DNA of 64,000 nt, from positions 9,734,001 through 9,798,000 of the forward strand of contig NC_092346.1 in assembly GCF_963676685.1 (NCBI RefSeq), in the 5' to 3' direction. The DNA is from Mytilus edulis (Eukaryota). The translations under genes were made by a program, and so were the position numbers. Under the pieces are notes generated by a model that searched no databases, was not told the DNA's origin, and saw only the letters and a list, made by a program, of their open reading frames with translations. This document shows, in pieces, positions 1 through 64,000 of this stretch (its first letter is position 1; every line of letters begins with the position of its first letter).

Positions 1-561
1 GCAGACTAGATTTTTTTAGTGGTTGAAGACTATAAACCCTAGTTTTCACACACAAAAAAATATAATTTTTCGAAGATATGCATTTTCATCATCCAACTTG
101 AAAGACTGTCGTCAAGTACTTTTAGTAAAAAAATAGCTATTCGAACACACCTACTCTGTTTTTGTGATTCATTAGATAGGTATTTCACTTAACCCATATA
201 TTTCATCTTTTAGTACTGTGATTTTTTTTATGTTATAAAGTCAACCTGTAGCTTTGATATATAAAAATGATAGAATCTAAAGCGAGACGATGTATGAAAT
301 ATTCTTGCTTTGTAGGATATCAAGACAAAATATTCAACTCAAACACGCTCTAACATAAAAAGGTGCACTCGATTTTCTCTTTTCGATACAATTGTTACCC
401 ATTTTTTGGAATTTTTTCTTGAGTCACATAATGGAAGGGCAGACACGAAAATTACTGAACTAATAGATTGATATGTTTTCCGTCCGTGGTAAAATTTTTA
501 AAAAAATCGGAGGTTATGCATTTTCTACATCCAACTTGAAAGATACCCATGTCGTCGACTT
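1..561 (+). repeat. Dispersed repeat with an inverted copy at ~50168-50715
   Basis: e.g. GAGTCACATAATGGAAGGGCAGACACGAAAATTACTGAAC (421-460) is the reverse complement of ~50270-50309. Confidence 0.85.
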
Positions 562-1389
562 AATATCTAATTGTTCTGCTTAACTATGTACTAAATAAAT
601 TGAAAACTTATCCAAATGGTGTTTTCAAAATAAAACACTTCGTAATTGAGAAGAAAATTGTAATTTTGTTTGTTTCTATTAACTTTTAAAATTTTTGTTA
701 CTATAGTAAACATTACAGTAAGCATTTATCGCCTTCTCTAACAAAGAGCTTCGATTTTTTTGTTCTATTTCAACCTGGTTTCCGACTATTACCCAAAACA
801 TAAAACTTAAAAAAAAAAAAATCAAAACTATCGTCACAAAAAGTAAAATCACAAAAATACTGAACAAACGTAAGTTCCATCAATTGTGTCGTTTGCATAA
901 CAGTCAATGTCCCATAAAAAAAACGAATCCTTGTTAACAATAAACATAATATATTTTGGATATTTATTCTGTTGGGCATGGTTATCTATGCCGATCTTAG
1001 ATTTAAGATATTTTATTTCTTCCTTGGAAACATTCTTACTTTTAGAAAGGTAATTAAATCAATCAAAAAATCAAAGCAATAAAGCAACCAAACTAAATTG
1101 GATTAAATCCAGAATTTGATAGAGCATCATTTTATTAATTAACCTGACTTTAAAGTGAGATCTGAAATGTGTTACATATGACTTCAAAATAAAGAACAAA
1201 AAAGACATTGCTACTTATCTTCGGTTCAAATGTTTATTTAATGGACGTGCATGTGCAAGGAATTTGTGTCGTAACGATTGAATTAAACGTGTATTCTCTT
1301 CCATAAAAAAAACAAAATCAAAGTTCGCAATCTACGGAACAAATGAAAAACAACTGTAATTTTCCCGACTTAATACAGGCATTTTCCGA

Positions 1390-3390
1390 AGAAAATGTTA
1401 GTTTTAACCAAATCATCACCCTAACAAACGGTATGCCAATTAAAAAAAAGGCCACCACTAAACAACAGTACAACCAAATACAAGCCCTAACCATCAATAC
1501 ATTTATATACCAAATACAGAATGATTCCTTACCCATTACACCAATCTATTAGGTGCATCACTCCATACCTTAGCATTTAACCAATCAACCTCATTTACAA
1601 TCAGTTACCAAATGTATCACAATTCCTAACCAATACTTTACCAATCAATCAAATACATCAACCTTATCAACAATTCACCAATCAACATAGTAAACAATCT
1701 GTAACGAAATACATTCACCTTATTTTTAATAGTTTACCGGTGTAACCAATTTAAAGCACTATCCTAAACCAACAATTTATCAATCAACCGAAAACAAAAC
1801 CACTTTATAACAGTACACGTAATGTACCATGTGTTACCAAAGACATCACCACCAATTCATAAAAACTACTCTCACGTACCGTCTGTGAACAAATACATCA
1901 TAATCACTAACTAACAATACATCAAATAAATACAGAACCATCATTAAACAGTACACCGTGTGATAAACCAAATACTTCTACCCTTACCAACAGAACAACC
2001 AGGTGCTCCGCAGGGCGCAGCTTTATACGACCCCAGTGGTCGAACATTGAACAGTTGGGGCAAATTTGGTCACAATATTCAAGCTTAATACTGTCTGAAT
2101 TTGGATTGTGATAAAATTTTTGAGTTAATATAGGTTTTTGTAACAAAATTTATGTGGTCAAAGATCTAACAAATCTATTGCACAATACTGTGCAATTGAA
2201 ATTTTCAAAATTCGAAATTTGAAAAAAAAATTGAAAAAAAGGAACCCTTAAAATAATGGTAAACAATAGATTCCCTCCCAACTTTTTGAAACCCCCTTGG
2301 AGCAATAACCCTGAAATTCTATCCCATGCTGACCTTTGTAGTATTGAACCTTGTAGTACAATTTCAGAGAGATCCATACACTTAAACACAAGTTATTGTC
2401 ATGACTGTTTGGAAACTAGAAACATGCTTCTTTTTGGCTCTTTTTTTGGCCCCTTATTCCTACATATTTCGGGCAATTAACCCAAAACTTAATCCCAGCC
2501 TCCACTTTTTTATATGGTACATTGTTGTACAATTTCAGAGAGATCCATACAATTACACACAAGTTATTGTCTTGAAATTAGAAAAATGCTTGTTTTGGCC
2601 CTTTTTTTGGCCCTCAATTCCTTAACTTTGGCCCCACAACCCCTTAAAAATGAATCCAAACATTCTACTTGTGGTTTTAAACACTGCGGTATAATTTCAG
2701 AGCAATTGAAATACACAAGTTATTATCCTGAAACTAGAAAAATGCTTGTTTTGGGCCCCTTTTGGCCCCTGATTCCTTAACGGTTGGGACCATCATCCCC
2801 AAAATCAATCCCAACCTTCCTTTTGTGGTATTGAACCTTCTGAAAAAGTTTCATAAAGATCTATTCACTTAAACTGAAGTTATTATCCGGAAACCGATGT
2901 GTATTCGGACGACATCATACCATTATACAATCCCAAAATTTTTTTGGGGTCGTATAACAATCACTCTAATTTGCCATGTGTAATCAAATACATCAAATGC
3001 ACTACATGTATCGCTAATCAACAATACGTCAATCAACCAAATACAACACTCCTTATAAATAGATCATCACAATATATCACTATCACTAACCAACAGTACA
3101 CAAAACCACCAAATTCACCACCATTTCGAATTTAAACAGTACACAGCAGTTCACCCCTCAATATAATTTACCATATACAATTTTTAACCAAATACATCTA
3201 CATGAAAAATAAGCAACAGTCATTATAAGATATGACATCAATTAACCAGTAAACATTTCATAACCAACAGATCGCCAATCCACCAAATATATGTATCTCC
3301 TTTTTTCTTCCTTTCTTACAGTACATAAATCAACCAAATATATCCCCTTACCAACAGTACACCAATCAATTAAATACATATCCCATCACT
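1390..3390. repeat. Degenerate C/A-rich minisatellite (~35-40-bp unit), split by the 1997-2957 element
   Basis: Recurring ACCAATCAACCAAATACATCA and AACAGTACAC motifs on both sides of the insertion. Confidence 0.65.
1997..2957 (-). mobile_element. Helentron/HINE-like non-autonomous element with internal degenerate repeats
   Basis: Subterminal TTATACGACC (~2024) inverted against terminal GGTCGTATAA (2948-2957). End AACCAGGTGCTCCGCAGGGCGCAGC shared with the element at 23605. Confidence 0.75.
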
Positions 3391-5845
3391 AAAATCTGAA
3401 GGTTTTGATATTTATATATTTCCACATCTATAAGGGTACTCCGTCATATTCATCAAACTATATGAAGATTTTGATTCTTGCACTTGTCCTTAGTTTGGCA
3501 ATCGACCAATGCTTCCTTGTTTTCTTTACTTATGAACATAACTTGCAAGTTTTATGATATATCAGTCAGGTCAAGTCTTGATTCATCATCATTCAGATTA
3601 AAAATGATTGATTGATGTTAAATGCCACTTTCAGTATATAAACTAATCATAGATATCAGGACTGAGTGCTATTGTGGCTTTTCATGGGGGTCAGTTTTTG
3701 TTGGTTGGAGGAAAACTGAGTGTCCAGAGAGAACCACCAACCTTTGGTAAGAAAATTTACAATTCTAGTCAATAAAGATTGCAGGGGAGCACACCTGCAA
3801 AATGCTAATGCTAGTTTCGAAATTCATGTTATCAGTGTAATCGGGCTAATGATATAGTAGTTCAAAGGTTAAAAATGAAAAATTCACTTAAGCTCTGGTG
3901 TATATATGTCCTCTTCAGTGGATAGTTGTCTCATTGGCAATCATACAACATCTCCTTATTTTTATATGCACTGCTTCTATAGTACTAAGTATAGCTACCT
4001 TCTAATTTCAGTGCAGTAAAAATATGCATGTGTAAGAAAGGAATTGGGTATTAAATGTTTAAGCTAAATCCGTTTTGGGATTCTTTTTTTTTATGAAATG
4101 CCAAAGGAGATTACATGAAAACCACTTTCAGAGTCTTACAAAGACCAATGACAAATACATGCAGTATATAGAAGTGATTAAGCATTAAACATATTTTACT
4201 ATGCAAAAACTATAATAATAACTATGATACATATACTAGTCTTTAATATTGCTTTAATGTTTATTTTGTTCATTTGCTTTCAATAAGTCTTGAGTACATT
4301 AAAGTGGCTAACAAAGTTGATAAAGACAAATAAGCACAAATGCACAATAAAACCCTAAAGAGTTACAACAAGTTGAACACATTGTGTTATGCTAAAACAC
4401 TTGTTATTCAAAGAATTGCAAACATGAGGGAAGTCTGACAGAACTGAAAAGCATTCACATCACAACTCATGACTGTCAATAGCTGACAAAATATAATCCC
4501 TCCATGAAGTAGTACCTGAGAAATGTGTGATGATAAATATTTATTGAATGAACAGATGGACTGGGTAAATGCAATATAGGGGTCAATTCAGTAAAAGATC
4601 TCCCATGGACTTCAAATCAAACCTTTTCCTTAAATCAATTTTATATTTGTTCTACGTGTATAAATCAGGATCTTTCATACAGTGTTAATCATTCATTAAA
4701 GTACATATGTAGACTAATAATGTAGTCCCATCTTTTGAGCATATTGTACATCTCAGATTTATAAGTAACTTCCCCATATTATTTTATCTTTTTGAGAATG
4801 TTTCCATAGCTTGAAAAAGCTTATATTTTCTTACAATTTCTTTTTTTTAATGTTGTGCCATAAACAGAAATAATAGCTATAAAATCACCAAATTAAGAAG
4901 ATGTGTGTTGTGGCAATATTTGTCACTTCAATTGTAATAGAAATGAAAATATGAACAGATTGTCTAATATTGTATTACAGATAGCTACAAGCAATAACTA
5001 AAGCCAACAAATTTAATCAAAAGTTTATGCATATATATATGATGTTTTAAGTTTGTTCGCTTGTCGTGTTTTGGAACTTTTCTATTTATAAATCTTTTAC
5101 ATGTATAATTATAAGCCATCTGTGAAAGTATTATAAAATCTTTGTTATTTTTTAATAGTTTTTGAGAACTCAAACTTGTCAATGAAAAATCAAGAGGAAC
5201 ATTTTCATGCCAAAATTCCAATGGCTAATATCTCAAAACAAGCACATTGACAGACCTATATTTTTGTTTTGCTCTTCTGGTTCCTTTAATACTCCCTTAT
5301 CAATATATACCAGTGTTATGAAAAGCTTGTTATTTTGAAACTGAGTAGCCAATCTCCTTTAAAAAAAAACCCTTAAAATAAGAATCTCTTTACTAAATAT
5401 AAACTCAACAACAATCAAAGAATTTCATGGACTATAAAAATAAGCAAATACATTGAAATAAAAATATCACATATTCACATAAATACAATAAGTAGAAAAA
5501 TACTATTATGCTCAGTATAACTGAGAGAACGTATGTGTTTTAAACACAGTCGTTAAATAAGAAAAAAGACAGAGAGACAAGGTGCAGTGTCATTTTTTCC
5601 ATGTTTAAAAATAGTTATCAACCACTTTTGCATTTAATGTACCACATGCATGTCACAATGTACACCACTACAGTTTGTTCAGGTATTACACATCTTGAAA
5701 TATTGAATAAATAAATTATAGAAATGGATACAACATATAAACATGGCAATTCCAATCTGAACACATCCTATAAAGACAATTTAATTGTTCAGCTGTGGGA
5801 CAAATATATAAGTAGATAAATCTTTGATCTTTGACTGTATCTGCT

Positions 5846-8800
5846 TTAGTTGGACACCAAAACATATATCATACTGAAAAAGAAAACAAAGATGTTAATT
5901 TTTTATTATTATTTTTTTTCATAAGATATGTTTGATAAATGAAATCATGTACTGGTAGATCAAGTAAGACAAGTTATTTTAGTAGGCACTTCTATCAAAA
6001 TTTGATGAGTCTTGATTACATGTACCTTACAAAAGAAGCCTGAATTTTTTTCTTTCAATTTTAGCATTACATATAGTGGCAGCTGAGGGTGAAACAAACA
6101 ATTCTTTTTTCTTAGAATCAAAAACAAATTATTTTTTTCTCCAAAAACTGGAAACAAACTTTTTTTTCCAAAAAAACCATAGCCCCCCCCCCCCCCCCCC
6201 CCCCACCCAGAAGATCAAATGGTTGCTGCCTTATGGAAACAATATAAAAAAAAATATTATGGTAAATAAAAAAGTTTCCTTTAAAAAAAGATGTGCTGAG
6301 AAAACATAAACTCCCCTGCCTAAGAATGACAAAAGTTTTCAATGATTCCAGAAAAAGAAACCAAAGCACTAAAAAATCTGTTTATCACCATTTCCACAGG
6401 TACATATCAGTCGACTGGCAAAAATCTCAAATGCTGTTTGTCAGTAACTTCGACATATATTCCCAGTGAAAACAATTTAAAAAAACGTTTAATAAAAAAT
6501 AAATCAAAATTAAACTACATGGGGGGTCATCCGGATATTCCCACTCAGGGGCACCCAAAGGGTATCCTGTCCACAAGTACCTGTGACCATTTCACATTTT
6601 GGAACCAAAAATTTAGCTCTTTATCTATAGACATGAGTCTGTACTGTTGGGTACTAATTTCATGCCCAAGACTTGTAAATTTAATTCTGACTAGCAAGTA
6701 TTTGTTTAGGAACTAATAAAATTTTGCTGTTCAGACTAACAGTGGGAAAGCATTTTGGGGTAGACTGAGACATAACATAGAAAATGTTCAGACAAGTGTC
6801 ATTATCTAGTGTCATTGTCTTTGTTCATTGTTTGTAGCTCGCCTGATGACGTCGCATATAAAGAACACAAGTTTCTGAAAATCTTTGAAAAAGAAGGATA
6901 AAAATCATTAGAGAAACAGATTCCTACACTATAACTCATGTATTACGATATTTCTCCACTCTCGACAGTTAAATTTTAGTTATTTAAAGAGCTCTGCAAG
7001 CCTTGTGCTTTAAATAATAAAATTTAACTGTCTTGAGTGGAGAAATATCGTAATACACTTGTTGCAGTGTAGGAATCTATATTTCTAGCCTTTGTTGGTC
7101 TTGTATGATTTTTAATTTAGTTTCTTGTGTATAATTCGGAGTTTAGTATGACGTTCATTGTCACTGAACTAGTATACATATTTGTTAAGTGGCAAGCTAA
7201 AGGCATCCTCAGGGTGCAGGAGTTTCTCATTGCAAAGAAGACCCATTGGTGGCCTTTGGCTATTGTCTGCTCTATGGTCAGGTTGATGTCCCTTTGATAA
7301 CTTTCCCATTTCCATTCTAAATTTTATTTACATCTTATAAATGAGAATATATTAAATTAAAAAATAGAATGAAGGTAACATTGATATGAGTAACACTATA
7401 TACATAATATATCCTGTCAACTGAGTGTTGTGGCATTAAAAGTTATAAATGAAAATCTAAGCCATTCTTCAGGTATTAAATGGAGAATGTGTCCATGGGA
7501 CACAGAAAGCGTTCCTGCTTGGATATAGTTATCAAGGGACATAACTAGAGAACTGTAAAAGTGACTCCACCCTAATTCAAATTGATCTGTGTTTTGTGGT
7601 AATGAGCATTGTGTATTTATATAAACTTAAAAACATTTGGTTGAGGCAAACTACAGTTTGAGAACAGAAAAGACAGATTCACCAATTTTTTTCAGAAAAT
7701 AAAGGGCCCCAACTCAAGAATGATAATTCGAAAGTTAGGCGGTGATTAGCACCGTTTCATAATATTTTGCTGAAACATACAGACTGACAACAGCAACACT
7801 AAATGCCCACTCTGCCACAACGAGTGAATAAAAAGTAGATTATTTGAACCACAGCCATTCTTCAAGCAAAAATAGCATATATATCATTTTCCTGTTCTTA
7901 CCTATATAAGTAGTAAAAGAATGATATAAGATAAAATGCTAATTTGATCCATCCTTCCCTCTGGGCTCTACTCAGCTCATCAGCATTCATGATGGATGTA
8001 GGGTCATACAACCCAGGACAACTCATCACAGGTCTGTTCATGTACCTAGAAAAAAAAACCAGGTTTACAGGTCGCTAGTTTTTAGTTTAGCATTGTTTTG
8101 CATTTGTCACTTTGAGGCCTTTATAGCTTACAATACAGTATGGTTTTGTTCATTGTGGAATACTGTATGGAGACCTATAGCAGCTAAATATGACCTTCTT
8201 CATCATTTGGTCTCTGTTTAATTGGCAACAACTTCTTTTTTTGTGTATATATTTACAAAAGCTAGTCTGAATAGTATTCCGTGCATAAGAATTTCTGCTT
8301 ATAAAAACCATTAGATACTTTTCACTTTAAAAGTATGATACTAGTTCAATATTTTCATCCTGTTGTTAAAGTAAAAGCATGTTTATTTTTAATATTTATA
8401 TTACAAGAAATACATTTTTGAAGTACATGTATTTGGAATACATATTACTTTCATAGGCTGACCTCTAAACAAAGTAAGAAAACTAGATTTGGAATAATTT
8501 TTTTTAAATATAGATGGAAAATCTAGGTTTTTGATTTTCATATATACATGTACAGGGTTCTCACTAAGGATTTTTATTGGCTATGGCGACTGGTGAATGA
8601 TATTTGATATAATTTCAGTCTCCAAGACAAAAAAAGAGCAGTATAAATGCATTTTTGTACAAATGTATATAACTATAACTTACCTTCGAACATGATAAGC
8701 AATTAAAGGTATATTCATTATGAGTGTCCCCCATTGTTGTGCGAATACAAACAATATCGTATACAACACGTGGATTAAATACTCTGGTAGGACTAACTGT

Positions 8801-11800
8801 AATAGAAAATAAAACATTTTGATAAAAAATATAAAATTATATATATATTCAGTAAAATGTCAAACTAAAATGTTCTTATATTTTACTTTATGTTCAATTT
8901 AAGTTTATAATCTGAATAACAGACCAGTGTTACACTATGTACACATCTACATTTCAAGACAACAAGCTCAGTTAATAAATAATTGTTGGAAATCAGTGAA
9001 AATTTGAAGACATGTTAAAAAAGGCATTTATCTAATATCAATTATATGGTCATTTTTATGAATTTACTGTTTGCAAAAATATGAATTATTTGAAACCCCT
9101 TCTAAGGATTTTCTTAATATACCAGGCATAGATTACCCTAGCCATATTTGACACAACTTTATTCAAATTATGTGTCCTCAATGCTCTTCAACTTTGTACT
9201 TGTATTGCTAAATTGTACCTTTAAAAAGAGCAATAAGGAAACCATATATATATATAGCTAGTTATGTTGAATTTGAATCAGAAAAAGAGCTTCCAGGTTT
9301 TTAAATGTTGTGTTTACTTGATTCAGACACATGTACATAGATATGTACATTGTAAATAAGTGAGATTATATATCAATTACTGTGAATTCATTATTATTCG
9401 TTGTATACCAATTTTCGTGGTTTTCGTGGATACAGGTGAACCACGAATTCAAATGTTCAACGAATAACATATTTTCAATAGACGTTGATTAAGAGATTGG
9501 CAAAACAACGAAATCAAATATCCATGAAGATGAAAGTTTTCAGCAATCCACGAAAATTGATACCCACGAAAATAAATGAATCCACGGTATGTAACTTACA
9601 GGATTAAGGCTTCTACATTGATCTACAGGATTCTTGTAATCTGTTTTGAGTTCATCAAAAGCTATTATCTACAAAACAAAATTACATCTTTAAAAGTTTG
9701 ATTTAATAAAAATGTAACACGTGTTAAAGCATTAAAGTAGTGCAATGTTTATAACAGAAAGACTCAAGAGTCAGTTAAAAAAAATAAATAATATTAGATG
9801 AGTGACCTTGCATTTTATTCTAATTTTGTCAAATGGACAGTATTGGCAATGTATTACCTGGGCAGTAAAACCTAGGTTTTCTTGTTCTGGGCAATAAATT
9901 ATAATATATCGTATTTTTACGGGTGCCTAGGAAGTGCGAAACGAAATAGAAACGAAAAGAAAAAACGAAACGAAACAAAAACAAATAGGAACCAAAGAAA
10001 AGAAATGAAACGAAATAGGAATAAAATTTAAATTAAAAAAATATATTGACCAAAGAAATAGAAAAACCTTGATATTATGTAAAAATAAATGCTAATTTTA
10101 ATGATTTTCCGTATATATATATCCTTTGTATTTTTGGCGTATCATGCAGTTAATTTCAACAGCTCGTATCTCAAAAATGAAAACGGTTACCCCCTTTTTT
10201 AATTTTATTTTCTGGTGTAATTTTACAAGCAGAATTCATATGTGAAATTTTAAAAAAATCTGTTGAGTAGTTTAGTTACGTACACTTCGCATTAAGCCGA
10301 TTATATTTATAAATATTATTTATTGTCTAGTTTGGTACAATTTCTTTAAAAATAGAGAAAAAAACCTGTGAAATTCAGCGTAATCGTTAACAAGCCGTGG
10401 TTTAGGAACGACTTAAACATAATATATAATATTTGATTATGAACTCTACTCTATATGTTATACTAGACAGACACGTTTAGGCACGGACCATATGACTTTA
10501 TTGGGGGGGGGGATTGAAAAAAGATAATCTTGCCCACATTTTTCCAATAAAAAAAAATTAGTATTTTAAGTTTTGAAGTGCCGGTAACAATCAAAGTAAA
10601 TCAGTATAATTTCAATCAACGAAGTATTTTTAAAATCAATAGCAAATAATTTCAAAAGATATGTATAAAGACAATAAGGCACATACACTAGTAATACAAT
10701 ATTGTATATGGCTTAGTACATGTACTTTATGATCTTTTTAAGTTTTGTTTTTAAATAGATAAAAAAAAAATGAAGTGATCCGTAATTTGATTTCGTTTCT
10801 TTTCTTTTTGTTGGTTCCTATTTGGTTTGTTTTATGTTCACTTCGTTTCTTTTCTTTTCGTTTTGTTTCTTTTCGTTTTGTTTCTTTTCATTTCTATTTC
10901 GTTTCGCACTTTATAGGCACCCTATTTTTACAAAGATATGTGACATACTGATACAAATGTTTTGTAGTGTCATGGTCTTATCACTACATCTATACATTTT
11001 TTATGGTAAATATACAAGTTTGCTGATAAAGATTGAGAGTCATTTTCAGCATGTTCAGAGGATAAAGCTCAATTTCTCAAAGTATTTTTAAATGCACAGT
11101 TTTGGATACCTGGATTATTTCCTAGCTACATTCATGTGACATTAATGATATTTGAGCTTGAGTTACTCCGATGTACATGAGTACATGTAATGTATGACTA
11201 AAATAAATGCATTATGCTGTACAGTCATGTTGTCATGTAAAACTGGCAGCAGGTACAATGTATTGGGTTGAAAATTTTGAAACAACCTGCACTTGTGTTC
11301 ATTCAAGCCAATCAAGGTCAATTACTATAAAAATAGGACAGAAAGTTTTTGGAATGTTTCAGGTTTCACTATTAAAGTGAAAAACATCATCTCTAATACG
11401 GCAGTTCCGGGATATGGTTTGTGGTTGAAACTGTCATGAGACTTCCATCAACAAGCGACCAAAATATAGGCATCGTCATTTCCAACACAATTGAGCAAAC
11501 AGGTGAAAAAGTTTGATTTGATACTGCACAAAATATTTGTGAAAACAAAATCTAATAAGACAATGTAAGATGGTCACCCTCCCTCAGTTTTACAGGAATC
11601 AAGATTACGTACTACTACAAATGTAACTACAGAACATAATTTTTTTCTATACTACACTACAGAATGACAATTATGAAAGGGGTGGAAGCTTTAAACAGGT
11701 TGGGAACAAACCCCCTGGATGGTGATTATACCTGTATAGAGGGATAATCCTTCTTTAGACATGTTAGAGGGATAAAATTATCCCTCTATAGAGGGGTATT

Positions 11801-12983
11801 TTCGTTTGCACTGGATTTAAAGCATATTAGGGCAGAATGGCATTTTCTAGTTATATTGGCTATAATCTCTAGCATTATATGCATCAACATATGCACTTTA
11901 CTAAAAATTGGGATAACCAGTTTTCTGCTAAAGTGACAAAACTTGCAATCTATTGTATACCTATCTGAACACCTGATCAACAACAAAAGGAATAGTTGAC
12001 CTTTAAATTTCATGTTAAATCTAACAATAGAAATTCTGTTCAGTGAGGCATAAGTGAGTAGAATTTACCTGATCATCACAGCTTTCAATCATGGTGAACA
12101 ATAGATTTTATATTTAGTCAGATAAGCATCAAACTGGGCATGTGCATATTAAATTAAGTACATCAATTGGTGCATCAACTGTTCCAGGTTACTGCCATAA
12201 TAAGTAGAGAATGCCATTCTGCCCTATTTTGATTTAAATCCAGTCTAAACAAAAATACCCCTCTATAGAGGGATAAATTTACCCCTCTATAGAAGGATTA
12301 TCCCTCTATACAGGTATAATCACCATATAGAGGGTTTGTTCCCAACCTGTTAAATAGGGCAGGGATACAGGCATGCCTTCTATTTGGTAAATGACGAACT
12401 TTTCCATAGTTCGAGAATACTCTGACGTCTAGTGGCTGTTTTGCCAGACAAGCTGGGGCTGAGTAATCTCAACTATCTTTTTCGGTGAAAGACATGAATC
12501 CAGAAATGACGTATGACCACTATTGACAGTTTAAAAAATAAATTTTCGTTGACCAAAAACTAGCTATAAATATATACTATTCTACATAATAACTAAAGTA
12601 AACATCAGTATCATCATATACATGTATAGATGGTTCTCTAAAACTGAGGATAAATGAGCACCAGGACATTTAAGAAACTTCTGAAAAGACATGAACGAAA
12701 TGGTGTTGAATTGTCGTTTGGTAATTGTTCCGAAAATTATGACTTGGTGCCCAAGTGATAGCTGATTAGATTCTTGTTAACCATTGTTAACCATTATCAT
12801 GGTTATACACACCAAGAATATAAATAATTTATTTATGAGGAGCGAACGTAAATGTTCTAATTGTATACAAAGCGATTATCTTAGAAACCTGATTAAACGT
12901 ACATGAAATATTGCAAAAAATATAAGAACTGCTGATAAGATCAGAGCAAATATGTAACAAAATGCAGCAAATGTGAATGCCAT
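5846..12983 (-). CDS. CNIH1: Protein cornichon homolog (ER cargo receptor), 5 coding exons, 144 aa
   Basis: Exons 12903-12983 (MAFTFAAFCYIFALILSAVLIFFAIFH), 9600-9668 (IIAFDELKTDYKNPVDQCRSLNP), 8684-8796 (LVLPEYLIHVLYTILF...), 7902-8045 (YMNRPVMSCPGLYDPTSIMNADEL...), 5846-5873 (MIYVLVSN*). All introns GT-AG; total 435 nt in frame; recognisable cornichon sequence. Missed by the ORF track. Confidence 0.96.
6909..7087. mobile_element. Imperfect palindromic (foldback) MITE
   Basis: AGATTCCTACACT...GTATTACGATATTTCTCCACTC mirrored by GAGTGGAGAAATATCGTAATAC...AGTGTAGGAATCT. Confidence 0.75.
9378..9589. mobile_element. ~200-bp MITE family (TACTGTGGATTCATT termini, TA-flanked)
   Basis: Copies at 9378-9589, 21172-21371, 23408-25716 (interrupted), ~43503-43651 and ~44030-44241. 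Confidence 0.75.
9921..10922. mobile_element. MULE-like non-autonomous element, 9-bp TSD
   Basis: TIR GGGTGCCTA..AAGTGCGAAACGAAATAGAAA with subterminal GAAAC repeats; TATTTTTAC at 9912-9920 and 10923-10931. Confidence 0.85.
11696..12349. mobile_element. Foldback MITE with ~150-170-bp imperfect TIRs, 5-bp TSD TTAAA
   Basis: CAGGTTGGGAACAAACCC... versus ...GGGTTTGTTCCCAACCTG; TTAAA at 11691-11695 and 12350-12354. Confidence 0.85.
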
Positions 12984-13183
12984 TGCAATTTTTTTTCCTC
13001 GCCTACAATTTTTTAAACGGAAGTTTATGTATGGTAGGAAATAACCGGCTCTTTCAGGGGTAGATATGATGTTCCGGACGTGAGATATTTGTGGTGGATT
13101 ACTGCCAGGCCAAAAAGACTAGAAAAGGGTCATAATTAGCTAGTTAACAATAATTTTAACTTAAGACAAATTTAAATATTTTC

Positions 13184-13351
13184 NNNNNNNNNNNNNNNNN
13201 NNNNNNNNNNNNNNNNNNNNNNNNNNNNNNNNNNNNNNNNNNNNNNNNNNNNNNNNNNNNNNNNNNNNNNNNNNNNNNNNNNNNNNNNNNNNNNNNNNNN
13301 NNNNNNNNNNNNNNNNNNNNNNNNNNNNNNNNNNNNNNNNNNNNNNNNNNN
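13184..13351. other. Assembly gap (168 N)
   Basis: Run of n. Confidence 1.
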
Positions 13352-14021
13352 ATTCTCACAGCGAACCCTGTTAGTGTTAAAGTAAATGCGAGTAATTTTT
13401 CAGTTTTTTTTAATGAATCATTTATAAACGATTGATTTTTCAAAAATGTGATATTTTTTTCGAAGTTCGTTTAGAAACCATCATAAATGGGTTGGATATA
13501 CATATGTGTTCTATTGGTGGCCTTCGGCTGTTGTCTGTTAATTTTCGCTTTGACACATTCCCCATTTCCATTCTCAATTTTATGATCGTTAATTAAGATA
13601 AATTTTGTGTATCGGATTCAGTAATTGCGTATGTTTTAATTTATAACTTTATTTTCTTGTATGAAGGGTTAAACCTGGGACCTAAAGATAAGAATACTCC
13701 AAGAAAAAAAGAGAGTCACGGAATCAGACAGGAAGTTTTCAGAAAATTAAACAATAAAGCTTGCAAACAGTGATTTACCTTTCGGTTTGTTATACTATTA
13801 AGTAATAGAACTGCTTACTTCGCTGCCGGTGACCATTCTGTTGTGAGAGATCTTCATGATTATGGTTAAGGCGTTTAAAATCCTTGGAAAGATCAGTATA
13901 ATGGCTGTATATATGATGAAAGACTTTTCGGGCTTGCTATATTCGATGCCCATATATATGAAGAATTGTCTTGAAAAATTGATAGGAAAATACTAGAAGC
14001 CATTTGAATTTTAATAGTTAT

Positions 14022-14128
14022 CAATCTAATTAAAAACCGATCTCTCATCGCTCCTGTTTCTGATATGTCGCGTGGGACGCGACATATCAGAAACAGGAGC
14101 GATGAGAGATCGGTTTTTAATTAGATTG
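14022..14128. mobile_element. Perfect hairpin mini-element (51-bp arms, 5-nt loop) with 9-bp TSD
   Basis: Arms 14022-14072 and 14078-14128 are exact reverse complements; AATAGTTAT at 14013-14021 and 14129-14137. Confidence 0.9.
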
Positions 14129-14374
14129 AATAGTTATGATCACTGAAGATCTCAAGTTGACCAAGATGTTTTGTTTAATAGAAACTTATTTCTAGATTGA
14201 CAAATTCAATCGACGGTTTTGTTATACGGTAACTATATTTGTTGTTTTAAGAAAAAGTTAGAAACACATAATTTCGGATATTTCATCGTTTCCCTGAGTG
14301 TCCTGTCTGGAAAACTCAACTTCGGAAAGTTTATAATTTTTAAAAACGAAAAATTCGAACTCCTTGGCGTTCAT

Positions 14375-14522
14375 GATTTTGCCGGAGCCAATAAAACAGC
14401 GATTAATATAGAGTTTTGCTATTTTGCCGGAGCTGGTAAAATATCGATTTAATATAAAGTTTTGCTATTTTGCCGGGGTCGGTACAATAGCGATTTATAT
14501 ACAGTTTTGCTATTTTGCCGGT
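14375..14522. repeat. ~40-bp tandem repeat, 3-4 copies
   Basis: GTTTTGCTATTTTGCCGG recurring at ~14412, 14459 and 14503. Confidence 0.7.
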
Positions 14523-16148
14523 CTTGATTAAGATTAAAATAGAAATTTAGAAAAGAAAAAAAATAGAAACATACACTTCAATAAGAAATGTCTGTACAAT
14601 TATGACTTCTTTAAACATTTTCACAAAACGTGCATATTAAAATTGATATTCTTTACTTTAATAAGAAGTCTTTTTTTTTTTAAATAATACAACATGTCTT
14701 TATAGAATATTAAAAAAAAGCATAATTATTAAAAATGATACTAGTACTTTTTTTTCTTTACTGGGAAGTCCGAAAACGCATATTAAAATACTAAAATTGA
14801 TACTTTATTTTCTTTAATAGGAAGTCTAAAAAAATATATATATAATACACATAAACAACGGCTTTTTTAAGCATACGAACCCATATTAAAAAAAAATTCT
14901 GACAACCTAGATCTAAGAAAGAAATTGTTCGACATAAATAACCCAAACTGAAACTTGATATCTAACTCGAACTCTTATTCATAATGTACATCGACCACCA
15001 AGTTTAAATAGTGATGTGACCCGAACTTGAGTTCAACTCGAAATATGACTCAAACTCGAAGTTTGATATGAAGTGTAACATGAAACGAAATTCAATTCTA
15101 ACTCGAACCTGGGAACAGTATATCTAATATAATCTAATGTCTAATATATATGTTCCTGCTCGAACCTATACTTGTACACGAAGAAAAGCTTGAAGGTCTT
15201 TATACACACTTATATATAATTGGTTTTGATAAACGGTCCATGCAAGTTCGATCGCGATTTGTTAGCGTAGCTAGGCAATTTTGATGTGTACGGAGAAGGT
15301 AGTCATACGGCCGGGGGTCTGGGGGCCGCTGAAGGCTCTGGGGGAAAATGGTGCAAAATCCTGCATTCTCGCAATTTCCGAGGACTTAAAATGACCTCAC
15401 AGAAATCTTGCTTTCAGGAGAAACAAGTTAACATTGGAAATAAATCATCAGAGAAAAACAAAGAAACCCGTACTGTTGGGCTTATCAGTTTGTTTTTTCT
15501 TTTCTAATGTGTAGACTAGTGGGTTAAAATGGCTTGATTAGGTATATGTTATTTGTTACCTAATCATGCTGAAACCACTTTACATTAGAAAACAAACTAA
15601 TTTCTAAGCCAACACTGTGCAACTTAAATGGTATTTTTCTTATTGAGAAAATACATAAATAAAAAATCGAATCAGACACATATATCTTTATGTTTTATTT
15701 TAAGAGTGAACAAGCAGTGTTTTTCAGCTTTTTTTTCTCTCAAAGTTAATTCTGAAAAAATCAATGCCCATTTCCTTTCTTTTTTTCTACTAAAGATGTC
15801 CAAAACCGTGTTTTTTTTTTCTTTCTTAGTATATGTTCAAAAGACCGAGTCCAGATAAACGATTCGTTTTCATTGTATTTTTCAACTAGGTCTTCACTCT
15901 TCTCATGGAACTAAAGAACCGTTCTGCCCGCGTTGCCGTCGAGACCGGAATACATGCAAATACATTAAGTATCTGAAAGATTCCCGGGTATCCTTGGTTT
16001 ATAACATTTAATGTTTCCTGCAGCTTGTTAGGAATGTTATCAAAATATCCAGTCCATTTTGTTAACCATCTCCGAATTTCGATCTTGAAATTCGTCTTTT
16101 GTAACATGGGCATCATCTGCATTTCATGTAAGATTATGTCCCCAACAG

Positions 16149-16309
16149 CAGGGGCGGATCCAGACATTTTAAAAGGGGGGGGGGGTTCCTAACCCAGGAA
16201 AAAAAGGGGGGTTCCAATTACATGTCCCCATTCAAATGCATTGATCGTCCAAAAAAAGGGGGGTTCCAACCCCCGGAACACCCCCCCCCCCCCTCTGGAT
16301 CCGCGCCTG
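16149..16309. mobile_element. Short MITE (CAGGGGCGGATCCAG termini), 5-bp TSD AACAG
   Basis: TIRs CAGGGGCGGATCCAG / CTGGATCCGCGCCTG; AACAG at 16144-16148 and 16310-16314. Confidence 0.88.
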
Positions 16310-16585
16310 AACAGCTAAAGTAAGTTGGTCAATGTTTTTTGGGATTAACTTTTGTGCGACATAACGTGGCTCTGCTGTCAGAAGTCTTGTTTTCAACTCT
16401 GCTATCAAATGATCGACGAAAGGTAGATACATGTTCAGTTTCATAAGAATGAATTGATGTCCACGGTCTCTTAAGAATGTCATATTTTATTTCATCAGTT
16501 ATTTTGGAATCTTCAGAAAAGATGTCAGGGTAAGGAGGCATAGTTCTAAGACGTGACAATTGTGTTTTGACACCCAGAGGACTAA

Positions 16586-16721
16586 CAGGGGCGGATCCAG
16601 ACATTTTAAAAAGGGGGGGTTCCAATTACATGACCCCATTCAAATGCATTGATCGTCCAAAAAAAAGGGGGGGTTCCAAACCCCGGAACCCCCCCCCCCC
16701 CCCCCTCTGGATCCACGCCTG
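16586..16721. mobile_element. Second copy of the same MITE, 5-bp TSD ACTAA
   Basis: ACTAA at 16581-16585 and 16722-16726. Further copies at ~58651-58793 and ~60220-60357 without clear TSDs. Confidence 0.88.
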
Positions 16722-17474
16722 ACTAAGCCATTTTAAATTGTTTGTATCAGCAACAGAATCACGATGCTGGTTTCGTAAATCAGGGAAGACTAGTTTTCGG
16801 AACGGAATATAGCTACAAAGTGATCATTAACAATTTGTATATTATTTTTTTTTTATTAACTTCATTACTTTAGTTAAATTCTTACTAGATTTACAATATT
16901 TTTATTTTTCTGAGATTTTCGATGTGTACGCAACTGCGTTTTTGCGTACGGGTTGCTACGCGCCTGGGCCCATGGAACTATTACTATTATATGTATTTTT
17001 AAAACAAGACCAGCATCTCAGGCACTCACAAGTCAACTTTAATCAAATCCAGAAAAGTCAAGCATACTGTAGACATATATACTACAAAGAGAGTTTGTCA
17101 CCATAACACATACCGGAGTATAATTCGTTGACTCACTGTTTAGTCCAGATAAATGAACAACATATCTGCCTTTTGGGACCTGACATCTTCCGACGAGCAG
17201 ATCATCCACAAGTGTATGAACCTATTGACATGAATCAATCTTTGATCTTTAAACTCTAACGTATCAACCAACACTAGTCAAAGGTAGGTGAAGGCGGATT
17301 ATTTTATATATGTACCATCAAGACAAGATCGTTGCTTGGACACCGGAATACACCTTGACCTTCGATCTCAAATCTTTTTGTATACCTAAGTTTATTGATC
17401 TGGATTGGGTTTATAAAATAGATAATAATGAGATAAAAATTAATAAAATAAAAAAATAGAGAAAAATGATCTTA

Positions 17475-18533
17475 AACAAGAGTGCACACGCTGAAATTAC
17501 TCGCCTTCCTTCCTGGCCATTGATTTTATGTTGATAGCCCTAAATATGAAGCTTTTCTACAACTATCACAAAAACTGAACATGATCCAAGAATATGAGGT
17601 CAATGTCAGATATACAAAACGGGAAATACATGTACAGCATACACGAAATTTGATTTAAATATTGTTGATCTATTGCACATATAGTTCTAAGAAACAAACT
17701 TGAACAAGAAAATTTAATATTGACCTATGAACCATAAAATTGATGAACTCCCAAACAGATATGTAAATTTTACAATTATTACACGATTAAAATATAGTTG
17801 ATCTATTTCATACAGTATTGGAGAAACAATCTTAACCAGGAAAACTTAAGATTGACCTATGTACTATGAAAATGAGGTCATGGTCAGATGATAATTACTA
17901 CTAGACAGCATATACACCTTATCAGCATTCCATATACCAAATATAGTTAACATATTGCTTAAAGTATTCATGGTAGTTAACATTGAGTAGTGACCTAAAA
18001 AATGAGGTCAAGGTCAAATAAAACATGCTAATGACAATATTTTCATAGTTCAAGCTCTCATGACACCTGCCAGTTGGACATGTACACCTTACAATCATTC
18101 CATACACAAATTATAATAGACCATTTCTTAAATATCTTAGTTATGGACTAGACCAAGAAAACTTACCCTCAGTTACTGATCCATGAAATGAGGTCAAGGT
18201 CAAGTGAAAACGGTCTGACAGGCATAAGGTCCATGCAAAGTATGCACATAGTTATTCTATTACTTATAATTAGAGAGAAATTAAGAATGCTAAAAATCCT
18301 TAACTTCTTTTTCTAAATAGCAACTGACTAATGAAAATGAGGTCAAGGACAATGGACATATGACAGATGGAAACTTTATTACATAAGCTTTTATATACAA
18401 AGAATGAATGATCCTGGTCTTCTACCTTCCAAAATATTAAGATTTTAAGAAGTTTGTAAACGCTCCAGCTGCCACAGGTTCACTATCCCCCATGTTGAGC
18501 TTTCTGCGACAGAAATCACAGGCTTGACACAAA
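17475..18533 (-). mobile_element. Older HINE-like element with degenerate internal repeats
   Basis: AACAAGAGTGCACAC end; recurring ATGAAAATGAGGTCAAGGTCA units; short inverted repeat near 18495-18530. Confidence 0.55.
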
Positions 18534-19896
18534 TCATATCAACAGAAATATTGATATCCACACCCAGTCAAGGCCCTCATGGTGATTATATCAGAAAATT
18601 CTCTTTTTAATAACATCTTTAATCCTTTGGAAGTAGAGTTTTGTGAACTTTATATTCCCTCCTTAGCTGCTTCTTTCTTTGTATGTGTACATTACCAAAA
18701 ACAATATATAGATTTATGAAAATGTGTCGACAAGAAATATATAGGTTGTGATCATAGTGTTAGTAGATAAATAAATTTGAGTTAAGGGTATATAGATAAA
18801 GGAAGATGTGGTATGAGTGCCAATGAGACAACTCTTCGTCCAAATAACAATTTATAACAGTAAACCATTATAGGTCAAGGTACGGCCTGCAACACAGAGC
18901 CTTGGCCGAACAACAAGCTATTAAGAGCCCCAAAATTACTAGTGTAAAACCATTCAAACGGGAAAACTAACAGTCTAATCTATATATAAAAATGAGAAAC
19001 ATGTATAAATTACATAAACAAACGACAACTACTGTACATCAGATTCCTGACTTAGTACAAATGCAAATATTTCCCGTTGAATTTTTATACCCTTGTTTTT
19101 ATAAGCTACCATTATACATTGATGGGGGTGTCCATTCCTTCCTCAGTACATTCCTCTTTTGTATTAATATTGTTTCTGAACAACTAGACAGAATTTTGTA
19201 AAACTTTCTCAGAATTTTACTCAGATGATGTCTACATTTTTTTTTCTTGGGGTTTACTCTAAATTTGGTATGACATGGACTTTTGTAATATCTGTTTCCT
19301 ACAGCACAAATTTGTATCCAACTCTCCTCCTTAAACAGTTAGGCCAAGACAACTTAATACATGATATATTCTTAATCATACATCATACTTTGTAACAGCA
19401 TGTAATGTATCAATTATTGTAAACACTGTGGTTCATTAAAAATGAAATTAATGTATTGTAAATCAACATCTAAAATAAAATAAGTTTTTATTCATCATTA
19501 ATGCGAAAACATTTATTAAATAATAAATAACAATAAAACAGCCTGTCTGCATGTAATTGTAATGAAACATGGAAATCAGAATATTGCTGAATTTTAGATC
19601 TCCAAGTAGTCCAAGATGATTTTTCCCTTTAGTATACACATGCCAATCATGTGAAGCCAGATCTACACATTCTTAGGATGTATTCACTGACCATTCTTCT
19701 TATTCCATTCTGTACATTTGGTCAGAAGAGCGCAAACTTTTCACGGACCCAATTAGAGTATTTGTTTAAGGAAATCCTTAACAATCCAAGAATCAAAACA
19801 TTTTTGAATTCATTTAAAACATCAAATATTATTGGGTTGAGAAGGATTTTCCAAAACAAACTGGTATTTTTACAAACTTAAATTCTCATTTGCATA

Positions 19897-22800
19897 TCAG
19901 ACTCTGTTAAGTTTTGTAGTAATAAGAACACGTAATGTTTGATCAAACGCAGTGCAGACACACAATCCTTCCTTGTCAGGACTCCAATCAAAGGAGCTGA
20001 TTGGCTGGGTTGACATCATTACGTTCTGCAATAGATTGACAGTACCGGCCACACCCATTTCTGCTCCATTCTCATCTTCCTTCACTCTCTTTGCTGGATA
20101 TGTGCTATAAATAAAACAATATCATCATTTATTAAACTTGTACAGATTATTACAACTTTTACACAAGTTACAACATATTTTTCGATAGTGTTTTCTCATT
20201 CTTTATTCAGCTTCTAATGTTTTAGCAAGTTAAATGATATTTTCAATTGTAAATTGTTTGATATGAATATAAAGAGAAGAAACCTATACAGGCCAATAAT
20301 TAATCAAACAGAACCAAACAACACAAATAAGTAACAAGAAAGTGTCCATAGTACATGGATATCCTTCTCTTTCTTTGTTCAGTGGACCATGCAATTGGGG
20401 TTAAAACTCTAATTTGGCATTAAAATTAGAAAGATCATATCATATTGAACATTTGTATTAAGTTTCAATTGATTTGACTTCCAATTTCATCAAAAACTAC
20501 ATTGACCAAAAACTGTAACCTGAAGCGGGACAGACAGACAGACAGACAGACAGACAGATGAACTGACGAACAGAGGCACAGACTGAAAAACATAAAGTCA
20601 ACATAAAAAATAGACAGATATGCATAAACTGTTAATTCATAAATTATTTGGTCTTTTTAGACTCAAATGCGATTTTAATTTTTGCGATATTAAGAAAAAT
20701 CCTGTTATAAGCATACATAAAAATTTTCAAAATGGGAGTTCAAATTTTTGCAATCATAATCCTGTAGCATTTTTTTGCAGTTATAAAAACATCGCAATAG
20801 TTTCTATATTTACAGTATATAATATCAAGCTCTAAATAATCTTGTGTAAAACAAGTTCTCTCAGTTGTTGTAGACATGTTCATAATGTTTGTAAATTTCA
20901 ACTTACTATTTCCATAAATTGAGTGTACCATTTCCTCCAAGTGTCATGAATACATCTCTGTTCTGTGGTAAGTGTTTGCAGCCCCATACAGTAGATTTAT
21001 GTGCCTGGTAAAAATAATTGTAATATACATTTAATATATAGGCCATTATGGACAGTAGCAGAAAACATTTAAAAAAACTTTTCTGTTAAAATTCAATTTA
21101 ACCTTATTCAGCTGAATGTATAAATCTGCTTTCTTTTAAATTTTGTTAAGAAACTTGAAATCTAAAATAGATACTGTGGATTAATTAATATTTGTTGGAT
21201 ACCAATTTTCGTAAATTTGGGAACTACAAATTCAAATGTTCAACAAGTACAAATTTTCAATATGAATGTAAGCAGACTTTGTCAAAACCACGAAAATAAA
21301 TATCAACAAATAAGCAAGTTTTCCTCAAACCATAAAAATTGGTACCCATGAAAATAAATGAACCCACAGTATTCAATTTAAAAGCATGACATTTAAAAAT
21401 TCTGGAATTTGTAACATAAACTAAAAAGATTTTATCTTTCCATATTTTGGATATCTTGATGATACAGACTAGACTAATTCAACCTCATCACAAGAAAGGA
21501 ATTACTTGTATATGACAATATATTACATGGCTAAAACATAACAGAAACAGACCTGATTTGATAATATTCATATTGTCTTCTCTAATTTTCTTGAATTTTC
21601 ACTCTATAATTTGTATTGACTATTTACTTTGTAAGAAACAGGGAATATAATGATAAGATGTTTAAATTCTAACTCAACACTACCTAATTAGCCTTTAAAG
21701 ATTTGTTTTCTAGTAAGTAAAAATTGGTTATGAAAGTAACTCATTGACAACACAAAATCTAGGTTAGTGCACATGGTAACTGACAACCACCACTGTGCTT
21801 TCATAAACTTTTTGTTGTTGTTAAGCATATTAAGCATAGAAATGTGTTTGCGTAAGTTTGATGGACATGAATTGGATGTCTTAACTTGAATCATACATGG
21901 AAATCTGAAACATTTTTCATACAATTGTAACTTACTTTTTCTGTAACACAAGCAAATCCTTTTGTTGGATGTTGTGTTCTCATATCATATACATGGAACT
22001 TTGATTCTAATGTAGTAGCTACCAGTTTATTCATACTGATGTCTTTCCTGTCAAATTCTAAACCACATACCTAAAAATACAGTAAGTTATTGGTAAAAAT
22101 AATATTAGAACATGATTGGAAAAACTCAAATAAATAAAACAACTACAGTACAGTATATATTTCAATTGTATTATATTTTTTTTAAAGACAGTACATGGTA
22201 CACACAAATATACTCTTTGTAAAGCTTAAAAGAAATCATCATTACTCTTATTCTAAGATTATATAATAACTTAAAAGTGAGCCGCGTCGGATAGAAATCG
22301 ACCTTATGTAAGTGCATGTACACATATACATATCTAAGATTTTGATCGATTTTGGAATAACTAAGATATAAAAGCTGCATTTTGGTCCGTTTAAAAGGGT
22401 TGTCTTCTTATAAAAACCTACTTTTGGAACAATCACAGACTTTCCGTAGAAATTATTTTAACCCAAAATAGGTTAACAGAGGTATTGATTTCCATTTGCA
22501 TAAGGTCGATTTCTATCCGACGCAGCTCAAGTAAAGGCTTTATAGCTAGCTGTTTGTTGTGAGCCAATGCTCTGTGTTGCTGGATGTTCTTTGACCCAAA
22601 CTGCTTACTTTTTACAAATTGTGACATGGATGGAGAGTTGTCTCATTGGCACTCGTACCACATCTTCTTACAAATGCATATCTAGACTACTCAATGGGCT
22701 AATCAAAATAATTGTTTTTTTTAAAACTTGTATGTATGTAATGTTCATACCTTTAGGTTTTACTTGAAATCAAAGTACATAGATTATATGGTTCTTGAAA

Positions 22801-25800
22801 AACAACACCCACACAGAAAACTTTAAACTGACAATTATACCCAACAATTTTTAGCAACTGTCCTGAGTACAAAATTAATATATTGGCAAGTATATCAAAG
22901 TTGGATCTTTTTTTAGATCAAATATATCAACAATGTTAGAAACATCAGAAAAGTATATGCAGTGAAGTCATCTAGAAAGAGATAAACATAAATTTAGTTA
23001 ACTTAACAATAATACTTACTCCATTTTTGATATTAGTCTCCCATTTTAAGGCCATGTTTCTGAGGTCAAATAATTTAATATCACCATTGTCATACCCTGC
23101 ACAAACACATCTATCACTCTGGTTATAGGCGTGACCTTAAAAAGAAAATATATATATATGAGGAAATGTAAACAGCATACCCTGCAAAACCACACCTATC
23201 ACTCTAGTTAGAGGACATGAGATTAACAAGAAAATATAAATGAAATAATGTAACAAGGTTAGAATATTTTTATCTTGATGAGACAGCATCCCACCCACCA
23301 GGATAATTCTAAAGGTCAAGGTACAGTATATTTGAACACCAGTTTGGGTTACGTACAATATTAATCATAATTGTCTTGTTCCTGTTACCAAACAGGTCAG
23401 TACATGTATTGTGGATATGTTAATTTTCATTGATACCAATTTTCATGGATTCAGGAAAAATTGCATTTTAATTGATACCTAATTCAGTGGTTTTGGCAAA
23501 GTATGCATACATTTCTTTAGAAAAATTGTAATTTTTTGAACATTTAAATTTGTGGTTCTCTTGTACCCATGAAATCCACCAAAACTGGTATCCACACAAA
23601 TATTAACCAGGTGCTCCGCAGGGCACAGCTTTATACGACCGCAGAGGTCGAACCCTGAACAGTTGGGGCAAGTATGGACAAAACATTCAAGCATGATACA
23701 GCTCTGAATTTGGATTGTGATCAAATTTTTGACATTACATGGTTTTTTTTTACACAAAACAAATGCCAAGATTTTACAAATCAATTAAAGATTTCTTCTT
23801 CAAACTTTTTAAATCTAAAATTAAATAGTTGACACAGCATAGGTTTCTGACACAGAATGAATGTGGTCTAATGAACTTAAAAGGTTTTTTTTGCCTTTGA
23901 GCAAATCACTATGCTGTTGAATATTAATCCTCTCAAAAAAATGTTTGAAGAAATTTTCTTTTTATTTATGAAATCTGAAATGAGAAAAATTTAACCCCCC
24001 CCCCTTTTTTTTTCACATCCCCGTTTCCCTTTTTCAAAACTGATATCAATTCAAATTTCTAATGGAGTTTGCAACAATAACTACTCATTTAAATACATCA
24101 TAAAATATTAAGATGTAAAAAAACTGCTTGTTATCACTGAATGGTAAAGATTATTTAAATTTATCAGTTGGTAGTAAAAAGTGTATATACATTGTATACT
24201 GTATATAACAAAGATTTAAGTTGATTCTGGACAAAGAAAGATAACTCCAATTAAAAAAAATTCTTGCTATTGCACAAATAGGATATTTCTTGCTTACTAT
24301 TCTGGACAAAGAAAGATAACTCTAATTAAAAAAAAATTTGCTATTTCACAATATTGTGCAATTAGATATTTCTTGCCATTGCACAATACTGTGCAATTGA
24401 AAAGACTTGCTATTGCACAATACTTAATATAATAATTTTAGATCCTGAATTGGACAAACTTGAAAACTGGGCCCATAATCAAAAATCTAAGTACATGTTT
24501 AGATTCAGCATATCAAAGAGGCCCAAGAATTCAATTTTTGTTAAAATCAAACTTAGTTTAATTTTGGACCCTTTGGACTTTAATGTAGAATTTGAAATTT
24601 GAAAACAGGACCAAAAATGAAGAATCTACATACACAGTTAGATTTGGCATATCAAAGAACCCAAGGATTCAATTTTTGATGAAATCAAACAAAGTTTAAT
24701 TTTGGACCCTTTGGACCTTAATGTAGACCAATTTGAAAACTGGACCAAAAAAACTTCAATAATCAAGAATCTAAGTACATTTTTAGATTCAACATATCAA
24801 AGAACCCAACCGATTCATTTTTTGTCAAAATCAAACTAAGTTTAATTTTGGACCCTTTGGACCTTAATGTAGACCAATTTGAAAACGGGACCAAAAGTTG
24901 AGAATCTACATATACAGTTAGATTCGGCATATCAAAGAACCCCAATTATTCAATTTTGATGAAATCAAACAAAGTTTAATTTTGGACCCTTTGGGCCCCT
25001 TTTTCCTAAACTGTTGGGACCAAAACTCCCAAAATCAATACCAACCTTCCTTTTATGGTCATAAGCCTTGTGTTTAAATTTCATAGATTTGTATTTACTT
25101 ATACTAACATTATAGTGCGAAAACCAAGAAAAATGCTTATTTGGGTCCCTTTTTGGCCCCTAATTCCTAATCTGTTGGGTCCTAAACTCCCAAAATAAAT
25201 ACCAACCTTCCTTTTGTGGTCATAAACATTGTGTTTAAATTTCATAGATTTCCATTTACTTAACCTAAGGTTATTGTGCAAAAACCAAGAAAAATGCTTA
25301 TTTGGGCCCTTTATTGGCCCCTTATTCCTAAACTATTGAAACCAAAACTCCCAAAATCAATCCCAATCTTTCTTTTGTGGTCATAAACCTTGTGTCAAAA
25401 TTTCATAGATTTCTATTAACTTAAACTAAAGTTATGGTGCGAAAACCAAGAAAATGCTTATTTGGGCCCTTTTTGGCCCCTTATTCCTAAAATGTTGGGA
25501 CCAAAACTCCCAAAATCAATACCAACCTTCCTTTTATGGTCATAAACCTTGTGTTAAAATTTCATAGATTTCTATTCACTTTTACTAAAGTTAGAGTGCG
25601 AAAACTAAAAGTATTCGGACGCCGGACGACAACGACGACGACGCAGACGCCAACGTGATAGCAATATACGACGAAAATTTTTTCAAAATTTGCGGTCGTA
25701 TAATGAATCCACAGTACATTGTATTGTGGAATCCCTGGGGGCAGAAGAAAGACAAGATACAATTTTAAGATTTGCTATCTGATATGCATTTAAAATATTC

Positions 25801-28800
25801 CATGAATATAATTATTTTTCAACAAAGGGTATTGCAATAAGTGAAAAACATTTTTTAGTGTCATTTATTTCATAAATGTAAGATCGAAATAAAAGAAAGT
25901 TTCTTATATGAAAGATCAACAATCTAAAAATATTTAAATAGTGCAAAGGTTCCTAAATGATATATATTCTCAAAAACATGCACAATAAAAAGATCCAAAT
26001 GCTGAAGAACAGGAATGAATAGCATACCAAATGCAACTGTCCAACAGTCTCGTTTATCTTCTCCTTCACCAGCTTCCATTGTAGCCACTGGGTCATTTTT
26101 CTGTCGGGGATCCCATACTTTAACAGCACCTGTTTCAACAGAAAAAAAACATTAATTTCAATACAAAATTTTAACACTTTAAAAGCAAAACAAGAGATGT
26201 TAAATTAAAGGCAGTCTGCATCAAAATCTTTTCAAACTACTAAAATTTTACTAGCCTGGGGCATCAGACTAGTGGCTAATGATGTGGTCTGTAAGTTTTT
26301 TATATATAAAAAAACATATTTTGACAGAAGCAATTTTCTGGATTTATCTACATCAAAAACACTCCAACACAAAATTTCCCTGGTGATTAAAATTAACCTC
26401 TAAAGTTAACATAAACATCATACAATAAATCTACAAGAATACACAACTTTATTTGTCTTGTGCTCTTTCATAACATTAAGAGGTATACTCATATATTTGT
26501 TTAGGGACCAGCTGAAGGACGCCTCCGGGTGCGAGAATTTCTCGTTGCATGTGTTGGTGACCTTCTGCTGTTGTCTGCTCTATGGTCGGGTTGTTATCTC
26601 TTTGACACATTCCCCATTTCCATTCTCAATTTTATCTTAATTCAGAAATTAGTGTGTGCATTTATTATTGCAAATATTCAATAATGGATGAAAATTTGAG
26701 TTAAATTATTGTGATTTTTACGATTTCTAACAATTCTACATAAAGGTCTATATTTCAGATATCAGAATGCAATTCTTATTATTGTGATACTAATCCAGTC
26801 ACATAATTCTCATTAATAATACACATACCATCTCTACTTGCTGTGACTATTTCTGGAGCTCCCTCTCCAATGTAACCACCAACTCCATCAATAGCATTTA
26901 TAATTTCTTTGTGGGCTTTCACAGAATATACAGGTAATTCCATTGACTCTAGGTTCCTATAAACAACAATAAAACATATAAACCAGATATACTAAATTCA
27001 CCATCAGGATTTTGGGGTTTTTTTTGTCTTATGTTTCAAGGGACAAGTAGTATAGGATAAATGTTCACACATTGATGTTTAGGTCAAGCAACAAATTAAA
27101 TGCTTAATTTTAAGTCCACAGAAAGACTTGACACATTATTCTAACTATGAGCAAACCAGTCAGCATTCTTTAATCTTGAATAGGCCTTAGGCATGTTAGG
27201 GACATTGTATTTTTTTTCTTATAGCAAATAAGATTATCTGTAATTTGTAATACATTAAAAATATTTAATTTACAAACCATATCTGCATTTTTCCATCGAA
27301 GTCTCCTGTTGCAAAATATCTTTGCTGTAAACTTGATGCTCCAAATGTTCCACATTTCAAAGCTTTTGATTTCTCAATCTGTTAATAAAAATTATATAGC
27401 AGATTCATATATATATATAAAATGTACATGTATGTTTTTTGTAATGCATTTAATGAGAGTATCACAAGATTTTATATTATAATACATTGTACAAAGGTTT
27501 ATCTGTCTGGATATAATGGAATAAATGTATTGTTCAGTTTACTTGAGAGAAAAAAAAACATGATTACTACCAAATAGCAAAATTATCAAAATAAAATCTA
27601 CATGTATTTCATCTTTAAATGACTATTTAAATGAACAAAATTTCCATTTACTTTTTAGACTGAGTGACAGGTCAAATTTAATTAAAACTATTATATGAAA
27701 ATGAAATTAGACCACATATAATCAAAACCAACACATAAAATTCTGATCCTTGCTTGTACATGTTTTAGGTACAATGTATATTAGACTTTTCACACCAGGG
27801 GTTGGAAAACCAGCATGGGAAATTGTGGGTAGGCATACGCCTCCATGGGGTAAAACACCAGCAAATAGTGACAGTTGGCCTGGCAGGTACATGAGGTATG
27901 GGTAGGAGCAAACCTGTGAGGTGTGAACATGTTTTGGAAGTGAACGGACCCACTTGAATATACATGTACCAAAAAATAACATAGGTGGATCCAGGGCCCC
28001 CCTTTTCATGGAAAAAACTGTGGTTGATTATATAGGAAATCGCCCCAAACTGGTTTATCAAATCGCCCCTCTTTTTAAAAAATCGCCAACTTGTGAATGG
28101 GTTAAATCCCGTTAATAATGTTAATATTACTCCTGCCTACTCGCCCCACTTAATGAAAAACGTTATGCATATGGAACTAAACACATTTATTTCTAAAAAA
28201 ACAGTTGTTGGCATGACACGGGTTATGTTCTTCTCATATATTTTATGATAGTATGATACTAAACCCCTAACGGGAGGGATTGTACCTGATATTCATATGA
28301 TGAAGACATAATCTTTCAATCAGTTTAATTGAGGTCTGGAGCTGGCATGTCAGTTAACTGCTAGTAGTCTGTTGTTATTTATGTATTATTGTCATTTTAT
28401 TTATTTTCTTTTGTTACATCTTTTGACATCAGACTCAGACTTCTCTTGAACTGAATTTTAATGTGCGTATTGTTATTCTTTTACTTTTCTACATTGGCTA
28501 GAGGTATAGGGGGAGGGTTGAGATCTCATAAACATGTTTAACCCCGCCGCAATTTTGCGCCTGTCCCAAGTCAGGAGCCTCTGGCCTTTGTTAGTCTTGT
28601 ATGATTTTAATTTTTAGTTTCTTGTGTATAATTCGGAGTTTAGTATGACGTCCATTATCACTGTACTATTATGCATATTTTAGGGGCCAGCTGAAGGACA
28701 CCTACGGGTGCGGGAATTCTCGCTACATTGAAGACCCATTGGTTGCCTTCGGCTGTTGTTTGCTCTATGGTCGGGTGGTTGTCGCTTTGACATATTCACC

Positions 28801-29891
28801 ATTTCCTTTCTCAATTTTATTTTATACTTTTGTAGATGTGCAAACCTATCATCTGAGAATAAAATTATTTAAACACAGATGATTCTTGACTTATTTTATA
28901 AAAAAATGAATATATTTACCAGGGAAAAAAATGTCACATAAATGCTGATTCTACCTTCTTTCTGTTTAATTTTTACCATGCAAAAGAAAAAAAAATGCAT
29001 TTCAAACGTTCTCATAAGTGGGATGAATTGGAAAACCTACACTCTTTACAGTTTTATTATTTTATTCATATGTTGGGCTAGTTTGTAGTCATAAGTGGGG
29101 GGAGTTGGCATTGCTAAATTCATTGTGTTTTATTTATTTGTCATGAACATGATGAATGGAGCGAGGTGCCAGACCGTATTTCAAAGATATTTTAACCCTT
29201 TACATAAGTGGGGTAAGTTATCCAACCTATTTTCAATGGGATTTTACCCTTTTTAATGTGCCCATTTCTAGTCAATAATTATAATTAAATAAGTTTCCTT
29301 ATTTTTGTATTCTGTGTAGATTAGTCTCATATTTACAAAAATGTAAGTGGGTCGATTTGGCAGATAAAAAATTATAAGTGAATCTAAATATTACCGTTTT
29401 TCATTAAGTGGGGCGAGTTGGCAGTAGTTATATTAACGGAATTAAACCTATTTCACAAGTGGGGTGATTTAAAAAAAAAAATGGGGCAATTTGGTAATCC
29501 AGTTTGGGTCGATTTTTTTAAGTGGGTGGTTTTCGTGAAAAAGTAAGGCGATTAGGTGTTGGGGGATTTACCAGTGGGAGATTTGTCATGGATTCGTCAA
29601 ACAGATAGCGATAAGGTTCAACTTTAATTTTCCAATTTAACAGATTTAGACTAACCTGTTGTAGACAACATACATTACTACAAGAAACAGATAGTTGGGA
29701 AATTTGTTCTTACTTACATCATGAACTAGTTTGACATCACCATGTTGTACTTCATAAACCTGAAATGCTCCAGTTCCGCGTGCATGGTTACCGAGTACAA
29801 TAAATTTTGCGCTACACGGAATCCATTTTGTATCAAATAATGTGTAATTTACTGGTTTCTGTACATGGGAAATAATCTGTGGCTTCTCCAT
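19897..29891 (-). CDS. WDR92: WD repeat protein 92 / dynein axonemal assembly factor 10, 8 coding exons, 353 aa
   Basis: Exons 29718-29891 ([30 protein letters not shown]...), 27278-27378 ([29 protein letters not shown]), 26829-26956, 26028-26129 ([14 protein letters not shown]), 23020-23135 ([17 protein letters not shown]), 21936-22070, 20907-21004 (AHKSTVW), 19897-20104 ([27 protein letters not shown]). Sum 1062 nt, phases consistent. Confidence 0.96.
23605..25703 (-). mobile_element. Helentron/HINE-like element carrying two tandem arrays and a (GAC)n microsatellite, nested in a MITE in a WDR92 intron
   Basis: Same termini as 1997-2957; ~140-bp repeats at ~24450-24990; ~160-bp repeats at ~25000-25600; GACGACAACGACGACGACG at ~25625. 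Confidence 0.8.
28030..29596. mobile_element. Decayed inverted-repeat element with AAGTGGGGCGA-type subterminal repeats, interrupted by the 28190-28822 repeat
   Basis: AAATCGCCCCAAACTGG...AACTTGTGAA (28037-28097) versus TTCACAAGTGGGGTGATTT...CCAGTTTGGGTCGATTT (29452-29516). Confidence 0.6.
28190..28822 (+). repeat. High-copy interspersed repeat; 3' end dispersed through the window
   Basis: The end segment GGCCTTCGGCTGTTGTCTGCTCTATGGTCGGG...CCCCATTTCCATTCTCAATTTTAT recurs at ~7088-7327, 13515-13583, 26490-26636 and inverted at 58896-59010. Confidence 0.8.
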
Positions 29892-30000
29892 TTTGTTTTA
29901 AAACACTTTTAAAATAAGAAAACTTGTAGAAATTCGATTAAACCCAATCTTGTAGCAACATGAAATTTCTTTTTCTTTCGCGAACTTTAACCGGAAGTGA
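29892..30000. promoter_or_regulatory. Putative shared promoter of head-to-head WDR92 and RRP36
   Basis: ETS-type CCGGAAGT (29991-29998), TTTCGCGA (29976-29983) and RFX half-site-like GTAGCAAC (29952-29959) within ~110 bp of the WDR92 ATG. Confidence 0.55.
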
Positions 30001-31581
30001 AACTTTCCTACCTTATTGCAGAAGAGCTCTATAAATAAAAACAGGTGCTGCTAAAGTCAGTTAACTCGATACTTTGCCTTTGTTATGACACTTAAGTAGA
30101 TATTTTAACATTTCTCACTTTAATATTATGTAGATAGATAATTTTCTGACAGAGTGATTACAAACCCCATCACACTATCATGACTATTCACTGATTTAGT
30201 AATAATTTGATATTGTCAAGGATTTGTATAGTGATATTGTCAACAAACAAACATGTGCAGCTGGAATAAATTTTTGTTATGCCTAGTGGCTAGAGCTAGT
30301 GGCAAGCAGAAATGACATGAAGCAGGTGCTACCTGTTGAGAACATAAAAGTTATTAGTGCATGTTTATTTTGCTTTATATAGTGGATTTCTTGACCTGTA
30401 TTATTTTGTCAAATTTACCTCCACCAGACAGGCAACTTGGGCAAAAAAGGTCTCTTTCCTGTCTGTCACTTAGCTTTGCTGACTTGTCAAAAGGGAAATC
30501 TAGTGCGCCTGTTATTGCCCAAGGGTAAAAACTTAAATCTAGTCCCCCTGTTGTTCACCCTATTCGCTTTCAGTTGCTTTCGTCATCAGGAATTTGATTT
30601 TTTTACCAAATCCATCTATAAGTAAAGATGGGGGGGGGGGGGGGGGGGGGGGGGGGGAGGGTGCATGGTTCTGAATACAGATCCATGTGGAATAAAATTT
30701 GCAAAAATGACTTGCATTGAAAACAAAAATCAGGAAAAGCTATAAGCACCAGAAATAAAATAATAAATATTAATGAAAATAGTGCTAGAAGTTATGTAAC
30801 TCAGCTGTTCATGGAGATCATGCAGTCATTATTAATAGAAATGAAGACCTTGTGGTTGCCTTTTACCATCTGTTAGTTGTATTAGATTTAGGAAAAAAAA
30901 ATGTGATTCATTGTAATTTTATGTACTTTAATTTACAATATTTATATAGCACATTATCTAATTAAAATTACTCTAAGCGCTTAACATAAAACAATCAATG
31001 CAGTTAAGAGAGGTGTTTAAAAACATAAAAACAATCAATGCAATAAGAATGAAATAAAATTTTGAACACATAAAAAAAAACTTTACTGCATACAGTACAT
31101 GTATATACATATATACCGTAAATACATGTATACCATATCTGGTCGACTTAAATTATTCTGGTTTACCTTTGAATTAAATGCATGACAAGCCAGAGAAATA
31201 ATAAGTACAGACATAAAACACAAAAAACAAACAAGGGGGAAAAAGGAAGCATGCACATCGAACCAAATATGGGGGAAATGATAAATAAAACATCGAAACA
31301 CATAAGCACACGAAATAAAAAGGCAAAAAATTATGCACGGAAATAAAACTTTATCACACTCAGTAAAAAATCAAAGATATAAACATGTATATCCGTAAAT
31401 GATTTATTTTCTTTCAAAAAGAGGTTAAAGCATTGAATTAACAGTTCATGAATAATTAAAGGAACATACAATAAACTTATTATTTCATAAACGTAAACAT
31501 GATAAAATCATGAAAATAGATGTGTTAGTAATCCAACTTGAAATAATTTTGTTGTTGCAGAAATTGTAATTATAGAAGAGA

Positions 31582-34500
31582 ATGTCTAGCACTATATCAG
31601 TTTCCAAGAAAAGAAAATCTACATTAGACACAACTGCTTCATATTCAGTAAATAATGCAAAAAAGAATAAGATGTCGAAATTACCCAAAAGTCCAGTCGA
31701 TGAGTTACATATGATGAGGAAGAAAGAGCAGGTTGAAGAGTCAGATACAACATCTGAGGAAAGTACCGTTGAAGAATCTGAATCTGAAGGTTCAGATGCA
31801 CAAGAGGCTGAAGCTGATGAATTAGTAAGAATTAATAAGTTGCATAAGTTAAACATTTGTACAACTTTACTATACAATGTATATATATATATAGTTTATT
31901 TTCACAAACTGATCCACGCTTAAATAGATTGAATGTTGATTTTTGCTATTTTTAGACATTATATAAAATAACAACTTGTTAGGATTTGTGATTTCTTCTA
32001 CTAGTTAAAATCACTTCTCACAGATATTTGTTTGAAAGGAGTTAATAAAAATATTGTTTGCCTCAGAGTTTAGGAGAAATCTTATTCAATAAACTATATA
32101 CATTTCACAAACTGGCCTTAATGTACATTGAAATTCTATAAGTGAACCAAGACCTGAAGTGGTAGAGTTAAAACAAGTGAATACTGCTAGGTATAATTCC
32201 CAGTTATCTTTAAATAAATAAGAATGTCGCCACACAACTTGCACAAGACAAACTGTCATTGTTCAATTACTCTAAAGATAGACACAAAAAGAAATTATAT
32301 TTTGTACAAAACTTTTGAATTGTACTACATGTATAATATTAAAGTATAAAAAAAAAATCAACAGGAAGCTTCAAGCCTAATGGACAGAACAACAGATTAC
32401 AGTAACATTAACACCTAAGAAAAAACAAATTAGAGGTCATTTTATATGTACAAACAAAGACAAAACCAAAACAAACAACATATGGTCCCAAAATAATATG
32501 TCTTCTCAAGGAATTGCATTCATTATCAAATCAATAGTTATTGTTTTTATTTTTTGTTTTTAGGTAACAGTTAAGCAAGGTAAGTTACATATATATATAT
32601 ATAAGGCATCAGTTAGACAGCAACCAAACAACAAAAATATCCAAAAGGCATCTAGGCAGGAAATGAAAATTACATTTTAAATTTATTAGTTTGATGTATG
32701 GAAGACTTTTCTGTAATTGCCTTCCTCAGAATGCTATTAACGAAAAAGATGCATAAAATGCTTCGAACCTAAAAAGACTAATAAAAACCATATACATGTA
32801 TGGTTAGCTTTGACTCAAGGAGTTGGAACAGAAGATTCTGTATAATTTCTAAATTTGTCAACCACACTGACAGTTTTAAGAAATGTATAATAAACTATGT
32901 CAATTGCAAAACAATGACTATTGAGCTAATAATATTCTTGAGAACTAACCACCAGCAGCTGTATCAAAGTTGTGCTGAAAAATGAAAATAACATTTCATA
33001 AATTTGGTGGCCTGAAGCAGTCTTCTGGATTAACTTTCATCAAAAACATTCCACACCAAATTTAAATGCCAATGATGGGTAAGAAGAGTGATATACTTTC
33101 AAATTAATTTATAGGATATACAATTTGGTTTCAGAATTATCAAATATGTCTTTTGAAGAACTAATACAGTTGAAAGAGAGGCTTGGTTTAAAAGTGTAAG
33201 TATATTATTCTTCATTGAGATAACAAAAAGTCTCCTTGTACTTGAACTTTAACGCATTTGTAAAGTGTAAAAAAATCTTCAGTTCAAATTTTTTATGAAA
33301 ATGTCAAGAACTTAAAAATTCCTGGATTTGTGATTTTCTGTTCGTGGTGATGCTCAAATCATCAGCGTAACAAAGCTGAAATATACTCATGCCAACTCAT
33401 GTTCACTGTGGCCTTTAACCTTGAATTTTGTAATGATATTGATAAAGCTTAACTCATATTCAAATGTATTGTATCTGTGTATTCAAGTTGAATGATTTTA
33501 AAATGAAATAGGTCTAGAAAATTGAACCATATAAAAGTGTACCCACTCCAACTGTGGGCTGATTGGAATTGACAAAATCCAAATAAATTGTAAAATATCA
33601 ATGTTATTTTTTTTTTTTACACAATGTGAATATTTTCAGATATAACCAAGTAGTACATGGAGATAAAGTGAAGAAGCCTACCTCTAAAAGAGTTTTTAAA
33701 AGAGAAAATAAGAACAGGTAACACTATCCAATAGCTAAAAACTCATTAAATTGAAAAAGGCAGTAAATATATTCCTTCCTTATTGGTGCAATTATTAAAT
33801 TTTGTAAATACACAGGACACCTCAAATGTGAAGTGAACAAAATGAATCACTCCATGTGCATCATAACTTTTGATTTTTAACTGGATTTTTGTGACAAAAA
33901 TGTCGGTTATTGATTTGGGAAAATACGCCGGGCGGTCGGTCGGGCGGGCGGCAATCAAATGTTGTCCGTGCATGAACTCATGAACCAATCAACCAAAGCT
34001 TTTAAAATTTTAATATGTTGTTACTGACAACTAAATGAAGGTCAAGTTCAATAATGGCGATTTTGACTCTTACAGTTCAGGAGTTATGGTTCTTGAAAGA
34101 TTGAAAAATGGAGTTTTCAGTCGTGTCTGTGCATTTACGCATGAACAATTCAACCAAAGCTTTTAAAATTTTAATATGTTGTTACTGGTGACAAAATAGA
34201 GGTCAAGTTCAATAATGACGATTTTGACTTTTACCGTTCAGGAGTTATGGTTCTTGAAAGATTGAAAAATGGAGTTTTCAGTCATGTCCGTGCATTTACG
34301 CATGAACTGTTCTACCAAAGCTTCCCAAATTGTAATATGTTGTTACTGATGACAAAATGGAGGTCAAGTTCAATAATGACGATTTTGACTTTTACCGTTC
34401 AGGAGTTATGGTTCTTGAAAGATTGAAAAATGGTGTTTCCAGTCGTGTCCGTGCATTTACGCATGAACCATTCAATCAAAGCTTTTCAAATTTTAATATG

Positions 34501-37500
34501 TTGTTACTGGTGACAAAATAGAGGTCTAGTTCAATAATGACGATTTTGACTTTTACCGTTCAGGAGTTATGGTTCTTGAAAGATCGTAAAATGGCGTTTC
34601 CAGTCGTGTCCGTGCATTTACGCATGAACTGTTCTACTAAAGCTTCCCAAATTTTAATATGTTGTTACTGATGTCAAAATGGAGGTCAAGTTCAATAATG
34701 ACGATTTTGACTTTTACCGTTCAGGAGTTATGGTTCTTGAAAGATTGAAAAATGGTGTTTCCAGTCGTGTCTGTGCATTTTCTCATGAACCATTTAACCA
34801 AAGCTTTTCAAATTTTAATATGTTGTTACTGATGACAAAATAGAGGTCAAGTTCAATAATGATGATTTTGACTTTTACCGTTCAGGAGTTATGGTTCTTG
34901 AAAGATCGTAAAATGGTGTTTCCATTCACATTGTTGCATTTACTCACGAACCATTCAATCTTAGCTTTTCAAATTTTAATATGTTGATACTTATGACAAA
35001 ATGGAGGTCAAATTTGATATTGACGATTTTCACTTTCACCAATCATCAGTAATGGTTCTTGTGATATTGCCAGGACACAAATAAATGTTAATAAATCCGG
35101 TGTGCCTGTCGTTGTGACAGCCTCTTGTCCTCTTATGCTTCCTTCTAAAGTCTCTTTTTTTCCCCTTGTTTAGACAGGACGAAAGATATGCATACTTTCT
35201 ATGACAGTTATAGAAAGTAGCAACTGTACTGACTGTTTTAGCAGTAGTCATGTTCCTTATGTTTGGTTAATAATAGCAGTGAATGTATCCATTTTTCCTG
35301 AATAGTTGAATGATACAAACCAGCACTAATAACAGTCTCTAAAAATTGAAGTAAGGTGAGAGTGTTTGCTCTTCTTTAAAAGTCTCACTGTAACTTTGAG
35401 ATGAATATCAGCAATGAAAGCGCTGTTCCCATGCTTTTTTAATATTTTTCTGTTCATATACTGATTTTGTGTCATGAGGATGGGAAACCCGGTTACCATA
35501 TTCGATTTCTTTTGTGAGTTAGTGATGTCTTTGTGCCATAGAACGGTACATATCTTTCATAATATAAAATGAACAAACACCCATTTGAAATTATTCAACA
35601 CTTTATTAAACTGCAAAATCAACAAATGAATAAAATTATTTTAAAACAGTCTGTCGGATTTTTAAAGAACGATGATAATGTCCCTTCCAGTTTTCGTTTT
35701 TTGCTTCATTCGGGTTGGGGACCTTTACAGGTCAGGTTCGTCGGCCATGTTAAAAACATTATAACATGTATAATAGACTGTTTTGAAATATTTATAGATA
35801 GACCAAAAAAATTAAACGCCAGAGCAAAATGCTACTCCAACTATAAAAAGCACAGTACTGTTAAAGTTTTAATTGGCTGTAGCCCTTTAGGTTCAATAAC
35901 ATTTTTATCTGAAGTATGGGGCGGTAGAGTGTCAGACACCGAAATTGTGAGGTCATCTGGGTTTATAAGTTCAATATATCATCACCCAGGTGATCAAATT
36001 CTTGCAGATAGAGGCTTTACTCTTCAAGACGACTTTGCCAGTGTATGCTCTGCAGAACTTATAATTCCGGCTTTTACAAAGGGAAAATCACAGTTATCTG
36101 CAGAGGAGGTTGAAACATCGCGTAAAATGAGCAGCATCAGAATTCATATTGAGAGAGTGATCGGTTTGATGAAAAACCGGTACAAAATTCTACAAGGGAC
36201 TATACCAATCAATATGCTTAAATCAACCACCGATGAGGCATCCACCAAGAAGCAAGCTCGAATAGACAAACTCGTCCGCATTTGCGGATCATTAACCAAC
36301 ATGGGGGAAGGAATTGTCTACAATGAAGAAAGTGATTGACAATACCTCTAATTTAGAACATCCTTTTTAGAGTGGCTGAATGATAAATGTTTATTATTTT
36401 CAAATATTGACTGTATATACATAGTAAATAAAAAATATATGTAGTTCTAGGTTACATATATGCATGCACTTATGATCAATATCTGACTGTTGTTGAGTTC
36501 AACATTTACAGCTAATTTCCTAAAGCATGTAGAGCAAGACTTAAGTTAACTTGCTTGCTTTGTTTTTATATTGTACAATCATTATGATAACACCCAATTA
36601 AATTCAAATATTATATATACAAGTTTAACTATGCCTTTGTGTCAACAATTATACAAACAAAGCAAACAAGCCAACAAAGTTTTCCTTTACATGCATTAGG
36701 AAATTTGCTGTAATGGTCTCAAAAAACAAAATTATAACAATAAATAACTACAAAAGTTGAACACTGTTATATACGTCTCTGATGGTGACAGGTCCACATG
36801 CAAAAGTATTTATTAAGAGCTAGTAACGGGAATGTTTTTACAGTCTTTACATAACCATTGTCCTTTTGGTATTCTTTTCATTTTTAAACATTTAAGATGA
36901 TACCACTGAGTTTTACATTGTGGGTTGTCACAACCAATCATATTCTCCTTTCCATCATCCTTTGATCGGCAGTAGCAATACAATTTATCATTTCTCAAAG
37001 GTACTTGTTTAATCTTGTTTTCCAATTGTCTCGTCAATAATTCTGTCATCACATGACGAATGTGAAAATCTTTCAGTTTTGTTATCATATCTTTAATGAA
37101 GACGTCATTGCGTAAAATATAAAATATCGCTGTTACCTTTGATGTATAAATTACCAAGTCACATAAATTTACATCATGCACGTACATATGAAGCTGGATT
37201 TGATAGTAATATTTGTGTGTAGTCTTCACCTCTCTGCCATTAGCCACAATGCAGGATGAAGGGTCTTTTACATACTCCTGTAATGTCGATTCCTTGTGAC
37301 TGAACGGACATTTGACCTCTATAACTCTATTTCCGTGACAGGAACAGCTGGCTACAGAGTCAGCACTAGCACCAATAAAAGGGGTTTCTTTAGAAATTAG
37401 GAAGCCTGCAGAACTCATATTAAAATGTTGATGTTGTGTCTTCATGGTTGCACTGTACTGATGCAGCGCAACTTTTTCATTTTCTTTACCCCAATGAATT

Positions 37501-40500
37501 GCAGGTACATGATCAAGTGATTTTGAACTAGGGTTACACAAAGTTTTAAGTAGTGATGGCGCTGGATTGTTGAAATCTGTATGTAAAACACTGTACACTA
37601 CTGAAGATGTTATTCGACCAATGCGTTGTTCATGCCATGTTAAAGATGAGCTCTGTTTTTGAGTAACATCGTAGATATACATGATTGTCTCTTTACTCAT
37701 GCTGTAACTATCATTAATTTCGGAGCATTTTCTGCTTAAATCTATTTTTGTGAAGTCTGCATACTCTGCCTTGTACAGAGATCTAAGACATTGTGGTACA
37801 ATCGGATCTGAGGAAACAGTTTTTTGCCAGTGAAATTTGTCAGAGAAGTTGTCAAATGTACTAAGAACCACATGTTTGCTGTTACAAGCATGCAAAGTTT
37901 GAAGAAGAGTCTGTTGTTCTTGTTGGGTTGATGACAAATGTCGAACTTTTACCTTCTTTGCTTTGTTTATACAGCTGGTTTTATAGAATTGAATGTCTTT
38001 TACGGGCGCAGGCTGTACCTTTTTAACGAAATCAGCATTCCACTTGCATGGTAGCTCAGTGCAAAGTTTAGTGGTATATCCCAGTCTCACAGCGGCTTCT
38101 ACTTTGAAGAGAAGGGCTGCAATATGGGAACATGATTCTGCAAGCCTAAAAAAAAATAGGATTTTTGTTTTGCTATCTAGAGATATATGTGTACAGACTA
38201 TTATGACAAGTTTTATACATAAAAAAATATTGCGACCTTTTTTCCATTACTTTTTTCCTGTCTTTACATTATCATACACAAAATTTGCAACAGTCGTAAG
38301 CAAATCAAAAAAAAAAAAAGAGAACAACCTTCAAAGTAACCTGTATGCATAATAAATATAAATGATTTCAATACGATTTTAAAACCTACCCTGCCATGCA
38401 ATTGCAGTGAGCCACGGCTACTGAACCATCTGCAGAAAGGGCAACCCATGGGTGATGAGGTTCCTCGTTCAGTCTTTGTGACGGCCTAACATCTGATTTC
38501 AGTATAGTGTATGCACTGGTGGCAGGCTTATAGCTGTAAACTGTCTGAACCCATCCTGACTGAAAATAGTTGTGGGCATCCAAACTCTTATAGGATTTCA
38601 TACTTGCTCGGGTAAAAATGCCTGAAAATCATACATTGACTAACATAAGAACAAGTCCTTGCGGCTGGGCATATTTACTGTCCTATATTCAATTTAAATT
38701 TAATAGGTTCCAATATTAACCTTTTTAAAAAGTTCACTCTACATATGGTACACATATATGTCAAGATACCGGTATAAGCAAAAACAATTTAAATTACTAG
38801 AAACAAAAAAAATAACAGATTTTTGTAAAAAGGGGAAAGCTAAAAGAATTTATTCTGTTCCATAGTACCTTAAGCATACAAGGAGCTTTGTACATTTTTT
38901 TGTACATTTTTTAATTTTCAGTATAACTGACAAATATTTTAAAACACATGTTTAAAACATTTAATACGTAACCTAGTATTATTCCTAATAATTTAAAGTA
39001 ATATTCTGTAACAGTCTTAAAAGTTATTCACTTTTTATTTTAATCTATATCTTCAGCTTCATGTCATTTTAAAAACTTGACACATATCATAATTATAACT
39101 TCGTGTATTAATTAAAGTTTACATGGACACTAAACGAATATTAAATCTATCCTTTCACACCTGACCTGGGAGGAAATCACCCACTGTGCAAAGTTTATTG
39201 CCAAAGATGTGTCATCTCATCTTCATTTATAACAACTTCTATCATGGTCCGCGTCCTTTACATTTAATTTTTTTTTAAATCAAACTTAAAAGAACAGAAT
39301 TATAACCAAATTAACTTTGCTACACAATTAATCTATATTACATATGTATCAATCTGTGTTTAGTTCTAAATAATATCGCCGTGAATATATTTTTTTTCAT
39401 ATTTTGTTAGTTATTTCAAGGATGTGTTTATTATGTTTCTGCTTACTTTTAATACACAGAGACATATATATGCCTCATCTTTTCATACTAATATTTCACT
39501 GCATAAATCGGTACACCCTTATTCTTCAAAACCGGAAAAAAATAATTAAAGTTATCTATAGGTGTGCTCAGCTTAATAATTTTTAATTCTAAATACCTGG
39601 CGTGTCAATTAAATAGGAATACACATCTCCAAACTGGAGATCTGGCCAACATGATGGGTTATTTTTCCAAACACCTGCAGGGAACTTGTATGGACATTCA
39701 TCACTGTTAATTAACACTAATTTGGTACTATAACGACCTTGTGCCACACTGTCTAGCTTATCAAAATAATTGTATGCCATCTAATTACTGTTTACACCTT
39801 AATTAATAAATGTAAAGTGTTATCTCAATTAACTGACCATTAGCGGTGATTGGAGTATCTAGGGAAAAGCGTCACCTACAGTGATGCCCGGATGCTGTAA
39901 CTACCGGCTGCTACGTCACGCCGGATAACAGAATAAATTTTCGTTCGCCAAAATGGCGATTGCAACTGAATTTTTATTAGCCACAAAATAAAATCATTCG
40001 CCCATGGTGAGTGTGGCGACCTTTACCGCTAACACAGACTGAATCTCAAGATTATTTGAAAGTGAAGCTTGTACATTTGGTAACATAATTGGTCCCATCA
40101 ACACATTATGATGGACTACAGTAGACTATTGATAACTACTATGGTAACAGAAAATATCCTTACAAATTACAGTCATTAAATCACACATGATATGCATTTC
40201 TAGATTTTTAAGCAAACAATAGTTTATAAATGAATTGATCTATTTATAGACCTATGGAAATGTCATCTAAAAGACCAGTGAGGTTAAGCAAAGAAAGTGA
40301 TCCAGCTAAGAAGAAGGTAATTTATCTTATATTTTAATACTTTAATACGTCAAGTTGTGATTATTGTTTCTGATAATAGAAATTTCTTTTCAAATTTCAA
40401 GACTAGAATTAAATGCAACAAGATCAGATGACTATTAACAAATAGACCCCAATTTTATATCAACTATAAGAATAAATGATTTACCAGACATAAACCAAAA

Positions 40501-43500
40501 GTGGTTAGAGCAATCGATTCTATCACTTGCATTACATCATGTGTGATACAAAATATTTATTTGATGTCGACTTGTCAAATTTAAATGTTCCCAATCAGAG
40601 AAAGCTAAGGTTGTAATGGATAAAGAAGTATGTTATTATATTTGAAATTTGAAAATATATGTATTAACACATCAATATCACATAATAGTTCAGCAATGTC
40701 ACTTTTTCTTATCACTCAATTTATCTCTGAAGTGTTCACAACATCATTCCTACAACCGAACAATGCTTTGTAGTCTTTATGATAGTTTTACCAACGACTT
40801 TATGAATTTTCCTTTACTAAACTAAAATAATAAAAGTTCCTATGTTCCCGGCGTTGCACATATTTTATATTTCCAAGGGGCATAACTATAAATTGTCCAC
40901 CGATATAGAACCTGTCCAAGATATTGCTGATATTTACCTTTAGTATAAGTTTTTTATAAAAATCTGGCAAGAATTGTACCTGTGAGAGCACTAACAAGAT
41001 CAAATCGACACACAGACAGACACCAAGTCCTCTGGGTCACATTATATGGGGGACAAAAAAAAACCTATATTTAAGTCAGTTTAAAACTTTTTATTGCACA
41101 TTTACCTACATTTACTTAAAATACTCATGAATCTACCTAAATTTACTTTTATTACAAATGTATTTACCTAGATTTACTTTTATTATGTGCTTTCTATTAC
41201 AGATGACCAGGGACCCCAGATTTGATGACCTGTCTGGAGAGTACAATGAGAGCTACTTTAAATCTAATTATTCTTTCCTGTACGATATAAAGAGTCGAGA
41301 GAAGGAGGTAATTCAACAATTAAGTTATCATGACATCTTCGATTTTAAATTGCTAAAAAACTACAAGGATGTTCATTACCTTGACTTATATTCATGACCA
41401 GGGCTTTCCTTTGAAGCCGGTAGCCGACGGAAATCCGCTGTTTACAGTGGCTTCAAGTGCCGGCTACTTCACTGACAAAAATATAAATCCAAAAAGAAAA
41501 AATATCTTTTTCAAATGTTTACAGGCAGCCGAGAGACGTATTGTGGCAAAGTCGCGGTCATGATAAACAAGGATGAAAAGTCAGTGTTTACCTTGGGCTA
41601 AATATAGTTCACATGAATTCAGGTCACTGATTGGTTGTCTATTTAAAGTCAGAATGCATCGTTTCTTTTCAAAGATAACAAGAGAGACGTTCCGGTGGTC
41701 ATTGAACGATAACAAAAGAGACGTTCCGATGGTCATTAACTCGTTGGTTTTTTTTTGGCTTATAAAACATGAAGACAATCAGATAGGATGACAGTCTTAT
41801 GTTATGGAATAATATCAGTCAAATTAAAGAAAGTGTAGTAGATATTGTTCAGAATCTGGAAAACAGTATCTTTTGAAGTTCATTTTTCAAAGCCCACATG
41901 GTGTTCAGAGAATCAAGGTCAAAAACCAAAGTAGAATATTGTCGACTCGACTTCAAATAAATAACATTTCCAAATGATTTATGTGTCCGACTTATTGAAC
42001 AGTTTACAAAAAAAAAGAGAAAATCAGAGGATATATCAATTTTCTGTCAATGCTTGAGAAATAATTGTATGATTTAAATACGCATAACAGTCTTTAGAGA
42101 GAAAAGGGGGGTCATTTGTTTACAAATGCACGTAAATATGCAAAATGAATCGAACAAGATTTCTAACAAACCGGATTATTATATAAATAAAACTCCTTTA
42201 AAAGTAAATGAATTTTAAGCATAAGGTAATGAGACATTAGACATTATTTTATTATACCAATCATGGGCCCTTGTCGGGCAAGATACAAAAACATCATAAT
42301 ACAATGATTATATAAACATTAGTGAAATATACAATATATAATACACAAATAATAAATTGATAATATGAGCAATGTAGGATATAATTATGGTAAGAGGCAT
42401 TGAGTGTAACGAAGCCGATTTAATATTAAAAGAATATGATATAAAGTTTATTAATAGGGAAACAAAAAAAAAGTAAAAATAGAACCAGGAATATAGTATC
42501 TCATTCTGAAGTAGTTCTCTTCATGACCAGTGCACAACAATGAGGGACTTTTACATCACAACAATGCAAAGGTCATCAAGGGGAGATCCTTCAGAACTAG
42601 CTACAGATACATGAGATATGAGATTACTCCAATAGTGATTGTCCTCATGATTAATGCACAGTAGCAAGGGTTGACATTGCTACTGGGCAATATTCATCAA
42701 GGGACGGTGCTCTAGAACTCACTATAGAGAAAATATAAAGTTCAAATTACAAGTAGTAGAGGGAGATAAATCCCATTAAAACTTTTCACATTTCTTAAGG
42801 AACATGCATACTTCTGATAATAAATTCTCATATTCATTATTCATTAACCATATGCATTGGCACATCTCATTGATATGGAGATTGTTTGTACCTTCAGTCA
42901 GGTCACTTTGAATATTTGCATAACTTACATGTTAAAGTATTGCTATTTTATATTCAACATTTGCAATATCAAAATGACAAAAAGGAGAGACATATCTCTG
43001 TCATAACAGTTTATTATGAATAAATACTTATCTTCATAAATCATTTATTTAGAAAATCAAGAAGACTATGAAAAAAGAAAAAGATCCTGAAAAGAAAGTG
43101 GAACTCAAGATGCTATACAACAGAATGGTTAGTATGATATTGTAAATATGATCTATACATGTACTACTAAAAGAAAATACCGATTTCATAGAGCCGCAAC
43201 TCCTCTGAACCATACAAAGTCAGAAATATTTGTGATATGGCATATAAATGTAATGATTTATTCTTCCTAAATTTGTCTTTGAAAAGAATCTCTTCCACAT
43301 ACAACACTAATTTCTGAAAAAATATCCAAATTTGAAGATCGTTATCGATCCCTGTTTTATACACTTTCGTGCATACTCAGTCAATGTACTGCCCGCGAAA
43401 TGCAAAATCTCTTTTGTTTCAATAATTGCCCAATATTGTAATGCGATTTGCTGGCATCTTCTAGTATTTTAAATGTTGATAACATTCAATATAGAGAAAA

Positions 43501-45475
43501 TACTACTGTGGGTTCATTATTATTCATACAAATTTCTACAGCCCAATAAGCTGACTTTTTTAAAACCACGAAATCAAATATCCATAAAAATACAATTTTT
43601 GTTTAATCCTCGAAAACGTCGGCACTCATACAAATAAATGAATACAGAGTATAGGGATATTACTATCCTTGTCTGAATACATGTTCTTTTCTAGCTGACT
43701 GGTAAAATTTAAGCTGAAAACGATAAGTTTGTGACTATTTATTCTTTTCATACAAGTAACAAATTTACTGGATTAAAAACATAATTTTGTTTCATTTGCA
43801 AGGCCATACTGATCTTTTGATGTGTTCTACTTCTGTCTGATGTTGATTTTTCTGATCAAAATCACCTTGAATTTCTGCTATTAGTTAATCAATTTAGACC
43901 AATTCAGAAAAAAAAACACATTTAAAAATTTGAAAGATACTTTAATATTGTGATGCATATGATACTTTTCAATATCTGCATAATGTCAGAAGATTAAATA
44001 CTGGTGTGAGCATCATTTACAATGTATACTAGTATGGATTCATTTATTTTTGTGGTTACCAATTTTTGTGGAATAAAAAAAAACTTACATGTTAGTGGAT
44101 ATTTAGTTTTGTGGTATTGCCAAAATCTGCATATAAGCCTATAGAAAATTTGTTATTTATTGAACATTTAATTTCATGATTCACCTGTACCCACAAACTC
44201 CACAAAAAAATGGTATTCAACAAATAATAATAGATCCACAGAAGTTAAAACTTTTGTGAAAGAAATTTTCATGTACCTTGCTATTGACCTTTTTGTGAGA
44301 TTGGACGTTAATGTTTGAATTATCTTCTATAAAGGACCAACAAGAACAGTCAGAGAAACAGAAAGACAAAAGGAAAACATTGGAAAAAGAATGGAAGAAA
44401 AAGGAACAGTCTCAAGTCAAGGAAGGAAAGAAGCCATTTTTCTTAAAGAAAAGTAAGGAAGATAACTCTTTATTTTTCTAGGGTATAACATGGACTTTTC
44501 TAATAGTGTATCAGTGATGTTATACTAATTGAAAAGATAATTAACACAATAAAATTATGATGTCCTCAGAAATGTTGATAACGAATCTTATCATCATTAG
44601 ACAATTTTTCTATGACTAAGGTGCTACATGGTAACTACATGTATTACAACATATATAAATTAGAACCTTAACTATTCAATTGACTTATTACAATTATCAA
44701 TTGACAATATCATTGAATGATCTTTTATCAATAGGGGAAAATTGATGAACTTCCAAAAATAAGAGATTCTAATGCAAGAACGTTTGTAAAGTTTATTTTT
44801 ATTGGATAACATCACTTTTTTACATGGCATCATTTGATAATTGATGCTATGGAACATACGCGCAGACGGCATATGACAGATTTTAATTACATGTTTTAAT
44901 GTTGTTTTCTATTAGTTTCATTAGAATGGAGATAACAATACTGTATGTTAAGCTCCGACAGCATCAATTGGGGATTTGATGGTCGCAAATTACCTTTAAC
45001 TGTCTCCGCTAATGTGTCACCAGTAAACTTGATTTGCTACCATCAAAATCCCCAATTGATGCCGTCGAAGCTTAAAATAGAATACAGTTATCTCCTAAAT
45101 ATATCAATGTAGCCAATGAAGTTGATTTTTAATAATTGAATAGAAATGAAAAGTACCACATCTCTGTTTGGTTTGAGAAAATGATTACTTATGCATTGCA
45201 AATGTTGGGTTCCTCCCAATATGTTGTCAAAAATATTCTGTCTAACAAGTTTAGTTTAAATTTGCAAGAGTTACAAATTTGGATTTACAGTTATGTTTGC
45301 CATGATGAAATTCTCATTAAGATATATTTTATATTTTAAAGCTGATCTACGCAAGCTTGAATTGGCAGAAAAATACAAGGAGTTGCAGAAGAGTGGAAAA
45401 CTAGAAAATTATCTAAGTAAAAAGAGAAAGAAGACAGCACAAAAAGAGAAGAAGAAACTTCCATTAATGACTTAA
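31582..45475 (+). CDS. RRP36: Ribosomal RNA processing protein 36 homolog, 9 coding exons, ~298 aa
   Basis: Exons 31582-31824, 32564-32579 (micro-exon), 33135-33195 (LSNMSFEELIQLKERLGLKV), 33640-33717 (FKRENKNR), 40250-40316 (PMEMSSKRPV), 41203-41307 (RDPRFDDLSGEYN), 43053-43127, 44335-44452 (GKKPFFLKK), 45342-45475 (LELAEKYKELQKSGKLENYLSKKRKK). Sum 897 nt in frame. The acceptor at 31560 implies an upstream non-coding exon. Confidence 0.93.
33874..35128 (+). repeat. HINE-like element with ~7 tandem copies of a 161-bp satellite unit
   Basis: GAGTTATGGTTCTTGAAAGA at 34081, 34242, 34403, 34564, 34725, 34886 (period 161) plus a degenerate copy. 5' GGCGGTCGGTCGGGCGGGCGG microsatellite; 3' hairpin CTGTC-GTTGT-GACAG then CTCTTGT. 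Confidence 0.88.
35750..36339 (+). pseudogene. Harbinger/ISL2EU-type DDE transposase (DDE_Tnp_4-like), C-terminal catalytic half only
   Basis: Motifs CIIDCFEIFIDRP, YSNYKKHSTVKVLIG, WGGRVSD, ILADRGF, IPAFTKGKSQLSAEEV, RIHIERVIG with all three D-D-E residues. The first ~60 aa of track ORF 35569-36339 look unrelated; no THAP/HTH region seen. Confidence 0.9.
36813..39780 (-). CDS. Transposon-encoded SWIM zinc finger + YqaJ/lambda-exonuclease-like nuclease + PHD finger protein, 3 exons, 582 aa
   Basis: Exons 39597-39780, 38390-38621, 36813-38145 (GT-AG, 1749 nt, no stops). SWIM: AHCNCMAGLAESCSHIAALLF, split by intron 2. YqaJ: TQKQSSSLTWHEQRIGRITSS, WGKENE, FIGASADS, IEVKCP, YYYQIQLHM. PHD: YCYC...MIGCDNPQCKTQWYHLKC...WLCKDC. 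Confidence 0.92.
44928..45095. mobile_element. Imperfect palindromic MITE
   Basis: GGAGATAAC...TAAGCTCCGACAGCATCAATTGGG mirrored by CCCAATTGATGCCGTCGAAGCTTA...GTTATCTCC. Confidence 0.75.
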
Positions 45476-45985
45476 TTATTTTATTATATGCATATCAATT
45501 AAATATTTGAACATCTTTATGGGATGCTGGTTTTTGATGCCTACTATTTAAAGATATAGAAATAAGAAAATGTGATATAATGACCAATGAGATAACCTTC
45601 AATCAGAGACCTAAAGACGTAATGGTTTGCAACTAAAGGGTCACTGTTTCACCAGAATAATACTTTGACCTACAATTGTTTAGATTTTATACATTGTGAC
45701 TTGGATGGAGAGTTGTCTCATTAGCACTGCTACCATATCTTCTTATTTAAATGATTGAATGTGAGGTATCATTTAATGTTACACTGACCCATTAATAACC
45801 AAAAGAAATCTATAGAGATCTACATACCATTTTTCGCCCAATCTAAATAATGGTTGTGTATAAATTAAACAGAAACCGCTTAAAATATTCCATCAACACC
45901 AAATCTTGTAACTACATGCAACAAAGAAACTTGAAGAGATGAAATAAGACAACCAGTGTATTTGAGATCTTGGTCTTTAATTTAA

Positions 45986-46251
45986 GGTGGTACCTAACAC
46001 TACAGGGAGATAACTCTAAAGTCAGCTAAACGTTTTAACTATGTTGTGTTGTAAAGGGAAAACTAAGCTTCGCAATGATCAAAATTGGTCAAACTGCTAT
46101 ATAACCAGTGTAATTTTTCTGACAAAATGGTTGGTTTTAAAATTTTTGAATTTTTTCATATCGTCGCTTGGCTTCAAAGTAAATACTTTGTCAAAATTTT
46201 ATGAAAATTAAAGGAGCCAAATTAATTTTAGTGAAAGTGTTAGGTACCACC
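45986..46251. mobile_element. MITE with 16-bp TIR at a TTAA site (Kolobok/piggyBac-type target)
   Basis: TTAA|GGTGGTACCTAACACT ... AGTGTTAGGTACCACC|TTAA. Confidence 0.85.
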
Positions 46252-46835
46252 TTAATGAAATATAAGACTAATATTGTGAATATTCTCCTTGAACTTTGAA
46301 TTAACTCTACAAACTTGCTAAAGCATTTTCGCTCATTGATTCGGTGAAAGGCTGTCGGTATAAAACAAGTGCAGTGTAATAATTCATAATTTCCTATTGT
46401 TTTTACCATTTTCTTCCCAAATCTTGTGATTGATATGATTTATGATAAAATTTATGCTAATGTGATTTACTATGTATAAAGGAAAACAAGTCTGAAAACA
46501 GGAACAAATTTTATAGTAATAACATTTTATAAATAATTTGTATTAAAGAATGATTTCATCAGTTTTTTCACAACTTTTTATTTTTAAGATGACTCATCAT
46601 GAGTGAAATTTTTAAAGTGTTGAAACTTTTAAAGGGACATAATCAAAATGGTATTCTGCTGTACATATGATACATTTCAAATTATTTCCCTTAAATATCA
46701 CCATATCAGTTATAACAAATGAAATAACTTCCTGTTAAAAAACAAAGCAATTTATTGGCCAACAAAACAACTATTAGAACTAATAAAACAAATGTTCATA
46801 AGTATTATTTAGAAGCTTTCATATCCAAATTAATA

Positions 46836-47310
46836 TTTTTATGCCCCACCTACTGCCCCACCTACTATAGTAGAGGGGCATTATGTTTTCTGGTCTGTGC
46901 CTCCGTTCGTCCGTCCGTCTGTCTGTGCCTCCGTTCGTTGGTCCGGTTAAAGTTTTTGGTCGAGGTAGTTTTTGATGAAGCTGAAGTCCAATCAACTTGA
47001 AACTTAATACACATGTTCCCCATGATATGATCTTTCTAATTTTAATGCCAAATTATAGTTTTGACCCCAATTTCATGGTCCACTGAACATAGAAAATGAT
47101 AGTGCAAAGTTCAAGTTAAAGTTTTTGGTCAAGGTAGTTTTTGATGAAGTTAAAGTTACATCAACTTGAAACTTAGTACACATGTTCCCTATGATATGAT
47201 CTTTCTAATTTTAATTCCAAATTAAAGTTTTGACCCCAATTTCACGGTCCACTGAACATAGAAAATGAAAGTGGGAGTGGGGCATCCGTGTACTATGGAC
47301 ATATTCTTGT
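46836..47310 (+). mobile_element. HINE-like element with two ~170-bp internal repeats
   Basis: TTTTTATGCCCCAC start, (CCGT/CTGT)n microsatellite, inverted GTGGGGCAT near the end, terminal TTCTTGTT. Truncated reverse copy at ~20333-20580. Confidence 0.75.
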
Positions 47311-47350
47311 TAAACTAGTGTTCCTTAAACTAAAGTACTGTTAAGTTTTC

Positions 47351-48127
47351 TTTTTTTAGCTCACCTGGCCTAAAAGGCCAAGTGAGCTTCTCTCATCACT
47401 TGGCATCCGTTGTCCGTCATAGTCTTCGTCCATCGTCGTTAACTTTTACAAGAATCTTCTCCTCTGAAACTACTGGGCCAAATTTAACCAAACTTAGCAA
47501 CAATCATTATTGGGGTATCTAGTTAAAAAAATGTGTCTGGTGACCTAGCCAACCAACCAAGATGGCAGCCATGGCTAAAAATGGAACACAGGGGTAAAAT
47601 GTAGATTTTGGTTTAAAACTCTGAATCCGAAGCATTTAGAGAAAATCTGACATGAGGTTACATTGTTTATCAAGTCAAGATCTATCAGCCCTGAAATTTT
47701 CAGACGAATCGGACAACTTGTTGTCTGGTTGCTGCCCCTGATTTGGCAATTTTTAGGAATTTTTTCCGTTTTTGGTTATTATCTTGAATATTATCATAGA
47801 GATAAACTGTAAACAGCATTAATGTTCAGCAAAGTAAGATCTACAAATAAGTCAACATGACCAAAATGGAGTTATTGCCCTTTAAAGTCAATTTTAAACA
47901 AATTTTGTAAATTTTTGTTAATTTTAACAAAATATATTCCTCTGTAACTAATGGGCCAAGTTCATTATAGATAGAGATAATTGTAAGTAGCAAGAATGTT
48001 AAGTGAAGTAAGATCTACAAACACATCACCGTCACCAAAACACAATTTTGTCATAATCCACCTGTCTTGCGTTTAATATGCACATAGACCAAGGTGAGCG
48101 ACACAGGCTTTTAAGAGCCTCTAGTTT
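47351..48127 (+). mobile_element. HINE-like element (TTAGCTCACCTGG family)
   Basis: GCTCACCTGG start versus CCAAGGTGAGC near the end; CGTC-type microsatellite; terminal hairpin AGGCT-TTTAAG-AGCCT. Confidence 0.75.
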
Positions 48128-49638
48128 TTTTTTTAAATTTGTTGACTCAGACATTGAATCACCAGAATAAGATAATAAAATATTTTTTATTACACTGCAC
48201 TTACTTCATACAACCTTTCACTTAAGCAATTACTAGTTGACCTGTGTGTAAATTCATACTGCAATCGGGTACCGGTTTTGAATTTTTTGTAATTTTGTAA
48301 ATTAGCAATTGATGGAACTTCTGAAATTATGCATGAAAACTTACTGTGAAAATAAGGGTTGATGACCTGGTTTCTGTTGTTTTACTTTAAACAATATTCT
48401 GATCTTGAGTCAACCTTTATTGTAGCTATTTCCTTCTTTGTTTGAATGAAAGTATAATTGAGTGATATTTGTGTTTATAGTTAGGTATTTCTTATGTGTA
48501 TAGATTTATATTATTGTGTTATATTATTGTTTATATACCTACAAAAATCTTTAAGCCATACCTAACCAATGGAGTGCCTTTAAATCAAGCATCTCATTGG
48601 CACTCATACCACATCTTCCTATATTTATATACAACTAATTAGAATACAAGTATGCATACAAAATATATTTTGACATATCATACATAGTTGCTCAGGAGCA
48701 GACCTCATCAGGAAACTAAAACGAGAAAGTGAGTTGAAGGTCAAACTTAAAAGCTCTTATCATGAATAACCTTCATAATAATGTTTGTTATCGTAAGTGA
48801 GAATATCATGTTAAAGTATATGCAAATGTTGAAGCTGGCATCTTTACTGCCACAGGATTGATTGATTTGATTTTTGGTGTTTTAAGCACCGCTTTGGGGA
48901 TATTTCCTGGCAGCCAGTTTTTATTGGTGGAGAAAGCCAGAGTGCCCGGAGAAAGCCCAAAAATGAAAATACAGATCAGTATTCATAAAAATAATTTGTA
49001 CTGAATGCATATTAAACCTAAGAAATGTCAATCCAATCATTTAGGATGAGTAGCTTTCACTAGCGAACAATGAAAAAGAAGATTTTATTTTATTTTTGGT
49101 GTCTTAACGCCACTTTTTAGCACTGTATGTAGGCTATTTTGTGGAGGCCAGTTTTTATTGTTGGAGGAAGCTGGAGTGCTGGGAGAAAACCACGACCTTT
49201 GTTAGGAAAACTGACAATCCTAGTCAATAAAGATTGGAGTCGATTGCACCCGCACGATCAAGGATCGAACTCACAACCTCAGTGTTGACTGGCTAGTGAT
49301 TACAGTAGTAACAACTTAGACCACTCAGCTATTCGAGGCCCCTACTGCCAAAGGAAAGGAAACACCTAAGTAAGACATAATGTGGATGACTACATTGACT
49401 AGTACATGTATAAACCAACAATAGCATCATTTGACATAAGCCTGTAAAACATGCATATACCTTATGATGGATTTGTGACAGACTAAACACTATCTTCCAA
49501 ATATCAGTGAAACAAATGAGACACAATTTCACAAAGTGCATGAAAAAAAAGTAAAAACATTTTTAAACACTAAATTTTAATAAAATTTTATACCACTTTC
49601 ACACATCCAACCATACAATACATGTATATACAATATTT

Positions 49639-52600
49639 CTATAATCGTAACAATTTTGCTTGTTTCTTTTCTTCAAGTTCTTTATCTTGTTGTTCTACTA
49701 TTAACTTTCTTTCCGCTAAGAATTCTCCATATTCCTCTGGGTCAAGGTCTTTGACAACTTCAATGCCTATACTGTGTGCAGCTCCAATGACTAGCTGACA
49801 AATATTTTTAAGGTCAACATGTTCGAATCCTTGATCTTTACTTTTGATTTCTGCTATTTCATAAATATGCTTCACTGTTACCTTCCCAGCTATTTCATTT
49901 CCTGCAAAATAATTTAAAATATTTATTGAAAAAAAAACATTCACAGGCAGAAACCCAGTTGAAATAGAACAAAAGAATTGAAGCTCTTTGTCAGAGAAGG
50001 CGATAACTGCTTACTGTAATGTTTACTATAGTAACAAAATTTAAGTTAATAGCAACAAATAAAACAATGATTTTCTTCTCAAATATGAAGTGTTTTATTT
50101 TAAAAACACCATTTGCATAAGTTTTCAATTGATCTATTACAAAGTTAAGCAGAACAATTAGATACCAAGTCAACGACATGGGTATCTATCAAGTTGGATG
50201 TAGAAAATGCATAACCTCCAATTTTTTTTCTTCCAAACTACCATGGATGGAGAACATATCAATCTATTAGTTCAGTAATTTTCGTGTCTGCCCTTCCATT
50301 ATGTGACTCAAGAAAAAAATCAAAAAAATTAGTAAGAATTGTATTGAAAAAAGAAAATCAATTTATGCTAGGGCGTGTTTGAGGTATATATTTTGTCTTT
50401 AAAACGTACAAAGCAAGAGTATTTGATATATCATCTCACTTCAGATTCTATCATTTTTATAAATCGAAGCTACAGGTTGACTTCATAACATTAAAAAATC
50501 ACAGTACGAAAAGATGAAATATATGGGTCAAGTGAAATACCTATCTAATGAATCACAAAACAGAGTAGGTGTGTTCGAATAGCTATTTTTTTTTTACTAA
50601 AAGTACTTGACGACAGTCTTTTAAGTTGGATGATGAAAATGCATATCTTCGAAAAAATATAATTTTGTGTGTGTGATAACTAGTGTTTATAATCTTCAAC
50701 CACTGAATTTTTTTAGCCCTTCCACGAAATATTTAATTAGAATTTTTTTAAATGTTTAAGAATTTTCGAAAATTCCACCTGACAACCGATCAGACAATAG
50801 TTTAAAGTTGAATTAATGCAGACAATATCATTAACTGATGATCATTAGCTAGTAGATACATTTGTCTTTTAAAATACAACTGACTTATAAGGATCGTAAT
50901 GGTGCTATGTAGGCCTAGATAAATTTATCGGTTTTCAACAGCAAAATTGGTGGGTCATCCCTACAATGGCTTCCATTTCTACGATTGCGAAAATGTACTG
51001 GCGTAATGGAGAGATAATTTTGACGAAGTAGAATCCTGACTGTTCAGTCAAGACACTAAAAAGAATACCAGCTAGAGCCAATCTGATTGAAATGAATAAG
51101 CAAAAAGAAGTTTAGTAATGATATTCATTTACATGTAGGTTACAACTGGAGACAATCTGATTGAAAGGAACTATTGTTGTTCCCAAACTTAGGAGGATTC
51201 AATCAATTGAAGCCAGTGAGCTGTTCACTGAAGATGCTGGTAATAATCACCTTTAATCAATATTGATTTAGGTCAACAAGGGAATTACATGTACAATAAA
51301 AAACGTATAACAAAAATTGACATTGGAAAAAATTTCGGATTAAATTTTAGAAAAAAGCTGAATATTAAATTCTTAACAGAAAGGACAGAAGAAGGCTAAA
51401 AAAGCAGGAGATTTTGACTCCCGCCAGAAGAATCATATGTTTGTTATTTATTGATGCCAAAGTCTTGATAAACCTATTATTTATAAATTCATTTGTAGAT
51501 GTTGAAGTTTTTATCTGTAATATTTTTCAACCTGTTCAAGATGATAAGAAAAAAACACTAAAATCACTGAAGGTAAAAACTTTAAATAAGAACATTAGCT
51601 CAATAAAGCACTAAACATGCATGAAATATTTGCCACTGGACATTAAGCAACCAACAATCAATCAATTAAGCACTTATATTTTGAATTACTGGTCATTTCT
51701 TGTTGTTTACAATTTGTTTCTAACGATTATAGTTTTCAAGATAAAACGCAAACACAATTCCTTCCAGTTGTGTTATTAATTTTGGTGAAAGTAAATTGAC
51801 TTAAGAACACAACTTCCTGATTATAGCAGTGTTCTCCCCAGGCCGTTTTAGCGTCGCGGTACCGCGACGCTATATTTTTTCACCGTGATGGTATAATAAT
51901 TCCCGCGACGCTATAATTATTTTAAAGATGCTATTTTACTTGTCCTCAATTTTGAACTTTCATCTATTATCGATTATGATCATAAAAATTATATCACCTT
52001 TAATTGTAATCCCTTTAAGTCGGACACTAAAGGCAATTAAGAGATTGAATAGCCAGGTGTTAATTGCCCTCAGGGTGATAACTGTTTGGATGCGAATATC
52101 CCAAGCTGACACTTGTGACATGACTAATACCACGTGTCTGCAATCACCAATTTCGACATGGAAAAATGCAATCACAAAAACAATTCGAAATCTATGTTTT
52201 GTATTACGAAATTTCAAAGATTAAAACGATTTTTTATTTTTTTAAAAGGTCGTTTATTTGTGCAACTCTCCAAAAAATACTTTCTTTCTCTTCCGGTAAT
52301 ACGAGAGCGAGAATTTTGGTTTTGAGCTAAAATAAGTTTTATACTTCTTTAAAAAGTGATCATAATTGGCTTAAGTTTATGTTTAATTCATTTAATGCAT
52401 TAAAAGCGTCTTATTCATTCACAATCTCTTGTCAAACAATGTTTATTCTCGGACTCATTTTCGTAAATTTTTCTACGGCCGCCATTGCACATTTTTGTGT
52501 AAATTACGGATCGGAACCGGACCAGATATGTCAAAAATCCGCATTTTCACGATAATAACAACAGACGGACGGTAGACAGAAAAAATATACCAATAGAGAA

Positions 52601-55600
52601 AACTACGCATTAATAGACTATTTGTTAGATAACTTTGTTAAAAATACGTATCATTTTGATGTAAAGATAAGAAATAACAGGGACTAATTCATTCAGTGCC
52701 ATGAAACAATGAATTTCATAAACATGATAAAAAAAAAGTATTTAAATTGATATTTTTTTGCTACTTTTGCTACTAGTACTTTATCTTTACTTAATATAAT
52801 ATAAAAAAAATAGTTAATTTTGTGTACTAGATATTTAGTTTTGTATATATACAGGTTGCGCTATAATGAACCATTCATTCATTTGACTTATTGTTGGGTA
52901 ACTGAAAGCACATATTTATTTTTATTTGGCACAAGAGGAAAAAAATAATTCTGTATAAACTATAAATGTATAAAGAAAACATAAACTGAAACAACTGTTT
53001 TTGTTGTTATAGTTTAATTGTATTCTCAGTTATGAATTGAACAATATAAACTAAAACATATAGAGGAAATAAAGCATCAACGCGACGCGACAAATGACAT
53101 TAAAAAAAAATACTGTTATTTTTTTTTACGCAAAATGTGATGCTATCCAAAATTTCTGGGGAGAACACTGTATAGCTTTTAAAATCACTTGTTTTTCAAA
53201 AAATCATTTTACCTGCTAAAACTTGACTTAAACAAACATCAAAAGTGGGTATAAAAAACTGGTTTTAGGCAGCTTTTTTAGTTAACTTTTCCTTAGCACA
53301 TAATCAATGATAGCTCCAATGATAGTTTGATTCCAGGGTCATCTGACATAAATTGCTAAGTCGATTCCAGGAAAAAGCAGGTCATATATGGTTTTACAAT
53401 AAGAATAAAACGAGATGTGGAGTATATGTATATTAACAGTTAACTGGTGAATACAACATGCGAATCTCTAAATCATCAAGTCTAAAACAAAATTGTAAAA
53501 AATGGAAGAATTATCAGCAAAAATCTATCAACGACCTACTTTTCAATGAAGTTGGTCTGCAATTAAAACCCTACCTGGATTTCTAGCACCCTTCTGAATA
53601 CCAGCAGCCATGAGTAAAAAATATGTAGAAGTTGGTGACTTGATTAATAGATCAAATGTTCTATCAGGCTGAAAAAGACAAAATTTGTAGTCAATATTTT
53701 TTCCCCAATGGATTTTAAATGCTAAGATGACTTTTAGGATTGGGTTTTCTTAATTGTTGATGGCCGTAAAGTGACCTACTACTGTTAATTTTCTGTGTCA
53801 CTTGGTCACTACTGGAGACGTGTCTCATTGACAATCAAAACCCATTTTCTTAACTTTATAAATGACTGTGCAGCATCATTTCCTGGAAATACATTTACAT
53901 AATATAATAATTTATTTTCTGTTTTAAAATCAGTTTGAACAAGTGTTAATACTGTTTAATTATGTATGTATATTTAAATATTTCAGAGTGGACTCTTATT
54001 GTTCACAATTCATTTTTTGTATAAAAAAAAAAGAAAAGTCAAGTGATGAGAAAGGCAGAAATATTAAAAACTTGCAACAAATAGACAAAAATTTTGATTT
54101 TTTAAAGACTTAACATTTTAAGATTGAATCAAACAGTTTCCAGAATTGCATTAAATGAATTTTACATTGACATAACTTCAGTGCATACATATTAATAAGC
54201 TTTTTTTTCAAAATACACCTTCTATTTTATCCTTTTAGTTTAAATGATTTCTAAGAATTCTTACAAAATTAATGCATTAAGCTGTTAAAACAATACTGAA
54301 ATGACATGAATGATGTAAACGTATATTCTTAAACATGAAACTGGTTTCAAAATCAGTCTTTTGACTTTTATATGCCATTTGAAAAACTTGCACTAATAGT
54401 AAATACAAAATGTACATCTATACCTTAACGAAGACTCGGGTAGGCAATGGTATCCCTTCTTTTATGTGACTTGTCTTCTCATTGAATTCCTTACAAAAGG
54501 CAGCAATTTGTACCCCACGCTAATAAAAAAGAAAATGTTCAATTTAATAGCCTGATCAGAGCTTAGCATTACTAATTATATACATAATATATGTATCTTG
54601 GTGTTAATCAACATGTATGCTTGACAAGAATAAGAAAGAAGAAAAGTATTTAGTCTTTTACTGTTTCCAGTGTATCCCAAACTCTGTCTGACTGACAAAT
54701 TGTCAAACAAAAAATCTTTTGGTCAGACAGAAAATTTAGATCTTTTACTTGATATAGTAGTAAACTTCAAATTTCTTTTTTCCGTCAGACAAACCAAAAA
54801 ACAGTTAACCGTTACTAGTTTAATGCTTTACTCTGGCAAAAGTGATTTAACATTAATGTTCAAATTAATAATTCTATTTCTCAAACGCATGTACATTGAA
54901 TGGTTACAAATTATAAATCAAGGGAACAAATCAAACTTCTTCTTCTTCTTCCAGGTAAGGAACCGAATTCAAATTTTGAATGTATGAGGTCCCGCGAAAA
55001 CTAACGCAATGTCGGACAACACAGAAAGTTTTCTCTTGGCTATTTACAGGATAAAACGTTCTCAATATATATACAATTAAAACTATTTACAGGATGTTAC
55101 TGTCTAAATTTTAGCAGAGCATGCCTTCAGGGCAGCTCTGAATCCATCAACTGTGTCAGCTGATGTTGCTGATGTTGGCAGTTGGTTCCAGTCTCTAATG
55201 GTCCTTGGAAAAAATGATTGTCGGAAGGCGTCTGTTGTGGCCCTTTCTTGGAAGAAGCGGTTTTTACCTCTGGTCCGGCTATCGTTTGGTGTCAGATATT
55301 GGTGCCTATCTATGTCTATCAGATCATGTTGGATTTTGAACAGCATGCATAGCCTATTTTGTTTCCTGCGGTCTTCAAGGCTTTCCCATTTTAAAGATGT
55401 TACCATTTTTGTTACACAGCCAGGTGTGCAGTCTGTGTAATTGTTGTTTACAAATCTAGCTGGTCTTTTCTGCACTTGTTCGATTGCTTTTATTTTAGCC
55501 TGTTTCGTAGGGTCCCATACTATGCAAGCATATTCAACTGAGGTCTTACTATTGTTGAATATGCTGCTGCTTTGACCGGTTTAGTGCAATCTTTTAGGTT

Positions 55601-56734
55601 ATGTCGTATAAAGCCTAGTGTTTTGTTTCCTTTTCCCACTATGTTGTCGATGTGTCTGTCCCAGGTTAAATTATTGCTGATAGTAACTCCCAGGTATTTA
55701 CTAGCTTCAACGGTGTCCAGTGTGTGTCCGTGTAATTTGTAATTAGTTGGTACATGTATTACAGGATGGTTCTTGGGTTGTATTCTAATTACAATGCATT
55801 GTTTTGCATTGAAGCTCATTTGCCACTTATCTTCCCAATCCTCTAAGATGTGAGATCTTTCTGTAGTAGCTCACTTTCTGCTTGGTTACTGATAGTCCGA
55901 TAGAGGAGGCTGTCGTCTGCAAAAAGTTTGGTCTCTGATGATGTTGCTGTTTCTGGCATGTCGTTTATGTAGGCCAGGAACAGTAGCAGTCCAAGAACTG
56001 TTCCTTGAGGAACACCAGAGAGTACTGGTACTTGTTCAGAGACAGCTCCTTCTAGAATAACGCTTTGCATTCTGTTTCTATACAATTCAATTTCGAACTG
56101 CAATCCATATATACACATAACCCAAAAACTGGTTAAGGAGAGATAACTTTACCAAATGTATTGACCATACCAAACTGACATAAATGTACACTAGGTCTAG
56201 GACATTCCAATACACCTTATCGCTAATCCTGGTTGACCCGGCCGCTTGAACTTTTGACACTTTCCATTGTGGCGTCAGATATTTTGTTTTGTGACGTCAA
56301 AATTTTACGGGAACCTGTGTGATATTCAGTAATGGCGGACAAATAGCGATAACGTGTATTGTATTGATAATGTCAAAGAGTGACCTCTGGTTGTATCAGA
56401 TTGTATATTTCCCCATAGAAAAGCATATGACATGCCCCTAAAAAAAAGAAAAGAAATTTTTCTTATTGTTTATATATTACAGATAGAAATATGTATTTCA
56501 ATACACCAGTAGACGGAATGGTGATAATTTGTTACTGTTACTAGTGTTAGTAAGTTGTTCGTGATAAATTTATGTGTTCGTTATGTATGTTACCTGTCCA
56601 AGATTTGGTCCAAGAGGTGGAGCTGGAGCAGCTTGACAGGAGTTTATATTTGTCTTCAAAAACGGGGGATGGATAATTTTCTCTACACCTCTCTTTGCCC
56701 CTTTAGCAACTTTCCTTGCACCCCGTGCAGCCAT
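49639..56734 (-). CDS. MRPL11: Mitochondrial large-subunit ribosomal protein uL11m, 4 coding exons, 197 aa
   Basis: Exons 56594-56734 (MAARGARKV...[13 protein letters not shown]), 54424-54519 ([26 protein letters not shown]), 53575-53668 ([28 protein letters not shown]), 49639-49901 ([15 protein letters not shown]...[12 protein letters not shown]). 594 nt in frame. Confidence 0.95.
50168..50715 (-). repeat. Inverted copy of the repeat at 1-561, in the last MRPL11 intron
   Basis: Colinear reverse-complement similarity over ~550 bp. Confidence 0.85.
51827..53170. mobile_element. Non-autonomous DNA transposon, 15-bp perfect TIR, 5-bp TSD TATAG
   Basis: CAGTGTTCTCCCCAG / CTGGGGAGAACACTG; TATAG at 51822-51826 and 53171-53175; subterminal CGCGACGC repeats. 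Confidence 0.88.
54936..56078 (-). mobile_element. 5'-truncated, frameshifted non-LTR retrotransposon (L2/CR1-type LINE) in MRPL11 intron 1
   Basis: RT motifs [23 protein letters not shown]; downstream [13 protein letters not shown] and [14 protein letters not shown] spread over three frames; 3' (GAA)n tail at 54936-54951. Confidence 0.9.
56209..56360. mobile_element. Short MITE (ATACACCTTATCGCTA termini); second copy at 59967-60131
   Basis: Inverted termini and two near-identical copies. Confidence 0.75.
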
Positions 56735-59700
56735 TTTTATTGGATAACTCTAGAGAATCCCGAAATAACTATAGAGTTGTTTCCCTTAGATTTCTCAAAA
56801 ATTAAGTCATAGTTACAATACCGGAATGGGAAAAAATATCCGGATTTATATTTTATTAAATAAGGGGGAGGGGGTATTTATTTACAACAGGCAACATTCA
56901 TATACATAAAGAATATATGAGACAATATCTGAAAAAGTCTAATTACCATGTCCCGATCTTTCACAAGCATTTTTTTTTCAGGCATCTTTTTGGAAATTTT
57001 CAAGTTTTAGTCACTATACTGACTATAGGGTATATATAATGCACCAACTGCACCCAATTAAACATTCTTTTTAATTTTTCTTCTAATAAAATATTATGAT
57101 TTAAATGGTCCCTCCCAAAAAAAAAAATCATGTCCCCTGTTATTTTCTGAAAATTAAATCACTCAAAGAATAATCTAAATTAAGTAAACTTGGCAGCCTT
57201 CTGATTTTCCCAAATCCGTGAGTGATAGATTATGTATAGAACTTCTCCATTACTGGTCTGATTTTGTTATAACTGAAGCATGTAAGAAAATTTTGCATTT
57301 TTAAAGGTCTTTTAAATGTTGTCCCCAGGGGTAATTTCCCTCCTGTTACCGCTGGTTTTTTTTAAGCTGTGGACACGTTCGAAAGACCAAAAATTTATTT
57401 CTTGTAATGCAATGTGAAGAGAATCATTTCCTGAATGTATGACTTCATATGTTTAGGTGTATAGCAGCCAGTTTGAAAAATCTGAACTCCTTAAAGATCA
57501 GAATTTGTGGGAAAATAATTTTGTTGATCTAAGCTGTTACATTCTTTTTGTGTACCTTCTGAGAATATTTCAGTTTCAGCACTATAACAGTACATGTGTT
57601 TCATAGTATCTTATCAAATTGATATGTAGGTGGAAGTAAACTTCTACACAATTCGAGTAAATGAACAAAAAGTACTGCGCAATTCCTTTCTGTTACGTTC
57701 TGTCATGTTACCTGATAAAAAGTAACATCATAATCATAATCAGTAACAGGAAGGATGTTCAAGACAATTTTACTGATGAATCAAAAATTTAATCTACTAT
57801 ATACCATTGCAAATGCTAAAATCAATAATTGGCATTTGATAAACTATTGCAGGAATAACTAGTAAAACACAAATAGTGTCCTAAAATTTTTCCTTATTCC
57901 CATTAGAAACTTTTTAAAATTGATTCACTTTGGTAACAGGAAAGAACTGGATTTTGTATAAGTTTTAAAATTGTCAGTGTTACCACATTTAAGAATTGTT
58001 TGAATAACAGACAACAGTTCCTAGATCCTCAATGTGTGTTCTTTAATTTGTGCTATTAAAATACTGGGTCTGAAGATTTCTTTTCCTTATTGCCAAAATT
58101 AGATTTTCTATAGTACTCGTACGACCTTTCTTAGGAGATTGCCTTTATTCCTCATTGTCCCAACATCTTTAAACATAAGTCAAAGACATATAAAGACATA
58201 TAAAGCTTTATCAAGTTCGAGTCGGTATATGCAATACAAGTACAAGAAAAACTCATATTCATAATTCCGTTCATGTGAATATTATATATCAAATTGTTTC
58301 TTCTAAAAACAAGTTGATCTCCTTAACTCCTATTTCACCATTAGAAAACAGCTGATATGTCAGATCGAAAATGTACCTCAGAGCGAGTCAATTTTAGGTC
58401 CCTCATTATTTCTGGTTTCTTGTTTTTATCAATGATATGAAGTTTATGTTGATAAAACCAGCCAGGCGTATATAATTATCATATAGTCATGCAGTTTTGG
58501 GACATAATAGTAACACTATATATCCAAGATATACAAGGCATATGTACTATATGTCTCTGACTATACTATCACTACTAAAATATAATGCCTTAATATTAAT
58601 ATCTATACTGGGATCCTGTCTCACTGCTCGATGAATTACTAGATTGGGTCCAGTGGCGGATCCAGGGGATGGGGGGTAACTGGGATTGGAACCCCCCTTT
58701 TTTGGACGATCAAACCATTTGAAGAGGACATATAGTTGGACCCCCTTTGTCCTGGGTTGGGACCCCTTTTTAAAATGGCTGGATCCGCCCCTGAGCGGTC
58801 ACTGACGTCAGGCTGATAAATATCTCGACGACCATGTTTAGTATTTTCCCCTTACATTTTCCCCATGACTATTTAATCGAGAAGCTGAATCAAATAAAAT
58901 TGAGAATGTAAATGGGGAATGTGTCAAAGAGACAACAACCCGACCATAGAACAGACAACAACAGAAGATCACCAATAGGTCTTCAATACAGCGAGAAATT
59001 CCCGCATCCGGAATGGTTTAAAATGATTGAAATGGAGCAGTAAATCATGATAAACTACAGATTTTGACAGTTTTAAAATATGAAACTCTCTAAGGCATTT
59101 GTCTGAGTTGTTACAGAAAAAAATCCGGTTTACTAGTATATACCTTGATATAACATTTATGTTTATATTTTTATGACTGACTGACTGTTTAAATATTAAA
59201 CTATATCGGTTGTGCTTGCTTTCAGTAACATTGATAGATAGAAGTATTTGATAAAATATCACTGACATAAAATATTACAAAAGTAAAGTATTAAACCATA
59301 GCAGACATGTATACATACTCAAATAAAAAGATCTTGAAACAATATATTGCATTCTGAAAATCTGTTTGTGGTATTTAAATTTTGAAGGAAAAAAAAACTT
59401 ACAGTCATTTTTTCTTAATTTTGATTTTGAATTGCCTAAATTATGTATGTGTGTTTTTGTGATTTGTTTAACACTATTTTAGATCATAGTGAAGGTATAC
59501 TACACATGTAGTACAAAACATGTTAATTTACTAGTCAACAAAAGGAACGATAATATGCAATGCTTTTTCCATAGATATTATAGTTCAATACACGCACGCT
59601 TTTCAACCCTAAAAATATCCCAAACGGTCTAATGTTTAAAGGATACTGTTTTTTTTTTTTTTTTTTTTTTTTTTTATCATCAAACTGCATTGATTTACCG

Positions 59701-60668
59701 AAAGCGTACGTTACGAAAACGCAAGAGCGCGAAAAGGCAAAAAATCGAAAATGCGAAATGGCGAAAACACGTAGTAGAAAACGCAAAATTGAAGTCGAAA
59801 CCGCGAAATCGGAAAAAAAATATATCAAGTTCGCATTTTTAACTTCGCGTTTTCCACTACGCAACGTACTAACTTCGCCACGTTATCACCCTAAAAAATA
59901 AGAAGGGCGAAAAGGCTAACCGGCCAAGTTTACTCATCTATCTTATTAGAGTATATTACGGTCACGATACACCTTATCGCTAATCCCGGCTGACCCGCCC
60001 GCTTGAACTTTTGACGCATACAACAATCACTTTTCCATTGTGGTGTCAGATATTTTGTTTTATGACGTCAAAATATTACGGGAACCTGTGTGATATCCAG
60101 CAATGGCGGACAAATAGCGATAAGGTGTATTGTCAGTAACATATGTCTCTTTTTTAATATTAAAATTTGGATAGAATAGAATAGAAAAAAATATTGAAAT
60201 TTATTGGCAACATATGTCAGCAGGGGCGGATCCAGCCATTTAAAAATGGGGGGGGGGGGGGGTCCCAACCCAGGATAAAGGGGCGGGTTTCAACTTAATG
60301 TCCCCATTCAAATGCATTGATCGTCCAACCCCCACCTCCACCGTAGACCCGCCACTGCATGCATGAAAGCCGGTCATGAAATATTACAAACATAAGCTTT
60401 GGAAGAAAAAAAAATGTTTAGCCGTTTTTTTTGTTAGTTTTAATTTTGAATTGCCTAAAGTTAAAAGATTTCATAGTGTCTGCTTCAAATGAAGTTTTAA
60501 CTCAAATCCTCACAATTGTTGGCGCAATTTTACAAAACCCGGATATTAGTACTGATCCGTAATAAACAAAATGTTTTTGTATAGGACCGTCTTTCAATCA
60601 ATAGTTGTAATTTGTTCTACCCTTTTGTTCATTCTCGGTACTCTTCGGACTTTATTATTTGATCCAGC

Positions 60669-60759
60669 ATGGCGTCGGTACCTACTACTGACGAATTAAA
60701 GAAACTTAAAGTTGTTGAGTTAAAACAGAAATTAACAGAGCTTGGATTATCTACTCAAG
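60669..60759 (+). CDS. Probable first coding exon of an N-terminal SAP-domain protein (hnRNP U-like / SARNP / SAF-B type); remainder not found in window
   Basis: ATG in good context (CAGCATGG) reads MASVPTTDELKKLKVVELKQKLTELGLSTQG, matching the first part of a SAP motif (LKVxELKxxLxxxGL). Followed by a weak GT donor (G|GTTTTC). Confidence 0.65.
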
Positions 60760-61242
60760 GTTTTCTTATTTCCCACCTTCATTGCATCGGTCAATAACGA
60801 ATGTTTAAATGGCTAGCACAGCAAAATAATGTATCATATACGCTTGGCTCTGTAGACTGTACCATTTTTTGTTATCATAACACAGGCCAAAATACCGCTA
60901 TGTTCATAATTATCGGTATCCTAACCCGACCTAACATTCCAGCAATTAGTGTCCAAAGTAACAAAAACGTTTTTGTTATTGTTACTTTTTCTGATATCAA
61001 CATATTATTACATTGGTTGCAATGAATTACATTGATTTCCCAGTTAGATAAAAACCGATAATTTCACATGTGAAATAAACGTGGTTATTTCACTCTCTGA
61101 TGTCATACAACAATAGGCGTTGTCAAGACGTCGATAACGTCGGATCAAAAGAAATTGTCAATGCGTAGGAAAAAGATATAGTTCCTTACATTTTCTACAT
61201 TAATTTCATAAAAAAAAGCCATTTGCCAATGTAATAAAAAGA

Positions 61243-61394
61243 ATAACTAATTGCTGTATTTGAATATCAAAAATAAGACAACTTGTGACCGAACGCCACT
61301 ATGGATTAAACTCGTGCTGCGCACTCGTTTAATCCATGCGTCGTTCGGTCACGCGTTATCTTATTTTTGATATTCAAATACGGCGATTAGTTAT
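61243..61394. mobile_element. Palindromic MITE
   Basis: ATAACTAAT..GTATTTGAATATCAAAAATAAGA..GTGACCGAACG mirrored across a short centre. Confidence 0.78.
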
Positions 61395-61395
61395 A

Positions 61396-64000
61396 CAGTA
61401 CGCCCAAGGAGTTTGTAATCCCAAACTCCATACTCCGATATTTTTGCTGGTGTAACACCAGGAAACTCCGACATCCCTCCCAAAATTCTCGGAGAAATTT
61501 GGGAGTATTCCCTCCGACTTCCGCGTAAATCCGCTACCTTTTGTTTATTGTATTAGCGACATCTCTCCCAGTCTGGTGTGACGCGGTGTGACACCAGGTA
61601 ATTAATTGCCCTAATCCGTCTGATCTATGCCGGCACGTGACAGTCAAGGTATGTGAGATTTCTAATGTAATTAAACAATTGTATTTTCTGTCTATTGATT
61701 ATCAGATTATATCTGATTGCTTGAAACAAATGAAAGATTAAAATAAAAAGCAAAACGTTGTTGTTAATTCTTTTAATTACACTGTACATTTTAATAAAGT
61801 TTTTAAACAACTATATTTGATTTTGACTTCCGTTTTTTTATCAGTAAATAAATATTTAATTTACTAAAAGAGATATAATTGTGCAACAATAAACGGAGAC
61901 TAACGCTGAATAAATGAGGGCAGTTTAAAGAAAAATTACACGTCTCAAAGTTTTTTATACTGCAAGTAAAAAAGAAAATATTATTCACTATATGTTATGC
62001 TAATAATTCTACACCATTTCCATTTTACGATTACAAAATAAAAGTTTTAAAATCCAAAACGTTGTTGTTAATGCTTTCAATTGCATTAAAGTTTTATAAA
62101 AAAATTCTATACTTGATTATGACCTCGTTTTTTATTTATCGGTAATTGATATAACTTACGAAAAGCGACATACTTGCGTGCAAATAAACGGAAACTAACG
62201 CTGAAGGTATAAAATGTGAGCAATGAGTTTAAAGAAAATTACGTGTCTTAAAACTTGTATATGCAAGTAAAAAAGAAAATACTATTCACCATTCGTTATG
62301 CTTAATAAGTCTACGGCATTTTCTCTTCACGATTATCATTACTTTAGGATATATATAATACATTTCGGCTACAACAGGAATACTTCTATAGCTGCATCAA
62401 CTCGTCGTTGCATAATATTCATTTACGCACAATGAATGTAAACTTTTGTGTTGTATTTAGAACAGTGATCTTTAAATATTTTTAAATTTAAAACAATTAA
62501 TTGCCGTGGGAAGACGACACGCATCTCAGTGATCAACAGTGCGTGGTTGAACTTGAACTTGACTTCGCTCACAATATTGAATGCTAAAAATAGTGACATC
62601 AATTTTGTCCACGAGATTTTTATTTGGCGGGAAATAGTATCACGTAACAGTAAACTCAGGTGACCTTTCTGGATAACCGTGGGAAAATTCATTGAAGGTT
62701 TAAACTTGCTTTGTAATGATTGACATTTGTGTGCGTTAAGATTGAGGCTCTAGAAGGTCCTTTTACAATTGATTAACCATATTCTAAATTTTATTCCTTT
62801 TCTGAATAAACGAACATCAGCCTTTTATTTATACGTTTCTCAGTCAACAGAGGACATAAACCTGGACATTATTTATACTTCCATAGTCAACACTATACAT
62901 TAATGGTAGATGAAAACAGGATGCATGTCGTTCAGTTCCTGATGGGCGTTGGTAGAGATCCTCTGTGAAAATGTGTCGATCGTAAAAATCCGATCCACAT
63001 TTTTTTTACATATTTCTTTCTTGAACGATATAATTTTATTTTAATATTCTATAGTATAAATTGTTGAAATACTTCTTTTTATATTTCGTCGAGGACTTTT
63101 AACGAAGAGTAAAATACGGATTAAGCCAATCCAATTTTATTTAAATAATAAAAGATCAATAACAGATCATAACAGATAAAAAACACGTGATTTTATTTCT
63201 TCATATAATTAAATAAGGTTGTGATTATTGTGTTGTGTCTGGGCGGGGAATTATCTCAGTATTTATGAATATAGGGCTGCCACATTGCATACAAAACTAT
63301 TTGTCACTTTACAGTTTCTTTTTTAAATTCAAATATTTCAAGTCGGTAATCTACCGAGGTAGTGGAACATAATATTTTACATTTCAAAATAAATTGAAAG
63401 TAACAGAGTTCACTTGTTGGTCCGATAAATTAACTCTAGGGTTTGATTTAGATTGGACAAATTACCGTAAAAACATCATTTTGTTTTAAGCCAGTTGATA
63501 TTAATTATATAATATTGAACTATTAATGAACCGGATATTGCTCACTGAGTAGGCCATAAAAGGTTCTAATTGTGGTAAAATCATCTTTGATGAAACTTTG
63601 TTGAAAAAACAAAAATTATGAACTGATCGGACTATAATGAAAATACTAAATAAGTATTTTATTCGTATTTTTATACGTTTTTACGTTTTATTTCATATGA
63701 CAATGACATGGGCATATACATACAAGAATAATTATCTTATTTTAAATAAAAATGTCACACTTTTATCTGACATTGAATGGACATTTAAATAACGTATTTT
63801 AAAGCACACAGGTGCAATCAAGATCGATTAAATGTACAAAGGTAATAAATCTGGCTAATCCGATTATGTTGTCACGCGTCATTAATTTTCAGTTCATCCG
63901 ATGGGCAATAAACCAATTAACAGCCACACGGTGTTGGGAGAGAATCTTTGGAGGAAATTGGGAGTAGAATCCGTGATTCGCGGTGTCACACCGCTACACT
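61396..64000. mobile_element. Probable large non-autonomous TIR element running off the window end
   Basis: Left subterminal GGTGTGACGCGGTGTGACACC and CTCTCCCA motifs mirrored by TGGGAGAG and GCGGTGTCACACCGC near 63935-63995; internal ~304-bp duplication (61754 vs 62058). Confidence 0.5.

What the first reader, a model, noticed from the sequence alone, without database searches (positions are those of the whole stretch)
36813..36985. ING-like PHD finger with intact candidate H3K4me3 aromatic cage on a transposon protein
Seen: LYCYCRSKDDGKENMIGCDNPQCKTQWYHLKCLKMKRIPKGQWLCKDC, a full C4HC3 set. Established: ING-family PHD fingers (YC.C...MIGCDN..C..EWFH..C......PKGKWYC) bind H3K4me3 using the Tyr, Met and Trp residues retained here. 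Inference: the element may target active chromatin, loosely analogous to the RAG2 PHD partnering a DDE recombinase. This copy sits ~6-10 kb from a putative bidirectional housekeeping promoter, which is suggestive but is a single case.
Basis: partly seen in the sequence, partly recalled or inferred. Interest (0 to 1): 0.75.

Follow-up and report, generated by a model that had tools for sequence, protein, structure and literature searches.

The report
Transposon exonuclease carrying a histone-reader finger
A jumping gene in a mussel genome carries, on its predicted DNA-trimming helper protein, a zinc finger built like the ones that read active-gene marks on histones, so it likely binds such marks, but the few copies I could map sit near gene starts no more clearly than related elements that lack the finger.

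Summary
The PHD finger is real. It ends an intact three-exon, 582-aa SWIM–YqaJ (lambda-exonuclease)–PHD gene, the second ORF of a young ISL2EU-type DNA transposon (11-bp TIRs, AT flanks, convergent DDE transposase). This copy is 5'-truncated, nested in another repeat, in an internal intron of an RRP36 gene. The finger is ING-type: the 20 best PDB hits are ING-family. It keeps the cage Tyr, Met, Trp and the Arg2-pocket Asp, but lacks ING's cage Ser, Gly and Arg2-pocket Glu. The fusion is widespread: 69 of 118 homologues (molluscs, echinoderms, Hydra, tick). Across 67 distinct fingers the histone-contacting residues are kept or lost together (Asp in 55/56 with the cage Trp, 1/11 without; about 8 independent losses), which points to selection for H3-tail reading. 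Promoter targeting is not shown: start codons lay within 0.9 kb of 4/12 sites with this family's ends, 0/7 of the coding family itself, 2–3/13 PHD-less ISL2EU sites and 1–2/20 random points. Capture from ING is unresolved. I found no paper describing a PHD on ISL2EU ORF2, but PHDs on other transposons are known. Verdict: new variant of a known kind, moderate interest.

The parts
36840..36980 (-). ING-type PHD finger (C4HC3) at the C-terminus of ORF2; cage Tyr, Met, Trp and Arg2-pocket Asp kept; ING Ser, Gly and Glu replaced
37176..37637 (-). YqaJ / lambda-exonuclease (PD-(D/E)XK) domain; Asp (37361), Glu (37319) and Lys (37313) of the catalytic motif present
   Evidence: Pfam PF09588 E 1.5e-19; invariant in 62-row alignment; fold match to lambda exonuclease E 1e-8
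36813..38145 (-). ORF2 exon 3 (end of SWIM motif, nuclease, PHD, stop)
   Evidence: splice 38389/38144 seen in one contig of run X1
38390..38621 (-). ORF2 exon 2, ends in the CxC half of a SWIM-like CxC...CxH motif (motif read by eye; no Pfam hit on the exon alone)
   Evidence: GT-AG, in frame; no Pfam hit
39597..39780 (-). ORF2 exon 1 (ATG at 39780); the three exons give 582 aa without internal stop
   Evidence: conserved in sister families
35762..36339 (+). 3' remnant of the DDE_Tnp_4 transposase (catalytic core only; THAP, HTH and left TIR deleted in this copy)
   Evidence: Pfam PF13359 E 2.4e-49; breakpoint from alignment with the C12 and C7 copies
39922..39932 (+). right terminal inverted repeat (11 bp), followed by AT at 39933-39934
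36506..36713 (.). high-copy hairpin (MITE-like) between the convergent 3' ends, shared by the three near-identical copies
   Evidence: inverted repeat I5; very high contig depth
35250..35761 (.). left part of the low-copy host repeat into which the element inserted
39933..40037 (.). right part of the same host repeat; 5-bp direct repeats at 35228-35232 and 40038-40042 bound the whole 4.8-kb block, which is absent from an allele seen in three runs
33718..40249 (+). internal intron of the RRP36 host gene that contains the element (next exon 40250-40316)
   Evidence: loose end at 40248 matching the exon that ends at 33717, and joint 40314>41201; Pfam RRP36 E 1e-10
29888..31582 (.). interval holding the divergent WDR92 / RRP36 promoter (start sites not mapped; RRP36 start codon at 31582 is my reading)
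   Evidence: WDR92 N-terminus E 5e-26

Best explanation
[quoted passage not shown] Shown: domain, gene structure, element ends, family spread, and joint retention or loss of the H3-contacting residues. Inferred: H3K4me binding (probably weaker or with another methyl-state preference than ING, since Ser, Gly and Glu are replaced and the domain is basic); that ORF2 works with the transposase, as the Myb protein does in Harbinger; and that the nuclease trims 5' ends at excision or insertion breaks. The finger would add chromatin retention or activation, as the RAG2 PHD does, rather than a strong choice of target site.
For: ING-type fold and sequence: 20 best PDB hits ING-family; family profile hits ING PHDs at E 7e-22 to 6e-19 and the best non-ING PHD at 1e-9; model pLDDT about 90-95 over the finger, rmsd 1.1-1.8 A to ING-H3K4me3 crystal structures. 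The two residues whose loss cripples ING3 binding (Trp, Tyr) are kept; loss of the Ser cost only about 2-fold (PMC5000080 passages). In 67 distinct fingers: cage Trp 56, Met or aromatic 57, Tyr/Phe/Trp 51, Asp 56, against a median column conservation of 39%. With the Trp: Met-site 54/56, Tyr-site 48/56, Asp 55/56; without it 3/11, 3/11, 1/11. Trp loss needs 8 changes on the nuclease tree, at least 7 forced by supported branches; Asp is lost throughout 7 of these 8 lineages. 14 of 24 Met replacements are Trp or Tyr (background 5%), the same kind of change as in RAG2L PHDs (PMC10629977 passage). Catalytic Asp, Glu and Lys of the nuclease are invariant.
Against: No binding assay. Only 21/67 fingers keep strict Tyr-Met-Trp and 20/67 keep the Arg2-pocket Glu, against 52/52 for ING1/2; this copy has Gln there and net charge +5 against about -1 for ING. 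Three recently mobile ISL2EU families in the same genome lack this PHD, so it is dispensable for transposition. The co-varying residues are neighbours in the fold and could co-vary for packing. Most homologues have no genomic context; a neighbouring transposase was seen only for own-genome copies.
Confidence: 0.5

Rival explanations
1. One reading: the PHD steers new insertions to H3K4me3-marked promoters.
For: 4 of 12 insertion events with this family's ends lie within 0.8 kb of a start codon (30, 328, 395 and 789 bp), against 1 of 20 random points (Fisher p 0.053). CpG o/e is higher next to the junction than further out (one-sided p 0.046).
Against: All four are non-autonomous elements that share only about 90 bp of each end and encode no PHD. 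The coding family gave 0 clear cases of 7, this copy included. PHD-less families gave 2 of 13 (3 with a transposon gene); p 0.38-0.67 against 4/12. 10-kb CpG o/e 0.58 against 0.84, p 0.18. Surviving copies are filtered by selection, and the reading was by hand and not blind.
Confidence: 0.2
2. The finger binds something other than methyl-K4: DNA or nucleosomes through its basic face, unmodified H3, or the transposase.
For: Domain net charge +5; family mean +1.6 against -1.2 for ING; Glu replaced by Gln or Lys in 30/67; Lys-Arg before the conserved Pro in 64-73%.
Against: The basic loop is as charged in ING (+3.0 against +3.3). DNA binding does not explain why Tyr, Met, Trp and Asp are kept and lost together.
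Confidence: 0.2
3. The finger is a passenger from an old capture, kept folded but with no role in transposition.
For: PHD-less families are mobile; 11 PHD-less rows fall among the PHD-bearing ones in the tree, some of them probably losses.
Against: Retention in proteins only 29-52% identical across several phyla, and surface residues conserved far above the protein's median.
Confidence: 0.1

Closest known systems
ISL2EU group of the PHIS (Harbinger-like) superfamily (PMC4482050, passages and supplement rows; PMC4122938 and PMC9179366, passages)
   Same: Two ORFs: THAP-HTH-DDE_Tnp_4 transposase and YqaJ protein; short TIRs; AT on both sides; about 5-6 kb; animals.
   Different: ORF2 ends in an ING-type PHD, which these papers do not mention ('PHD' 0 times in the three supplements of PMC4482050). 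TIR starts TC, not the usual GG; flanks are mostly AT-A rather than A|AT|T.
ING1-5 / Yng1, Yng2, Pho23 PHD fingers (PDB 2g6q, 2vnf, 3c6w, 2jmi; PMC5000080 passages)
   Same: C4HC3 fold, cage Tyr, Met, Trp, Arg2-pocket Asp, C-terminal Pro and Trp; 42% identity to the host ING1 PHD, 48-55% in sister families.
   Different: No ING N-terminal domain; two extra loop residues; cage Ser, Gly and Arg2-pocket Glu replaced; basic rather than slightly acidic; far more variable across the family.
RAG1/RAG2 and RAGL transposons (PMC10629977 passages)
   Same: Convergent two-gene DNA transposon whose non-transposase gene ends in a PHD with a conserved cage Trp; Met-to-Trp changes occur in both.
   Different: The partner here is a lambda-type exonuclease, not a kelch protein, and the transposase is Harbinger-like; RAG2 is not among the PDB hits, so a parallel, not homology.
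Other transposon-borne chromatin readers: PHD in Ginger1 and Mutator transposases (PMC2836005 passages), PHD in CR1-like retrotransposons, chromodomains of chromoviruses, MBD in Copia (PMC6673714 passages)
   Same: A mobile element carries a host-type chromatin reader proposed to bias its activity or integration.
KolobokE (PMC9587614 passages)
   Same: DNA transposon with a lambda-exonuclease-like domain.
   Different: There it is downstream of a Kolobok transposase domain with TTAA duplications; here a separate convergent gene, DDE_Tnp_4 and AT flanks.

Membership tests
ISL2EU transposons | ORF1: DDE transposase with HTH and THAP | tested here: met
   Pfam DDE_Tnp_4 and HTH_Tnp_4 on the C12 copy; THAP-type Cys/His exon read by eye in other copies, not confirmed by Pfam for this family. 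The window copy keeps only the DDE core.
ISL2EU transposons | ORF2 with a YqaJ exonuclease domain | tested here: met
ISL2EU transposons | TIRs and 2-bp AT target duplication | tested here: met
   11-bp TIR; AT outside 8 of 8 left ends and 9 of 12 right ends (one AC, one tandem junction, one degenerate); AT on both sides in 4 of 4 single copies with both ends. No clean empty site, so the AT could in principle belong to the TIR.
ISL2EU transposons | usual, not obligatory: TIR begins with GG; target context A|AT|T | tested here: not met
   TIR begins TC and flanks are mostly AT-A. Two PHD-less families here begin AG, one GG. PMC4482050 gives GG as 'usually' and A|AT|T as a proposal.
ISL2EU transposons | DDE domain groups with reference ISL2EU transposases in a tree | not tested
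ING proteins | N-terminal ING domain (PF12998) | tested here: not met
   No hit on exon 3 or exons 1-2; the host ING1 gene is elsewhere (L076). It is not an ING gene.
ING-type H3K4me3-reading PHD | C4HC3 zinc ligands and ING-like fold | tested here: met
ING-type H3K4me3-reading PHD | cage Tyr, Met, Trp and Arg2-pocket Asp | tested here: met
   positions from PMC5000080
ING-type H3K4me3-reading PHD | cage Ser, Gly before the Met, Arg2-pocket Glu (conserved in ING1-5) | tested here: not met
   Gly, Glu and Gln at these sites in this copy. So it resembles an ING reader but is not filed as one.
ING-type H3K4me3-reading PHD | selective binding of H3K4me3 | not testable with these tools
   needs ITC or a peptide array
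ING-type H3K4me3-reading PHD | descent from an ING gene (nesting inside ING in a tree) | tested here: inconclusive
   51 columns, 52 of 74 inner branches open; transposon fingers lie mostly outside the ING group; ING3/4/5 of animals barely sampled

The most novel reading that the evidence does not exclude
A large, old animal clade of ISL2EU transposons uses an ING-type H3K4me3 reader on its exonuclease partner to bring the transposition machine to active promoters: an independent, nuclease-based parallel of RAG1/RAG2, with natural reader-less and cage-dead families as built-in controls.
Probability: 0.2. Interest if true: 0.75.

Novelty: new variant of a known kind. Interest (0 to 1): 0.45.

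Why it matters
The role of the ISL2EU second gene is stated to be unknown (PMC4482050 passage). A conserved histone-reader surface fused to an intact lambda-type nuclease places that protein on chromatin and gives a direct test. One mussel genome holds PHD-bearing and PHD-less young families, and the wider family holds cage-dead ones, so reader-guided transposition can be tested by comparison. If targeting holds, it is a second origin of the RAG-like layout; if not, it remains an unreported domain of a known group.

Tried and rejected
Promoter proximity of this copy as evidence: rejected (internal intron, nested in another repeat). CpG o/e of 10-kb flanks, 13 sites (the C10 duplicate counted twice) against 20 controls: p 0.18. 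Promoter-motif counts near junctions: several fell inside repeats, not used. PHD tree to name the donor: unresolved. Single origin of the fusion: all 69 PHD rows fall on one side of a weak branch (SH-aLRT 78, quick tree), not shown. A homologue search on the PHD region alone gave only 3 near-identical proteins. Of the 150 best PHD matches among 1.84 billion representatives, 52 were linked to this nuclease, 7 to an ING N-terminus by my own profile, 91 to neither, so ING-like fingers occur in many proteins and ING need not be the donor. Outer 10-bp inverted repeat with 5-bp duplication as a separate transposon carrying the element as cargo: possible, but the other copies of that repeat do not share the left end. 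No RNA holder was on record in the run index. Paper search for ING2 residue numbers found nothing; one paper id recalled from memory was not held. The scan's earlier findings held no look-alike by sequence.

Full report
Observation. The quoted peptide lies on the minus strand at the end of the open frame 36813-38246, with all eight zinc ligands. Pfam gives YqaJ (E 1.5e-19) and PHD (E 1.9e-5) on this frame and DDE_Tnp_4 (E 2.4e-49) on a convergent plus-strand frame ending at 36339. A strict PHD pattern occurs once in the window and in none of 100 shuffles. Three GT-AG exons (39780-39597, 38621-38390, 38145-36813) give a 582-aa protein without internal stop. The second intron is spliced in one contig of run X1, whose RNA status is a guess; raw RNA reads cover the gene thinly in 1 of 3 raw runs and also cover its first intron, and may come from other copies, so expression is only weakly shown.

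The element. The host is a Mytilus mussel by protein hits. Two other copies are about 98.5% identical over 35762-39935. The family has an 11-bp TIR with AT outside 8 of 8 left ends and 9 of 12 right ends. The transposase has HTH_Tnp_4 and DDE_Tnp_4 domains and a THAP-type first exon. This is the ISL2EU layout (PMC4482050, passages; PMC4122938, passages; PMC9179366, passages). The window copy has lost the left TIR and most of the transposase. None of the copies I examined is complete: C12 lacks the THAP exon, C7 has a stop and a 1.3-kb insertion, others are internally deleted or interrupted.

Its place. It lies in an internal intron of an RRP36 gene divergent from WDR92. The true end is 8.4-10 kb from that promoter, beyond the 1-2 kb usually covered by H3K4me3 (my recall). 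It sits at an AT inside another low-copy repeat whose three other copies lack it, and contigs of 3 of 4 laid runs show an allele without the whole 4.8-kb block. This single location says nothing about targeting.

The finger. The 20 best of 34 PDB matches are ING-family; the family profile separates ING (E 7e-22 to 6e-19) from other PHDs (1e-9 at best) and also hits lambda-type exonucleases. The model (mean pLDDT 89) matches lambda exonuclease and ING-H3K4me3 structures. With the host ING1 PHD as query, the best genome hits after ING1 and a decayed duplicate are ISL2EU fingers. By the ING3 study (PMC5000080, passages) the cage is Tyr, Ser, Met, Trp and the Arg2 pocket Asp and Glu; Trp and Tyr are critical, Ser is worth about 2-fold. 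This copy keeps Tyr, Met, Trp and Asp, and replaces Ser, the Gly before the Met, and Glu; its net charge is +5.

The family. Of 118 homologues, 69 have a complete PHD by pattern, 67 distinct; the other 49 are truncated, decayed or truly PHD-less and were left out of the residue counts. Named carriers include bivalves, gastropods, a sea urchin, a brittle star, Hydra and a tick; Atlas clusters agree. Zinc-ligand conservation is built into the pattern and is not evidence. Cage Trp 56/67, Met or aromatic 57/67, Tyr/Phe/Trp 51/67, Asp 56/67, Glu 20/67, strict Tyr-Met-Trp 21/67; ING1/2 52/52 at each. Where the Trp is kept, Met-site 54/56, Tyr-site 48/56, Asp 55/56; where lost, 3/11, 3/11, 1/11. The p-values there ignore kinship, but Trp loss needs 8 changes on the nuclease tree, and across those 8 lineages Asp is gone in all members of 7, the Tyr site of 5 and the Met site of 5. 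14 of 24 Met replacements are Trp or Tyr. This is the best evidence that most of these fingers are selected as H3-tail readers. Origin is open: PHD-bearing nucleases fall on one side of a weak branch; the PHD tree is unresolved; ING-like fingers occur in many non-ING proteins.

Targeting test. I read flanks by hand, not blind, and counted start codons within 0.9 kb. Sites with this family's ends: 4 of 12 events, at 30 bp (signal peptide, PAN and fibrinogen domains; two duplicates counted once), 328 bp (first intron of a secreted Cys-rich gene that I recall as TMEM67-like; name not confirmed), 395 bp (membrane protein) and 789 bp (CFAP206; that this is the first coding exon is my recall). All four are non-coding elements sharing only about 90 bp of each end. 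The coding family gave 0 clear cases of 7, one possible untranslated exon at about 1 kb. Three young ISL2EU families without this PHD occur in the genome; 13 copies were read and the C3:86.6 Mb pair left out: 2 host starts (a 7TM gene, an ion-channel gene) and one transposon gene. Random points: 1 host start and one transposon start in 20. Fisher tests: 4/12 against 2-3/13, p 0.38-0.67; 4/12 against 1/20, p 0.053; all ISL2EU 6/25 against 1/20, p 0.11. Only one flank was available at 11 of the 25 events. A mild general liking of ISL2EU for gene starts is possible; a PHD-specific one is not shown.

Mechanism. Most likely ORF2 is an active 5'-end-processing nuclease (catalytic residues invariant) that works with the transposase, by analogy with the Harbinger Myb partner (PMC9179366 passage), and its finger retains or activates it on H3K4-methylated nucleosomes, as described for RAG2 (PMC10629977 passages). 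Binding, partnership and nuclease activity are all inferred.

Novelty. PHDs on transposons are known: Ginger1 and Mutator (PMC2836005 passages), retrotransposons (PMC6673714 passages), RAG2L; KolobokE has a lambda-type nuclease (PMC9587614 passages). Searches and the supplements of PMC4482050 (30 of 41 ISL2EU places shown) gave no description of a PHD on ISL2EU ORF2. Databases already flag the domain automatically, and Repbase entries, subscription papers and figures were not visible, so an earlier mention is possible. Verdict: a real, apparently unreported variant of a known group; interest 0.45.

Noticed in passing
G000:C11 (loci): 8 of 16 PHD-bearing ISL2EU ORF2 loci in my hand-made list lie on contig C11, 6% of the genome, many decayed. 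Copies are not independent; local hopping or slow loss could explain it.
   Followed up: partly
window 35228-40042: The whole block is bounded by 5-bp direct repeats and imperfect 10-bp inverted repeats and is absent from an allele in three runs; could be a second transposon or a deletion between microhomologies.
   Followed up: partly
window 33963-35128: 161-bp tandem array that also occurs inside the host repeat at C7:67.5 and 67.6 Mb; its end at 35000-35128 is deeply covered by RNA reads.
   Followed up: partly
window 36506-36713: High-copy hairpin element between the two convergent 3' ends, shared by all three near-identical copies; may serve as a 3'-end or terminator element.
   Followed up: no
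L026 / L036 (G000:C12:55.42-55.43 Mb): Head-to-tail dimer of an internally deleted copy joined TIR to TIR by three bases.
   Followed up: partly
L197:7112-8434: A PHD-less ISL2EU family whose ORF2 ends in a different Cys-rich tail with no Pfam match.
   Followed up: no
L223/L224 (G000:C10:59.14-59.16 Mb): A PHD-less ISL2EU copy interrupts the coding exon of a neurotransmitter-gated ion-channel gene.
   Followed up: partly
window 28037-29515: 1.4-kb element with long inverted ends inside a WDR92 intron (I1 and I3).
   Followed up: no
L084-L086, L093, L094: Another dispersed family in this genome with tandem ING-like PHD fingers, probably a different transposon.
   Followed up: no
window 35972-38404: An internally deleted derivative joining these points exists in three laid runs.
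   Followed up: no

What the first reader, a model, noticed from the sequence alone, without database searches (positions are those of the whole stretch)
35750..39932. Two-gene transposon coupling a Harbinger-type DDE transposase with a SWIM-YqaJ exonuclease-PHD fusion
Seen: a DDE transposase core (+) lies tail-to-tail with an uninterrupted, spliced 582-aa gene (-), which the ORF track shows only as three fragments. Established: pairing a Harbinger-like DDE protein with a YqaJ (lambda-exonuclease/alkaline-nuclease-like PD-(D/E)XK) protein is the ISL2EU architecture, and as far as I know the second protein's role is not established. Inference: a second nuclease of the phage-recombination type, together with a SWIM finger and a histone-reader module, suggests a two-component system. 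It could resect or process DNA ends and steer integration or donor-site repair by chromatin state, unlike canonical Harbinger, whose helper is a Myb/SANT DNA-binding protein.
Basis: partly seen in the sequence, partly recalled or inferred. Interest (0 to 1): 0.85.

Follow-up and report, generated by a model that had tools for sequence, protein, structure and literature searches.

The report
Truncated ISL2EU transposon copy in mussel
This is a broken copy of a known two-gene "jumping gene" type (ISL2EU) in the blue mussel genome; its second gene, a spliced nuclease with a histone-reading finger, is intact and its family is transcribed, but what that protein does remains untested.

Summary
Window 35762-39932 is one of three 98-99% identical copies of a ~6.2 kb ISL2EU DNA transposon in a Mytilus edulis assembly. 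A DDE_Tnp_4 transposase fragment (+) lies tail-to-tail with a three-exon, 582-codon gene (-). That gene carries a SWIM CxCx7CxH motif, a lambda-exonuclease/YqaJ nuclease with its catalytic D..ExK, and an ING-type PHD finger. Transcript-like contigs from two runs confirm both GT-AG introns.

The window copy is dead. It lacks the left 1976 bp: the left inverted repeat and transposase residues 1-335 of 526, which include the THAP and HTH domains. It keeps only the right 11-nt repeat plus AT. The most complete copy (C7) has TCTGTTATCCG inverted repeats flanked by AT on both sides.

At 24 of the 30 best ORF2 loci in this genome a DDE gene sits convergently within 5 kb. The two genes also show the same family groupings.

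The THAP-DDE plus YqaJ architecture, with its AT duplication, is already published (Han 2014, 2015). Only the SWIM and ING-PHD details are missing from the papers I could search. The proposed function (end resection, chromatin-guided targeting) is plausible but untested.

The scan had already noted the same element type on two other pieces of this genome, and the PHD finger on this window. Interest is low to moderate.

The parts
35762..39932 (.). 5'-truncated copy (4171 bp of about 6182 bp) of an ISL2EU transposon family. The left 1976 bp are missing, including the left terminal repeat.
   Evidence: blastn against the C12 and C7 copies gives 98.8% and 97.6% identity over 35762-39935. The true left end was defined on the C7 copy.
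35764..36339 (+). C-terminal fragment of the transposase: the DDE_Tnp_4 catalytic core, equal to residues about 336-526 of the 526-aa protein, plus the stop. The THAP, coiled-coil and HTH_Tnp_4 parts are absent.
   Evidence: Pfam DDE_Tnp_4 at E 2.4e-49. P0119 from M. trossulus is 98% identical, 526 aa, and carries THAP+HTH_Tnp_4+DDE_Tnp_4. Upstream of 35762 the sequence is unrelated to the other copies.
36506..36713 (.). Nested ~210-bp MITE-like element with 37-nt inverted ends, in the spacer between the two 3' ends. It is present in all three copies.
   Evidence: Inverted repeat I1. The own-genome DNA search found 1515 first-look candidates. Contig depth and loose ends are high at 36505 and 36716.
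36813..38145 (-). ORF2 exon 3 (443 whole codons plus stop). It carries the second half of the SWIM motif (CxH), the lambda-exonuclease/YqaJ nuclease and the ING-type PHD finger.
   Evidence: The splice acceptor is confirmed by the joint 38144/38389 (cut +1) in X1 and X3.
37176..37637 (-). YqaJ / lambda-exonuclease-type PD-(D/E)XK nuclease core. The D (SAD) and ExK (IEVKCP) are kept, as is the Arg of WHEQRIGRITSS.
   Evidence: Pfam YqaJ at 1.1e-19. The D, E, K and R columns are invariant in 24 homologues and kept in the window. Foldseek matches a homologue model to lambda exonuclease at E 3e-9.
36840..36977 (-). ING/Yng-type PHD finger (C4HC3). The aromatic cage residues are kept: Y before the first Cys, and W in QWYH.
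   Evidence: All of the 20 best PDB sequence hits are ING/Yng/Png2/Pho23 PHD fingers at E 1.7e-13 to 1.9e-6, 18 of them at 6e-10 or better, against 1e-3 or worse for other PHDs. Structural match to ING-H3K4me3 complexes: TM 0.9, rmsd 1.0-1.5 A.
38146..38389 (-). ORF2 intron 2 (244 nt, GT..AG). It splits the SWIM motif and a Gly codon (GG|G).
   Evidence: skipped in contigs of X1 and X3.
38390..38621 (-). ORF2 exon 2. It ends with the first half of the SWIM motif (AHCNCMAG).
   Evidence: CxCx7CxH is invariant in 24 full-length homologues.
38622..39596 (-). ORF2 intron 1 (975 nt, GT..AG).
   Evidence: skipped in X3 contig 11.
39597..39780 (-). ORF2 exon 1 (ATG at 39780; 61 codons plus 1 nt).
   Evidence: The homologous exon is in the C1 paralogue and at the N-termini of the database proteins.
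39922..39932 (+). Right terminal inverted repeat CGGATAACAGA, the reverse complement of the left repeat TCTGTTATCCG on the C7 copy. No left partner exists anywhere in the window.
   Evidence: a single match in 64 kb on both strands.
39933..39934 (.). AT dinucleotide next to the right repeat. This is the expected ISL2EU target-site duplication.
   Evidence: AT flanks both ends of the C7 copy and the right ends of all three copies. An AT duplication is published for ISL2EU (PMC4482050).

Best explanation
Shown: window 35762-39932 is a 5'-truncated, immobile copy of a young ISL2EU (PHIS superfamily) cut-and-paste DNA transposon of Mytilus. The full element is about 6.2 kb. It has 11-nt terminal inverted repeats (TCTGTTATCCG), inserts at AT and duplicates it, and carries two convergent genes. 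Gene 1 is a two-exon THAP + HTH_Tnp_4 + DDE_Tnp_4 transposase of 526 aa. Gene 2 (ORF2) is a three-exon, 582-codon protein with an N-terminal SWIM zinc-finger module, a lambda-exonuclease/YqaJ PD-(D/E)XK nuclease and a C-terminal ING-type PHD finger. The window copy keeps an intact ORF2 and only the last 191 codons of the transposase. The family is transcribed and spliced. Inferred, with my own odds: the THAP/HTH part of the transposase recognises the element ends and the DDE core cuts and pastes at AT. ORF2 is a catalytically active 5'->3' exonuclease that works on 5'-phosphorylated double-strand ends made during transposition (about 0.7). Its most likely job is to resect the donor break, the excised ends or both, so that repair goes through homology and the donor copy is restored (about 0.4). 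The ING-type PHD finger probably tethers it, and perhaps the whole complex, to H3K4me3 nucleosomes at active promoters (about 0.6 for the binding, less for integration targeting). SWIM would supply DNA or protein contacts.
For: Identity and limits come from three 98-99% copies with different flanks. TIRs and AT on both sides are seen on the C7 copy, and the right TIR plus AT in the window. Transposase domains: DDE_Tnp_4 at 2.4e-49; P0119, 98% identical, carries THAP, HTH_Tnp_4 and DDE_Tnp_4; the THAP exon is present in the C7 and C1 copies. ORF2: Pfam YqaJ and PHD; SWIM CxCx7CxH, D..ExK and R317 are invariant in 24 homologues from molluscs, echinoderms, cnidarians and ticks; 63 of 66 conserved columns are kept in the window. 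Structure: lambda exonuclease at E 3e-9, LHK-Exo at TM 0.76, and ING PHD-H3K4me3 complexes at TM about 0.9. ING/Yng PHDs score E 1e-13 to 1e-10 by sequence. Splicing is confirmed by contigs of two runs. Linkage: 24 of the 30 best ORF2 loci have a convergent DDE gene within 5 kb, and the distance matrices of the two genes agree (r = 0.84, 0 of 5000 permutations reach it). The published description of ISL2EU matches: THAP/HTH-DDE plus a YqaJ ORF, with an AT duplication.
Against: No functional data exist for any ISL2EU ORF2 in the papers I could search, so every mechanistic step is inference. The TIR starts with TC, not the 'usually GG' reported for ISL2EU. The target context A|AT|T is only partly matched, and only one complete copy could be examined. 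Three columns conserved in at least 22 of the 24 homologues differ in this family (L447V, Q460H, P508T). No copy of this family in this assembly has an intact transposase. In C12 even ORF2 has a stop. Differences between copies look neutral (2 syn/9 non and 9 syn/10 non), so this particular copy is decaying. Runs X1 and X3 are only guessed to be RNA. Raw RNA reads were few and also cover intron 1.
Confidence: 0.8

Rival explanations
1. ORF2 is the second catalytic subunit of a heteromeric transposase, analogous to Tn7 TnsA (PD-(D/E)XK) working with TnsB (DDE). The DDE protein would cut the 3' strands, and the YqaJ nuclease would cut or remove the 5' strands at the element ends. ORF2 would then be required for excision itself.
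For: A PD-(D/E)XK nuclease with an intact active site is strictly linked to the DDE gene across deeply diverged families. PD-(D/E)XK enzymes are known to act in transposon excision, e.g. TnsA (PMC3424549). From my own knowledge, the related herpesvirus alkaline nucleases that Foldseek also matches have endonuclease as well as exonuclease activity.
Against: The closest structures and motifs are those of processive end-dependent exonucleases (lambda Exo, LHK-Exo), including the conserved Arg that I equate with lambda Exo's 5'-phosphate contact (the residue identification is from memory). There is no similarity to TnsA. Related PIF/Harbinger and Spy elements transpose or exist without such a nuclease. 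The complex prediction could not be run.
Confidence: 0.15
2. ORF2 acts mainly as a non-catalytic helper, like the Myb-like protein of Harbinger. It would provide nuclear import, binding of the element ends (SWIM) and chromatin tethering (PHD). The nuclease would be dispensable for transposition, or serve another purpose such as defence against competing DNA.
For: [quoted passage not shown] Two of its three modules are binding modules.
Against: The catalytic D, E and K, the conserved Arg and the QxQ helix are invariant or nearly so across phyla. That is not expected for a vestigial nuclease.
Confidence: 0.2
3. The intact 582-codon gene in the window is a domesticated host gene derived from a transposon, not part of a transposon remnant.
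For: ORF2 is intact here while the neighbouring transposase is destroyed. Spliced transcripts of the family exist.
Against: It lies inside the homology block bounded by the element's terminal repeat. Three 98-99% copies sit at unrelated sites. Differences between copies are not biased towards synonymous changes, and one copy has a premature stop. The expressed contigs differ from the window copy at several sites (table 3).
Confidence: 0.03

Closest known systems
ISL2EU group of the PHIS (PIF/Harbinger-ISL2EU-Spy) superfamily (Repbase; Han et al. 2014 PMC4122938; Han et al. 2015 PMC4482050)
   Same: It has a THAP + HTH + DDE transposase, a second ORF with a YqaJ exonuclease domain, an AT duplication and short TIRs, and it occurs in animals. 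This is the family the element belongs to.
   Different: The TIR begins with TC rather than the usual GG. The SWIM module and ING-type PHD finger of ORF2, and its conserved three-exon structure, are not mentioned in the papers I could read. The window copy is truncated.
PIF/Harbinger transposons (e.g. Harbinger3_DR, PIF, Pong)
   Same: They have a related DDE_Tnp_4 catalytic core with an HTH, a two-gene organisation, and a preference for AT-rich targets.
   Different: The Harbinger helper is a Myb/SANT DNA-binding protein without nuclease. Its duplication is 3 bp (TWA), and its transposase has no THAP domain.
Spy transposons
   Same: They are the sister clade of ISL2EU transposases, found in invertebrates including bivalves.
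   Different: Spy has a single ORF, makes no duplication and inserts in AAATTT. None of these apply here.
Lambda exonuclease / YqaJ / herpesvirus alkaline nucleases / mimivirus R354
   Same: They share the fold and motifs: W..QR.G.iTaS, SPDG-like D, ExKcP and Y..QvQ.
   Different: In phages the nuclease pairs with a single-strand annealing protein, and none is encoded here. Here it is fused to SWIM and PHD modules and has extra invariant cysteines.
ING/Yng family PHD fingers (H3K4me3 readers)
   Same: The sequence is 40-50% identical, with the C4HC3 ligands and the Tyr/Trp cage positions kept. The structural match has rmsd of about 1 A.
   Different: It is attached to a transposon nuclease rather than to an acetyltransferase or deacetylase scaffold subunit. 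Binding has not been measured.
Tn7 TnsA/TnsB; chromodomain integrases of chromoviruses (working analogies only)
   Same: Tn7 pairs a PD-(D/E)XK nuclease with a DDE transposase. Chromoviruses carry a histone-mark reader on a mobile-element enzyme.
   Different: There is no homology to TnsA.

Membership tests
ISL2EU | DDE transposase of the IS5/PIF type with an N-terminal THAP domain and an HTH | tested here: met
   DDE_Tnp_4 at 2.4e-49 in the window. The 98%-identical P0119 carries THAP (PF05485), HTH_Tnp_4 (PF13613) and DDE_Tnp_4. The THAP exon is present in the C7 and C1 copies. The window copy itself has lost these N-terminal parts.
ISL2EU | Second ORF encoding a YqaJ exonuclease-domain protein | tested here: met
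   Pfam YqaJ at 1.1e-19. It is linked convergently to the DDE gene at 24 of the 30 best loci.
ISL2EU | 2-bp AT target-site duplication | tested here: met
   AT sits on both sides of the one copy that has both ends (C7). AT follows the right end in all three copies. This rests on n = 1 for both ends, and no empty site was examined.
ISL2EU | Target context A|AT|T, and TIRs that usually start with GG | tested here: inconclusive
   C7 flanks read T-AT...AT-T. The window and C12 right flanks read AT-A. The TIR starts with TC. The paper words this feature as 'usually', so it is not decisive.
ISL2EU | Transposase falls in the ISL2EU clade, with its six clade-specific conserved residues (Han 2014, fig. 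4) | not testable with these tools
   Repbase reference sequences and the figure are not available here.
PIF/Harbinger (strict sense) | Myb/SANT helper ORF and a 3-bp TWA duplication | tested here: not met
   The helper is SWIM-YqaJ-PHD, and the duplication is AT.
Spy | Single ORF, no duplication, insertion in AAATTT | tested here: not met
   The element has two ORFs and AT at both ends, and its flanks are not AAA/TTT.
Lambda exonuclease / YqaJ (PF09588) nucleases | PD-(D/E)XK fold with catalytic D...ExK and an N-terminal conserved Arg motif | tested here: met
   The Pfam score of 71.6 bits exceeds the cut-off of 22. Foldseek gives lambda Exo at E 3e-9 and TM 0.64, and LHK-Exo at TM 0.76. D404, E418, K420 and R317 are invariant and kept in the window. 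Activity itself has not been tested.
ING-type PHD finger | C4HC3 zinc ligands plus the Tyr/Trp (and Met) H3K4me3 cage positions | tested here: met
   The alignments to Png2 and Yng1 show YC.C, MIGCD and W.H kept. The structural match to ING1/2/3/4/5-H3K4me3 complexes is TM 0.86-0.91. Which residues form the cage is from my memory of the ING2 and Yng1 structures. Binding has not been tested.
SWIM zinc finger | CxCxnCxH signature after a beta-rich segment | tested here: met
   CxCx7CxH is invariant in 24 homologues and present in the window, split between exons 2 and 3. Pfam SWIM did not score at E <= 0.05 on the full-length homologues. UniRef labels one homologue a SWIM-type domain protein. There is a weak Foldseek hit to ZSWIM8.

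The most novel reading that the evidence does not exclude
ISL2EU elements could be two-enzyme transposons in which a lambda-Exo-type nuclease is parked on H3K4me3 nucleosomes by an ING-type PHD finger. There it would process the breaks made by the DDE transposase. It might bias donor-site repair to homologous recombination, so that a cut-and-paste element effectively replicates. Or it might act as a TnsA-like second-strand nuclease while directing insertions to active promoters. Either way it would be an accessory-protein mechanism not described for any eukaryotic DNA transposon.
Probability: 0.2. Interest if true: 0.65.

Novelty: new member of a known kind. Interest (0 to 1): 0.27.

Why it matters
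The role of the ISL2EU second protein has not been settled, to my knowledge, since the group was defined. The sequence evidence here sharpens the question. The nuclease active site, a SWIM motif and an ING-type histone-reader finger are conserved from cnidarians to molluscs and ticks, and they have stayed linked to the transposase. The Mytilus family is young, transcribed and correctly spliced. A near-identical intact transposase is annotated in M. trossulus, so natural gene pairs exist for a direct transposition test. As a genome feature, however, this locus is an ordinary decaying copy of a described transposon type.

Tried and rejected
1. TIR search inside the window found nothing, because the copy is truncated. 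My first boundary for the 'full' element, the left end of the C12 copy at TCCTGTTG, was wrong. C12 is itself truncated inside the transposase intron. The true left end came from the C7 copy and from left-end fragments elsewhere.

2. Complex prediction on the transposase (P0119) with ORF2 exon 3 was not folded, under a tool rule about pairing chains. It gives no evidence either way.

3. The look-up of encoding contigs, meant to check the two-gene linkage in M. trossulus, Lytechinus and Hydra, was closed. Linkage across phyla therefore rests on the literature, and on the deeply diverged families within this one genome.

Further copies, empty sites and the ends of the C1 family could not be read.

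5. Pfam did not detect SWIM in the full-length homologues at E <= 0.05. The motif was established by alignment instead.

Each exon was searched by reference. The SWIM motif that spans the exon 2/3 junction was judged on full-length database homologues and by adding the exon peptides separately to their alignment.

7. Domestication of ORF2 was considered and rejected, because the substitution pattern is neutral and one copy has a stop.

8. Strand assignment of the raw RNA reads was left open. In both stranded libraries, reads over both genes have the first mate on +, the library chemistry is unknown and depth is only a few reads.


Full report
WHAT IS THERE. The window is AT-rich (about 32% G+C). 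It belongs to a 1.37-Gb assembly of 14 large contigs plus scaffolds. The assembly is Mytilus edulis: the protein P0120, labelled M. edulis, sits on a contig of 93,447,462 bp, which is the length of contig C7 of this genome.

Pfam finds DDE_Tnp_4 (E 2.4e-49) in the + strand ORF 35569-36339. In the - strand ORF 36813-38090 it finds YqaJ (1.1e-19), Viral_alk_exo (5e-9) and PHD (1.9e-5).

Reading the - strand gives a three-exon gene. Exon 1 is 39780-39597, exon 2 is 38621-38390 and exon 3 is 38145-36813. That makes 1749 nt, or 582 codons plus the stop. The introns are GT..AG, 975 and 244 nt long.

Each exon was handled by reference.

SPLICING AND EXPRESSION. Contigs from two public runs of different studies (X1, X3) skip 38146-38389. 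X3 also skips 38622-39596, within a single 1905-nt contig that covers all three exons. These two runs are only guessed to be RNA, but contigs that lack both GT-AG introns are best explained as cDNA.

In one raw RNA-seq run, six reads begin exactly at 38145, the exon 3 boundary. The contig for the transposase runs on, beyond 35762, into the sequence that the C12 copy has there. Several single-base differences separate the contigs from the window. So the transcripts come from other copies of the family, not demonstrably from this one.

A paralogous family on C1 is 48% identical in ORF2 and 70% identical in the DDE core. It has the same three exons with the junctions at the same positions. That is independent comparative support for the gene model.

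LIMITS OF THE ELEMENT AND STATE OF THE COPY. The genome holds three 98-99% identical copies: this one, C12:27093069-27098501 and C7:72352046-72359504.

Homology of the window copy starts abruptly at 35762 and ends at 39935. The C12 copy extends 1236 bp further left and the C7 copy a further 740 bp. Left-end fragments elsewhere in the genome all start at the same base as the C7 copy.

On C7 the ends are TCTGTTATCCG ... CGGATAACAGA, an 11-nt perfect inverted repeat with AT on both sides. The window has the right repeat at 39922-39932 followed by AT. It has no second copy of that repeat anywhere in its 64 kb.

The native element is about 6182 bp. None of the three copies is intact.
- The window copy lacks the left 1976 bp. 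That removes the left repeat, the THAP exon, the intron and transposase residues up to about 335 of 526.
- The C12 copy starts inside the transposase intron and has a stop in ORF2 exon 2.
- The C7 copy has a 1277-bp insertion at about transposase residue 161.

The ATG at 35569 of the listed 256-aa ORF lies in unrelated DNA. Differences between copies in ORF2 are 2 synonymous to 9 non-synonymous (window against C12) and 9 to 10 (window against C7). That is neutral decay, not a domesticated gene.

THE TWO PROTEINS. The M. trossulus protein P0119 is 98% identical to the family's transposase and 526 aa long. It carries THAP, HTH_Tnp_4 and DDE_Tnp_4, and its first 65 residues map to an upstream exon in the C7 copy.

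ORF2 has 118 database relatives at E <= 1e-5. They come from molluscs, echinoderms, Hydra, ticks, insects, an annelid and fish. Ten full-length ones all show YqaJ followed by a C-terminal PHD-type finger.

In alignments of 11 and 24 full-length proteins these features are invariant: the SWIM signature CxCx7CxH, the nuclease D404/E418/K420, and R317 of the W..QR.GRITAS motif. I equate R317 with the 5'-phosphate-binding Arg28 of lambda exonuclease, from memory. The PHD ligands are invariant or nearly so. The window protein keeps 63 of 66 conserved columns.

An AlphaFold2 model of the Mytilus paralogue P0005 (mean pLDDT 80) matches several structures:
- lambda exonuclease at E 3e-9;
- LHK-Exo at TM 0.76;
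- herpesvirus alkaline nucleases;
- ING1-5 PHD fingers bound to H3K4me3 at TM about 0.9 and rmsd 1.0-1.5 A.

By sequence, the 20 best solved-structure hits of exon 3 are all ING/Yng/Png2/Pho23 PHD fingers, at E 1.7e-13 to 1.9e-6. Other PHD fingers score 1e-3 or worse. The Tyr before the first Cys, the Met of MIGCD and the Trp of QWYH are kept. So the finger is specifically of the ING type.

The nuclease core aligns weakly but motif by motif with mimivirus R354 (E 0.007) and lambda Exo (E 0.06).

ARE THE TWO GENES A UNIT? At 24 of the 30 best ORF2 loci in this genome a DDE_Tnp_4 hit lies within 5 kb, and it is always convergent. ORF2 identity across these loci ranges from 100% down to about 30%.

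For 12 elements where both cores could be extracted, the same four groupings appear in both distance matrices. The matrices correlate at r = 0.84, and 0 of 5000 permutations reach that value. ORF2 diverges faster than the DDE core.

COMPARISON WITH WHAT IS KNOWN. Han et al. 2014 (PMC4122938), Han et al. 2015 (PMC4482050) and PMC9179366 describe ISL2EU as follows:
- a transposase with DDE, HTH and THAP domains;
- a second ORF with a YqaJ exonuclease domain;
- an AT duplication, with target A|AT|T;
- TIRs of 6-259 bp, usually starting with GG.

The element meets the coding and duplication criteria. The GG start is not met, and the target context is only partly met. It fails the criteria of strict PIF/Harbinger (Myb-like helper, TWA duplication) and of Spy (one ORF, no duplication).

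Full-text searches for ISL2EU or YqaJ together with SWIM or PHD found no paper that describes these two modules in the ISL2EU helper. Public databases already label relatives as PHD-type or SWIM-type domain proteins. No paper found reports a functional test of the helper.

HOW IT MOST LIKELY WORKS (INFERENCE). The THAP/HTH-DDE transposase recognises the short terminal repeats and carries out cut-and-paste at AT.

The helper looks like a working, end-dependent 5'->3' exonuclease. Its whole catalytic apparatus, including the conserved Arg noted above, is conserved across phyla. The simplest use of such an enzyme by a cut-and-paste element is to resect the double-strand breaks it creates. That commits the donor break to homology-directed repair from the sister chromatid and so restores the element.

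The ING-type finger most likely binds H3K4me3, which would place the protein at active promoters. SWIM would provide DNA or protein contacts.

There are two rivals. One is a TnsA-like role in second-strand cleavage. The other is a mainly non-catalytic helper role, like the Harbinger Myb-like protein. I could not test for a physical interaction: the complex job was not folded.

VERDICT. The classification as ISL2EU is supported. The copy is a truncated remnant. The functional idea is reasonable but untested, and the architecture is already published.

The scan had already noted the same element type on two other pieces of this genome (s1-832406, s1-832648), and the PHD finger on this window (s1-834762). 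What this work adds is modest:
- the exact ends, terminal repeats and duplication of a Mytilus family;
- the ING-type identity of the PHD finger and the invariant SWIM motif;
- confirmation of splicing;
- evidence that the two genes have been inherited together.

Noticed in passing
window 33963-35067: A tandem array of about seven 161-bp units (83-92% identical) lies just left of the truncated element. Each unit pair carries a short ORF (MEVKFNNDDFDFYRSG...). The 60 bp after the array (35068-35130) recur at 95-98% identity at dozens of sites, so the array looks like the interior of a high-copy repeat.
   Followed up: partly
window 36506-36713: A ~210-bp MITE-like element with 37-nt inverted ends is nested between the 3' ends of the two genes. 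It is present in all three copies, so it was acquired before the family spread. It has very many copies genome-wide (1515 first-look candidates). Transcript contigs of both genes end in or next to it.
   Followed up: partly
L062/L065 (G000:C7:72356776-72358053): The C7 copy has a 1277-bp insertion in the transposase exon, with a 7-bp overlap of the flanking alignment. This may be a 7-bp duplication from another transposon. Left of the C7 copy lies a different ~1.6-kb repeat with dozens of ~80% identical copies.
   Followed up: no
ORF2 nuclease core, window about 37176-37400 (- strand); columns C409, C411, C421, C469, H380, H451 of alignment A2: Several cysteines and histidines inside the nuclease domain (CxC before the ExK strand, the C of EVKCP, a later C, and two H) are invariant or nearly so across phyla. 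As far as I recall lambda exonuclease has only the C of its ELKCP motif. They may form an extra metal site.
   Followed up: no
window 35968-38138, raw RNA runs X21 and X24: In both stranded libraries, the few reads over the transposase fragment and over ORF2 have the same first-mate orientation, although the genes are convergent. One of the two genes is therefore covered by antisense reads. Intron 1 of ORF2 is also covered in X21. Depth is too low, and the library chemistry unknown, to interpret this.
   Followed up: no
G000:C1:12556689-12562466 (L063/L066): This is a single copy of a sister family, 70% identical in the DDE core and 48% in ORF2. It has an open THAP exon, an open 450-codon transposase exon and all three ORF2 exons open. 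It may be an autonomous element. Its ends could not be defined.
   Followed up: partly
one search hit list (P0090, P0097, P0099, P0102 and others): One lineage of ORF2 relatives carries an N-terminal SAP domain (PF02037) before the YqaJ nuclease. The DNA-binding front end of the helper is therefore exchangeable.
   Followed up: no
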